IMG/VR virus record: IMGVR_UViG_3300050143_000080
Coordinates: 1 to 37,274 of that record
Reading direction: 5' to 3' (one strand)
Length of the DNA stretch: 37,274 bases
DNA from: a virus
Taxonomy: Duplodnaviria > Caudoviricetes
Shown one piece after another: positions 1 to 37,274 of the stretch. The notes under the pieces were generated by a model. The model was not told where the DNA came from. It worked only from the letters and a program-made list of their open reading frames with translations, and ran no database searches. Every line of letters begins with the position of its first letter. Position 1 is the first letter of the stretch. Position numbers and translations under genes: made by a program.

Positions 1-9
1 GGCGCTAAA

Positions 10-43
10 TCAAACGCTCGGCCTAGCGGCCCAGCTTGGTGTT
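10..43. repeat. Conserved hairpin motif, copy 1 (companion of attC-like site 1)
   Basis: TCAAA-C-GCT-C-GGCC-TAGC-GGCC-C-AGC-TT-GGTGTT; same architecture as 1059-1096; ends 28 nt before GCCTAAC. Confidence 0.6.
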
Positions 44-71
44 GTGCCCATGTTGGGCGGTGTGGCTACTG

Positions 72-126
72 GCCTAACTCTCCGTTCAACGCGGACGCTT
101 CGCGCCGGTTAACTTTTGGGTTAGGC
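72..126 (+). other. Integron attC-like recombination site 1 (55 bp)
   Basis: GCCTAAC-TCTCC-GTTCAAC-GCGGACGCTTCGCGCCG-GTTAAC-TTTTGG-GTTAGGC: RYYYAAC and GTTRRRY cores, 5/6-nt spacers, L boxes with one unpaired C, central hairpin. Confidence 0.8.
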
Positions 127-345
127 CTTCAAGCCCAGGGCTTCGCGCATTGTTCTTTGCGCAGCCCATATGCCCTGTTGGTAGGCTTCGTTGCAGCACT
201 TGGCGGCAGCCTCCGCATCTGGCGCGGAGCTGAAGCGCATCTCAGGCCACAGCGTGCCAGCGTTGTAGCCAAAGCCATTGCCGGGCCCATCAACGCACGG
301 CCTACGGTCGCTGCCGATGCTGGATTTGTACGGTTTTGTGTCCAT
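121..345 (-). CDS. Hypothetical phage protein (74 aa, MDTKPYK...)
   Basis: GAGG RBS before ATG at 345; TAA stop lies inside the attC-like core. Confidence 0.7.
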   Translation of the reverse strand: MDTKPYKSSIGSDRRPCVDGPGNGFGYNAGTLWPEMRFSSAPDAEAAAKCCNEAYQQGIWAAQRTMREALGLKA

Positions 346-355
346 GCCGCGCCCC

Positions 356-742
356 TCAAAGTTCACAGAGGGTGTTCTGGCCTGGTGCATGCCTCGCGCG
401 GCACGCTGGGCAGGTGTCCTGTTCTTCCACATCGAGCAGGTCCACCGTGGTGTTTGCCATCTCGTGCGAGCAGTCATCCAGGAATTGCGCCTGGCCATCG
501 TTGATCCACGAATGGCAGCGGAAGTTGTGGCCCTGGGTCAACACGCTGGGGCGCAGTGTGGGTGCGTCGGTGCTGCCGTTCCACGTCCAGCAGCCGGTGC
601 CAGCGCGTGTGCCGCTTTGAATCACGGGTAGGGACAGGCGACCTGTTGGGCCTGGGATGTTCAGGGTCACGTGCGTGGCGTCTTCAGCGGCGCATGGCAC
701 ATAGCCTTCGCCATAGACCAGCCTCACGGGCAATGCTTTCAT
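356..742 (-). CDS. DUF6527-like Cys/His-rich protein
   Basis: WTWNGSTDAPTLRPSV and RCHSWINDGQAQFLDDCSH motifs; AAAGGA RBS before ATG at 742. Confidence 0.75.
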   Translation of the reverse strand: MKALPVRLVYGEGYVPCAAEDATHVTLNIPGPTGRLSLPVIQSGTRAGTGCWTWNGSTDAPTLRPSVLTQGHNFRCHSWINDGQAQFLDDCSHEMANTTVDLLDVEEQDTCPACRARHAPGQNTLCEL

Positions 743-774
743 TTTTGGTCCTTTGATGATGTTGCTGGGCTTGA

Positions 775-1023
775 TCATGCGGATGGCTCGGTCATCTCAA
801 CAAACGCGGCCAGGTAGCAAACAGCGGCCATGCCTCCGGTTTCTTTGGCTGCGTGCATCGCGGCCTGAAGCTCGTTCATTTCCGTGGTCTTGGTCATCGA
901 CTTGATGGTCTGGCTGTAGGCATCCATGCGGGCCTTGTAGCCGTCGCCAAACAGCCGCTTGGCGGTGTCGCGGCACTCATAGAGCTTGGCCGCCATCTGC
1001 ACGTGTTGCTGAGTTGCGTTCAT
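775..1023 (-). CDS. Hypothetical phage protein (82 aa, MNATQQHVQ...)
   Basis: GGAGAG RBS before ATG at 1023; helical-looking sequence; 3' part of track ORF 775..1386. Confidence 0.75.
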   Translation of the reverse strand: MNATQQHVQMAAKLYECRDTAKRLFGDGYKARMDAYSQTIKSMTKTTEMNELQAAMHAAKETGGMAAVCYLAAFVEMTEPSA

Positions 1024-1058
1024 CGTTGCTCTCCGCAAGCCTTCGGCCTGCTCGGTTG

Positions 1059-1096
1059 TCAAAGCGCCCACCGCTGTGCGGTCGGCTTGTGGTGTT
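1059..1096. repeat. Conserved hairpin motif, copy 2 (companion of attC-like site 2)
   Basis: TCAAA-GC-GCC-C-ACCGC-TGT-GCGGT-C-GGC-TT-GT-GGTGTT; ends 28 nt before GCCTAAC. Confidence 0.6.
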
Positions 1097-1124
1097 TGGT
1101 CAGGCCCTGGGCATCTGCCACCAG

Positions 1125-1181
1125 GCCTAACCGGCGGTTCAACGCGGACGCCTACGGCGCCGGTTAACCTGGGGGTTACAC
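1125..1181 (+). other. Integron attC-like recombination site 2 (57 bp)
   Basis: GCCTAAC-CGGCG-GTTCAAC-GCGGACGCCTACGGCGCCG-GTTAAC-CTGGGG-GTTACAC; boxes match site 1 while spacers and loop differ. Confidence 0.78.
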
Positions 1182-1424
1182 GGCCCTGGTGGCGGCCTTC
1201 GTGAACTCCACCAGGGCCGCGATATGCATCTTCTGGATAGCCGTCTTGCTGCTGCCGCCTTCCAGCCATTCGCCCACCGCGATCGCGCTGAGCTTGAGCT
1301 GGCGGGCGTCTTCCTTGGCCTTGGCTGCAGCGGCGCGCTCCTTCTTCAGGCGGTCGCACGGCTGCGATCTGCCATCCCTCAGCCACGGGTCATCTCCACA
1401 GTCGTTCAGGCAGTCGCACTTCAC
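1176..1424 (-). CDS. Hypothetical protein with N-terminal CxCxxxCGDD motif
   Basis: Probable GTG start at 1424 just after the upstream stop (start uncertain); TAA stop inside attC-like site 2. Confidence 0.65.
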   Translation of the reverse strand: MKCDCLNDCGDDPWLRDGRSQPCDRLKKERAAAAKAKEDARQLKLSAIAVGEWLEGGSSKTAIQKMHIAALVEFTKAATRAV

Positions 1425-1425
1425 C

Positions 1426-1842
1426 TCAGACCCCAACCGCCGTGGTCAGCAGTTCGTGAAAGTAGGTCGCACGGTCGGCAGACAGTTGGCTTACTTCAGC
1501 GGCTGCCATTTCGTCTGCGGTCATGAAGTTCTGTGGCTCGGCGCGATAGCCGTTCTCCCATGCCTCAAAGGCCTTGGCCATCTGCTCGATGTTGACCTTG
1601 ATGGTCTGCGGCTTGCGTGTCGCCTGGGCGCCATCCGCTGTGCCGAATGCAGCAATGCGTGCGCCAAGGATCTCGGAGTACTCCCACATCACTTCGCATT
1701 GCTCTTTCAGTCGATCTTGTTCGGCCGCGTCAAGCGTGGGGAAAATGGCGCTCTCGGCGATAAACTTGCTCAGGGCCGTGGCCTTGGTGTCCAGGTCGGT
1801 CTTCTCGTGAATGACGCGCTGTTGGTGGGGTCGCAGTTGCAT
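1426..1842 (-). CDS. crAss001_48-related protein with C-terminal extension
   Basis: PHQQRV..EK..LD.K...L..FI....F..L...EQ..L..Q...M..YS.IL..RIAAF pattern in the first ~66 aa. Confidence 0.7.
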   Translation of the reverse strand: MQLRPHQQRVIHEKTDLDTKATALSKFIAESAIFPTLDAAEQDRLKEQCEVMWEYSEILGARIAAFGTADGAQATRKPQTIKVNIEQMAKAFEAWENGYRAEPQNFMTADEMAAAEVSQLSADRATYFHELLTTAVGV

Positions 1843-1894
1843 GTTTCGCTTTCAGGGTTGCGGTGGCTTTTGGGCCTGTGCCACCTGCAGGTTG

Positions 1895-2137
1895 TTATTC
1901 CTCGGGCGGCGTAGCAAGAGGCCCCCAAATGGGGATCACCTCGGCTCGCAAGTCCATGCGCCTGTTGAGCGCTGCCATAAAGCGGTTCAGTTGCAGCAGT
2001 GAGTGCGCGTAGGCTTCACCAGCGCCAGTGCCGGACCAGCTTCCGTCTTCTCGTTCCTGTGCAAACCAAAACTTGACGTGGTAGCCGGTGGGTTTCCTGG
2101 CTCTGCGTCGTTCTTGCAGGAAATATGGGAGGCTCAT
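1895..2137 (-). CDS. Hypothetical protein (80 aa)
   Basis: ATGA overlap with the upstream gene; co-oriented with the operon. Confidence 0.6.
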   Translation of the reverse strand: MSLPYFLQERRRARKPTGYHVKFWFAQEREDGSWSGTGAGEAYAHSLLQLNRFMAALNRRMDLRAEVIPIWGPLATPPEE

Positions 2138-2469
2138 TCCGACTCGCCTCCAGGACCTTCCCCACAGCCATCGCTCGCGTCACCGATCTGCTGCTCTTCC
2201 CAGTCGATCAGCTCGCGGGCCTTGCGAACTTCAAAGCGGTGTACCAGTTCGGAGCGGCTGAGCATGGTTGTGGGCATCTGGACAGCGGTCACAGAGGCGC
2301 GCTGGTCGGACACATGGAGTCCATCGCGCCAGCCGCTGCCTTTGCATGGGCCGCACACAATGGCAGGCCGCCCAGGCCCGTCTGGGCTGTCTGCTTCGCC
2401 ATGATCGGTGTAGCCCGAGCCTTCGCAGTTGGGGCAGTGAGTGTCGGAAATGCTTGGATGTGTATTCAT
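2134..2469 (-). CDS. Small protein with two DnaJ-type CxxCxGxG zinc-finger repeats
   Basis: CPNCEGSG and CGPCKGSG; ATGA coupling at both ends. Confidence 0.7.
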   Translation of the reverse strand: MNTHPSISDTHCPNCEGSGYTDHGEADSPDGPGRPAIVCGPCKGSGWRDGLHVSDQRASVTAVQMPTTMLSRSELVHRFEVRKARELIDWEEQQIGDASDGCGEGPGGESE

Positions 2470-2693
2470 TCGTTACTCTCTCTTTTCGTGGCTTTGCTCC
2501 AGGTCTCATAAGCTGACCAAAACGGTGAGCGGCTGCCTGGTTGGCGGGTCTTTGGCTCTCCGTCCTGGCGCAGCACGATGGGGCCGCAGTAGTGGTGCTG
2601 TTCAAATCGCCACGTGCGGCCTGCTGCGTCTTTGATGGTGTGCTCGGGCCCACTGGTGGTCAGGCTCACACCGTTGCAACTGACGCAGCACAA
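2466..2693 (-). CDS. Hypothetical protein (~75 aa, start uncertain)
   Basis: Fills the operon gap; stop overlaps the next ATG. Confidence 0.55.
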   Translation of the reverse strand: MCCVSCNGVSLTTSGPEHTIKDAAGRTWRFEQHHYCGPIVLRQDGEPKTRQPGSRSPFWSAYETWSKATKRESNE

Positions 2694-2715
2694 GCGCAGG
2701 TCTAGTCCAGGCGCG

Positions 2716-2991
2716 TCACTTGCCAGACTTCCACCGGCATTCAGGTTTGATCGACTCAGGCGCTCTCAGCGCTTGGTAATAGGCCGTTTCTCGGCAAGCA
2801 CTGACGACGTCATCCCAGTCGTTGTAGTGGGTCGAAACGGGGCCTGCTGGCAGCGCCTTGAGGCACTGCTGGAACTGCTCAGCACGAATGCACTGGTCCG
2901 GTTCTGACTGTGTTCCGCTGGCTGGAAATGACTCTTCGGTGCAGCCTGCCAATGCAATCAGCAAGGTCAAGGCAAAGCTCATTTTGCGCAT
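2716..2991 (-). CDS. Putative small lipoprotein
   Basis: MRKMSFALTLLIALAG-C signal peptide with LAGC lipobox; further Cys residues in the mature part. Confidence 0.75.
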   Translation of the reverse strand: MRKMSFALTLLIALAGCTEESFPASGTQSEPDQCIRAEQFQQCLKALPAGPVSTHYNDWDDVVSACRETAYYQALRAPESIKPECRWKSGK

Positions 2992-2993
2992 GG

Positions 2994-3374
2994 TCAGTCC
3001 ACCTTCACGACATTGAACCGGCGTTCCATCTCGCACATAGCCAAGGCATCCACATCGCCAGTGCAAAAGATGAAGTTGGGTGTATTCATGGTCATCACCG
3101 GCTTCATCAAGCGGTTGACTTGCATCTGTGGGCTAGAAATCATCGACTTCAAGTGGTGTCGCCACTTCTGATCGTCTGTGAAGCCATAGACAACAACGGT
3201 CTTGATGGATTCGTGCATCCAGGGCTGAAACAGATCCAGGGCCTCGTCAAGGTCAATCTCTGTGTAGGGGCCATTTGCCCTTGCGAGCGTGCGAACAAGC
3301 ATTTGGGCCTTGAAGTACTGACGCGCCGCAATGACAGTGGCCGTGTATGGGTGCAATTCGACGTTCATGCTCAA
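2994..3374 (-). CDS. Truncated, degenerate homologue of the primase-helicase NTPase domain
   Basis: LKSMISSPQMQVN..., NFIF and ERRFNVVKVD align by eye with IQNMITNETIQIN..., NFIF and DRRFTVIKVE of 14259..16838. Confidence 0.65.
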   Translation of the reverse strand: MSMNVELHPYTATVIAARQYFKAQMLVRTLARANGPYTEIDLDEALDLFQPWMHESIKTVVVYGFTDDQKWRHHLKSMISSPQMQVNRLMKPVMTMNTPNFIFCTGDVDALAMCEMERRFNVVKVD

Positions 3375-3673
3375 GCCGCCTCACTGCTCTGGTCTGCATT
3401 GGCCGCAGTGCCTGCCGGCGCGATCGCGCCCATGGCCTGGATGGGTGCAGACACAACACGCAGGTGCCCGCGGCCCTTGAGGGTCTCGCGGTAGCAGTTC
3501 ACGGCCACGGCCTGGGCTTCCTTGGCCACGTCGCTGCCGCTGGCCACCACCTGGCCATCCAGCACGATGGCAAGCACCGCCGGGCGGCCGTTCACGGTCA
3601 CGCGCAGGCCCTCGTGGGTCACTGCGCTGATCTCAATGGCGCCAAGGGCGCCGGTGGGTTGGGTACCGATCAT
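3371..3673 (-). CDS. Hypothetical protein (100 aa)
   Basis: ATGA coupling at both ends. Confidence 0.7.
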   Translation of the reverse strand: MIGTQPTGALGAIEISAVTHEGLRVTVNGRPAVLAIVLDGQVVASGSDVAKEAQAVAVNCYRETLKGRGHLRVVSAPIQAMGAIAPAGTAANADQSSEAA

Positions 3674-4002
3674 GTCGAGGCCTTTCTGATGACGACACGG
3701 CCCTCACAGGGCTTGCCGATCTCTTGCAGGGTGGGTGCGCGCCAGATGCCCTGTGCGCTGGGTTGGGCGATCAGGTCGCCACGTTGGATGAGGTCTTGCG
3801 GCCGCGTGGGGCTGTAGCCCGAAGGCGTGGGCGCTGCGTCGGTTTGCTTGACCACGTTGACCATGCCGCTGGCCTCGCGTGACCAGTAGCAGCCCGGCTC
3901 TGGCAGTAGGCCCTGCACCAGTGGCACCAGCTGGCCCACCAGGTGGCGGTACCACATGAGGTGGTCGCTGCAGGTCAGGATGAGCAGGTGGGTGTTGGTC
4001 AT
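3670..4002 (-). CDS. Hypothetical protein (110 aa, MTNTHLL...)
   Basis: ATG at 4002 overlaps the methyltransferase stop (ATGA). Confidence 0.65.
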   Translation of the reverse strand: MTNTHLLILTCSDHLMWYRHLVGQLVPLVQGLLPEPGCYWSREASGMVNVVKQTDAAPTPSGYSPTRPQDLIQRGDLIAQPSAQGIWRAPTLQEIGKPCEGRVVIRKAST

Positions 4003-5624
4003 GCCGCGGCCCTCAGCTCGTGATGCATTGCTTTGTTTGCCCGCACCAGCGCTTCCAACGGGTGAGGTGACACGCTGTTGCCGCACATCTTGGTCTGGGC
4101 CTTCTTGCTCAGCGTGATGCGCTGGCCGTGCTCGTCAATGCCCCAGTCGATGATGTAGCCGCTGGGAAAGCCCTGCATGGTGTACAGCTCACGCGGCGTG
4201 AGCATGCGCAGGCCGATGTCAACGATCACGAACGGCTGCCCCTTGATCATCACCGTGACCAGTGCGAGGCGGTCTCGGGTGGTGATCGTGGCTGCAGGGT
4301 CCCTCAGGTCGCTCCATTGGCCGCCGGTGCCGTAGTAGCGCATCAGGAAGGCCGCAACCCGCAGGGCGCCTTCTTCTTGCTCGGGCGCCAGTGTCACAGC
4401 CACCAGCTGTTGCTGGCTGCCGGTGTTCGTGATGGTGCTGACAGGTTCGCGCAAGTCGCGGGCATGGGTGGTGTTGAAGCCACCATTCATTTGAGCCAGG
4501 AAGGCCGCACACAGGGCATGCTTGCCCGCTCCCGCCACGATGGTGCCCAGGGGTTGCTGCAGATCCAGCGCTCGCGGTGCTTGGCCCTTGCGTTCGCCAT
4601 AGCCTGTCTGCACCAGGGTGGGCGCCACCACGGCAAAGCTGCCGCCGGCGGGCTGCGCTGTGATTGTGCGCACGGGCTCTTGCAGCGAATCTACCCGGGT
4701 GCGTGACCAGTTGGCGATCTCCACCAGGAAGGGCTCACCAGCCTCAAGCACATAGCGTTTGATGCCAGTGGCCACACGTGTGAGCGTGGCATCTGCGAGA
4801 GGCCGCTTGCGCTCAAAGATGCTGGGCACCGGGACAGACCAGTCAATGCAAGATGCAGCCGATCGCCATGGCTTGAGGCCTTTGCCGGGCTTGCGTGCAT
4901 GGCTGGGTGCTGGCCATTGCAGCGGCAAGCCATCACAGCGGCCCACCATGAACAGCCGTTCGCGGGTGGTGGGCGCACCATGGTTGGCTGCCACCAGGGT
5001 GCCCCAGCGCAGTTGATAGCCCAGGTCGCGCAGCACGCTGGTGAAGCGGTGCCAGCATTGGCCCTTGCGCTTGGTGCATGGCACCAGGAACTGGCGGTCA
5101 ACGGGCACGCGCTCGCCTTTGGCTGCCACACGGTTGTTGCCGGTGGTGGGGTCGATGTCCAGCGTGATCACGCGGCCCGTGGTTGCGCAGCGTTTGGCCA
5201 CCAGGGGTGACCACTGCAGGATCTGCTCGACGTTCTCCAGCGTGAACATCTTGGGCGCCTGGCCACGCTTGGCCAACTTGCCCAGCCACTTGCACACCAC
5301 CCAACTGAGCGATCGCACCTTGCGGTCGCGCGGCTGGCCACCCTTGGCCTGGCTGAAGTGGGTGCAGTCAGGGCTCGCGTGCAAGTGGCCAATGGGCCGG
5401 CCGCGTGTCACAGCGATGGGGTCAACGTCCCACACCGATTCACAGAAGTGCTCGGCCTGTGGGTGGTTGGCGCGGTGCATGGCCACGGCCTCGGGGTCGT
5501 GGTTGATGCAGATGTCCACATGCCGGCCGTAAGCCTCTTCAAGGGCCGTGCTTGCGCCACCGCCACCGGCGAACAGGTCGACCCGCAGTTCGTCTTCGAT
5601 GTCGAGAATGAACTGCTTGCTCAT
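3999..5624 (-). CDS. DNA (cytosine-5)-methyltransferase, orphan phage type
   Basis: Motif I DLFAGGGG, motif IV SPDC, motif VI ENV, motif VIII TTRERL, motif IX RMLTPRE, motif X GNSV. Confidence 0.95.
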   Translation of the reverse strand: MSKQFILDIEDELRVDLFAGGGGASTALEEAYGRHVDICINHDPEAVAMHRANHPQAEHFCESVWDVDPIAVTRGRPIGHLHASPDCTHFSQAKGGQPRDRKVRSLSWVVCKWLGKLAKRGQAPKMFTLENVEQILQWSPLVAKRCATTGRVITLDIDPTTGNNRVAAKGERVPVDRQFLVPCTKRKGQCWHRFTSVLRDLGYQLRWGTLVAANHGAPTTRERLFMVGRCDGLPLQWPAPSHARKPGKGLKPWRSAASCIDWSVPVPSIFERKRPLADATLTRVATGIKRYVLEAGEPFLVEIANWSRTRVDSLQEPVRTITAQPAGGSFAVVAPTLVQTGYGERKGQAPRALDLQQPLGTIVAGAGKHALCAAFLAQMNGGFNTTHARDLREPVSTITNTGSQQQLVAVTLAPEQEEGALRVAAFLMRYYGTGGQWSDLRDPAATITTRDRLALVTVMIKGQPFVIVDIGLRMLTPRELYTMQGFPSGYIIDWGIDEHGQRITLSKKAQTKMCGNSVSPHPLEALVRANKAMHHELRAAA

Positions 5625-6055
5625 GCTGCCGCCTGATACACCACACCGCGCTCAGTGCTGACCTTCTCCATGGCCCACAGCACAGCCTCTTCAGCGGTCT
5701 GGCGGTCGACAAACTCTGCCAGGCGGTCCATCACACCCACGCCGAAGCGGGCCAGCTCGTACTGAGACTGGTCCTTGAACTCGACGATGCCGCTGAGTTT
5801 GTAGCGGTCGACGATGTCTTGCATCAGCGTGACCTGAGGGATGATCTCAGGCAGACCCACATGCCTCACCTCGGCCACGCGTGACCACGCCAGCACCGTG
5901 ACAACTGCATCCCACAGGATCTGTTCATCCGCAGTGCGGGTGTGGATCGCGTCCAGGTTGATCGCATGCACCAGCCCCAGGTCTCGCACTTGGTCCTTGG
6001 TGAGCTTGGGCCGCAGGTAGGGCGGCACCTCTTTGTGTCGTCTGCCGTGGTGCAT
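5621..6055 (-). CDS. Hypothetical phage protein (144 aa)
   Basis: GGAGG RBS; stop overlaps the next ATG. Confidence 0.75.
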   Translation of the reverse strand: MHHGRRHKEVPPYLRPKLTKDQVRDLGLVHAINLDAIHTRTADEQILWDAVVTVLAWSRVAEVRHVGLPEIIPQVTLMQDIVDRYKLSGIVEFKDQSQYELARFGVGVMDRLAEFVDRQTAEEAVLWAMEKVSTERGVVYQAAA

Positions 6056-6056
6056 C

Positions 6057-8123
6057 TCAAACCTCCTGTGCTTGCGCTGTGGCCGCTGTCTGGCCGGGCA
6101 TCACGGCCACCTGGATCGGTGCCACCACCTTGCTACCAGCCTTGCCATCGACCGGTTCCAACCGCAGATCACCAGCCTCATCCACGGCCTCGACTTTCCA
6201 GAGACGTTTGGCCCCCTTCACCTGGACCACAAGCCCCACCCAGTGGGGCTTGTCTGACTGACCTTCCATGCCCTGCGCCGAAGGCGCCTGATCTGTATTC
6301 CCTGGGGCTGCGTCAGCGGCCCCAGGGCCTTCCGGCGGCGCCTTGTGTTTCCCCTGCGCGGGAGCGTTTGTTCGTGGGGTAGATCGGGTTTTGGCAGGTT
6401 TTGCCACGTCATGGGCTTCGTCACGCAGGGTGCGCCAGTCGATCTCAATGTCCTCATCCATGGCCACCATGGCCAGCGCCAAGTGGGCCGGGTTGGTGTT
6501 CATCTCGGCAGCGCCTGGGTTCAGGTCACCCAACAGGGTCAGGTCGGCAATGAGCAGGTCCAGCTGGCTGTTGTCCATGCCACTGGTGATCTCATGCATA
6601 CGCCACTTGAGGTCGCTGCTGGTGTTGAACTCTTCGCCTTCGATCCAGCCCCACAGGTTGCACATCAGGCCCCACAGGTCGGCGTCATCCAGGTAGGCCG
6701 TGGCCAGATCAACCGCCGTGCATCGCTTGGCTGCCAGTGGGGGCTCATAGCCCTTGTTCTGCATGGCGATGTGCAGCTTGATGAACAGTTCACGGCGCCA
6801 GTGGCGCTCGGCCACCAGTTCGGCTGGGATCTCGTCCTCTTCCTCTTCAGCCGCGGTGCTGGTGGCTGTTTCCTTGGGCTTGTCGGGGTTGGGGAAGGGC
6901 CACGCCACGCCGCCATCGCTGGGTTGCTCGTGCGACTTGTCTTGCTTCGTGGCCTTGGTGCCCGTTTCCTTGGGCTTCTTCTCTGGCTTGTGCAACAGCA
7001 GGCCCTCGGCCTCCAGCGCATCGCGGGCCTTCATGGTCTGCACGATTTCGCGCAGGCTGTGGTCCTTGGGGTGCTCGAACAAGGCGCTGGGCGTGAGCAG
7101 CGTGCCCAGCAGCTTGGCCAAGCTCTGCTTGCTGCCCGTGAGGTCTTCCAGGGCTTCGTCCATATACACATAGTCGCCATTCAGCTGGGCGCTGCTCTCG
7201 CCAAACTTCAGCAGAGCACGTGCGTTGTTGCCTTCTAGCACCTCCAGGCCTTGCTCGCGCGCTTGGGCCTTGATGCGTTCGTTGAAGGCCGTGAGCTTGC
7301 CAGCGTGGCAGTCGGGGTCGGTGCAGGTGTCGGCCTCGGGCACATCGGCGAACAGGTCAGGGTTGGCGCCAGTGCGCTTGGGGCAGTGGTTGCAGCCGCC
7401 GGCCTCGGGCACCAGCGTGGCATCTTTGATCGGGAAGGTGGCCTTGTTCAGGCGCAGCATGAAGCTGCTGGCCAGGATCTGCTCAGCGTCCTTGTGGGCC
7501 ACTGGCTTGGTGTCGTTGGGCCGCGTGGCCATGATCTTGGGAAAGGCCTTTTCCTGCTGGCTCACCGGCATGCGTGCGATGGCCAGGGCCGTGCTCTGCA
7601 CGATCTGCTCAGCCAGGAAGGCTTCACGCGCTGGTGGGATCAGCCGGCACAAAGCCAACAGGCGCCGCACGTGGCTGGGGCTCTTGCTGACCTTGTCAGC
7701 GATCTGGTCGACCGTGTAGCCGCTCTCGCCCTCTGGTGGTTTCAAGAGCAGTTCAAAGCTGTCGGCCTCTTCCAACGGGTGCAGGTCTTCGCGCTGGATG
7801 TTCTCGATCGCCTGAAGCTCAAGCACCTCCATCAGCGTGAGGTCACGCACCACCGCTGGTACCGAGTCCAGGCCAGCCAGCCTGGCGCCACGCCAGCGGC
7901 GCTCACCGGCCACGATCTCGAACTTGCCGTTGGGCAGGGTGCGCAGCAAGATGGGCTGCATGATGCCGTGATGCTTGATGCTGTCGGCCAGCTGGTCCAG
8001 CGGCGTCTCACGAAAGCGCTTGCGCGGCTGGTACTTGCCCGGCTGGATCAGGCTGCACAGCACCATGCGTGCACCGCTCAGCGGGAAAAGGTCATGGTTG
8101 GGGAGGGTGTTGGTGTCGCTCAC
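6057..8123 (-). CDS. ParB/Spo0J-family protein with long C-terminal extension
   Basis: QPRK.F, GIMQPILLR, IVAGERRWRG, ENIQREDL motifs, HTH, then a CxxC...C...C cluster. Confidence 0.92.
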   Translation of the reverse strand: MSDTNTLPNHDLFPLSGARMVLCSLIQPGKYQPRKRFRETPLDQLADSIKHHGIMQPILLRTLPNGKFEIVAGERRWRGARLAGLDSVPAVVRDLTLMEVLELQAIENIQREDLHPLEEADSFELLLKPPEGESGYTVDQIADKVSKSPSHVRRLLALCRLIPPAREAFLAEQIVQSTALAIARMPVSQQEKAFPKIMATRPNDTKPVAHKDAEQILASSFMLRLNKATFPIKDATLVPEAGGCNHCPKRTGANPDLFADVPEADTCTDPDCHAGKLTAFNERIKAQAREQGLEVLEGNNARALLKFGESSAQLNGDYVYMDEALEDLTGSKQSLAKLLGTLLTPSALFEHPKDHSLREIVQTMKARDALEAEGLLLHKPEKKPKETGTKATKQDKSHEQPSDGGVAWPFPNPDKPKETATSTAAEEEEDEIPAELVAERHWRRELFIKLHIAMQNKGYEPPLAAKRCTAVDLATAYLDDADLWGLMCNLWGWIEGEEFNTSSDLKWRMHEITSGMDNSQLDLLIADLTLLGDLNPGAAEMNTNPAHLALAMVAMDEDIEIDWRTLRDEAHDVAKPAKTRSTPRTNAPAQGKHKAPPEGPGAADAAPGNTDQAPSAQGMEGQSDKPHWVGLVVQVKGAKRLWKVEAVDEAGDLRLEPVDGKAGSKVVAPIQVAVMPGQTAATAQAQEV

Positions 8124-8440
8124 AGTTGAAAGTCCTTGCGGTCTGCGGCCTGGCGTTCCACCCAGGCCTTGAGGTGTTGAAGTTCGGTCTGGGATGCAGC
8201 CACCGCCACACCCTCGGGGTTGATCGCCTGGTAGGTCACCAGCACGCTCTGGTCTGGAAAGGTTTGGCGGTACAGCTTGATCTGCCAGCCGGTGTCGTGC
8301 AGCTCCAGCACCTCACCTGGCAGCGCATGCCATCGGCCCGTGCTGGTGTCATTGGTGGGCAGGCTCTTGCGAGCCCGTGTGATGCTCTGGCTGAGCAGGT
8401 GGCCCACCTTGAACACCACAATCGCTGGAGGCTTGCTCAT
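8120..8440 (-). CDS. Hypothetical protein (106 aa)
   Basis: 4-nt overlaps with both neighbours. Confidence 0.65.
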   Translation of the reverse strand: MSKPPAIVVFKVGHLLSQSITRARKSLPTNDTSTGRWHALPGEVLELHDTGWQIKLYRQTFPDQSVLVTYQAINPEGVAVAASQTELQHLKAWVERQAADRKDFQL

Positions 8441-9063
8441 GCCGCACGGCGCTCCATGTCGCGTGCGTGTTCGGCCCGGCCTGCGTCCAACTCGGCAAAG
8501 CGATCAGCGAAGTGATCGCGCCATTCCTGCCAGGTCATGGCCACGCGGCCGCGCTCCATCAGGTCGATGTCGTCAGGCACCTCGATGCCCTGAAGAATCG
8601 GCCATGGCGTGCGTGGTCTGCCATCAGGCCGCTTGGCGGGCAGCAGCTGCGCGCTTTCGATGGCCAGGGCCATGCGGTCGATCAGCGTGATCTGGCTGCG
8701 GTGGGTGAACTTGTGCGTCTTGAGGTTGAAGCGCACATCAATGAGGTGCTCCCAGCTGCTCTCGTGCATGCGCCAGGCCTGTCCCACCTGGGCCTTCATG
8801 GGCTGGATCATGTCGCCGCAATAGGCCTCGTGGGCGTCGTGCATCAGTGCGGCCATCTGGCCATGCACGCTCAAACCCAGCACGCGCTCGGCCAAGTCCA
8901 GGCACAACAGGCTGTGCTCGGCCACCGAGTAGGGGCGGCACGTGGCGCCATTGAAGCGGTTCATCAGCGCCAGGTTGTGCGCGATGTGGCCAATGTTCAC
9001 TTGGTCCAGCTTGGGGTGTGCCACTGACAGCTCGGTGCCGTCGTGCATGGTCATGAAGGTCAT
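8437..9063 (-). CDS. HD-domain phosphohydrolase (YfbR/YfdR-like 5'-deoxynucleotidase)
   Basis: IAHNLA..NRFNG, YSVAEHS, LMHDAHEAY.GD; GGAG RBS before ATG at 9063. Confidence 0.88.
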   Translation of the reverse strand: MTFMTMHDGTELSVAHPKLDQVNIGHIAHNLALMNRFNGATCRPYSVAEHSLLCLDLAERVLGLSVHGQMAALMHDAHEAYCGDMIQPMKAQVGQAWRMHESSWEHLIDVRFNLKTHKFTHRSQITLIDRMALAIESAQLLPAKRPDGRPRTPWPILQGIEVPDDIDLMERGRVAMTWQEWRDHFADRFAELDAGRAEHARDMERRAA

Positions 9064-9079
9064 GGGGAGTCTCCGTGGG

Positions 9080-9361
9080 TCAGTCGTCGTCTCGCTCACC
9101 AGCCGCAAGGCGTTTGTGGTCGAGCACAGGTGGGTGATGGGGCAGGGGCATCGCCTGAAGCTGGCGAGCTGCCCGTGGCCGCTGGGCTTGCTGCTTGGCT
9201 CGCTCTTCGGCCCGCATGTGTTCGCGGCGGGCCTGGATGCGCACCAGGTGGGCAAAGGTCCGGTCGTTCATGGCTTCCTCGAGGCTCTCGGGCCAGTCAG
9301 CACGGCGGCAGGCCTGGAAGGCTTGCTGCAGCTGCTCGGCACTGAGCTCAAGGGCTGCCAT
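9080..9361 (-). CDS. Hypothetical phage protein (93 aa)
   Basis: C-terminal DHKRLAAGERDDD; in operon. Confidence 0.7.
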   Translation of the reverse strand: MAALELSAEQLQQAFQACRRADWPESLEEAMNDRTFAHLVRIQARREHMRAEERAKQQAQRPRAARQLQAMPLPHHPPVLDHKRLAAGERDDD

Positions 9362-9364
9362 GTC

Positions 9365-9577
9365 TTACCGTGGCAGGGCCACCAGTTGTTGCCGCAGTGC
9401 CTGCAGGTCTTTCTTCCAGCGCAGCAGCTGCAGGCAGTCTTCTTGGATCTGGCGGTCGATCATGTCGACGTCAAAGGCCAGCCGGTCAATGCGTGCCTGC
9501 AGTGCACGGCGCCGCAGGTATGCCTGCACACCGCGCAAGCGGTTCTTGAAGGGGGTGGGCAGCGTCATCAGCATCAC
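9365..9577 (-). CDS. Hypothetical coiled-coil protein (70 aa)
   Basis: Overlaps the upstream stop; heptad-like Leu pattern. Confidence 0.6.
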   Translation of the reverse strand: MMLMTLPTPFKNRLRGVQAYLRRRALQARIDRLAFDVDMIDRQIQEDCLQLLRWKKDLQALRQQLVALPR

Positions 9578-9801
9578 AGCACCCGCTTGGGCGTGATGCC
9601 CTTCATGGTCTGTTCACCGAACAGGCGGCTCATGTTCTCGATCGCCGCGGCGCTGTTGCGTGCCACCGTGGTGATCGTCACCTTGTGGCCGTTGCCCAGC
9701 TTCACGGCCATGTCAAAAGCACTCAGAGGGCCGCGCACAAAGCGCGATTCGTTGGCCGTGGGCACGGTGTGCGCAGGCATGGTCATCTCAATGGCAGCCA
9801 T
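9574..9801 (-). CDS. Hypothetical protein (75 aa)
   Basis: GGAGAGG RBS before ATG at 9801. Confidence 0.65.
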   Translation of the reverse strand: MAAIEMTMPAHTVPTANESRFVRGPLSAFDMAVKLGNGHKVTITTVARNSAAAIENMSRLFGEQTMKGITPKRVL

Positions 9802-9815
9802 GGGGCCTCTCCTGT

Positions 9816-10088
9816 TCAAGGGTGGGGGATGCGACCCATGCCCAGCGCGATGGCGGCACAGATCAGGGATGAGCCCACCAGCACGCCCACGGCAAACACC
9901 GTGGCGAGGGTGGACCGGCGAACGTGCAGCACCTCAGCGAATGGCGCAGAGGGCCGTGGCAGCTCATGGCGGGCTGCAGGCTGGGTGCTGCCAATGGGCT
10001 TGGCGTTGCGCAGTTTGCGCACCAGCTGGGCGTTGTCCAGGTGGTGTGTTGCTTGGATGCGCTGGGGTGTGGTCATGGGCTTTGACAT
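9816..10088 (-). CDS. Hypothetical protein with C-terminal transmembrane helix
   Basis: GGAGG RBS before ATG at 10088; LATVFAVGVLVGSSLICAAIALG. Confidence 0.65.
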   Translation of the reverse strand: MSKPMTTPQRIQATHHLDNAQLVRKLRNAKPIGSTQPAARHELPRPSAPFAEVLHVRRSTLATVFAVGVLVGSSLICAAIALGMGRIPHP

Positions 10089-10090
10089 GG

Positions 10091-10654
10091 TCAGAACCTC
10101 CACTTGACGAACAGCACCACGGCGCCTTCGGTGGTGTGTTTCACCGGGGGAATGCCCACCACCGAGAGCGCCACATCGCGCCAGCGGCGCTCCACCAGCA
10201 ACGCGGCCAGAGGCAGGGCCTTGCCATCGCGCAGGGTGTAGCCATCAATGGCGCCAAGGGCTGCGCCCACATGGACGTCGCCAACGATGGGAAGGGATGG
10301 ATGCAATGGCGTGTAGCCCAGCGCTGCATAGCGGCTGGTGCTGCTCTGGCTGTTGCGCACGATGCCGGCCGTGATGGCCAGGTCATCAGACCAGCGGGCA
10401 TCAATGCCGAGGCCTGGGTTGATGGGGTTGGCGTCAGCGCGAACGTGGTAGCTCACGGCGCCAGCATTCAGCCACCAGCTGGTGGGCATGAGGCTTGCGG
10501 CTCGGGCCTGCGATACCATCGCGCCGAACAAAACCAGGCACAACAGGGAGAATCCATGCTGGATCAACAGAATGTAGCCAACGCGCAAGTCCAAAAGCAC
10601 ATTGAACAACTGCTGGCTGCGCACGAGGTGCCGTTTTACGAGTGGCTCAGACAT
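10091..10654 (-). CDS. PagP-like small outer-membrane beta-barrel protein (start uncertain)
   Basis: Hydrophobic leader ending ARA-A; SYH, NP.NPGLG, G..RNS and G.I.GY motifs; amphipathic strands; terminal Phe (VKWRF). Confidence 0.6.
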   Translation of the reverse strand: MSEPLVKRHLVRSQQLFNVLLDLRVGYILLIQHGFSLLCLVLFGAMVSQARAASLMPTSWWLNAGAVSYHVRADANPINPGLGIDARWSDDLAITAGIVRNSQSSTSRYAALGYTPLHPSLPIVGDVHVGAALGAIDGYTLRDGKALPLAALLVERRWRDVALSVVGIPPVKHTTEGAVVLFVKWRF

Positions 10655-11041
10655 GTGAACACCCTGTCGTCAACGGTTCTGACGCTGTCGGTGAGCCTCC
10701 AGGCGGGCAACCTACCAAAGGTTCCAGAGGCTGCGTGGGCGCTGGCTGTTGCTTGGGTGCTTCTTTCCACTTCTCTAATTGCTGGCGTGCTAGCAATGCG
10801 ACAGCAATATCAAGCTCGGTTATCAAAAGCACACCAGCTTGGATGGGTGAAGGACACTGAAGGCCCATTCGCTGCCTTAGATCATGTGTCCAGCGGTGGG
10901 CACAACCGCAGCATGTCTTCAGATGCTCATACGTTGTCACAGGTGGCACTGGGCGCCATGGTTTGCGCTGTGCCCATGTTGGTGGTGTTTGCTCTGAGCA
11001 ATCTGCCGCTGTGCGCTGGTCAGGTGTGCCGTTGGTGGTGA
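10556..11041 (+). CDS. Putative three-TM membrane protein, antisense to the early operon (161 aa)
   Basis: GGGAG RBS before ATG at 10556; three hydrophobic segments; 3' part of track ORF 8942..11041. Confidence 0.65.
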   Translation: MLDQQNVANAQVQKHIEQLLAAHEVPFYEWLRHVNTLSSTVLTLSVSLQAGNLPKVPEAAWALAVAWVLLSTSLIAGVLAMRQQYQARLSKAHQLGWVKDTEGPFAALDHVSSGGHNRSMSSDAHTLSQVALGAMVCAVPMLVVFALSNLPLCAGQVCRWW

Positions 11042-11129
11042 CATCCATCCCCACCAGCTCAACCGGCCGCCCCTCTTCAATGGCCTTGGCCAAGTCAGGG
11101 TGCTTGATGTCAGAGGTGCGCAGCATCAC
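10647..11129 (-). CDS. Hypothetical ORF (160 aa), largely overlapped by the antisense gene
   Basis: Start overlaps the upstream stop and stop overlaps the downstream start; sequence is of doubtful protein character. Confidence 0.4.
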   Translation of the reverse strand: MMLRTSDIKHPDLAKAIEEGRPVELVGMDVTTNGTPDQRTAADCSEQTPPTWAQRKPWRPVPPVTTYEHLKTCCGCAHRWTHDLRQRMGLQCPSPIQAGVLLITELDIAVALLARQQLEKWKEAPKQQPAPTQPLEPLVGCPPGGSPTASEPLTTGCSHV

Positions 11130-11458
11130 TGCACCCCCTTGCCGTTGATCTCAGCCATCAGGGCCTTGAAGCCCACGCCCCAGGTGCGCTTGACTTCCTT
11201 GGGACCGCCGATCAGCTGTGTCTGCTTAATCGTGCGGGACAGGTGGCCGTGCCACATGCTGCTGACGCGTGAACGCAGCACATGCGCGTCCATGCCCAAA
11301 CGCTGGCGGTAGCTGTGGCTGTGGCGCCAGCTGCAGCCGCAGTCACCGGCATCAAAGCCGTTGCTCAGGGCGTGCCAGCGTGCACGTGGGTTCGCCTTGC
11401 GAAGAGCAAGGAGCAGGGCGACATGGTCTGCCTTGATGTGGTGTGTGGCGTGCGCCAT
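11126..11458 (-). CDS. Hypothetical protein, first gene of the leftward operon
   Basis: Directly downstream of the PL-like promoter/operator region. Confidence 0.6.
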   Translation of the reverse strand: MAHATHHIKADHVALLLALRKANPRARWHALSNGFDAGDCGCSWRHSHSYRQRLGMDAHVLRSRVSSMWHGHLSRTIKQTQLIGGPKEVKRTWGVGFKALMAEINGKGVQ

Positions 11459-11485
11459 CTGAGCCCCAAGGGGTTGCGATGGCGC

Positions 11486-11529
11486 AATTCAAACAGAAAA
11501 GTTTGAGTCAGTCAAACAAAAATGTTTAG
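11486..11529 (-). promoter_or_regulatory. PL-like promoter with two repressor operators
   Basis: TCAAAC-AGAAAA-GTTTGA (11489-11506) and TCAAAC-AAAAAT-GTTTAG (11512-11529); minus-strand TTGACT -35 at 11510-11515. Confidence 0.8.
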
Positions 11530-11577
11530 ATCTGCTGGATCACCCTGATTTGGGGTGTATCGGCTGACCTACATTGT

Positions 11578-12099
11578 TCACATCAGCACAACGTTTACGA
11601 CCGCGCACCTGGTACTGGCGGTCTGCTGATTGATGAAACCCATGTTGAACTCGCGAACGTTAAGAGTTCCGCCAGCCTTGATGCGTTCAAGTACAACGCC
11701 TTTCACCGTCCCGATTTGCGTGCCGCTGTTGGCAAAGGTGTCGCACTCGATGGTGATGTCCTTTACGTCCTTCGCGCCCTCGTTGTGAACCTTGGCGCTC
11801 AACATCAGAATGTTGTTAAAGCCGCCTGCATGCCAGCTCGTCTTGTCCATCCTCATGGCGTTGATCGCCACTTCCTTGGGGTCAAGCTGTGGCAGTGGCG
11901 GGGTGCCTGAGGCCTGAGGCTGAGGGCCCTGTACCTTCGAGGAAATGATGCTGATCGCAAACGCCAGCCCAAAAAAGCCAAGTAGGCCCTTCGTGATCAC
12001 TGACATTTTCTTGACTGGCTTGGTTACACCGCACTTGGGGCAGGTCTTCGCTGTGTCACTGACCTCAGTGCCACACTCTCTACATTTGGCCATCGCCAT
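11578..12099 (-). CDS. Zinc-ribbon, single-TM membrane protein downstream of the repressor
   Basis: CRECG...CPKCG, then a TM helix, a Pro/Gln linker and a beta-rich domain. Confidence 0.85.
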   Translation of the reverse strand: MAMAKCRECGTEVSDTAKTCPKCGVTKPVKKMSVITKGLLGFFGLAFAISIISSKVQGPQPQASGTPPLPQLDPKEVAINAMRMDKTSWHAGGFNNILMLSAKVHNEGAKDVKDITIECDTFANSGTQIGTVKGVVLERIKAGGTLNVREFNMGFINQQTASTRCAVVNVVLM

Positions 12100-12116
12100 C
12101 TTCGGGCTCCCCCTGA

Positions 12117-12920
12117 TCAGAATGTTTTCTTTTGAAGGGCAACGACCACGCCGATGATGCGAAGCGCGTGGCGTACGCTGTCCATTGGGTGTTCGCCTGG
12201 GCAGATGGCTTCAAAGCCACCATTGCTCAGGCTGCGGTACCGACGCAGCAAAGGCGTGTCTGATCCAGCCACGGCAACAACAACCACGCAGTCATGCCAA
12301 GGTGAGGCGCACGGGTCGACCGCAATGATGTCACCGGCCACGATGGTCGGCAGCGGCGAATCATGCACTTCAACCGCCTTTGTTCGATCAGACACCGATG
12401 CGGTGATCGGTGCGATGAGTACCTGGGCCTCTGTGGGCCACTCCCTGTTTGGTGTGTTCACTGCAACATCCAGCAAGGCCCATGCAACAACGGGGGCCTT
12501 TGTCATGTTTGTAGCAGGTGACAAGGTTGTTTGCTTCGGTGTTTCCGATAAAATCTCATCCCACTTAGGAGGGGGAGTGCCTGTCACAAGCCTGACATTA
12601 CCCACTGAGAACTGGCTATCAGACAAGATCACTGCAGGGCTCTCTTGGGCCACAGCGGCAGGATTCACGAGAGCCTTGTATTCGGGGTGTTCCTTGTCGT
12701 ACTCACCTTCGCTGTGTATTTCATCTAGCCACCGGTATGGCTTGTTGAACTTCTCTTCAATGAAGCGCGCCTTGTCTTCGTAAAACGTGGTCTTGAGGTT
12801 GATCAATCGGCCCGCATAGGCTCCGCTCCAGCCCAGGAGTTTGCCCAGTGCTTCGTTGCTGAGACCTTCTTTGTCTCTGATCAGCCGTAAGTTTGCTGCT
12901 CGGATCATGCGTTCGCTCAT
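12117..12920 (-). CDS. cI: CI-like repressor (HTH plus degenerate S24 peptidase domain)
   Basis: N-terminal NLRLIR...LSNEALGKLLGWS HTH; C-terminal DS..P....GDIIAVDP...RIIGVVV; divergent from the cro-like gene. Confidence 0.85.
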   Translation of the reverse strand: MSERMIRAANLRLIRDKEGLSNEALGKLLGWSGAYAGRLINLKTTFYEDKARFIEEKFNKPYRWLDEIHSEGEYDKEHPEYKALVNPAAVAQESPAVILSDSQFSVGNVRLVTGTPPPKWDEILSETPKQTTLSPATNMTKAPVVAWALLDVAVNTPNREWPTEAQVLIAPITASVSDRTKAVEVHDSPLPTIVAGDIIAVDPCASPWHDCVVVVAVAGSDTPLLRRYRSLSNGGFEAICPGEHPMDSVRHALRIIGVVVALQKKTF

Positions 12921-12941
12921 GCAGGCAGTAAGCCTGCGACC

Positions 12942-12997
12942 TCAAACAAAAATGGTTCGGGTGGCGCTTGCTGATATCAAACAAATTAGTTTAAGAT
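12942..12997 (+). promoter_or_regulatory. PR-like promoter with two repressor operators
   Basis: TCAAAC-AAAAAT-GGTTCG (12942-12959), TCAAAC-AAATTA-GTTTAA (12977-12994); TTGCTG (12968) and TAAGAT (12992) 18 bp apart. Confidence 0.78.
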
Positions 12998-13005
12998 CGC
13001 GCACC

Positions 13006-13311
13006 ATGGATCTACGAACCTATCTGGCCACACTGGACGAGCCTCAAATTCTGAGCCTCGCGATCTCGTGTGACACAACGCCGCTCTACCTACGTCGCCA
13101 AAGCCGTGACATCCGGCGCGGAAAGTTCTACATGAACCCCCGCCTGGCCTCGCTGTTGGAGCAGCACACAAACAAAAGTGTTCGCCGCTGGGAGTGTATC
13201 CCGGTCGGGTGGTGGGTCATCTGGCCCGAATTGGTGGGTTCCCCAGGCGCACCGCCCGTGCCCGCCACAGAAGCTGCCAACGATGAAGGCCAGGCGCAGC
13301 AGCGCGCCTGA
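13006..13311 (+). CDS. cro: Cro/YdaS-like transcriptional regulator
   Basis: MDLRTYL...LA..C.TT..YL...P.LA..LE..T...V.R.E..P..W..IWPEL; divergent from cI. Confidence 0.85.
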   Translation: MDLRTYLATLDEPQILSLAISCDTTPLYLRRQSRDIRRGKFYMNPRLASLLEQHTNKSVRRWECIPVGWWVIWPELVGSPGAPPVPATEAANDEGQAQQRA

Positions 13312-13337
13312 CCACTGGTTTCAACCAACACATTGAG

Positions 13338-13607
13338 ATGCGCATGAGCAACCCCCTGCGAGTGACGGTGAAGTGCGATGCCTCTGCCCTGCAGGCAGTG
13401 TTTGACAAGCTTCGGCAGGCACCGAAGCTATCGGAGAAAGACGCCCAAGCTCTTTCGTGCTTCCTCGATGACCCTGCGCAAGTTCTCTGCATTGACGTCG
13501 ATCAGCTGCCCACAAGTGCAAGTGAGCTGAGGTTTTCGCTTCAGCCGACCGACCGTTTCCTTGAGTTTGTGTCCGCACTTCTCGCAGGGAATGTCGATCT
13601 TGACTGA
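13338..13607 (+). CDS. Hypothetical protein (89 aa), overlapped by an antisense zinc-binding ORF
   Basis: Co-oriented with the cro operon; could be a shadow ORF. Confidence 0.45.
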   Translation: MRMSNPLRVTVKCDASALQAVFDKLRQAPKLSEKDAQALSCFLDDPAQVLCIDVDQLPTSASELRFSLQPTDRFLEFVSALLAGNVDLD

Positions 13608-13625
13608 ATCAAGGTTGAGTTTCAT
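13428..13625 (-). CDS. Small putative zinc-binding protein (65 aa)
   Basis: AAAGGA RBS; CEKCG and CTCG motifs followed by an amphipathic helix. Confidence 0.7.
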   Translation of the reverse strand: MKLNLDSVKIDIPCEKCGHKLKETVGRLKRKPQLTCTCGQLIDVNAENLRRVIEEARKSLGVFLR

Positions 13626-13785
13626 GGTCCGTTCCTTTGTTTCTGATGGTGTGTTGAGGGACCTCCATCCTAAAGCTCTGGAACGGACCGCCATCTGTGT
13701 GCATCGGGGTGCCATTGGTGTCCATGGTGCGCAGTTTTCCAACTGACGGCACTGCCGTCCATCACAAGCAAATGAGGTGACTTCC

Positions 13786-14259
13786 ATGGACGTTCTTGAC
13801 GCTGCCTACCGCACCGTTCACGGCTACCCGGGCGGTGCCGTTTCTCTGGCCCCCCGCCTGGGCAAGCGCCCGGCCACACTCAGCCACGAAGTGCGCGTGC
13901 CAGAGGGCAGCACGGCCAAGCTGGGCTTGCTCGATGCCATCACCATCATGGAGTTCGCCAACGACTTGTCGATCATGCACGCCATGGCCAGCCGGATGGG
14001 CGGCATGTTCATCCCGCTCACAGCCAGCCTGGATGCTGCTGACGACGCAGGCACCCGCGTGGGCCGCGTGGCGCAAGAGTTCGCGGAGCTCATGGCCGAA
14101 GTGCTGGCCGACACCGCTGATGGCAAGATCACCGGCACAGAACTGCGCCGCATCCATGCCGCTTGGGGTGAGTTGATGGCGGAAGGCCAGCGCATGCTGG
14201 CTCACTGCCAGGCCTTGCATGAGGCCGATCAGCACCGCTCGGAGCACGGCGGGCGCTGA
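13786..14259 (+). CDS. Phage regulatory CII-family (CP76-like) protein
   Basis: GAGGTG RBS; DAAY.TVH.YPGG..SLAPRLG and ADGKIT..E motifs. Confidence 0.85.
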   Translation: MDVLDAAYRTVHGYPGGAVSLAPRLGKRPATLSHEVRVPEGSTAKLGLLDAITIMEFANDLSIMHAMASRMGGMFIPLTASLDAADDAGTRVGRVAQEFAELMAEVLADTADGKITGTELRRIHAAWGELMAEGQRMLAHCQALHEADQHRSEHGGR

Positions 14260-16838
14260 TGGCAAAGTCCCTCGATGACGTCATGGCACAGATGCGGGGC
14301 TACGGCCTCGATGTGCCCCTGAGCGTCGACCTCAACAAAGCCTTTCACGGTTACCTGCGCTGGCGCCCCCAGTCAGAGATCAAGCACAAGAAAAGCGCTT
14401 GGGCCCGGCTCTACAGCTGGCGCAGCCCCACCACCCAGGTCGAATACATCACCGGCGCCTTTGGCTGGCGCGGTGAGACCTGGCACGTCGAGTCCTCCAG
14501 TGGCGACTGGTCACCCGCTGAGCGTGCCGCCGAACTGGAGGCCCGCAAGGCCGCTGCCAAAGCCGCTGAGGCTGAACGGGCCAAAGACGCTCAGGCCGCC
14601 GCAGCCAAAGCACAGACCATGTGGGACCGTGGCCTCGATGCTGACAAGACAGGCCAGCATGAGTACCTAGCCCGCAAAAAAGTGGGGGCCTTTGGGCTGC
14701 GCGTGGCCTTCAAGCGCCTGTTGGTGCCTCTGCGTGACACCTCGGGCAAGCTGCACGGGCTGCAGTACATCGATCCCGATGGCGCCAAAATTTTTGGCAC
14801 CGGCACCATCAAAGAAGGCCAATTCCACCTGATCGGTGATGTGCTGCCCGATGTGCCCATTGCCTTTGGCGAAGGCTATGCCACCTGTGCCACTGGCCAC
14901 ATGGCCACTGGCTGGCCCGTGGTCACCTGCTTTGACGCGGGCAACCTGGAGCCCGTGGTGGCCGCGTGGCGCAAGCTCTACCCGGACCACCAATTCGTCA
15001 TCCTGGCAGACGACGACCGGCACATCATCCAGCGCTTGGCTGATCGCCTGTTCAAGCTGGGCCTGAGCGTGCCAGTCTCTGAACTGAAGCCACCGGTGGA
15101 CAGAACCTGGGAGGTGCCCGAAGGCCCAACGGTGATCTGCAAAGCAGCCTGGAAGCCAGACAGCAACGGTGGCCCCATGCGCCTGGAGGGATCCATCAGC
15201 GTGAATGGCCAGCTGCAGATGCTCAAGCTGGAGAACGCTGGCATGGCCAAGGCTGCACTGGCAGCCAAGAAACACAAGGGCATGGTGCTGCCACCTGCCT
15301 TTGCCACGCCCCAGCACCCCGGCACCGACTGGAATGACCTGCATTGCGATGTGGGCCTGCAGGCCACGCGTGAGGCCTTGCTGAAGGCGTTTGAGGCACC
15401 ACCCCCGGCTGAAAAAAAGCGCGCGAACGGTGCCCCCGCTGGGGTGGCCATGGCGGCGCGGCTGGAGTCGCCTCAATCGGAGGGCATGACCTTCTTCGAG
15501 CGCTACACGCTGATCTACGGCACCACCACGGTGTGGGATGCGCACCAGCGTGAAATCATTCGGCTCGAAGCCCTCAAGGTGGCCTATGGCAAGTTGGTGG
15601 ACACCTGGCTGGCCTCTGACCAGCGCAACATGGTGCCGCAAAGCCATGTGGTGTTCGACCCCACCGGGCAAGCCAAGTTGCCCACGCACATCAACCTGTT
15701 TGATCGTCTGCCGCTTGATCCCAAGCGTGATGGCGTGTGCGATCGCATCGTGCAGCACATCTACAACCTGTGCGACGACCGCCACGAGTTGGCGCACTGG
15801 GTGATGTGCTGGCTAGCCTACCCACTCCAAAACCCTGGCGCCAAGATGCGCACCTCGTTGATCGTCTTCGGGCGCACTGAGGGCACGGGCAAGTCAAAGC
15901 TGTCTGACCTGGTGCGGCGCATCTACGGGCGTTATGCCCGCACGATCACCCAGCGCCAGATGGAATCGGAGTTCAACGGCTGGCAGTCCTCGATGCTGAT
16001 GTGCGTGGCTGAGGAAGTGGTTTCACGCGCTGACCGTGCCCAGCTGCAGGGCCTGATCCAGAACATGATCACGAACGAGACCATTCAGATCAACGAGAAA
16101 AACCTGCCTTTGCGCCAAGAGCGGAACAGCACCAACTTCATCTTCCACTCAAACGCTCAGGTGCCCATGCTCCTGAACGACACAGACCGACGGTTCACCG
16201 TCATCAAAGTCGAGCAAGAGCAGGGGCCAGCCTACTTCCAGGCGCTGGACGAAGAGTCAGACAACGGCGGTGTCGAAGCCTTCCTGCACTACCTGTTGAC
16301 CTATGACCTGGGCAGCTTCAACGAGCACACTCGGCCCATGGAGAACCCTGAGCGCCTGCAGCTGATCACGCTGGGCATGAGCCCAGACCGCCGCTTCATG
16401 GAGTTCTGGACCAAGGGCCACATCGATCTGCCGTTCTGCAGCGCTCCAGCTTGCGACCTGTACATGGCCTTCCAAGTCTGGTGCCGCTCCAACGGGGAGC
16501 GCTTCGTGCCCAACAGCACGGCCTTTGGCACTACGGCTGGGGAGGTTCTGCGCAAGCTGGGCGCACCTGAAAAAAAGAAGGTGCGCTGGGAGGGCTACAG
16601 CGCCAAAGCCATTGAAAGCGGGCCTGATGACGACGACATCACACAGACCTACCAGTCCATTGTCTATTTCGTCAGCCAGGCGGTGAAGGACAAGTGCCAG
16701 CCACCGGTCTCGGTCGTTACTGATGCACCGCCAGCGCCGCCGGAGAACTGCACAGAGCGTGAGGTCTACAACAAGGCCATCAAGATCTTCCAGCATGGGC
16801 TGTCGAAGCTGATCGGCTCCAACCGGAGGGCCTATTGA
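14259..16838 (+). CDS. TOPRIM primase - SF3-type helicase fusion
   Basis: LQYI..DG.K, EGYAT, DAGNL, ADDD, DWND; Walker A GRTEGTGKS, Walker B VAEE, NFIFHSN, DRRF. Confidence 0.92.
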   Translation: MAKSLDDVMAQMRGYGLDVPLSVDLNKAFHGYLRWRPQSEIKHKKSAWARLYSWRSPTTQVEYITGAFGWRGETWHVESSSGDWSPAERAAELEARKAAAKAAEAERAKDAQAAAAKAQTMWDRGLDADKTGQHEYLARKKVGAFGLRVAFKRLLVPLRDTSGKLHGLQYIDPDGAKIFGTGTIKEGQFHLIGDVLPDVPIAFGEGYATCATGHMATGWPVVTCFDAGNLEPVVAAWRKLYPDHQFVILADDDRHIIQRLADRLFKLGLSVPVSELKPPVDRTWEVPEGPTVICKAAWKPDSNGGPMRLEGSISVNGQLQMLKLENAGMAKAALAAKKHKGMVLPPAFATPQHPGTDWNDLHCDVGLQATREALLKAFEAPPPAEKKRANGAPAGVAMAARLESPQSEGMTFFERYTLIYGTTTVWDAHQREIIRLEALKVAYGKLVDTWLASDQRNMVPQSHVVFDPTGQAKLPTHINLFDRLPLDPKRDGVCDRIVQHIYNLCDDRHELAHWVMCWLAYPLQNPGAKMRTSLIVFGRTEGTGKSKLSDLVRRIYGRYARTITQRQMESEFNGWQSSMLMCVAEEVVSRADRAQLQGLIQNMITNETIQINEKNLPLRQERNSTNFIFHSNAQVPMLLNDTDRRFTVIKVEQEQGPAYFQALDEESDNGGVEAFLHYLLTYDLGSFNEHTRPMENPERLQLITLGMSPDRRFMEFWTKGHIDLPFCSAPACDLYMAFQVWCRSNGERFVPNSTAFGTTAGEVLRKLGAPEKKKVRWEGYSAKAIESGPDDDDITQTYQSIVYFVSQAVKDKCQPPVSVVTDAPPAPPENCTEREVYNKAIKIFQHGLSKLIGSNRRAY

Positions 16839-16858
16839 TGCGCGCGCTGAACACTGCC

Positions 16859-17146
16859 TGGGAAGGGCTGGGAATGGTTGTTCTGGATACCCTTCCCGCT
16901 GAAACCCGCATGGCTATTGGGTTTGCGTCGTTTGGGAAGGGTGGGAATAGTTATTCGCTGGCTATGTACGCGAGACACGCAGCGCACCACCTCACACATG
17001 CAAGTCAACGGGAAAAGAGCCCTTTGTTTTTTTGGGCTAAACCTTGCTTAAAAACTATTCCCACCCTTCCCAAAGCTCTAAAAGCCTTTATCCATCGGTG
17101 TTTTGCTGGGAAGGGTTGTTCAAAAAACTGTTCCCAACCCTTCCCA
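16859..17146. repeat. Nested inverted-repeat array, putative replication origin
   Basis: Six GGGAAGGG copies in alternating orientation; perfect 22-bp IR at 16931-16952 / 17053-17074; directly after the primase-helicase. Confidence 0.75.
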
Positions 17147-17160
17147 AAGGAGAACAAACC

Positions 17161-17961
17161 ATGCTGAACATCAGCGGTCGGGTCAAGATCGAAGATGTGG
17201 TGCGTGCCTTTGGTGCTGCTGAGTCCCAGCTGCCCTTTGCCATCGCCAAGACGCTGACCAAGACAGGCCAGCAGGTCAAGGCAGCCGAAGAGGCTGGCAT
17301 CGTCTCAGCCTTCCAGAACCCCACGCCCTACACACGCCGGGCTGTGTACCTGCAAGGGGCCACCAAGGCCCGCCTGCAGGCCCGTGTGTGGCTCAAGGAC
17401 GGCAACAGGCCAGAGCACTACCTGCTGCCTCAGATCGACGGTGGTGGCCGGCCCCTCAAGCGCTTCGAGCAACGGCTCAGGATGCTGGGTTTCATGGGCT
17501 CTGACCAGCGCGCTGTGCCAGGCAAGGCTGTGCAGCTCGATGCCTACGGCAACATGAGTCGGGGGCAGATCACCAAGATCCTCAGCCAGCTCAAGACGGC
17601 CGTGGTGCAGGGCGACTTCTCCAACGCCACCAACAGCAAGCGCTCACGGGCCAAGCGTGCCACCACGCAGTACTTCGTGAGCAAGGGCTCGGGCTCACAG
17701 CGCCACGGCCTGGCAGGGCGCAAGGCAGCAGGCTATGCCCAGCACCTGCCTGCTGGTGTCTGGGAGCGGCGTGTTCATGCCTGGGGTACATCGGTGCGGC
17801 CCGTGCTGCTGTTCGTGCGTGGTGCCACGTACGCCAAGCGCTTCGACTTCTTTGGCATCGCGCAAGACATCATCGATCGCCACCTCGTGGCCAATGCTCG
17901 GGTCACTGTGGCTGAGGCCATGCGTACCGCTCGCTTCAGTGTGCAAGGGGGACTGCTGTGA
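17161..17961 (+). CDS. Conserved phage protein upstream of terminase (possibly gpZ-like tail completion)
   Basis: AAGGAG RBS; QLPFAIAKTLT...F.NPTPYT...YL.PQI.GG.R..K motifs; basic composition. Confidence 0.7.
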   Translation: MLNISGRVKIEDVVRAFGAAESQLPFAIAKTLTKTGQQVKAAEEAGIVSAFQNPTPYTRRAVYLQGATKARLQARVWLKDGNRPEHYLLPQIDGGGRPLKRFEQRLRMLGFMGSDQRAVPGKAVQLDAYGNMSRGQITKILSQLKTAVVQGDFSNATNSKRSRAKRATTQYFVSKGSGSQRHGLAGRKAAGYAQHLPAGVWERRVHAWGTSVRPVLLFVRGATYAKRFDFFGIAQDIIDRHLVANARVTVAEAMRTARFSVQGGLL

Positions 17962-18061
17962 TGGTTGCGCACGATGGCAGTGCATCCCCTGCATTTGCAC
18001 CGTCGTGGTGCATCCTTAAAAGATCAATTTTTAACGATGGCGAGGCCTTAATTTTTTTCGC

Positions 18062-18104
18062 GGGTCCTTCTGGAGCACGGGCTACACGGGTAATTCGGGG
18101 CGCG
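18062..18104 (+). other. Putative cos packaging site (cosQ- and cosN-like)
   Basis: GGGTCCT (identical to lambda cosQ) at 18062-18068, then ACG-GGTAATTCGGGG-CGCG just upstream of terS. Confidence 0.65.
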
Positions 18105-18145
18105 TTCATTGTCCAGCTGGATGCGTCCTTAGGGGGTAAGTAAGC

Positions 18146-18613
18146 ATGCGGATCACGGGTCAGGAACAGGTTGCCGACGCTTTCGGCGTGGCGCCCAAGA
18201 CCATCGTCGAGTGGCAGGCCGAGGGCTTCCCGGTGGCTGAGCGCGGCGGCCCTGGCGTGCCCAGCCAGTATGAGTTGGCCGAGTGCATCAAGTGGCTGGT
18301 CAAGCGCGCGGTCGACAAGATCCAGGGCGAGAGCCCGCGTGACCGCCTGTTCCGCCTGCAGGCTGACCAGTTGGAGATGGACCTGGCTGTGAAGCGTGGC
18401 CAGCTGATTCCTGCCAATGCGGTCGAGCCCAAGCTGCGCGCCGCCATCGTGTCTGCCCGCGAGCAGTTCCTGGCTGAGCCGCCGCGGCTGTCCATGCTGA
18501 TCCAAGGGCGCGATCGCGCGGGTGCTGAGGACCTGATCTTTGAGGCCTTCGAGCGATTCCTGATAAAGCTCTCGCAGTGGCAGGCTGCTGATGACGACGA
18601 AGAGGGAGGCTGA
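18146..18613 (+). CDS. terS: Terminase small subunit (Nu1-like)
   Basis: N-terminal wHTH (QVADAFGV..KTI..W...G.P), Y.L...I.W, coiled coil; precedes terL. Confidence 0.92.
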   Translation: MRITGQEQVADAFGVAPKTIVEWQAEGFPVAERGGPGVPSQYELAECIKWLVKRAVDKIQGESPRDRLFRLQADQLEMDLAVKRGQLIPANAVEPKLRAAIVSAREQFLAEPPRLSMLIQGRDRAGAEDLIFEAFERFLIKLSQWQAADDDEEGG

Positions 18614-18615
18614 CC

Positions 18616-20826
18616 ATGAACGCCCGAGTGCCCACCGCCCCCGCTTTTGACGACAGCGCCGCCCAGGCCGCGCTGGGCGCCATGTTCGCCCGGGTGTGGG
18701 CCGACCTGGCGCCGCCGCCAGCGCTGGACATTGGCGAGTGGGCTGAGCGGTACCGGGAGCTCAGCAGCGAGGAAAGCGCCATCACGGGCCGCTACTCCCT
18801 GGACGTGACCCCAGCGCTGCGCGGCATCCTGGCTGCGTGCAGTGATCGCAAGGTGCGCAAGGTGGTGGTGCAAAAGAGCGCCCAGGTGGGCTACACCGCC
18901 GGGGTGGTGTGCAACGTGCTGGGCTATCACGTGCACTGGCGCCCCAGCCCTCAGATCGTGATGTTCCCGCGGGAGAAGTCCGGTACCGACTTTGAGAGCG
19001 AGAAGTTCACGCCCATGGTGCGGGCCACCAAAGTGCTGGCCGGGCGCATCCAGCTCAAGAGCCGAAGCCAAGGCAACAGCGCAACCCGCAAGCGCTACCC
19101 TGGCGGGTTTGTGAAGCTGGTGGCCTCGAACAGCCCCAGTGATGTGAAGTCGACCAGTGCCCGGGTGGGCATCGTTGAGGAACCTGACGACACCAGCAAG
19201 GACGTGCGAGGGCAGGGCAACTCGATCACGCTGCTGGGTGAGCGCACCAAGACCTATGCCCCCGGCGACTTCCAGCTGATCGGTGGTACGCCCACCGCCA
19301 AGGGTGCCAGCCAGATCGAGAAGGAGATGCGCACCACCGACCAGCGCCGCTTCATGGCTGCCTGCCACCACTGTGGCGAAGAACATGAGCCCAGCTGGGA
19401 CCACGTGACCATCCCCGAGGTCGACGACCAGCCTGAGCGTGAGATCTACGGCAAGTTCCGCTGGGAGGCCGCGTTCTACACCTGCCCCCACTGCGGTGGC
19501 CTGTGGACGGATGACGAACGCATCGAGAACATCAAGCGCGCCAGCAAACGGCCCGACAAGGGCTGGGTGCCCACGGCCAAGAGCGCCACACCGGGCTTCT
19601 ACCTGAACGAGTTGCTCAGCACCTTTGACGGCTCACGCGTGCCCATCCTGGCTGAGAAGTACTTGGTGGCCAAGCACGAGATGGATCGTGGTGAGCCAGA
19701 GAAGATGGTGGCCTTCCACAACTCCACACGCGGCTTGGCCTGGGAATACAAGGGCGAGCTGCCTGAGGAAGACGAACTGCGCGAGCGGGCCGAAGCCTAT
19801 GCCGAGTGGTCAGTGCCCGCCGGCGGGCTGGTGGCCGTGATGACGGTGGACGTCCAGCACGATCGCATTGCTGTCACCGTCTGGGTGATCGGCCGTGGTG
19901 AAGAGATGTGGCTGGCGTACTGGGGTGAGCACCACGGGCAGACCATCGTGCCGCACCAAGGTGCATGGCTTGAACTCGAGCAACTCATGGACCGCAAGGT
20001 GCGCCACGCCACCGGCTTTGCCATGCCCATGGCCGCCATCGGCATTGACTGCTCTGACGGCCAGACCTCTGATGCCTCCTATGCCTTCGTGCGCAAGCAT
20101 GATCGCGGTGTGGCCCGGCCCGTGCTGGCCCTCAAGGGTGCGTCTGATGCCGTGGGCAAGGTCGAGATCTGGACCACCCCCAAGGCCGTGGATCCAAACA
20201 AGCGCGCCACCAAGGCCACCCGCGCGGGTGTGAAGGTCAACATCGTGGGCGCGGCCAAGGCCAAGGACGCCATCCTGGGCTGGGCGCAAGAGGGCGGGCG
20301 CGTGCGCCTCCAGGGCATTGGCCCAGGCCGCATGCACTGGTACAAGGGCGTTCGCGACGACTTCTTCGAGCAGCTGCTGGGCGAGATGAAGATCCCCAGC
20401 CGCCACAACCCACGGGTGCGCGAGTGGACTGAGCGCACCGACCGCCGCAACGAGGCCCTCGATTGCACGGTCATGGCCCTCTACATCTCGCGCCACCTGC
20501 GCCTGCACCTGAAGAAGCCCAATGAATGGGCCGTGATCGAGAACCGCCTGCGCCAGCGCCAGCTGATGGACGATGAGCCGCTTGACGTCGAGTTCATCGA
20601 GGTGGCCGACCAGGCTGAATGCACGCCTGCCCAGCCTGGGCCTGAGCCCGTGCCCACCACGGATGACGACGAAGGGTCAGAGCAACCTCAGCCTACGGCA
20701 CAACCAGCGGCGGCGTCTGCTACCGCCACACCGCAACCCGCTGCCGAGCGCCCCCGGCCTGTGGCGCCCGTGCAACCTGCGCGGCGCAGTTCTCTTGCAA
20801 GTGACGACTGGAGCAACCGACTGTGA
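18616..20826 (+). CDS. terL: Terminase large subunit (lambda GpA family)
   Basis: KSAQVGYT Walker A, EEPD Walker B, GTPT, CxxC pairs, TVDVQ nuclease motif, RNEALDC. Confidence 0.96.
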   Translation: MNARVPTAPAFDDSAAQAALGAMFARVWADLAPPPALDIGEWAERYRELSSEESAITGRYSLDVTPALRGILAACSDRKVRKVVVQKSAQVGYTAGVVCNVLGYHVHWRPSPQIVMFPREKSGTDFESEKFTPMVRATKVLAGRIQLKSRSQGNSATRKRYPGGFVKLVASNSPSDVKSTSARVGIVEEPDDTSKDVRGQGNSITLLGERTKTYAPGDFQLIGGTPTAKGASQIEKEMRTTDQRRFMAACHHCGEEHEPSWDHVTIPEVDDQPEREIYGKFRWEAAFYTCPHCGGLWTDDERIENIKRASKRPDKGWVPTAKSATPGFYLNELLSTFDGSRVPILAEKYLVAKHEMDRGEPEKMVAFHNSTRGLAWEYKGELPEEDELRERAEAYAEWSVPAGGLVAVMTVDVQHDRIAVTVWVIGRGEEMWLAYWGEHHGQTIVPHQGAWLELEQLMDRKVRHATGFAMPMAAIGIDCSDGQTSDASYAFVRKHDRGVARPVLALKGASDAVGKVEIWTTPKAVDPNKRATKATRAGVKVNIVGAAKAKDAILGWAQEGGRVRLQGIGPGRMHWYKGVRDDFFEQLLGEMKIPSRHNPRVREWTERTDRRNEALDCTVMALYISRHLRLHLKKPNEWAVIENRLRQRQLMDDEPLDVEFIEVADQAECTPAQPGPEPVPTTDDDEGSEQPQPTAQPAAASATATPQPAAERPRPVAPVQPARRSSLASDDWSNRL

Positions 20827-21149
20827 GCAACGCCATGCCCAAGCCTGAGCAGCCGCTCAGCCCAGCCCGTGAGGCTGATGCAGTCATGGAGCTGGAGTCC
20901 ATCATCTGCGAGAGCCTGCAGCTCAGCGTGGGCCTGCCCACCACGGCAGCCAACGACCTGGCCATGAAGATGGTGCGGGTGATCCGCCTGCGGCATGGTG
21001 GGTCTGGGGTGTACATCCCAGCCACGAACAAGACCGAGCGTGACGCGGCCATTCGGGCCGAACTGCGCCCTGGCAATGCCGCTGAGGTGGCCACCAGGCA
21101 CGGCTTGTCGATCAGGGCGGTCTACAAAATCGCCAACCGGCGCGACTGA
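20823..21149 (+). CDS. Mor/C-family late transcription activator
   Basis: GG..VYIP, RD.AI, N..EVA.RHGLS.R.VYKI HTH. Confidence 0.85.
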   Translation: MSNAMPKPEQPLSPAREADAVMELESIICESLQLSVGLPTTAANDLAMKMVRVIRLRHGGSGVYIPATNKTERDAAIRAELRPGNAAEVATRHGLSIRAVYKIANRRD

Positions 21150-21188
21150 CGCCAGACCATGGCGAGAGGGTAGGGCGCCACACTTCCC

Positions 21189-21239
21189 TGCACGTTGTGC
21201 ACTTTCTTCCTAGAAAGTGCACAAACACATCGGGACACT
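21189..21239 (+). promoter_or_regulatory. Late promoter 1: 36-bp repeat with 13-bp-arm palindrome, then TCGGGA and a -10-like GACACT
   Basis: TTGTGCACTTTCT-TCCT-AGAAAGTGCACAA at 21195-21224; exact copy at 33580-33615. Confidence 0.75.
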
Positions 21240-21273
21240 GCGGAGGCATCAGCAACCAACGCACCTCCCGACC

Positions 21274-23391
21274 ATGTCACAAGCATCCTGGTTCAGCATT
21301 CGCCGCCGCACAGCCATTGCGGCTGCAGCCATCGGCATTGCTGCCGCCGCCTCTGCCGAGGTTTTCATTTATGGCGACATCGGCGAATCGTGGTGGGGTG
21401 AAACGGTAGCGGCTCGCACCTTCGTGGCCGAACTGGCCGCGCTCGACGTCGACCAGATGACCATTCGGGTCAACAGCCTGGGCGGCTCTGTGCAGGATGG
21501 CGTGGCCATCTACAACGCGATCAAGCGCCACAAGGCCACGGTGAACGTGGTGATCGACGCCATGGCGGCCTCGATCGCTTCGCTGATCTCGCTGGCCGGC
21601 GACACGGTTGAGATGGCCGACAACGCACTGATGATGATCCACGCCCCCTGGGGCGGTGTGGCCGGCAACGCCGTCGCCATGCGTGAAGCGGCCGACATGC
21701 TCGACCAGTACAGCGCTGCCATGGCCACAAGCTACGCGAGCAAGACTGGCAAAACCTCTGAAGAAGTGCTGGCCCTGTGGTTTGCCGATGGCAAAGACCA
21801 CTTCTTCACGGCCCAGGAAGCCCTGGACGCAGGCTTGATCGACTCCATCGGCACGGCCCAGCCTGTGCAGGCGGGCCTCATGTTGTCGCTGCCCTTGGCG
21901 CGCTTCAAGACCCCCCACGCGGCCCTGACCGCCTGGATGCAGAACCACACCAAGACACCCGAACCAACCCCGGCCGCACCTTTGGCCACCCCTGCGGCGC
22001 CCGCTGCAGTTCTCCCGGCGCCTGCCGCAACCCTGAACAAGGAACCCACCATGAAGACTCAAGAGCAGATCGCGGCCGAGCAGAAGGCCGCCGTTCAAGC
22101 CGCCCTGGCTGCCGATGCCACACGCCGCACCGAAGTGCGCGCCGTGCTGCTGCCTCTGCAAGCCCAAAGCCACATCAGCGCTGCTGTGACTGCGCTGTTG
22201 ACCACGGCTGAAGCGAGCCCCGACATGACCGTTGAACAGGTCAAGGCCCAGGCCCTGGACATCATGGCCAAGGGCGTGACGCCTGCCGCTGGTGGCTACG
22301 TGGCCACTGTGCAGACCGTCGAAGACGAAGCCGACAAGCAACGCCAAGGCGTGCAGGCCGCGCTGATGATCCGCGCCAACCTGGCCAAGAACGACGCAAC
22401 CAACCCCTACCGTGGCCACAGCCTGGTCGAGATCGCCCGCGCCAGCCTGGAACGCTCTGGCGTGAAGACCGGCCACATGGACAAGATGGCCCTGGTGGCT
22501 GCTGCCTTCACGCATGGCACCAGCGACTTCACCAAGCTGCTGGCCAACGTGGCCAACAAAGCCATGCTGCTGGGTTACGAAGAAGCCGGCGAGACCTTCC
22601 AGCAGTGGACCAGCAAGGGCACGCTGGCTGACTTCAAGGCCGCCAAGCGTGTGGACCTGAACACCTTCCCGTCGCTCGACAACGTGGTTGAGGGTGCCGA
22701 ATACAAATACGGCACCATCGGTGACCGTGGTGAGACCGTGCAGCTGGCCACCTACGGCAAGCTGTTCAGCATCACCCGTCAGGCCATCATCAACGACGAC
22801 CTGAACGCGATGGCCAAGGTGCCCCGCCTGATGGGCCGCGCTGCCATCCGCACGGTGGGCAACCTGGTGTATGCCGTGCTCACGGACAACCCCAACATGG
22901 AAGACGGCAACCCGCTGTTCGGCTCTGGTCGTGGCAACTTGGCCGCCGCTGGTTCGGCCATCTCCACTGCCTCTGTCGACGCTTTGCGCGTGCTGATGGC
23001 CACGCAGAAGGATGGCAAAGCGATCCTGAACCTGCGCATGGCTTACCTGCTGGTTCCAGTGGCCCTGGAAGGCACCGCCAATGTGGTTCGCAACAGCGAG
23101 TTCGAGGTGGGCGCGTCCAGCCGCAACAACACCACGCCCAACTCAGTGCGGAACACCTTTGAGGTGGTCTCTGACGCCCGCTTGGATGCCCCCTCGGCGG
23201 TGACCTGGTACGGCGCTGGCAGCCCTGCCACGACCGACACCATCGAGGTGAGCTACCTGGATGGCAACGAACAGCCCACGCTCGAAGAGCAAAACGGCTG
23301 GAACGTCGACGGCGTCGAGATGAAGGTGCGCCTGGACGCTGGCGTTCGCGCCCTGAGCTACCGCGCTCTGGCCAAGAACCCTGGCGCCTGA
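21274..23391 (+). CDS. ClpP-like prohead protease / major capsid protein fusion
   Basis: IYGDIG, RVNSLGGSV, AASIASLI, MMIHAPW; Pro/Ala linker; capsid motifs TSDF, TYGKLFSITRQAIINDD, KVRLD.G. Confidence 0.95.
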   Translation: MSQASWFSIRRRTAIAAAAIGIAAAASAEVFIYGDIGESWWGETVAARTFVAELAALDVDQMTIRVNSLGGSVQDGVAIYNAIKRHKATVNVVIDAMAASIASLISLAGDTVEMADNALMMIHAPWGGVAGNAVAMREAADMLDQYSAAMATSYASKTGKTSEEVLALWFADGKDHFFTAQEALDAGLIDSIGTAQPVQAGLMLSLPLARFKTPHAALTAWMQNHTKTPEPTPAAPLATPAAPAAVLPAPAATLNKEPTMKTQEQIAAEQKAAVQAALAADATRRTEVRAVLLPLQAQSHISAAVTALLTTAEASPDMTVEQVKAQALDIMAKGVTPAAGGYVATVQTVEDEADKQRQGVQAALMIRANLAKNDATNPYRGHSLVEIARASLERSGVKTGHMDKMALVAAAFTHGTSDFTKLLANVANKAMLLGYEEAGETFQQWTSKGTLADFKAAKRVDLNTFPSLDNVVEGAEYKYGTIGDRGETVQLATYGKLFSITRQAIINDDLNAMAKVPRLMGRAAIRTVGNLVYAVLTDNPNMEDGNPLFGSGRGNLAAAGSAISTASVDALRVLMATQKDGKAILNLRMAYLLVPVALEGTANVVRNSEFEVGASSRNNTTPNSVRNTFEVVSDARLDAPSAVTWYGAGSPATTDTIEVSYLDGNEQPTLEEQNGWNVDGVEMKVRLDAGVRALSYRALAKNPGA

Positions 23392-23401
23392 TCAACCCCC
23401 C

Positions 23402-23425
23402 TGAGTGCCTGAGCCCAGGCACTCA
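23402..23425 (+). other. Stem-loop after the capsid gene (no U-tract; possible mRNA stabiliser or attenuator)
   Basis: TGAGTGCCTG-AGCC-CAGGCACTCA, perfect 10-bp stem. Confidence 0.55.
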
Positions 23426-23452
23426 ACCCTGACTTCAGACAAGGAAGCTGAC

Positions 23453-23776
23453 ATGAACAACTTCAAAGCCGCCGGCGCCCACATGGACTACAAGCCCACG
23501 GTCGCCGTTCTCGCAAGCACCATGGTGCTGGTGGGTACCAAGGTGGGTGTAGCCATTGCCGACATCGCCGCCAACACCACGGGTGCTTTGCGCGTGACGG
23601 GTGTGGTGAACTACACCAAGAACACTGCCGATGTGGTCGCCCAAGGTGCTGCCCTGTACTGGGACAACACCAACAAACGCCTGACGACCACCTCTGCCGG
23701 CAACACCTATGCCGGTTACGCCTTCGCTGCCGCCACCGGCACCGACACCACCGTTGACATCAAGATCAACGACTGA
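23453..23776 (+). CDS. DUF2190-like capsid cement/decoration protein
   Basis: AAGGA RBS; GVA..DIAA...G.L...GV, G..LYWD motifs; follows capsid. Confidence 0.85.
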   Translation: MNNFKAAGAHMDYKPTVAVLASTMVLVGTKVGVAIADIAANTTGALRVTGVVNYTKNTADVVAQGAALYWDNTNKRLTTTSAGNTYAGYAFAAATGTDTTVDIKIND

Positions 23777-23790
23777 GCGAGCAGGGCCCC

Positions 23791-24102
23791 ATGACCATTG
23801 CAGCCATGACATCCGCAGGCCTCTCTATGGCCTACCGCACCCTCGGGGATGACGCCACCTTTGCACTGCCAGGGCAACCTGCAGTGCAGGTGCGTGTGAT
23901 CTACGCAGTGGACGGCACATCCGTGATGGATGGCATGGTGCAAAGCATTGGGCCCAGCTTGCGCATTCGTGCATCTGATGCACCCGCCGGCGTGCCTCGC
24001 CTCAGCCTGTTCGAAGTGGCCGGCCACACATGGAAGGCCAAGGAAGCTGGCTTGCCCATCAACGACCACAACGAGCTGCAAGTGCGACTGGGGCTGGCGT
24101 GA
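23791..24102 (+). CDS. Putative head-tail joining protein
   Basis: Size, position and beta-rich pattern. Confidence 0.65.
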   Translation: MTIAAMTSAGLSMAYRTLGDDATFALPGQPAVQVRVIYAVDGTSVMDGMVQSIGPSLRIRASDAPAGVPRLSLFEVAGHTWKAKEAGLPINDHNELQVRLGLA

Positions 24103-24539
24103 TGGCAGGCAGTGTGCATGAAGCCCTGGTGGCACGCGTGAAAGCTGTGCTGCTGGCCGCTGGTACCAATGCAGGCGCACGTGTGACGCGTGGCCGTGTG
24201 GACGCCCAGGCCCCGAACGAACTGCCAGCCATCAACGTGCGACGTGTGGGTGGTCAGTTCAATGCACACGCCAACACCCTGGACCACGCCATCCCTGAGT
24301 TCGAGCTGGATATGTATGTACAGGGCGACGACTGGGAAACCCTGGTCGACGCACTGCACATGCAAGCCCATGTTGCCCTGCTGGCTGATACACAGCTGGC
24401 CACGATGGTGCGCGGCCTGCGCTGCACCAAGACAGACATGCGCGGTGAGTCTGCTGACGAGACCACCGGCCTGCTTACCGCCACGTACCAGGCCCAGGCC
24501 TTGGTGCGCATCAATGACTTGACCAAGGCTGTCAGCTGA
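24102..24539 (+). CDS. Putative tail terminator protein
   Basis: TGATG coupling; V.RGR....ELPAINV motif; precedes the tail tube gene. Confidence 0.7.
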   Translation: MAGSVHEALVARVKAVLLAAGTNAGARVTRGRVDAQAPNELPAINVRRVGGQFNAHANTLDHAIPEFELDMYVQGDDWETLVDALHMQAHVALLADTQLATMVRGLRCTKTDMRGESADETTGLLTATYQAQALVRINDLTKAVS

Positions 24540-24560
24540 CAGCCGCATTGGAGAAACACC

Positions 24561-25319
24561 ATGATCAACTTCAGCGCGGGCAAGCTCATCGCTGTCCCAA
24601 CCACCCTGGCCGATGGCTCTGCCATTGCGCTGCCCCAGCCAGTGGTGCTGGGTGACTTGCAGGATGTGACCATCGACCTGTCGGTTGAAACCAAGATGCT
24701 GTACGGCAGCGGCAAGTATCCCATTGCCGTGGGCCAGGGCAAGGCCAAGAGCCAGATCAAGGCCAAGTACGCGAACATCAGCGGGACCATTCTGGGCAGC
24801 TTGTTCCTGGGCAAGACCGCCACTGCTGGCATCAAGGATGCTGTGATCGACCAGGCTATCAGCGTGCCTGCAGCATCGCCTTACACCCTCACCGTGGCGC
24901 CCCCTAGCTCTGGTACCTTTGTCGAGAACCTGGGCATTCGCAATGCCACCACGGGTGATGTATTGACCCGCGTTGCATCGGCACCCACCACTGGCCAATA
25001 CAGCGTGAACGCATCTGGTCAGTACACCTTTGCTGCGGCTGATGCCTCTGCTGGCCTGCTGGCCAGCTATGAGTTCTCGGCCACCAGCTCGACCGCCCAG
25101 ACCTTCGACATTACCAACGACCAGATGGGCTACGCCCCCAGCTTCAGCCTGATGCTGCGCAACAGCTTTGACGGCAAAAGCATGGTGCTCAAGCTGAACC
25201 GCTGCATCAGCGGAAAGCTGAACATTCCGCTGAAGAACGACGACTTTGCCCTGTGCGACTTTGAAGCCGATGCGTTCGCCAACGCAGCGGGCAAGGTCGG
25301 CTACATCTGCCTGTACTGA
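24561..25319 (+). CDS. Major tail tube protein
   Basis: GGAG RBS; G.LQDV.ID, K.LYG...YP.AV..GK, K.DDF motifs; position. Confidence 0.75.
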   Translation: MINFSAGKLIAVPTTLADGSAIALPQPVVLGDLQDVTIDLSVETKMLYGSGKYPIAVGQGKAKSQIKAKYANISGTILGSLFLGKTATAGIKDAVIDQAISVPAASPYTLTVAPPSSGTFVENLGIRNATTGDVLTRVASAPTTGQYSVNASGQYTFAAADASAGLLASYEFSATSSTAQTFDITNDQMGYAPSFSLMLRNSFDGKSMVLKLNRCISGKLNIPLKNDDFALCDFEADAFANAAGKVGYICLY

Positions 25320-25320
25320 C

Positions 25321-25689
25321 ATGATCATGATTGAAGTCAAAACAGTCACCTTCGCGGGCCATGCTTTGCCCGTGCTGCCACTGCCGCTGGGCGTGGTGCG
25401 CCGCTTGCTGGTGGTCTCCAACCGCCTGCGCGAGTCGATCAGCAGCGGCACGCTGACCGACGCCACCACCGAGGACATGATCTTGATCGTGTCCTTGGGC
25501 ACTGGTGTGTCTGTGGCCGAGCTCGACGCGATGCCCGGCACCATGACCGAGCTTGAGGGAGCCATGGAGACCGTGGTGCAGCTGGCCGGTCTTGTCTCTC
25601 GCAAGGATGCGGGGGGCGGCAAGCTGGGGGAAGCGATGGCGCCAGCGACGACCCAGAGCGCTGGTTTGACGACCTCTACGCCTACCTGA
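25321..25689 (+). CDS. Tail assembly chaperone (gpG-like)
   Basis: Lies between tail tube and tape measure; GGGGGAA near its 3' end. Confidence 0.75.
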   Translation: MIMIEVKTVTFAGHALPVLPLPLGVVRRLLVVSNRLRESISSGTLTDATTEDMILIVSLGTGVSVAELDAMPGTMTELEGAMETVVQLAGLVSRKDAGGGKLGEAMAPATTQSAGLTTSTPT

Positions 25690-25955
25690 TCACGTGCACG
25701 GGCTGGACATGGCAACACATCGACCAGCACGTGACCTTGCATCAGGTGCAGGCCATGAGCCGCTTCTGGGAGCACACACCACCAGCTGCCTTGCAACTCA
25801 AGCGCATTGCCCTTTGGGTGGGCTTGACCCCCAACGCACCTGCCCAGCCTGCCGCACAGACGCCTGCTGCGGCAATTGACATGGCCCGAACGGCTGGCAT
25901 CCCAGTCGCTGAGGGCCGACCTGATGACCCATACCTCGACCTGATCGGTTGGTAG
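25626..25955 (+). CDS. gpT-like -1 frameshift extension of the tail chaperone
   Basis: The -1 frame is open from G GGG GAA (25626-25632): ...WFDDLYAYLITCTGWTWQHID... to the stop at 25955. Confidence 0.72.
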   Translation, partial: GGSDGASDDPERWFDDLYAYLITCTGWTWQHIDQHVTLHQVQAMSRFWEHTPPAALQLKRIALWVGLTPNAPAQPAAQTPAAAIDMARTAGIPVAEGRPDDPYLDLIGW

Positions 25956-25965
25956 GAGCAAAGCG

Positions 25966-28347
25966 ATGACAGATCCACGTGCAACAGTCATCATCGATGG
26001 CGATGTCGGGCCCCTGCGCAAGAAACTGCGCGAGGGGCTCGATGACATTCAGGGCTTTCAAAGCCGCGTCAGCGCGACCTTCGGGGGCTTGCGTGACACC
26101 ATCGGCAACCTTGGCAACATCATGGCGACCCTGGGCGCCATTCGCATGGTGCAGCTGGTCGACGATGCCACCTTGGTGACCGCACGCCTGAAGGATGTGA
26201 CGGGCTCAGCCGAAGGCGCCGCTGAGGCCAAGCAACGCCTGATGGCCAGCGCGCAGCGCCTGCAGGTTGGCTACACAGACCTGGCTGGCTCGGTGGCCAA
26301 GATGCTGCCAGCACTGCAGGCCATGGGTGGTGGTACCAATGAGGCCATCAAGCTGGCTGAGATCCTGGCCACCACGGCCAAGCTCTCTGGTGCTTCGACA
26401 CAAGAGGCGGCCTCTGCCCAAACTCAGTTCGCCCAAGCCCTGGCCAGCGGCGTGCTGCAGGGCGATGAGCTCAAGTCCATCCTGGAGAACAACTCAGCCC
26501 TGGCCCGTGTGATGGCTGAGGGCCTGGGCGTGGGTGTTGGCGAGCTCAAGCGCCTGGGCACTGAGGGCAAGCTCACGGCTGATGTGGTGGCGAATGCCCT
26601 GATGGGCCAATACGACACGCTCAAGGCCAAGAGTGATGAGCTCCCACAGACCGTGGGTGGTGCCTGGATCAAGGTGACCAACTCGTTCCAGGGCTTTGTG
26701 GAAGCACTGAACGATGGCACCGGCGCATTCAACGTGGTGGGGGCCTTGCTGTCTGGGCTGTCAAAACTCATTGATGCAGTCAAGTCCATGCTTTCCGGTA
26801 CCGGCAGCGAGGCTGACAAGCTGGGGCGCAACAAGTCGGTGGCTTCGTGGGGGGAGACCGTTGGTGCGGTCTTTGCCTACGTGATCGACCTGGGCCGCTC
26901 GGTCTGGCAGACCATCGAGATGGTTGGCCAGGCGATCGGTGGCTTGGCTGCTGCCACCGTGACAGCTCTAAGTGGTGACTTGGCTGGAGCCTCCAACATT
27001 CTCACTGCGACATGGAATGACTTAAAGGGTAAGTCTGCCCAGATCGGTGAGCTGATCACCGGCGGCGCTGGCAGCACGCTGCAGGCCTATGCGCTGGGTG
27101 CAGGTGGTGGCAACTCCAGCGCACCTGATGGCCCATCCAAAAAGATGGTCAGCAAAGTCAAGCCGAAGGATGACGATAAGAGCAAGGACAAAGCCGACCC
27201 ATCGGACATGCCTGCCATCCAGGCCCAACTCGAAGCCCGCAAGCTGCAGTTCATGCAAGAGCACAACCTGCGCGAGATGAACAAGCTCGAGGAAGTCAAG
27301 ACGCTGGAAGAGATCGGCAAAAAGTTCGACCTGAACGCCAAGGACAAGATCCACTTTGCCAAGCAAGTGGCCGCTGCTGAAATCGCAGCTTTGAAGGAGA
27401 TGGCCGAACAGGGGCGCCAACTCGACGATGGTGAGCGCAAGAGCCGCGAAGACCGCGCGCTTGCTGCTGTGCAGGCAGCACAGCAAGAGGCCCGCCAGCA
27501 ACTGGAGCTGGGCAACATCACCAAGGCTGAGTCTTTGGCGTTGGAGCAGCAGTTTGAAGCCCAGCGCAATGAGATTCGCATGCAGGCCCTTCGTGAGCGC
27601 CTGACGCAGACTGACCCCAACCGTGACCCTGTGGCGTACGCCCAGGTGCTGGCTGAGATCGAACAGCTGGAAACCCAGCACGAACTGCGGATGGGGCAGC
27701 TGCGCCAACAGTCTCTGGTGGAAAGCCGCCAGGGCATGATGCAGTTCACCCAGGGCCTGGAAGGGGGCTTTGCTCGCGTGTTCTCTCAAGTGGGCACCAC
27801 CATCAACAGCATCGGTGGGCTGTTCAAGGGCATGTTCCAAGTGGTACTGCAGACCTTTGTGCAGATGCTGGCCCAGATGGCGGCAAAGTGGCTGATCAAT
27901 AAGGTTCTCATGAAGGCCATCAGCAAGACCACAGCGCTGGGTGAGATCGTCACTGAAGCGGGCAAGGCGGGTGCGGGGGGCGTGGCTTCGATGGCTGCGG
28001 CACCATTCCCACTGAACCTGGGCGCACCAGCCTTTGGCGCGAGCATGTCGGCTTTGGCCATGGGCTTTTTGCCGATGGCCAGCGCTGCCGGCGGCTATGA
28101 CATCCCTGCAGGCATCAACCCGCTAACCCAGCTGCATGCCGAAGAAATGGTGCTGCCCAAGCACTTGGCCAACCCGCTGCGAAACATGCTGAGCCAGGAT
28201 GGCCAGCAAGCCGCGGGTGAGGCAAGCAACAGCGTGGTCTACAACGACCACAGCGGCTCTCTCAGCGATGCTGAGATTGAGCGCAAGGCCCATGTGATCG
28301 CCAACGTGCTGAACCGTGCACACCGCAATGGCTGGAGGCCTAAGTGA
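25966..28347 (+). CDS. Tape measure protein
   Basis: 793 aa, Ala/Gly-rich and helical; QFAQALASGVLQGDELKSILEN; C-terminal GGYDIP...H.EEMVLP. Confidence 0.95.
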   Translation: MTDPRATVIIDGDVGPLRKKLREGLDDIQGFQSRVSATFGGLRDTIGNLGNIMATLGAIRMVQLVDDATLVTARLKDVTGSAEGAAEAKQRLMASAQRLQVGYTDLAGSVAKMLPALQAMGGGTNEAIKLAEILATTAKLSGASTQEAASAQTQFAQALASGVLQGDELKSILENNSALARVMAEGLGVGVGELKRLGTEGKLTADVVANALMGQYDTLKAKSDELPQTVGGAWIKVTNSFQGFVEALNDGTGAFNVVGALLSGLSKLIDAVKSMLSGTGSEADKLGRNKSVASWGETVGAVFAYVIDLGRSVWQTIEMVGQAIGGLAAATVTALSGDLAGASNILTATWNDLKGKSAQIGELITGGAGSTLQAYALGAGGGNSSAPDGPSKKMVSKVKPKDDDKSKDKADPSDMPAIQAQLEARKLQFMQEHNLREMNKLEEVKTLEEIGKKFDLNAKDKIHFAKQVAAAEIAALKEMAEQGRQLDDGERKSREDRALAAVQAAQQEARQQLELGNITKAESLALEQQFEAQRNEIRMQALRERLTQTDPNRDPVAYAQVLAEIEQLETQHELRMGQLRQQSLVESRQGMMQFTQGLEGGFARVFSQVGTTINSIGGLFKGMFQVVLQTFVQMLAQMAAKWLINKVLMKAISKTTALGEIVTEAGKAGAGGVASMAAAPFPLNLGAPAFGASMSALAMGFLPMASAAGGYDIPAGINPLTQLHAEEMVLPKHLANPLRNMLSQDGQQAAGEASNSVVYNDHSGSLSDAEIERKAHVIANVLNRAHRNGWRPK

Positions 28348-28934
28348 GCAATGAAGTCTTTCCCTCCCTGCCGGGCATGACGCTCAACATCGAGCGTGAA
28401 GACGAGTGGAGCAATGCGAACCGCCAAAGCGGCTCTGGTCGGTCATTCACCCGCGCGATGTGGACATACCCGGTGCGTCATTACCGGGTGGAATTCGAGG
28501 TGCTGCGCTCTGGTGCTGACGCTGAATTACAGCAGCTGGTGGGCTTCTTCAACCGCCACAAGGGCGACTATGAGACCTGGCTGTTTGACGACCCAATGGA
28601 CAACACCACATCGGGCATCGCTGAGTTCGCTGTGACAGATGGTGTGACTCAGGCCTTTCAGCTCAAGCGGCCATTCGGCGGGGCCATTGCACCCGTGTTC
28701 GATCTGAATGGCGCACCGTTGATCTATGTCGATGGCGTGGCCACCACGGCCTTCACGGTGAACGCCACGGGCAAGGTGACGACAAGCAGTGTGCTGGCTG
28801 CTGGCAAGTCGCTGGGCTGGGAAGGCCAGTGGTACTGGCGCTGCCAATTCAAGACAGGGCGCTTGAGCTACAAGCAGATCATGCAACACCTGCACACTGC
28901 CAAGTCGGTCGAGTTCAAGACGATCAAGCCATGA
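28344..28934 (+). CDS. Distal tail protein (DUF2460-like)
   Basis: FP.LPG, SGR, W.YP, L.GFF...G....LF.DP.D, DG.T..FQL motifs; follows TMP. Confidence 0.8.
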   Translation: MSNEVFPSLPGMTLNIEREDEWSNANRQSGSGRSFTRAMWTYPVRHYRVEFEVLRSGADAELQQLVGFFNRHKGDYETWLFDDPMDNTTSGIAEFAVTDGVTQAFQLKRPFGGAIAPVFDLNGAPLIYVDGVATTAFTVNATGKVTTSSVLAAGKSLGWEGQWYWRCQFKTGRLSYKQIMQHLHTAKSVEFKTIKP

Positions 28935-29809
28935 CCCAGTACATCCGCACGACCACGCCTGCGCTGCAGGCCCTGCTCGATTCTGGTGTGCCGCTGCTGG
29001 TGGCTGATGTGTACACCATCACCACGCCTGGTGGGCTGTCCTTCAAGTGGGCCGATCTGGACGCACCAGTGATCTTTGGTGGCGACACATGGACCTTGGG
29101 CCCTGGCATCAAACGCGGTCGCATCATCAAGACCATGGGCTTGGAGGGCAGCTCGATTGACGTCGAGCTGTTCGATGGTGGGCTCGATGGCCAGAACGTC
29201 GAGGGCCAGCCGTTGATCCCCTGGGTGATCGCTGGCGGCCTGGATGGCGCCCGCGTGGTGGTTCACCAAGTGTTCAGCGCTGGCCCTGGCCAGCCATGGG
29301 TGGGCAAGCTGCACGCCCATGAGGGCAATGTGTCGGATGTGCAGACATCTGGACGTGGTGGCGTGAAGGTCACTGTGCGCAGCTTCACCGAGGTGTTCAA
29401 CCGCTCGCTGCCGCCCACGGTCTACCAGCCCAAGTGCCGCACCCGCTTGTATTCGCCCCTTTGCACCATCAGGCGCGAATCGTGGACGGTGTCAGGCCAG
29501 GCCACAACAGCCAGCAACGCCCTGCGCCTGCAGTTCGGGCACTCATTGCCCAATGCGGCCGGCCATTTCGACTTGGGTGTGATCACGTTCACTGGCGGCG
29601 CCAACTTTGGCATCATCCGCACCGTGCGCCAGCACACCGCAGGCCTGCTGGTGCTCATGCAGCCATTGCCCAAGGCTGTGGCGGCGGGCGATACGTTCAG
29701 GGTCTACCCAGGTTGCGACTTGACGCTTGAAACATGCACGAACAAGTTCAACAACCGGGGGCACTTCAGGGGAATGCCATTCATCCCGCCACCCGACTCA
29801 GTGACATGA
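28931..29809 (+). CDS. Tail tip / baseplate hub protein (DUF2163-BR0599-like)
   Basis: G.LDGA, C...LY...C, GD.F.VYPGCD....C..KFNN...FRG.PFIP. Confidence 0.88.
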   Translation: MTQYIRTTTPALQALLDSGVPLLVADVYTITTPGGLSFKWADLDAPVIFGGDTWTLGPGIKRGRIIKTMGLEGSSIDVELFDGGLDGQNVEGQPLIPWVIAGGLDGARVVVHQVFSAGPGQPWVGKLHAHEGNVSDVQTSGRGGVKVTVRSFTEVFNRSLPPTVYQPKCRTRLYSPLCTIRRESWTVSGQATTASNALRLQFGHSLPNAAGHFDLGVITFTGGANFGIIRTVRQHTAGLLVLMQPLPKAVAAGDTFRVYPGCDLTLETCTNKFNNRGHFRGMPFIPPPDSVT

Positions 29810-30237
29810 CGCCTGACGCACTTCGAGAGGCTGTGTGCGCTGAGGCCTTGCGCTGGCTGGGCACGCCCTACCACCACCACCAGCGGCTGCATGGTGTGGG
29901 TGTGGACTGCATCAACCTGCTCTGTGCGGTTTACCACCAGGTGCAGATTGTGGGTTTCGTCGAGTTGGAGCACTACAGCCAGCGCTGGCACCACCACCGC
30001 AACGAAGAGATCTTCGCGCAGGGCCTGGACAAGTACCTGCAGCGCACGCTGCAACCAGGGCTGGGTGATGTGGTGCTGTTTCGGTTCGGCCGAACGTACA
30101 GCCACGCGGGCATCTTGCTGCCCGGTGGTGAGTTCATCCACGCGTTTGCACGCGTGAAGGGGCGCGGGCAGGTCATGGTCTCGCGCATGGCAGAGGGCTG
30201 GGAGACCAGGGCGCCTCTGTACTGGTCGATTACATAA
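29806..30237 (+). CDS. NlpC/P60-family tail-associated peptidase
   Basis: WLGTPY.H, GVDC, GDVVLF, HAGI, FIHA. Confidence 0.9.
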   Translation: MTPDALREAVCAEALRWLGTPYHHHQRLHGVGVDCINLLCAVYHQVQIVGFVELEHYSQRWHHHRNEEIFAQGLDKYLQRTLQPGLGDVVLFRFGRTYSHAGILLPGGEFIHAFARVKGRGQVMVSRMAEGWETRAPLYWSIT

Positions 30238-30247
30238 GGGGTTTGAG

Positions 30248-33160
30248 ATGGGTGGCAATACCGAGATCCGCAACGAATCGCAGAAGGCCAGCGCGATCCG
30301 CTTTCAGTCGTCGATGTTCGGGGGTGTGGTGCCTGTGCTGCATGGCACCAACATCGTGCCGCCGAACTTGCTGGACTATGGCGACTTCACGGCTTACCAG
30401 CACGAGTCGACCGAGTCGCAAGGTGGCAAGGGCGGCGGCGGTGTGGATACCACCAAGGTCTGGTACACGTACACGGCCAACGTGGTGTTCGGCCTGGTAG
30501 AGGGGCCCATCTACTCCATTGGCAAGACCTGGAAGGGCAAGGTGGCCAGCGATCAGATCACGGTGCTGCTGGGCGAGCAGGGCGGCACGGTGTGGACGCA
30601 GACGGGCCACCCCGATCAGGCCGCGCTGTCCTTCCTGTCCAGCATGGCCGGTGGCGCGCACAACATCAACTATTCAGGCCTGGCACACATTGGCGTGCTG
30701 GATTACGACCTGGGGGAGACAGCGCAGGTTGAAAACCACCGCTTTGAAGTGCGCGGCCCTTCCTCGTTCATGCTCGATGGCATCCCTGACGCACCGCCGG
30801 CGGCTGTGCTCTATGACTGGATCAGCAATTACTCGCGCGGCCTGGGGCAGTCGGATGTGATCGAGCCCACGGCCTCGGGCTCGATGCTGGATTTTGATCA
30901 GTACACGCGGGCCGCTGGTATCTGGATCTCCCCGCTGCTGCAAGAGCAAGCGCCCGCCACTGACCGGCTGGCCCTGCTGCAGCGCATCTGCAACTCAGCC
31001 TTGATCGAGGTGGATGGCATGCTGCGCATGGTGCCCCTCGGCGGTGGCGACTTGAGCCGGCAGATCGGCGCCACCACGGCGAGCTGGACGGCTCGGGCGC
31101 AGCCCCAGTATGCGCTGGACCCTGACAGCCTGCTGTCTCGTGGCGCTGACCAGCCGCTGGTGGAGATCAAGCGCAAGCCCGCGGCTGATGCGTACAACAT
31201 CGTCGAGGTCGAGTTCAGGGACCGAAACGCGGACTACGCCCCATCGGTGGCCCGCAAGGTCGACCAAGCATCCATGGACTTGGAGGGCGACAAGCCCGCG
31301 CCAAAGCAAACCATGGACTGGATCTGTGACCCGGCTGTTGCTGACCGCGTGGCGCAGTTGGAACTCAACCGCCACATGCTGCAGCGCGCTGAGTACCGCT
31401 TCGAGCTGCCCTGGAACTTCGCATTGCTCATGCCTACCGCGCTGGTGACGCTCACGGTGCCAGAGCAAGGCCTGGACGCACTGCCCGTGCGCATCACGCG
31501 CCGTGAGGAGACCGACCAGGGCTATGCCTTCGAGGCCACCGACTACACCGACGCCCTGAGCACGCAGCCCCTGCACACCCTGCCGGTGGTGGACGGCTAC
31601 CGCAACGACTACGCGGCCAACCCTGGAAGCACCACGGTGCATGCTGTGTTCGAGGCGCCCAAAGCGCTCAGCGATGGGCTGGAGCTGTGGATTGCTGCCA
31701 CGGGCTCGAATGCTTCCTGGGGTGGCTGCCATGTCTGGATCTCTGCCGATGGGGTGGAATACAAGCAGGTGAGCACGCTGTCCGGTAAGTCTCGCGTGGG
31801 CAAGTTTGACCAGGCGGCCACGACCAGCGCGAGCTTCTTCAAGGTCAAGGGCATGAACGACCAGTTGGGCTCGGGCTCTGCGCTCGATGCCTCGCTGAAC
31901 GCCACGCTATGCTGGGCCAATGGAGAGTTTTTCAACTATGAAACGGCTACGCTGACGGCCTCGGGCTCATACACATTGAATGGTTTGCTGCGAGGGGTGT
32001 ATGGCAGTAGGCGCAGCAGCAAAGCTGTGGATGGCGTATTCGTGCGTTGTGATGGGGCGCTGGCAAAAACAGGCCCTATCGGCCTGCAGATGGTGGGGCG
32101 GCAGATCTGGATCAAGCTGCAGTCGTTCAACATTTTTGGCCTGGCGACGCAGTCATTGTCTGACGTCAGTGCAGTCACATATACGCCCACTGGTGACCTG
32201 GCTCTGGCGCCTGACACGCCGGCCAACCTGGTGCCTGAGGGTGAGTTCAGTTTGCTGCCATTGGGCCGACGGCCGGACACCTGGGACGGTGGCACCGTGA
32301 CGGTCGTGACAGGGCAGAGTGCATTCACTGCAGCTCTGGATTGTTCTGCCTTGCGCACGCAAGGTTTGGTTCGGATCGGAGCGCAGGCCGGTGATCGATT
32401 CTGGGTAACTGCCATGGTGGATGCCTCGACATCGTCCACCTCCGCGAATGCGGGCATGTGCTGGTATGACGCCCAGGGTCAGCGGCTGTCGAGCAGCTCG
32501 GCTGATGTGGCTGTCGGCGCTGGGGCAACATGGATAGCTCGCGCGGGCATTGTGGAAGCGCCGGCATCGGTGGCTTATGGGGTTCCTTGCGTAGAGAGGG
32601 CTTCGGTTGGCTCGGGTGTTGTGCGGGTGGCTGATTTTTCCATTGCGCGGCAGTTGGTGACGCAAGAGCTGCAGGACCTGGCTGCCACCGAATTGACTGA
32701 GATCACAACCGGTGGGTTCAGTGTCAGCAATCGGGGCTCGTTGTCCACGGATTGGGCTGTTGTCAAGATCACGAATGGCGGCAGAGTCATTGTTCGATTG
32801 GTGTGTGACTACGTCGCTTACAACCTCACGGGGGCTGCGGTGGGAGAGGTTGCCTCATTGAGTTTTGGCATGGTTGGTCGTGTGGCGAATGACATCAACA
32901 GCGCAGACTCACTGCTGGTCTCATCGAGCGGCGGGGGGGCTGCGATATCGAGGCAAAGAAGCATCCAGGCCTACGGCTCCACGCCAATGGAGCGAGTGGT
33001 TCTGTCAAGCACGGCCACCGTTTTGCAAGATGGTTATGTTTTCGTCAGTGCGACTCTGATGGGACTGGGCTTCGTCGGCCCGCAGGGGCAGATTGGGGGC
33101 AATCAGGCCAGGCTGACCGTCAGCAATTTTTCAATGACCGTGGAGTCTGTTAAAAAATGA
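30248..33160 (+). CDS. Central tail fibre / host-specificity protein (gpJ-like)
   Basis: 970 aa; GGKGG, YTYTA, EGPI, YSGLA, WGGC.VW.S.DG, L.RG.YG; variable C-terminus. Confidence 0.88.
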   Translation: MGGNTEIRNESQKASAIRFQSSMFGGVVPVLHGTNIVPPNLLDYGDFTAYQHESTESQGGKGGGGVDTTKVWYTYTANVVFGLVEGPIYSIGKTWKGKVASDQITVLLGEQGGTVWTQTGHPDQAALSFLSSMAGGAHNINYSGLAHIGVLDYDLGETAQVENHRFEVRGPSSFMLDGIPDAPPAAVLYDWISNYSRGLGQSDVIEPTASGSMLDFDQYTRAAGIWISPLLQEQAPATDRLALLQRICNSALIEVDGMLRMVPLGGGDLSRQIGATTASWTARAQPQYALDPDSLLSRGADQPLVEIKRKPAADAYNIVEVEFRDRNADYAPSVARKVDQASMDLEGDKPAPKQTMDWICDPAVADRVAQLELNRHMLQRAEYRFELPWNFALLMPTALVTLTVPEQGLDALPVRITRREETDQGYAFEATDYTDALSTQPLHTLPVVDGYRNDYAANPGSTTVHAVFEAPKALSDGLELWIAATGSNASWGGCHVWISADGVEYKQVSTLSGKSRVGKFDQAATTSASFFKVKGMNDQLGSGSALDASLNATLCWANGEFFNYETATLTASGSYTLNGLLRGVYGSRRSSKAVDGVFVRCDGALAKTGPIGLQMVGRQIWIKLQSFNIFGLATQSLSDVSAVTYTPTGDLALAPDTPANLVPEGEFSLLPLGRRPDTWDGGTVTVVTGQSAFTAALDCSALRTQGLVRIGAQAGDRFWVTAMVDASTSSTSANAGMCWYDAQGQRLSSSSADVAVGAGATWIARAGIVEAPASVAYGVPCVERASVGSGVVRVADFSIARQLVTQELQDLAATELTEITTGGFSVSNRGSLSTDWAVVKITNGGRVIVRLVCDYVAYNLTGAAVGEVASLSFGMVGRVANDINSADSLLVSSSGGGAAISRQRSIQAYGSTPMERVVLSSTATVLQDGYVFVSATLMGLGFVGPQGQIGGNQARLTVSNFSMTVESVKK

Positions 33161-33567
33161 GTGCCGCCGTTTGGTCGTTTTACGACAAGTCTACCGGGCT
33201 GTTCACTGGCTTTTTTGCCAGCGGGTCCTTGGACGTGGCCCTTGGTTGCCCGCCTGGCCGTGAGGCTGTCATTGGGGTGTATGACCCGGCCCTGTGGCGG
33301 TTTGATCTAGAGCTTGGGTGCGTTGTGGCCATTGATGCATCTGCGGGTGATCTGGGCGGACAAGCACTGACTGCTCTGCCTGCTGGCATCGAGGCCATGG
33401 CGCAACTCAGGGCTGCTGAGGCGGAATCGCTGCGCGCAATGAGGGAGCTTGTTCTTGCCATGGCGCAGGGCTCTGTGCTGCCTGCTCATGCTCTCGCAAA
33501 GCTGGCTCAGACGGATCAGGAGGCTGCGGCGAGACGAGCGGAGCTGCCGCCACCGCAGGCCCCCTGA
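33157..33567 (+). CDS. Hypothetical tail-associated protein
   Basis: ATGA-coupled to the gpJ-like gene; WSFYD..TG.F.G start. Confidence 0.65.
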   Translation: MSAAVWSFYDKSTGLFTGFFASGSLDVALGCPPGREAVIGVYDPALWRFDLELGCVVAIDASAGDLGGQALTALPAGIEAMAQLRAAEAESLRAMRELVLAMAQGSVLPAHALAKLAQTDQEAAARRAELPPPQAP

Positions 33568-33579
33568 AACTGTGGTCTG

Positions 33580-33630
33580 TGCACGTTGTGCACTTTCTTC
33601 CTAGAAAGTGCACAAGCCTTTCGGGATGCT
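33580..33630 (+). promoter_or_regulatory. Late promoter 2: second copy of the 36-bp palindromic repeat, then TCGGGA and a -10-like GATGCT
   Basis: 33580-33615 identical to 21189-21224; TCGGGA at the same spacing. Confidence 0.75.
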
Positions 33631-33638
33631 CACACCCC

Positions 33639-33863
33639 ATGAGCACCGCCACCGACATGCTGACCAAATACCTCGATGCAGAGGTAGCCATCTTGCAGGG
33701 CAAGGAGGTTCGCATCGGGGACCGCACCTTCCGCTACGAAGACCTGGCCGTTGTGCAGCAAGGCCGGCGCGAGTGGGAAGCCCGTGCACGTGCTGAAGCA
33801 CGCAACGCATCAGGCGCCAACACCATTGGTGGCCTGGGCTTTTCTGTGGCGCGGATGGACTGA
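33639..33863 (+). CDS. gpW-like head completion protein (74 aa)
   Basis: A..ML..YL.AE.AIL.GK......R.....DL..V..GR.EWE; directly before portal. Confidence 0.85.
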   Translation: MSTATDMLTKYLDAEVAILQGKEVRIGDRTFRYEDLAVVQQGRREWEARARAEARNASGANTIGGLGFSVARMD

Positions 33864-33868
33864 GCAGC

Positions 33869-35464
33869 ATGAGCAGCAACGCCAAGCCCGCCCGCCTGAA
33901 CTTCATCGACCGCATGGTGGCGGCCGTGTCGCCGCAAGCCGGTGTGCACCGGCTCAAGGCCCGCACGGTGCTGGCCCACTACGAAGCCGCCAAGCCCAGC
34001 AGCCAGCGCAAGGCGCGGCGTGATGCCTCCAGTGCCAACCAGTTGGTCAGCAAGGGCGCGGTGCCCATGCGCAACAACATGCGCTACCTGGACCGCAACC
34101 ATGACCTGGTGACCGGTGCGCTCACCACCATGGTGAACAACATCGTGGGCCCTGCAGGCATCACGCCTGAGCCCCAGCCTCAGAACCTCGATGGCACCAT
34201 CAACACCGATTACGCCTTGGCATTGACCGAGGCGTACAACGACTTCCAGCGCCGCCCTGAGGTGACCTGGCAGCACGACATGAGCCACGTGCAGCGCCTG
34301 GTGTGCCGCTCGTGGCTGCGTGACGGCGAATGCTTCGCACAGCGCCTGATGGGCCCTGTGCCCCTGCTGGACCACGGCACCCGCGTGCCCTACAGCCTGG
34401 AGCTCATGGAAGCCGACATGCTGCCCATGGAGTATGACGAAGGCGACAGCATCCGCCAGAGCATCCAGCGCAATGCCTGGGGCCGCGTGACGGGCTACTG
34501 GGTCTACAAGACGAACCCCAGCGAGACCTTCAGCATGGTCAATGCGCTGAAGTTCATTCCGGCTGATCGCATGCTGCATGTGGCCCTGCGTGATCGCATT
34601 GGCCAGCTGCGCGGTGTGACGAAGTTCGCCAGCGTGATCACACGCATGGAAGACCTCAAGGACTTCGAGGAAAGCGAACGCATTGCCGCCAAGCTTAGCG
34701 CCATGCTGTGCGCCTTCGTGAAGCGCAATAGCCCGGTGGACATTGGCTATGAGGCCCCCACTGACTCTGAAGGCAAGCCTGTGAATCGCGAGTTCAGCAT
34801 GGCCCCCGGCATGATCATCGACACCCTGGTGGCTGGCGAAGAGATCGGCCTGATCGACACCAAGCGGCCCAACCCCAACCTGATCCACTGGCGCGATGGC
34901 CAGCTGCGCGCCTTTGCCTCGGGCATCAGCGCGAGCTACTCCAGCATCAGCCGCAACTACAACGGCAGCTACAGCTCGCAGCGCCAAGAATTGGTCGAGC
35001 AGTGGGTGAACTACGCCTCGCTGACTGACCTGTTCACCGAGCTGTTCATGCGCCCAACGTGGTCCGACTTCGTGATGGCTGCTGACCTGAGCGGCGTGGT
35101 GCGCACGCCTAAGGGCATCAAGCCTGGCACCGCTGACGCTTGCTTGTTCGTGGCCCCCTCGATGCCTTGGATCGACCCGCTGAAAGAGATCAGCGCGTGG
35201 GTGATGGCTGTGCAGGCTGGCTTTGCCAGCGAGGTCGAGGTGATGCGCAAGCGCGGCGTGAGCCCTGATGAATTGCTGCGCCAAGTTGTGGCCTGGCGCA
35301 AGAAGACGGCCGCCGCTGGCGTGGTCTTCAACAGCGACGCGGCCGTGTCTGACGCGCAGAACGTGGCCACGCAGAACAACACCGACCCGAACCCGAACCC
35401 GAACCCCGATCCCAACCCGGCCCCGGCAGACCCTGCCTCGGGCGACACCAACGCGCAGGCCTGA
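33869..35464 (+). CDS. Portal protein, lambda family
   Basis: YEAA, R.LDRN.D, IVG..GI..EP, DGE.F, RIGQLRG, NYNGSYSSQRQELVE, PWIDP.KE. Confidence 0.96.
   Translation: MSSNAKPARLNFIDRMVAAVSPQAGVHRLKARTVLAHYEAAKPSSQRKARRDASSANQLVSKGAVPMRNNMRYLDRNHDLVTGALTTMVNNIVGPAGITPEPQPQNLDGTINTDYALALTEAYNDFQRRPEVTWQHDMSHVQRLVCRSWLRDGECFAQRLMGPVPLLDHGTRVPYSLELMEADMLPMEYDEGDSIRQSIQRNAWGRVTGYWVYKTNPSETFSMVNALKFIPADRMLHVALRDRIGQLRGVTKFASVITRMEDLKDFEESERIAAKLSAMLCAFVKRNSPVDIGYEAPTDSEGKPVNREFSMAPGMIIDTLVAGEEIGLIDTKRPNPNLIHWRDGQLRAFASGISASYSSISRNYNGSYSSQRQELVEQWVNYASLTDLFTELFMRPTWSDFVMAADLSGVVRTPKGIKPGTADACLFVAPSMPWIDPLKEISAWVMAVQAGFASEVEVMRKRGVSPDELLRQVVAWRKKTAAAGVVFNSDAAVSDAQNVATQNNTDPNPNPNPDPNPAPADPASGDTNAQA
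35385..35402 (+). repeat. ACCCGA x3 tandem repeat encoding the Pro-Asn tail of the portal
   Basis: Three perfect hexamers within DPNPNPNPDPNP. Confidence 0.8.
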
Positions 35465-35484
35465 GGCCTGGCAGGAGAGAGAAC

Positions 35485-37248
35485 ATGGCAGACCTCATCG
35501 TCCACGACCTGGGCAAACTCAGCAGCATTGCCAACGGCACGCCAGTGCAGGCCAAAAGCGGCGGCAACCACTCGGTGACAGCCACGGTGCAGGGCACGGG
35601 CTCTGTGTCGTTCTCTGGCCAAGTGATGGGCACCAATGACATCGCAGGCACCTGGATGAAGGTGGCCACGGTGACAGGTAGCGGCACAACCACCGCGTCA
35701 GGCTCAGCCACATTCAGCGACGACTACCGGTTTTGGCGCTTTGATGTGACAGCCATGACTGGCACCAGTGTGCTGGCTGTGCTGGCGACTGATCCGTTGG
35801 GCACGGGTGCTCCCTCCACCCCATCGGGCGCGGTGGTGCTACGCCTCGGTCAGATTGGCAGCAAGTGCCGTATTCCGCAACAGAAAGACACGACCATCCG
35901 GCAGGCTCGCAGCCGGATGACGCACTGGAACTTTCAGGATGTTATCGCCAATGGCTGGGCCATTGAATGGCCCAACTTTGCCATTAGTGCGGGCACACCA
36001 GAAGCTGGGCCTGGTGCGACTTTGTCCATTGTTGCCGCCATCGAATATCCAGTGGGCACCTTCACCCAATTGACTTTTGGTGGTGCGACGATTGGCAGCA
36101 TTCCCGATGGCGGCCGCTTGCAGTGCGACCCGATCAATGTGGCTATTCCAAAGCTTGCAGCCTATCGGGAGCACACGTTTGTCTACACGTCGGGCGCTTG
36201 GATTCCGCTGGCTGCAGGTTCTGCAAACATGCAGAACGATGGCCTTAATTGCGATACAACGCAGGGCGCGATGTCTGGCCTGACTGACACGACGTTGACA
36301 AATCCGACGCTCACTCAGGCAACTCAACTGTCAGCGAACTACGGTGCCTGCGCCATCCTTGCTCAAACGAGCCTGATGTCGGCATTTGGCGATGGCGACT
36401 CGATCATGCAGTCTGTCGGGGATAACGGGTATTACATCCAGTGGTTCAGTGATACTGACTGGGACGCAGAGGCGCTTCAATGGGGCGCGCAAGGGTTCTT
36501 TGAGCGCGGTTTGGGCTATCGCTGTCCGACAATTCGCGCTGGTGCCAATGGTGAAAAGGTTTCAAACCTTGCCACCCTTATGGCCGGAACTGGGTATGAA
36601 AACCGAACTGCGCTGGCGAAATACTGCCGCGCTGCCGTGATCATGTGCGGAATCAACGATGTGGTGAATACCTCCGATAGCCGAACAACCATCGTCAACA
36701 ACATCCAAAGCATCGCAGCAGCTTGGCACACACGCGGGATCCCCCCGTATTGGTGCACGATGGCACCGGGCGGTGTGATTTCAACCGATGGGTACACAAC
36801 ACAGGCTGGTCAGACTCTGCAGGCGCGTAACAATATCCGAGCAGACGTCAATGAATACTTGCGGCAAGGCAAGCTCACAAACGTCAGCGGCACCGTGGAA
36901 ACCGCTGCGCAGGTTGAGGCTGGCAAGGGTGGTCAGGCTGGTGGTACTGGATATTGGCGCACCTTCAGCCGTGGGCGCGTCCTTTCTGACGTAGTGGGCA
37001 ACGGTACAAAAACGGTCACATCTGCCACTGCAAATTTTGACCAGAACGACACGCGAGCTAGAGTCACGATCAACGGTTTGGACAATGTAATCACCCGTGT
37101 GGTGAGTGCTACGACGATTGAAGTTCAATCAACGGTGGCGGCTGCAAGTGGTTTGCCAATGCAAATTGGCTATGCCATGTACACGGGTGACGGCACGCAC
37201 GGCAGTCACTACGCAATGGCTCGCGCTTTGCGCAGTTTCCCGCTGTGA
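35485..37248 (+). CDS. SGNH/GDSL hydrolase-domain protein, probably virion-associated
   Basis: GGAG RBS; block I GDS, block II G.NG, block III GIND, block V DGTH; beta-rich Thr/Gly N-terminal half. Confidence 0.8.
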   Translation: MADLIVHDLGKLSSIANGTPVQAKSGGNHSVTATVQGTGSVSFSGQVMGTNDIAGTWMKVATVTGSGTTTASGSATFSDDYRFWRFDVTAMTGTSVLAVLATDPLGTGAPSTPSGAVVLRLGQIGSKCRIPQQKDTTIRQARSRMTHWNFQDVIANGWAIEWPNFAISAGTPEAGPGATLSIVAAIEYPVGTFTQLTFGGATIGSIPDGGRLQCDPINVAIPKLAAYREHTFVYTSGAWIPLAAGSANMQNDGLNCDTTQGAMSGLTDTTLTNPTLTQATQLSANYGACAILAQTSLMSAFGDGDSIMQSVGDNGYYIQWFSDTDWDAEALQWGAQGFFERGLGYRCPTIRAGANGEKVSNLATLMAGTGYENRTALAKYCRAAVIMCGINDVVNTSDSRTTIVNNIQSIAAAWHTRGIPPYWCTMAPGGVISTDGYTTQAGQTLQARNNIRADVNEYLRQGKLTNVSGTVETAAQVEAGKGGQAGGTGYWRTFSRGRVLSDVVGNGTKTVTSATANFDQNDTRARVTINGLDNVITRVVSATTIEVQSTVAAASGLPMQIGYAMYTGDGTHGSHYAMARALRSFPL

Positions 37249-37274
37249 TGACCCGCCCCCTCACCCTGGCCCTG

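Follow-up and report, generated by a model that had tools for sequence, protein, structure and literature searches.

Two attC sites in the early region of a temperate phage point to a mirror-image array of integron cassettes

The left end of a 37,274-nt contig from a temperate phage (IMG/VR record IMGVR_UViG_3300050143_000080, analysed at its full length and called the window below) carries two attC sites that enclose three genes, and these are likely to be the sites of a mirror-image cassette array whose genes are moved by the IntI of the host or of another phage. A broader proposal, to which we give somewhat better than even chances, is that phages run a mirror-image integron of their own, with a phage IntI lineage and an attI at the end of the early operon, attC placed at the stops of phage genes and a cassette pool shared with phages that lack IntI. 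The window is probably a member of a mirror-image phage integron system that resembles a CALIN, i.e. an attC cluster lacking an integrase (PMC9892861), and a modest one, showing two sites and no intI.

The temperate nature of the phage is apparent from its repressor, CII-like, primase, terminase, head, tail and portal genes. The CII-like gene, the primase, the terminase and the head and tail genes are on the plus strand from 13.8 kb, and the leftward early region has both attC sites at its far end, every gene in it being on the minus strand and therefore on the attC bottom strand (Table 1). The record is linear, 95% complete and ends 71 nt to the left of site 1, where relatives place intI. Over 1–134 the contig depth exceeds that of the following bin 8- to 16-fold in four leaf-litter runs, and the sharing of this leader and site with many co-occurring sequences is probably the reason why the contig stops at position 1. 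A left continuation was sought with the cassette-start pattern, which had 0 matches in metagenome contigs, and the assembled contigs gave no flank. Only three chance-level matches were returned by blastn of 1–1500 against 50,697 GenBank phage records, among which the terminase has no relative above 45% identity. The preliminary description had noted the absence of intI from the window, and the TIGR02249 (IntI) profile search confirmed it; no attI-like motif or other tyrosine recombinase was found in the contig either. The intI and attI that stand beside the array in a complete integron have counterparts in relatives (intI and an attI-like site) and not in this contig.

Table 1. Features at the left end of the window and the repressor gene that bounds the early region
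Feature	Position	Strand	Remark
Putative 5' leader of a further cassette gene beyond the contig's left end	1..71	-	
attC site 1	72..126	top strand +, bottom strand -	predicted crossover between 120 and 121
74-aa gene, predicted ORF without assigned function	121..345	-	stop TAA inside R' of site 1
DUF6527 gene	356..778	-	start 778 or 742; PF20137 over cut-off, phrog_3362
82-aa gene, predicted ORF without assigned function	775..1023	-	single-gene inverted cassette in other contigs
Conserved leader of about 100 nt	1024..1124	-	between attC site 2 and the start codon at 1023
attC site 2	1125..1181	top strand +	predicted crossover between 1175 and 1176
82-86-aa gene	1176..1424	-	stop TAA inside R' of site 2
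138-aa gene, crAss001_48 domain (PF21825)	1426..1842	-	no attC at its end here
CI-like repressor	12117..12920	-	phrog_4; marks 1-12 kb as leftward early region

Other features of the genome lie well away from the sites. A 47-nt palindromic repeat occurs in two copies, 91% identical, at 21189–21235 and 33580–33626; the first directly follows the late transcriptional activator gene and precedes the head-protease gene, the second precedes the portal gene, and the repeats are possibly late promoters or operator sites. The portal gene (33869–35464 region) comes behind the tail genes, remote from those for terminase and head, and next to it is a gene for a 587-aa protein whose GDSL match is weak. 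Directly behind the primase gene, 16859–17146 holds inverted repeat arms of 97 nt, 72% complementary, with repeated GGGAAGGG-type motifs, and could be a replication origin.

The letters at both sites agree with the coordinates and boxes first proposed for them and follow the attC layout of RYYYAAC, a 5-nt spacer, L'', a variable stem, L', a 6-nt spacer and GTTRRRY. Site 1 has R'' at 72–78, the 5-nt spacer, L'' at 84–91, L' at 107–113, the 6-nt spacer and R' at 120–126, and site 2, the last of the array and on its repressor side, has R'' at 1125–1131, L'' at 1137–1144, L' at 1162–1168 and R' at 1175–1181. The R' of site 2, GTTACAC, makes 5 of 7 pairs with its R'', the incomplete pairing that had also been described. 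A scan for attC geometry on both strands of the window gave exactly these two sites, compared with a mean of 0.01 and a maximum of 1 match in 100 dinucleotide shuffles of the window. Because circularity was to be avoided, our own covariance model (R1) was built from 29 attC bottom strands of bacterial-type arrays, none of which matches the search pattern derived from the window. R1 placed the bottom strand of both sites on the minus strand, with 41.7 bits for site 1 (E 3.5e-9) and 25.8 bits for site 2 (E 7e-5), where the E-values are rough; nothing elsewhere in the window was significant, the best other place having 9.1 bits. A candidate at 21–58 was rejected at 9.1 bits, which is not significant, and a decayed third attC at about 1040–1106, proposed from its look and fold, was dropped as R1 has no match there at E <= 10. 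The window had no Rfam match at E <= 1, and the site pair was absent among the repeat families shown by an ungapped repeat finder.

The predicted fold of the site 1 bottom strand has a fully paired R box and three bulged bases, G16, C20 and T24, at the positions (16/20/24) of the extrahelical bases G16, T20 and T24 of VCR2 and G16, A20 and T24 of attCoxa2 (PMC5027507). The inner stem predicted for site 2 has the same three bulges, and its R box is mostly unpaired in place. Folding energy z-scores are -2.3 for site 1 and -1.5 for site 2, weak evidence when taken alone. The two sites are on the same strand and about 1 kb apart, an arrangement that falls within the CALIN definition of at least two co-oriented attC within about 3–4 kb. 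Judged from their letters and predicted folds, both are real attC sites.

The unit between the predicted crossovers, 121–1175, is 1055 bp long, and its excision had been predicted to give a perfectly paired core. This is borne out in silico, as the circle restores a fully paired R box with a pairing probability of 0.97–0.99 against 0.20–0.23 for the R box of site 2 in place. The pairing of G|TTAGGC at 120–126 with GCCTAAC at 1125–1131 is a weak test, both being the commonest box sequence. Neither the joint of 120 to 1176 nor the circle joint occurs in the assembled contigs of eight runs, which drop rare forms. Joints of 126–136 to 1123–1125 were rejected as traces of excision, since their sides are only 24–27 letters long, their positions are wrong and other attC-bearing contigs explain them. 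Among the loci examined the three genes of the unit are never together elsewhere, and it is single genes, not the trio, that recur beside attC. The three-gene unit is probably a composite that has lost internal sites, and we infer that exactly 121–1175 could be mobile.

The minus strand carries all three genes of the unit, which run antiparallel to the attC top strand; the gene at 121–345, like that at 1176–1424, stops at the TAA inside R'. A canonical cassette would have its ORF on the top strand, with its end at or before R'', a placement that none of the three ORFs has. For three of the four genes at these sites, homologs border attC elsewhere. A 125-aa ORF at 121–498, with no PHROGs, Pfam or NCBIfam match, was dropped as the first gene in favour of 74 aa, in view of 14 homologs of 72–79 aa (61–90% identity); the 74-aa gene has no PADLOC match, and its one located homolog (L419) has no attC model match. 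The DUF6527 gene has such a match (E <= 0.05) in 4 of 19 loci, and its 90% identical homolog in L392 begins 38 nt after an attC, behind a leader that resembles 44–78. For the 82-aa gene at 775–1023 the figure is 10 of 51 loci (E <= 0.05); homologs at 46–66% identity adjoin attC in L343–L354 and L374 as single-gene cassettes, in which the downstream attC differs from the first base after AAC, and the two closest homologs (90%, L341 and L342) have no attC model match. The leader of this gene is matched at about 71–90% identity in 20 further viral contigs, L324 and L325 with their intI among them, and its minus strand gave no match to a sigma-70 promoter or terminator. Beyond site 2, the gene at 1176–1424 has an 80% identical homolog in L030, which likewise ends in an R' box, behind an attC arm that differs; attC sites flank this homolog on both sides, and the right-hand one resembles 12–127 of the window. 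Positions 1–71 are 75–87% identical to sequence adjoining R'' in L062, L025, L030, L010, L071 and L088 and also to the leader between the attC and the g356 homolog in L392. PADLOC on five genes gave matches for one only (E 0.0075–0.046), and these were weak and inconsistent, so that no defence function is claimed. In a related contig from run X10 an attC right arm abuts the stop of the 138-aa gene at 1431, where this phage has no site, which amounts to a site gain or loss at a stop codon between close relatives.

The reversed orientation of the genes is general among related viral arrays. Four pattern scans of IMG/VR provided loci L001–L093 and one scan of GTDB genomes the same attC family in bacteria; the genes were called with our own simple caller, and the pairs in the counts are not independent. 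With this one caller and no rows dropped, genes at viral pattern sites are antiparallel in 90 of 109 cases on the left and 102 of 115 on the right, whereas those at bacterial pattern sites are parallel (109/131 and 83/119). At model-defined sites of viral and metagenome loci, the bottom strand carries 222 of 228 upstream genes and 205 of 215 downstream ones, and the stop codon is the TAA of R' in 98 of 222; five intI-linked arrays of bacterial type have their genes on the top strand (17/22 and 20/26). Inversion by majority was found in 89 of 92 selected viral and metagenome loci, some of which overlap on one contig. Five loci left out of this set were scored apart, L002, L003, L019 and L076 being canonical and L069 inverted. 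In the prophage L002, four attC directly after the repressor gene (3508–4960) have the bacterial orientation, so that prophages contain arrays of either kind. The stems of 134 viral sites covary, in an alignment fitted to the model. Arrays of attC are uncommon, not universal, in phages, and 80 loci with the methyltransferase of this phage gave 0 geometry matches and one weak 35-nt model match. The earlier remark that such arrays are unusual in temperate phages holds as to frequency, with none of those 80 loci convincing, and needs the qualification that clusters have already been published (PMC9892861).

Evidence on movement comes from box pairing and from breakpoints. Among 107 adjacent site pairs, 60–700 nt apart, the R boxes that flank one gene segment pair at 4/4 variable positions in 89, compared with 43 and 36 for the two boxes of one site and with a permutation mean of 35.9 (maximum 49 in 10000); the bacterial control gave 18 of 28 against 6 and 5. 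Such pairing would be as expected of cassettes moved by an integrase, and does not tell the strand, which the breakpoint does. The attC bodies of 14 pairs that share a gene 3' end have a likeness of 0.52, the same as the background (0.52), and the likeness is higher (0.65) in 56 pairs with a common leader. Same-habitat contigs agree with site 2 up to GTTA at 1178 and part from it immediately afterwards, and many contigs also part right after R'' at 1131. A strict link between attC body and leader was expected and not found, the bodies being loosely tied to the leader side and different in 44 of 59 same-leader pairs. Bodies that change behind a constant leader, together with the ends at 1131, point to top-strand or homology-driven exchange as well. 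The initial suggestion of a cassette array that shuffles early accessory genes, with gene boundaries of relatives at the GTT cores, finds support in the model scores, the cassette-end pairing and the breakpoints found at G|TT in relatives.

A true IntI is encoded by related phages. L047, a 42.9-kb phage with a similar ParB-like gene, has a protein of 461.8 bits on TIGR02249 (cut-off 265), and a scan with this protein found relatives in 28 viral loci. Gene maps of L303, L314 and L325 place intI in the early operon, between the repressor region and the phage integrase, with lysis genes beyond the latter. When the bacterial-type L326 is left out, all 77 model matches, in 21 loci of 27, have their bottom strand on the intI sense strand; the attC-to-intI polarity in phages is that of bacteria, and the phage cassette genes nevertheless point towards intI. 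A conserved attI-like element that starts with an RYYYAAC-like box precedes intI in 19 of the 28 loci from which the motif itself was derived, and as an independent check the motif has a match in the bacterial integron L225, in the stretch that separates intI from the first cassette. A tree of 29 IntI rows has 19 virus-borne proteins on one side of a 96/94 branch and suggests a phage clade of IntI, in a set whose virus-borne rows were fetched by likeness to L047 and which holds only 8 rows from named genomes; L322, labelled non-phage beforehand, falls inside the phage branch, and the label needs 2 changes on the tree. IntI is rare beside the arrays: of 69 attC-bearing virus records one passes the cut-off and two have truncated remnants (L037, L050), 11 of 13 such records at least 90% complete have no IntI, and relatives with the same leader (L011, L014, L015, L089) have no intI between array and phage integrase. 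Among Burkholderiales genomes with this attC family, 4 of 5 have IntI over the cut-off. The preliminary description had named a host IntI or an unknown recombinase; the host enzyme is retained here, and an unknown one is unneeded, given the true IntI of related phages, which is encoded in the same operon together with an attI-like site. Unlike other intI phages, L308 has attC sites and a second attI-like motif downstream of intI (11610–13380). Two records with no IntI match have an attI-like motif beside their inverted arrays (L068:2469 and L069:6381), which may be left over from the loss of intI. Two attC-bearing phages have two-gene pairs (L015:3980–5715 and L314:18976–20649) that resemble Avd and the reverse transcriptase of a diversity-generating retroelement.

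Lambdoid linkers and T4-type promoter stem-loops are conserved borders at which phage accessory genes are shuffled by homologous recombination, and the sites described here are likewise short shared elements at gene borders in variable early regions. It is unlikely, in our estimate, that they descend from integron attC and are now only shared border sequences swapped by phage homologous recombinases, with IntI irrelevant in the lineage. The lack of intI in this contig and, between array and phage integrase, in the four relatives with the same leader would suit such an origin, as would the intI remnants in L037 and L050, the mixing of attC bodies on both sides and the great abundance of sites and leaders in the same samples. 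The pairing of flanking R boxes (89/107) would however be useless without circularisation at attC, unrelated attC bodies swap exactly at AAC/GTT, the stems of the 134 viral sites covary (in the model-fitted alignment) and IntI genes are present in four of the five bacterial genomes with this attC family. Unlike the linkers and stem-loops, the sites are built as attC, and the matching site-specific recombinase is encoded by relatives.

Improbable to a further degree is an origin of the sites as independent cassette insertions at secondary GWT (attG) targets, harmless at TAA-C stops and without a working array. Relatives carry up to 10 or more consecutive sites with one gene between each, their cassette ends are complementary, their intI and attI-like site have the canonical polarity, and the L030 homolog of 1176–1424 has attC on both sides, all of which count against isolated insertions. 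The R' of site 2, which is not paired with its R'' and has no further site beyond it, is what such insertions would leave, as is the attC that a relative has at the stop of the 138-aa gene and this phage has not. IntI does insert cassettes at GWT sites genome-wide (10.1101/2022.09.11.507474), and this route may be the origin of new cassettes and of the last site. Like the SALINs and attG insertions of that work, the attC here have no integrase nearby on the contig and their TAA-C stop positions could be explained by GWT insertion; two sites, a shared leader family and multi-cassette relatives set them apart from those insertions, and the available text of that work does not deal with phage arrays. 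We give very little weight to a third possibility, that the hairpins are kept for an RNA role in processing or stability of the early transcript, the bottom strand being the mRNA strand. Although the hairpins come right after stop codons on the sense strand and a conserved structured leader comes next, there is no Rfam match and no terminator pattern at the sites, IntI substrates have the same AAC/GTT, box spacing and bulge positions, and the boxes joined by cassette-end pairing belong to different hairpins. The preferred explanation, a mirror-image array moved by IntI, has points against it as well, namely the contig's lack of intI, attI-like motif or other tyrosine recombinase, the poor pairing of the site 2 R box in place (0.20–0.23), and the divergence at 1131 together with the 44 of 59 differing same-leader bodies, which plain bottom-strand exchange leaves unexplained.

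IntI cuts the folded bottom strand at the AAC of R'. In a mirror-image array, IntI supplied in trans by the host or by another phage would excise and insert genes at G|TT, presumably acting on the folded bottom strand as it does in bacteria, and a cassette would consist of the R' bases, the gene or genes and leader in reverse, then R'' and the attC body. The repressor-controlled early promoter would take the place of Pc, so that reversed genes would be selected; on this account the inversion would exist because the array is read from the early promoter towards intI and not from an outward Pc. Many such phages appear to have lost intI yet keep the array. Homology-driven or top-strand exchanges probably also scramble the attC bodies, and the landing of an attC at a TAA-C stop, which is a GWT target, may be how new cassettes form.

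Qi et al. (2023) reported 17 CALINs in 10,705 phage genomes, and IntI1 recombined phage attC sites with attI1 in 5 of 6 cases (PMC9892861). The window resembles these phage CALINs (PMC9892861) in having at least two attC around small genes, with no intI in the record. Their Fig. 2D phage, MW202573, has 5 model matches, 4 of them with E <= 0.002, after the excisionase gene, and the bottom strand is on the gene-sense strand, the same inversion as in the window, which the available text leaves unremarked (PMC9892861). The TJE1 array of that study is in the bacterial orientation, unlike the window. Phage CALINs are treated there as captured fragments, and the available text describes no intI inside an early operon (PMC9892861). 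Mirrored arrays or intI in phage early operons were not found described in the literature covered, to which subscription journals mostly do not belong and which includes the accessible part of PMC9024848. Canonical bacterial integrons (L225, L413–L416, Burkholderiales chromosomal) share with the phage arrays the attC family, the attC-to-intI polarity, the attI-like motif (L225) and the cassette-end pairing; their cassette genes, unlike those of the phage, are on the top strand and point away from intI, whereas here the bottom strand carries the genes, and in relatives these are directed towards intI. In two Serpentinimonas barnesii contigs (L197, L252), arrays of near-identical 61-nt attC recur at intervals of about 240–320 bp; the short spacers between them are alike, and the cassettes seem to contain no gene.

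Integrons are regarded as devices of bacteria and archaea in which the cassette genes have to be directed away from intI, and the mosaicism of phage accessory genes is usually attributed to homologous or illegitimate recombination. A phage integron with reversed genes, read from the early promoter, would if true be a site-specific mechanism for this mosaicism. As ordinary phage genes, found also in places without attC, the cassette genes make the creation of cassettes directly testable. Gene traffic between phage and host integrons could also run through such a system, with the genes arriving there in an unexpressed orientation.
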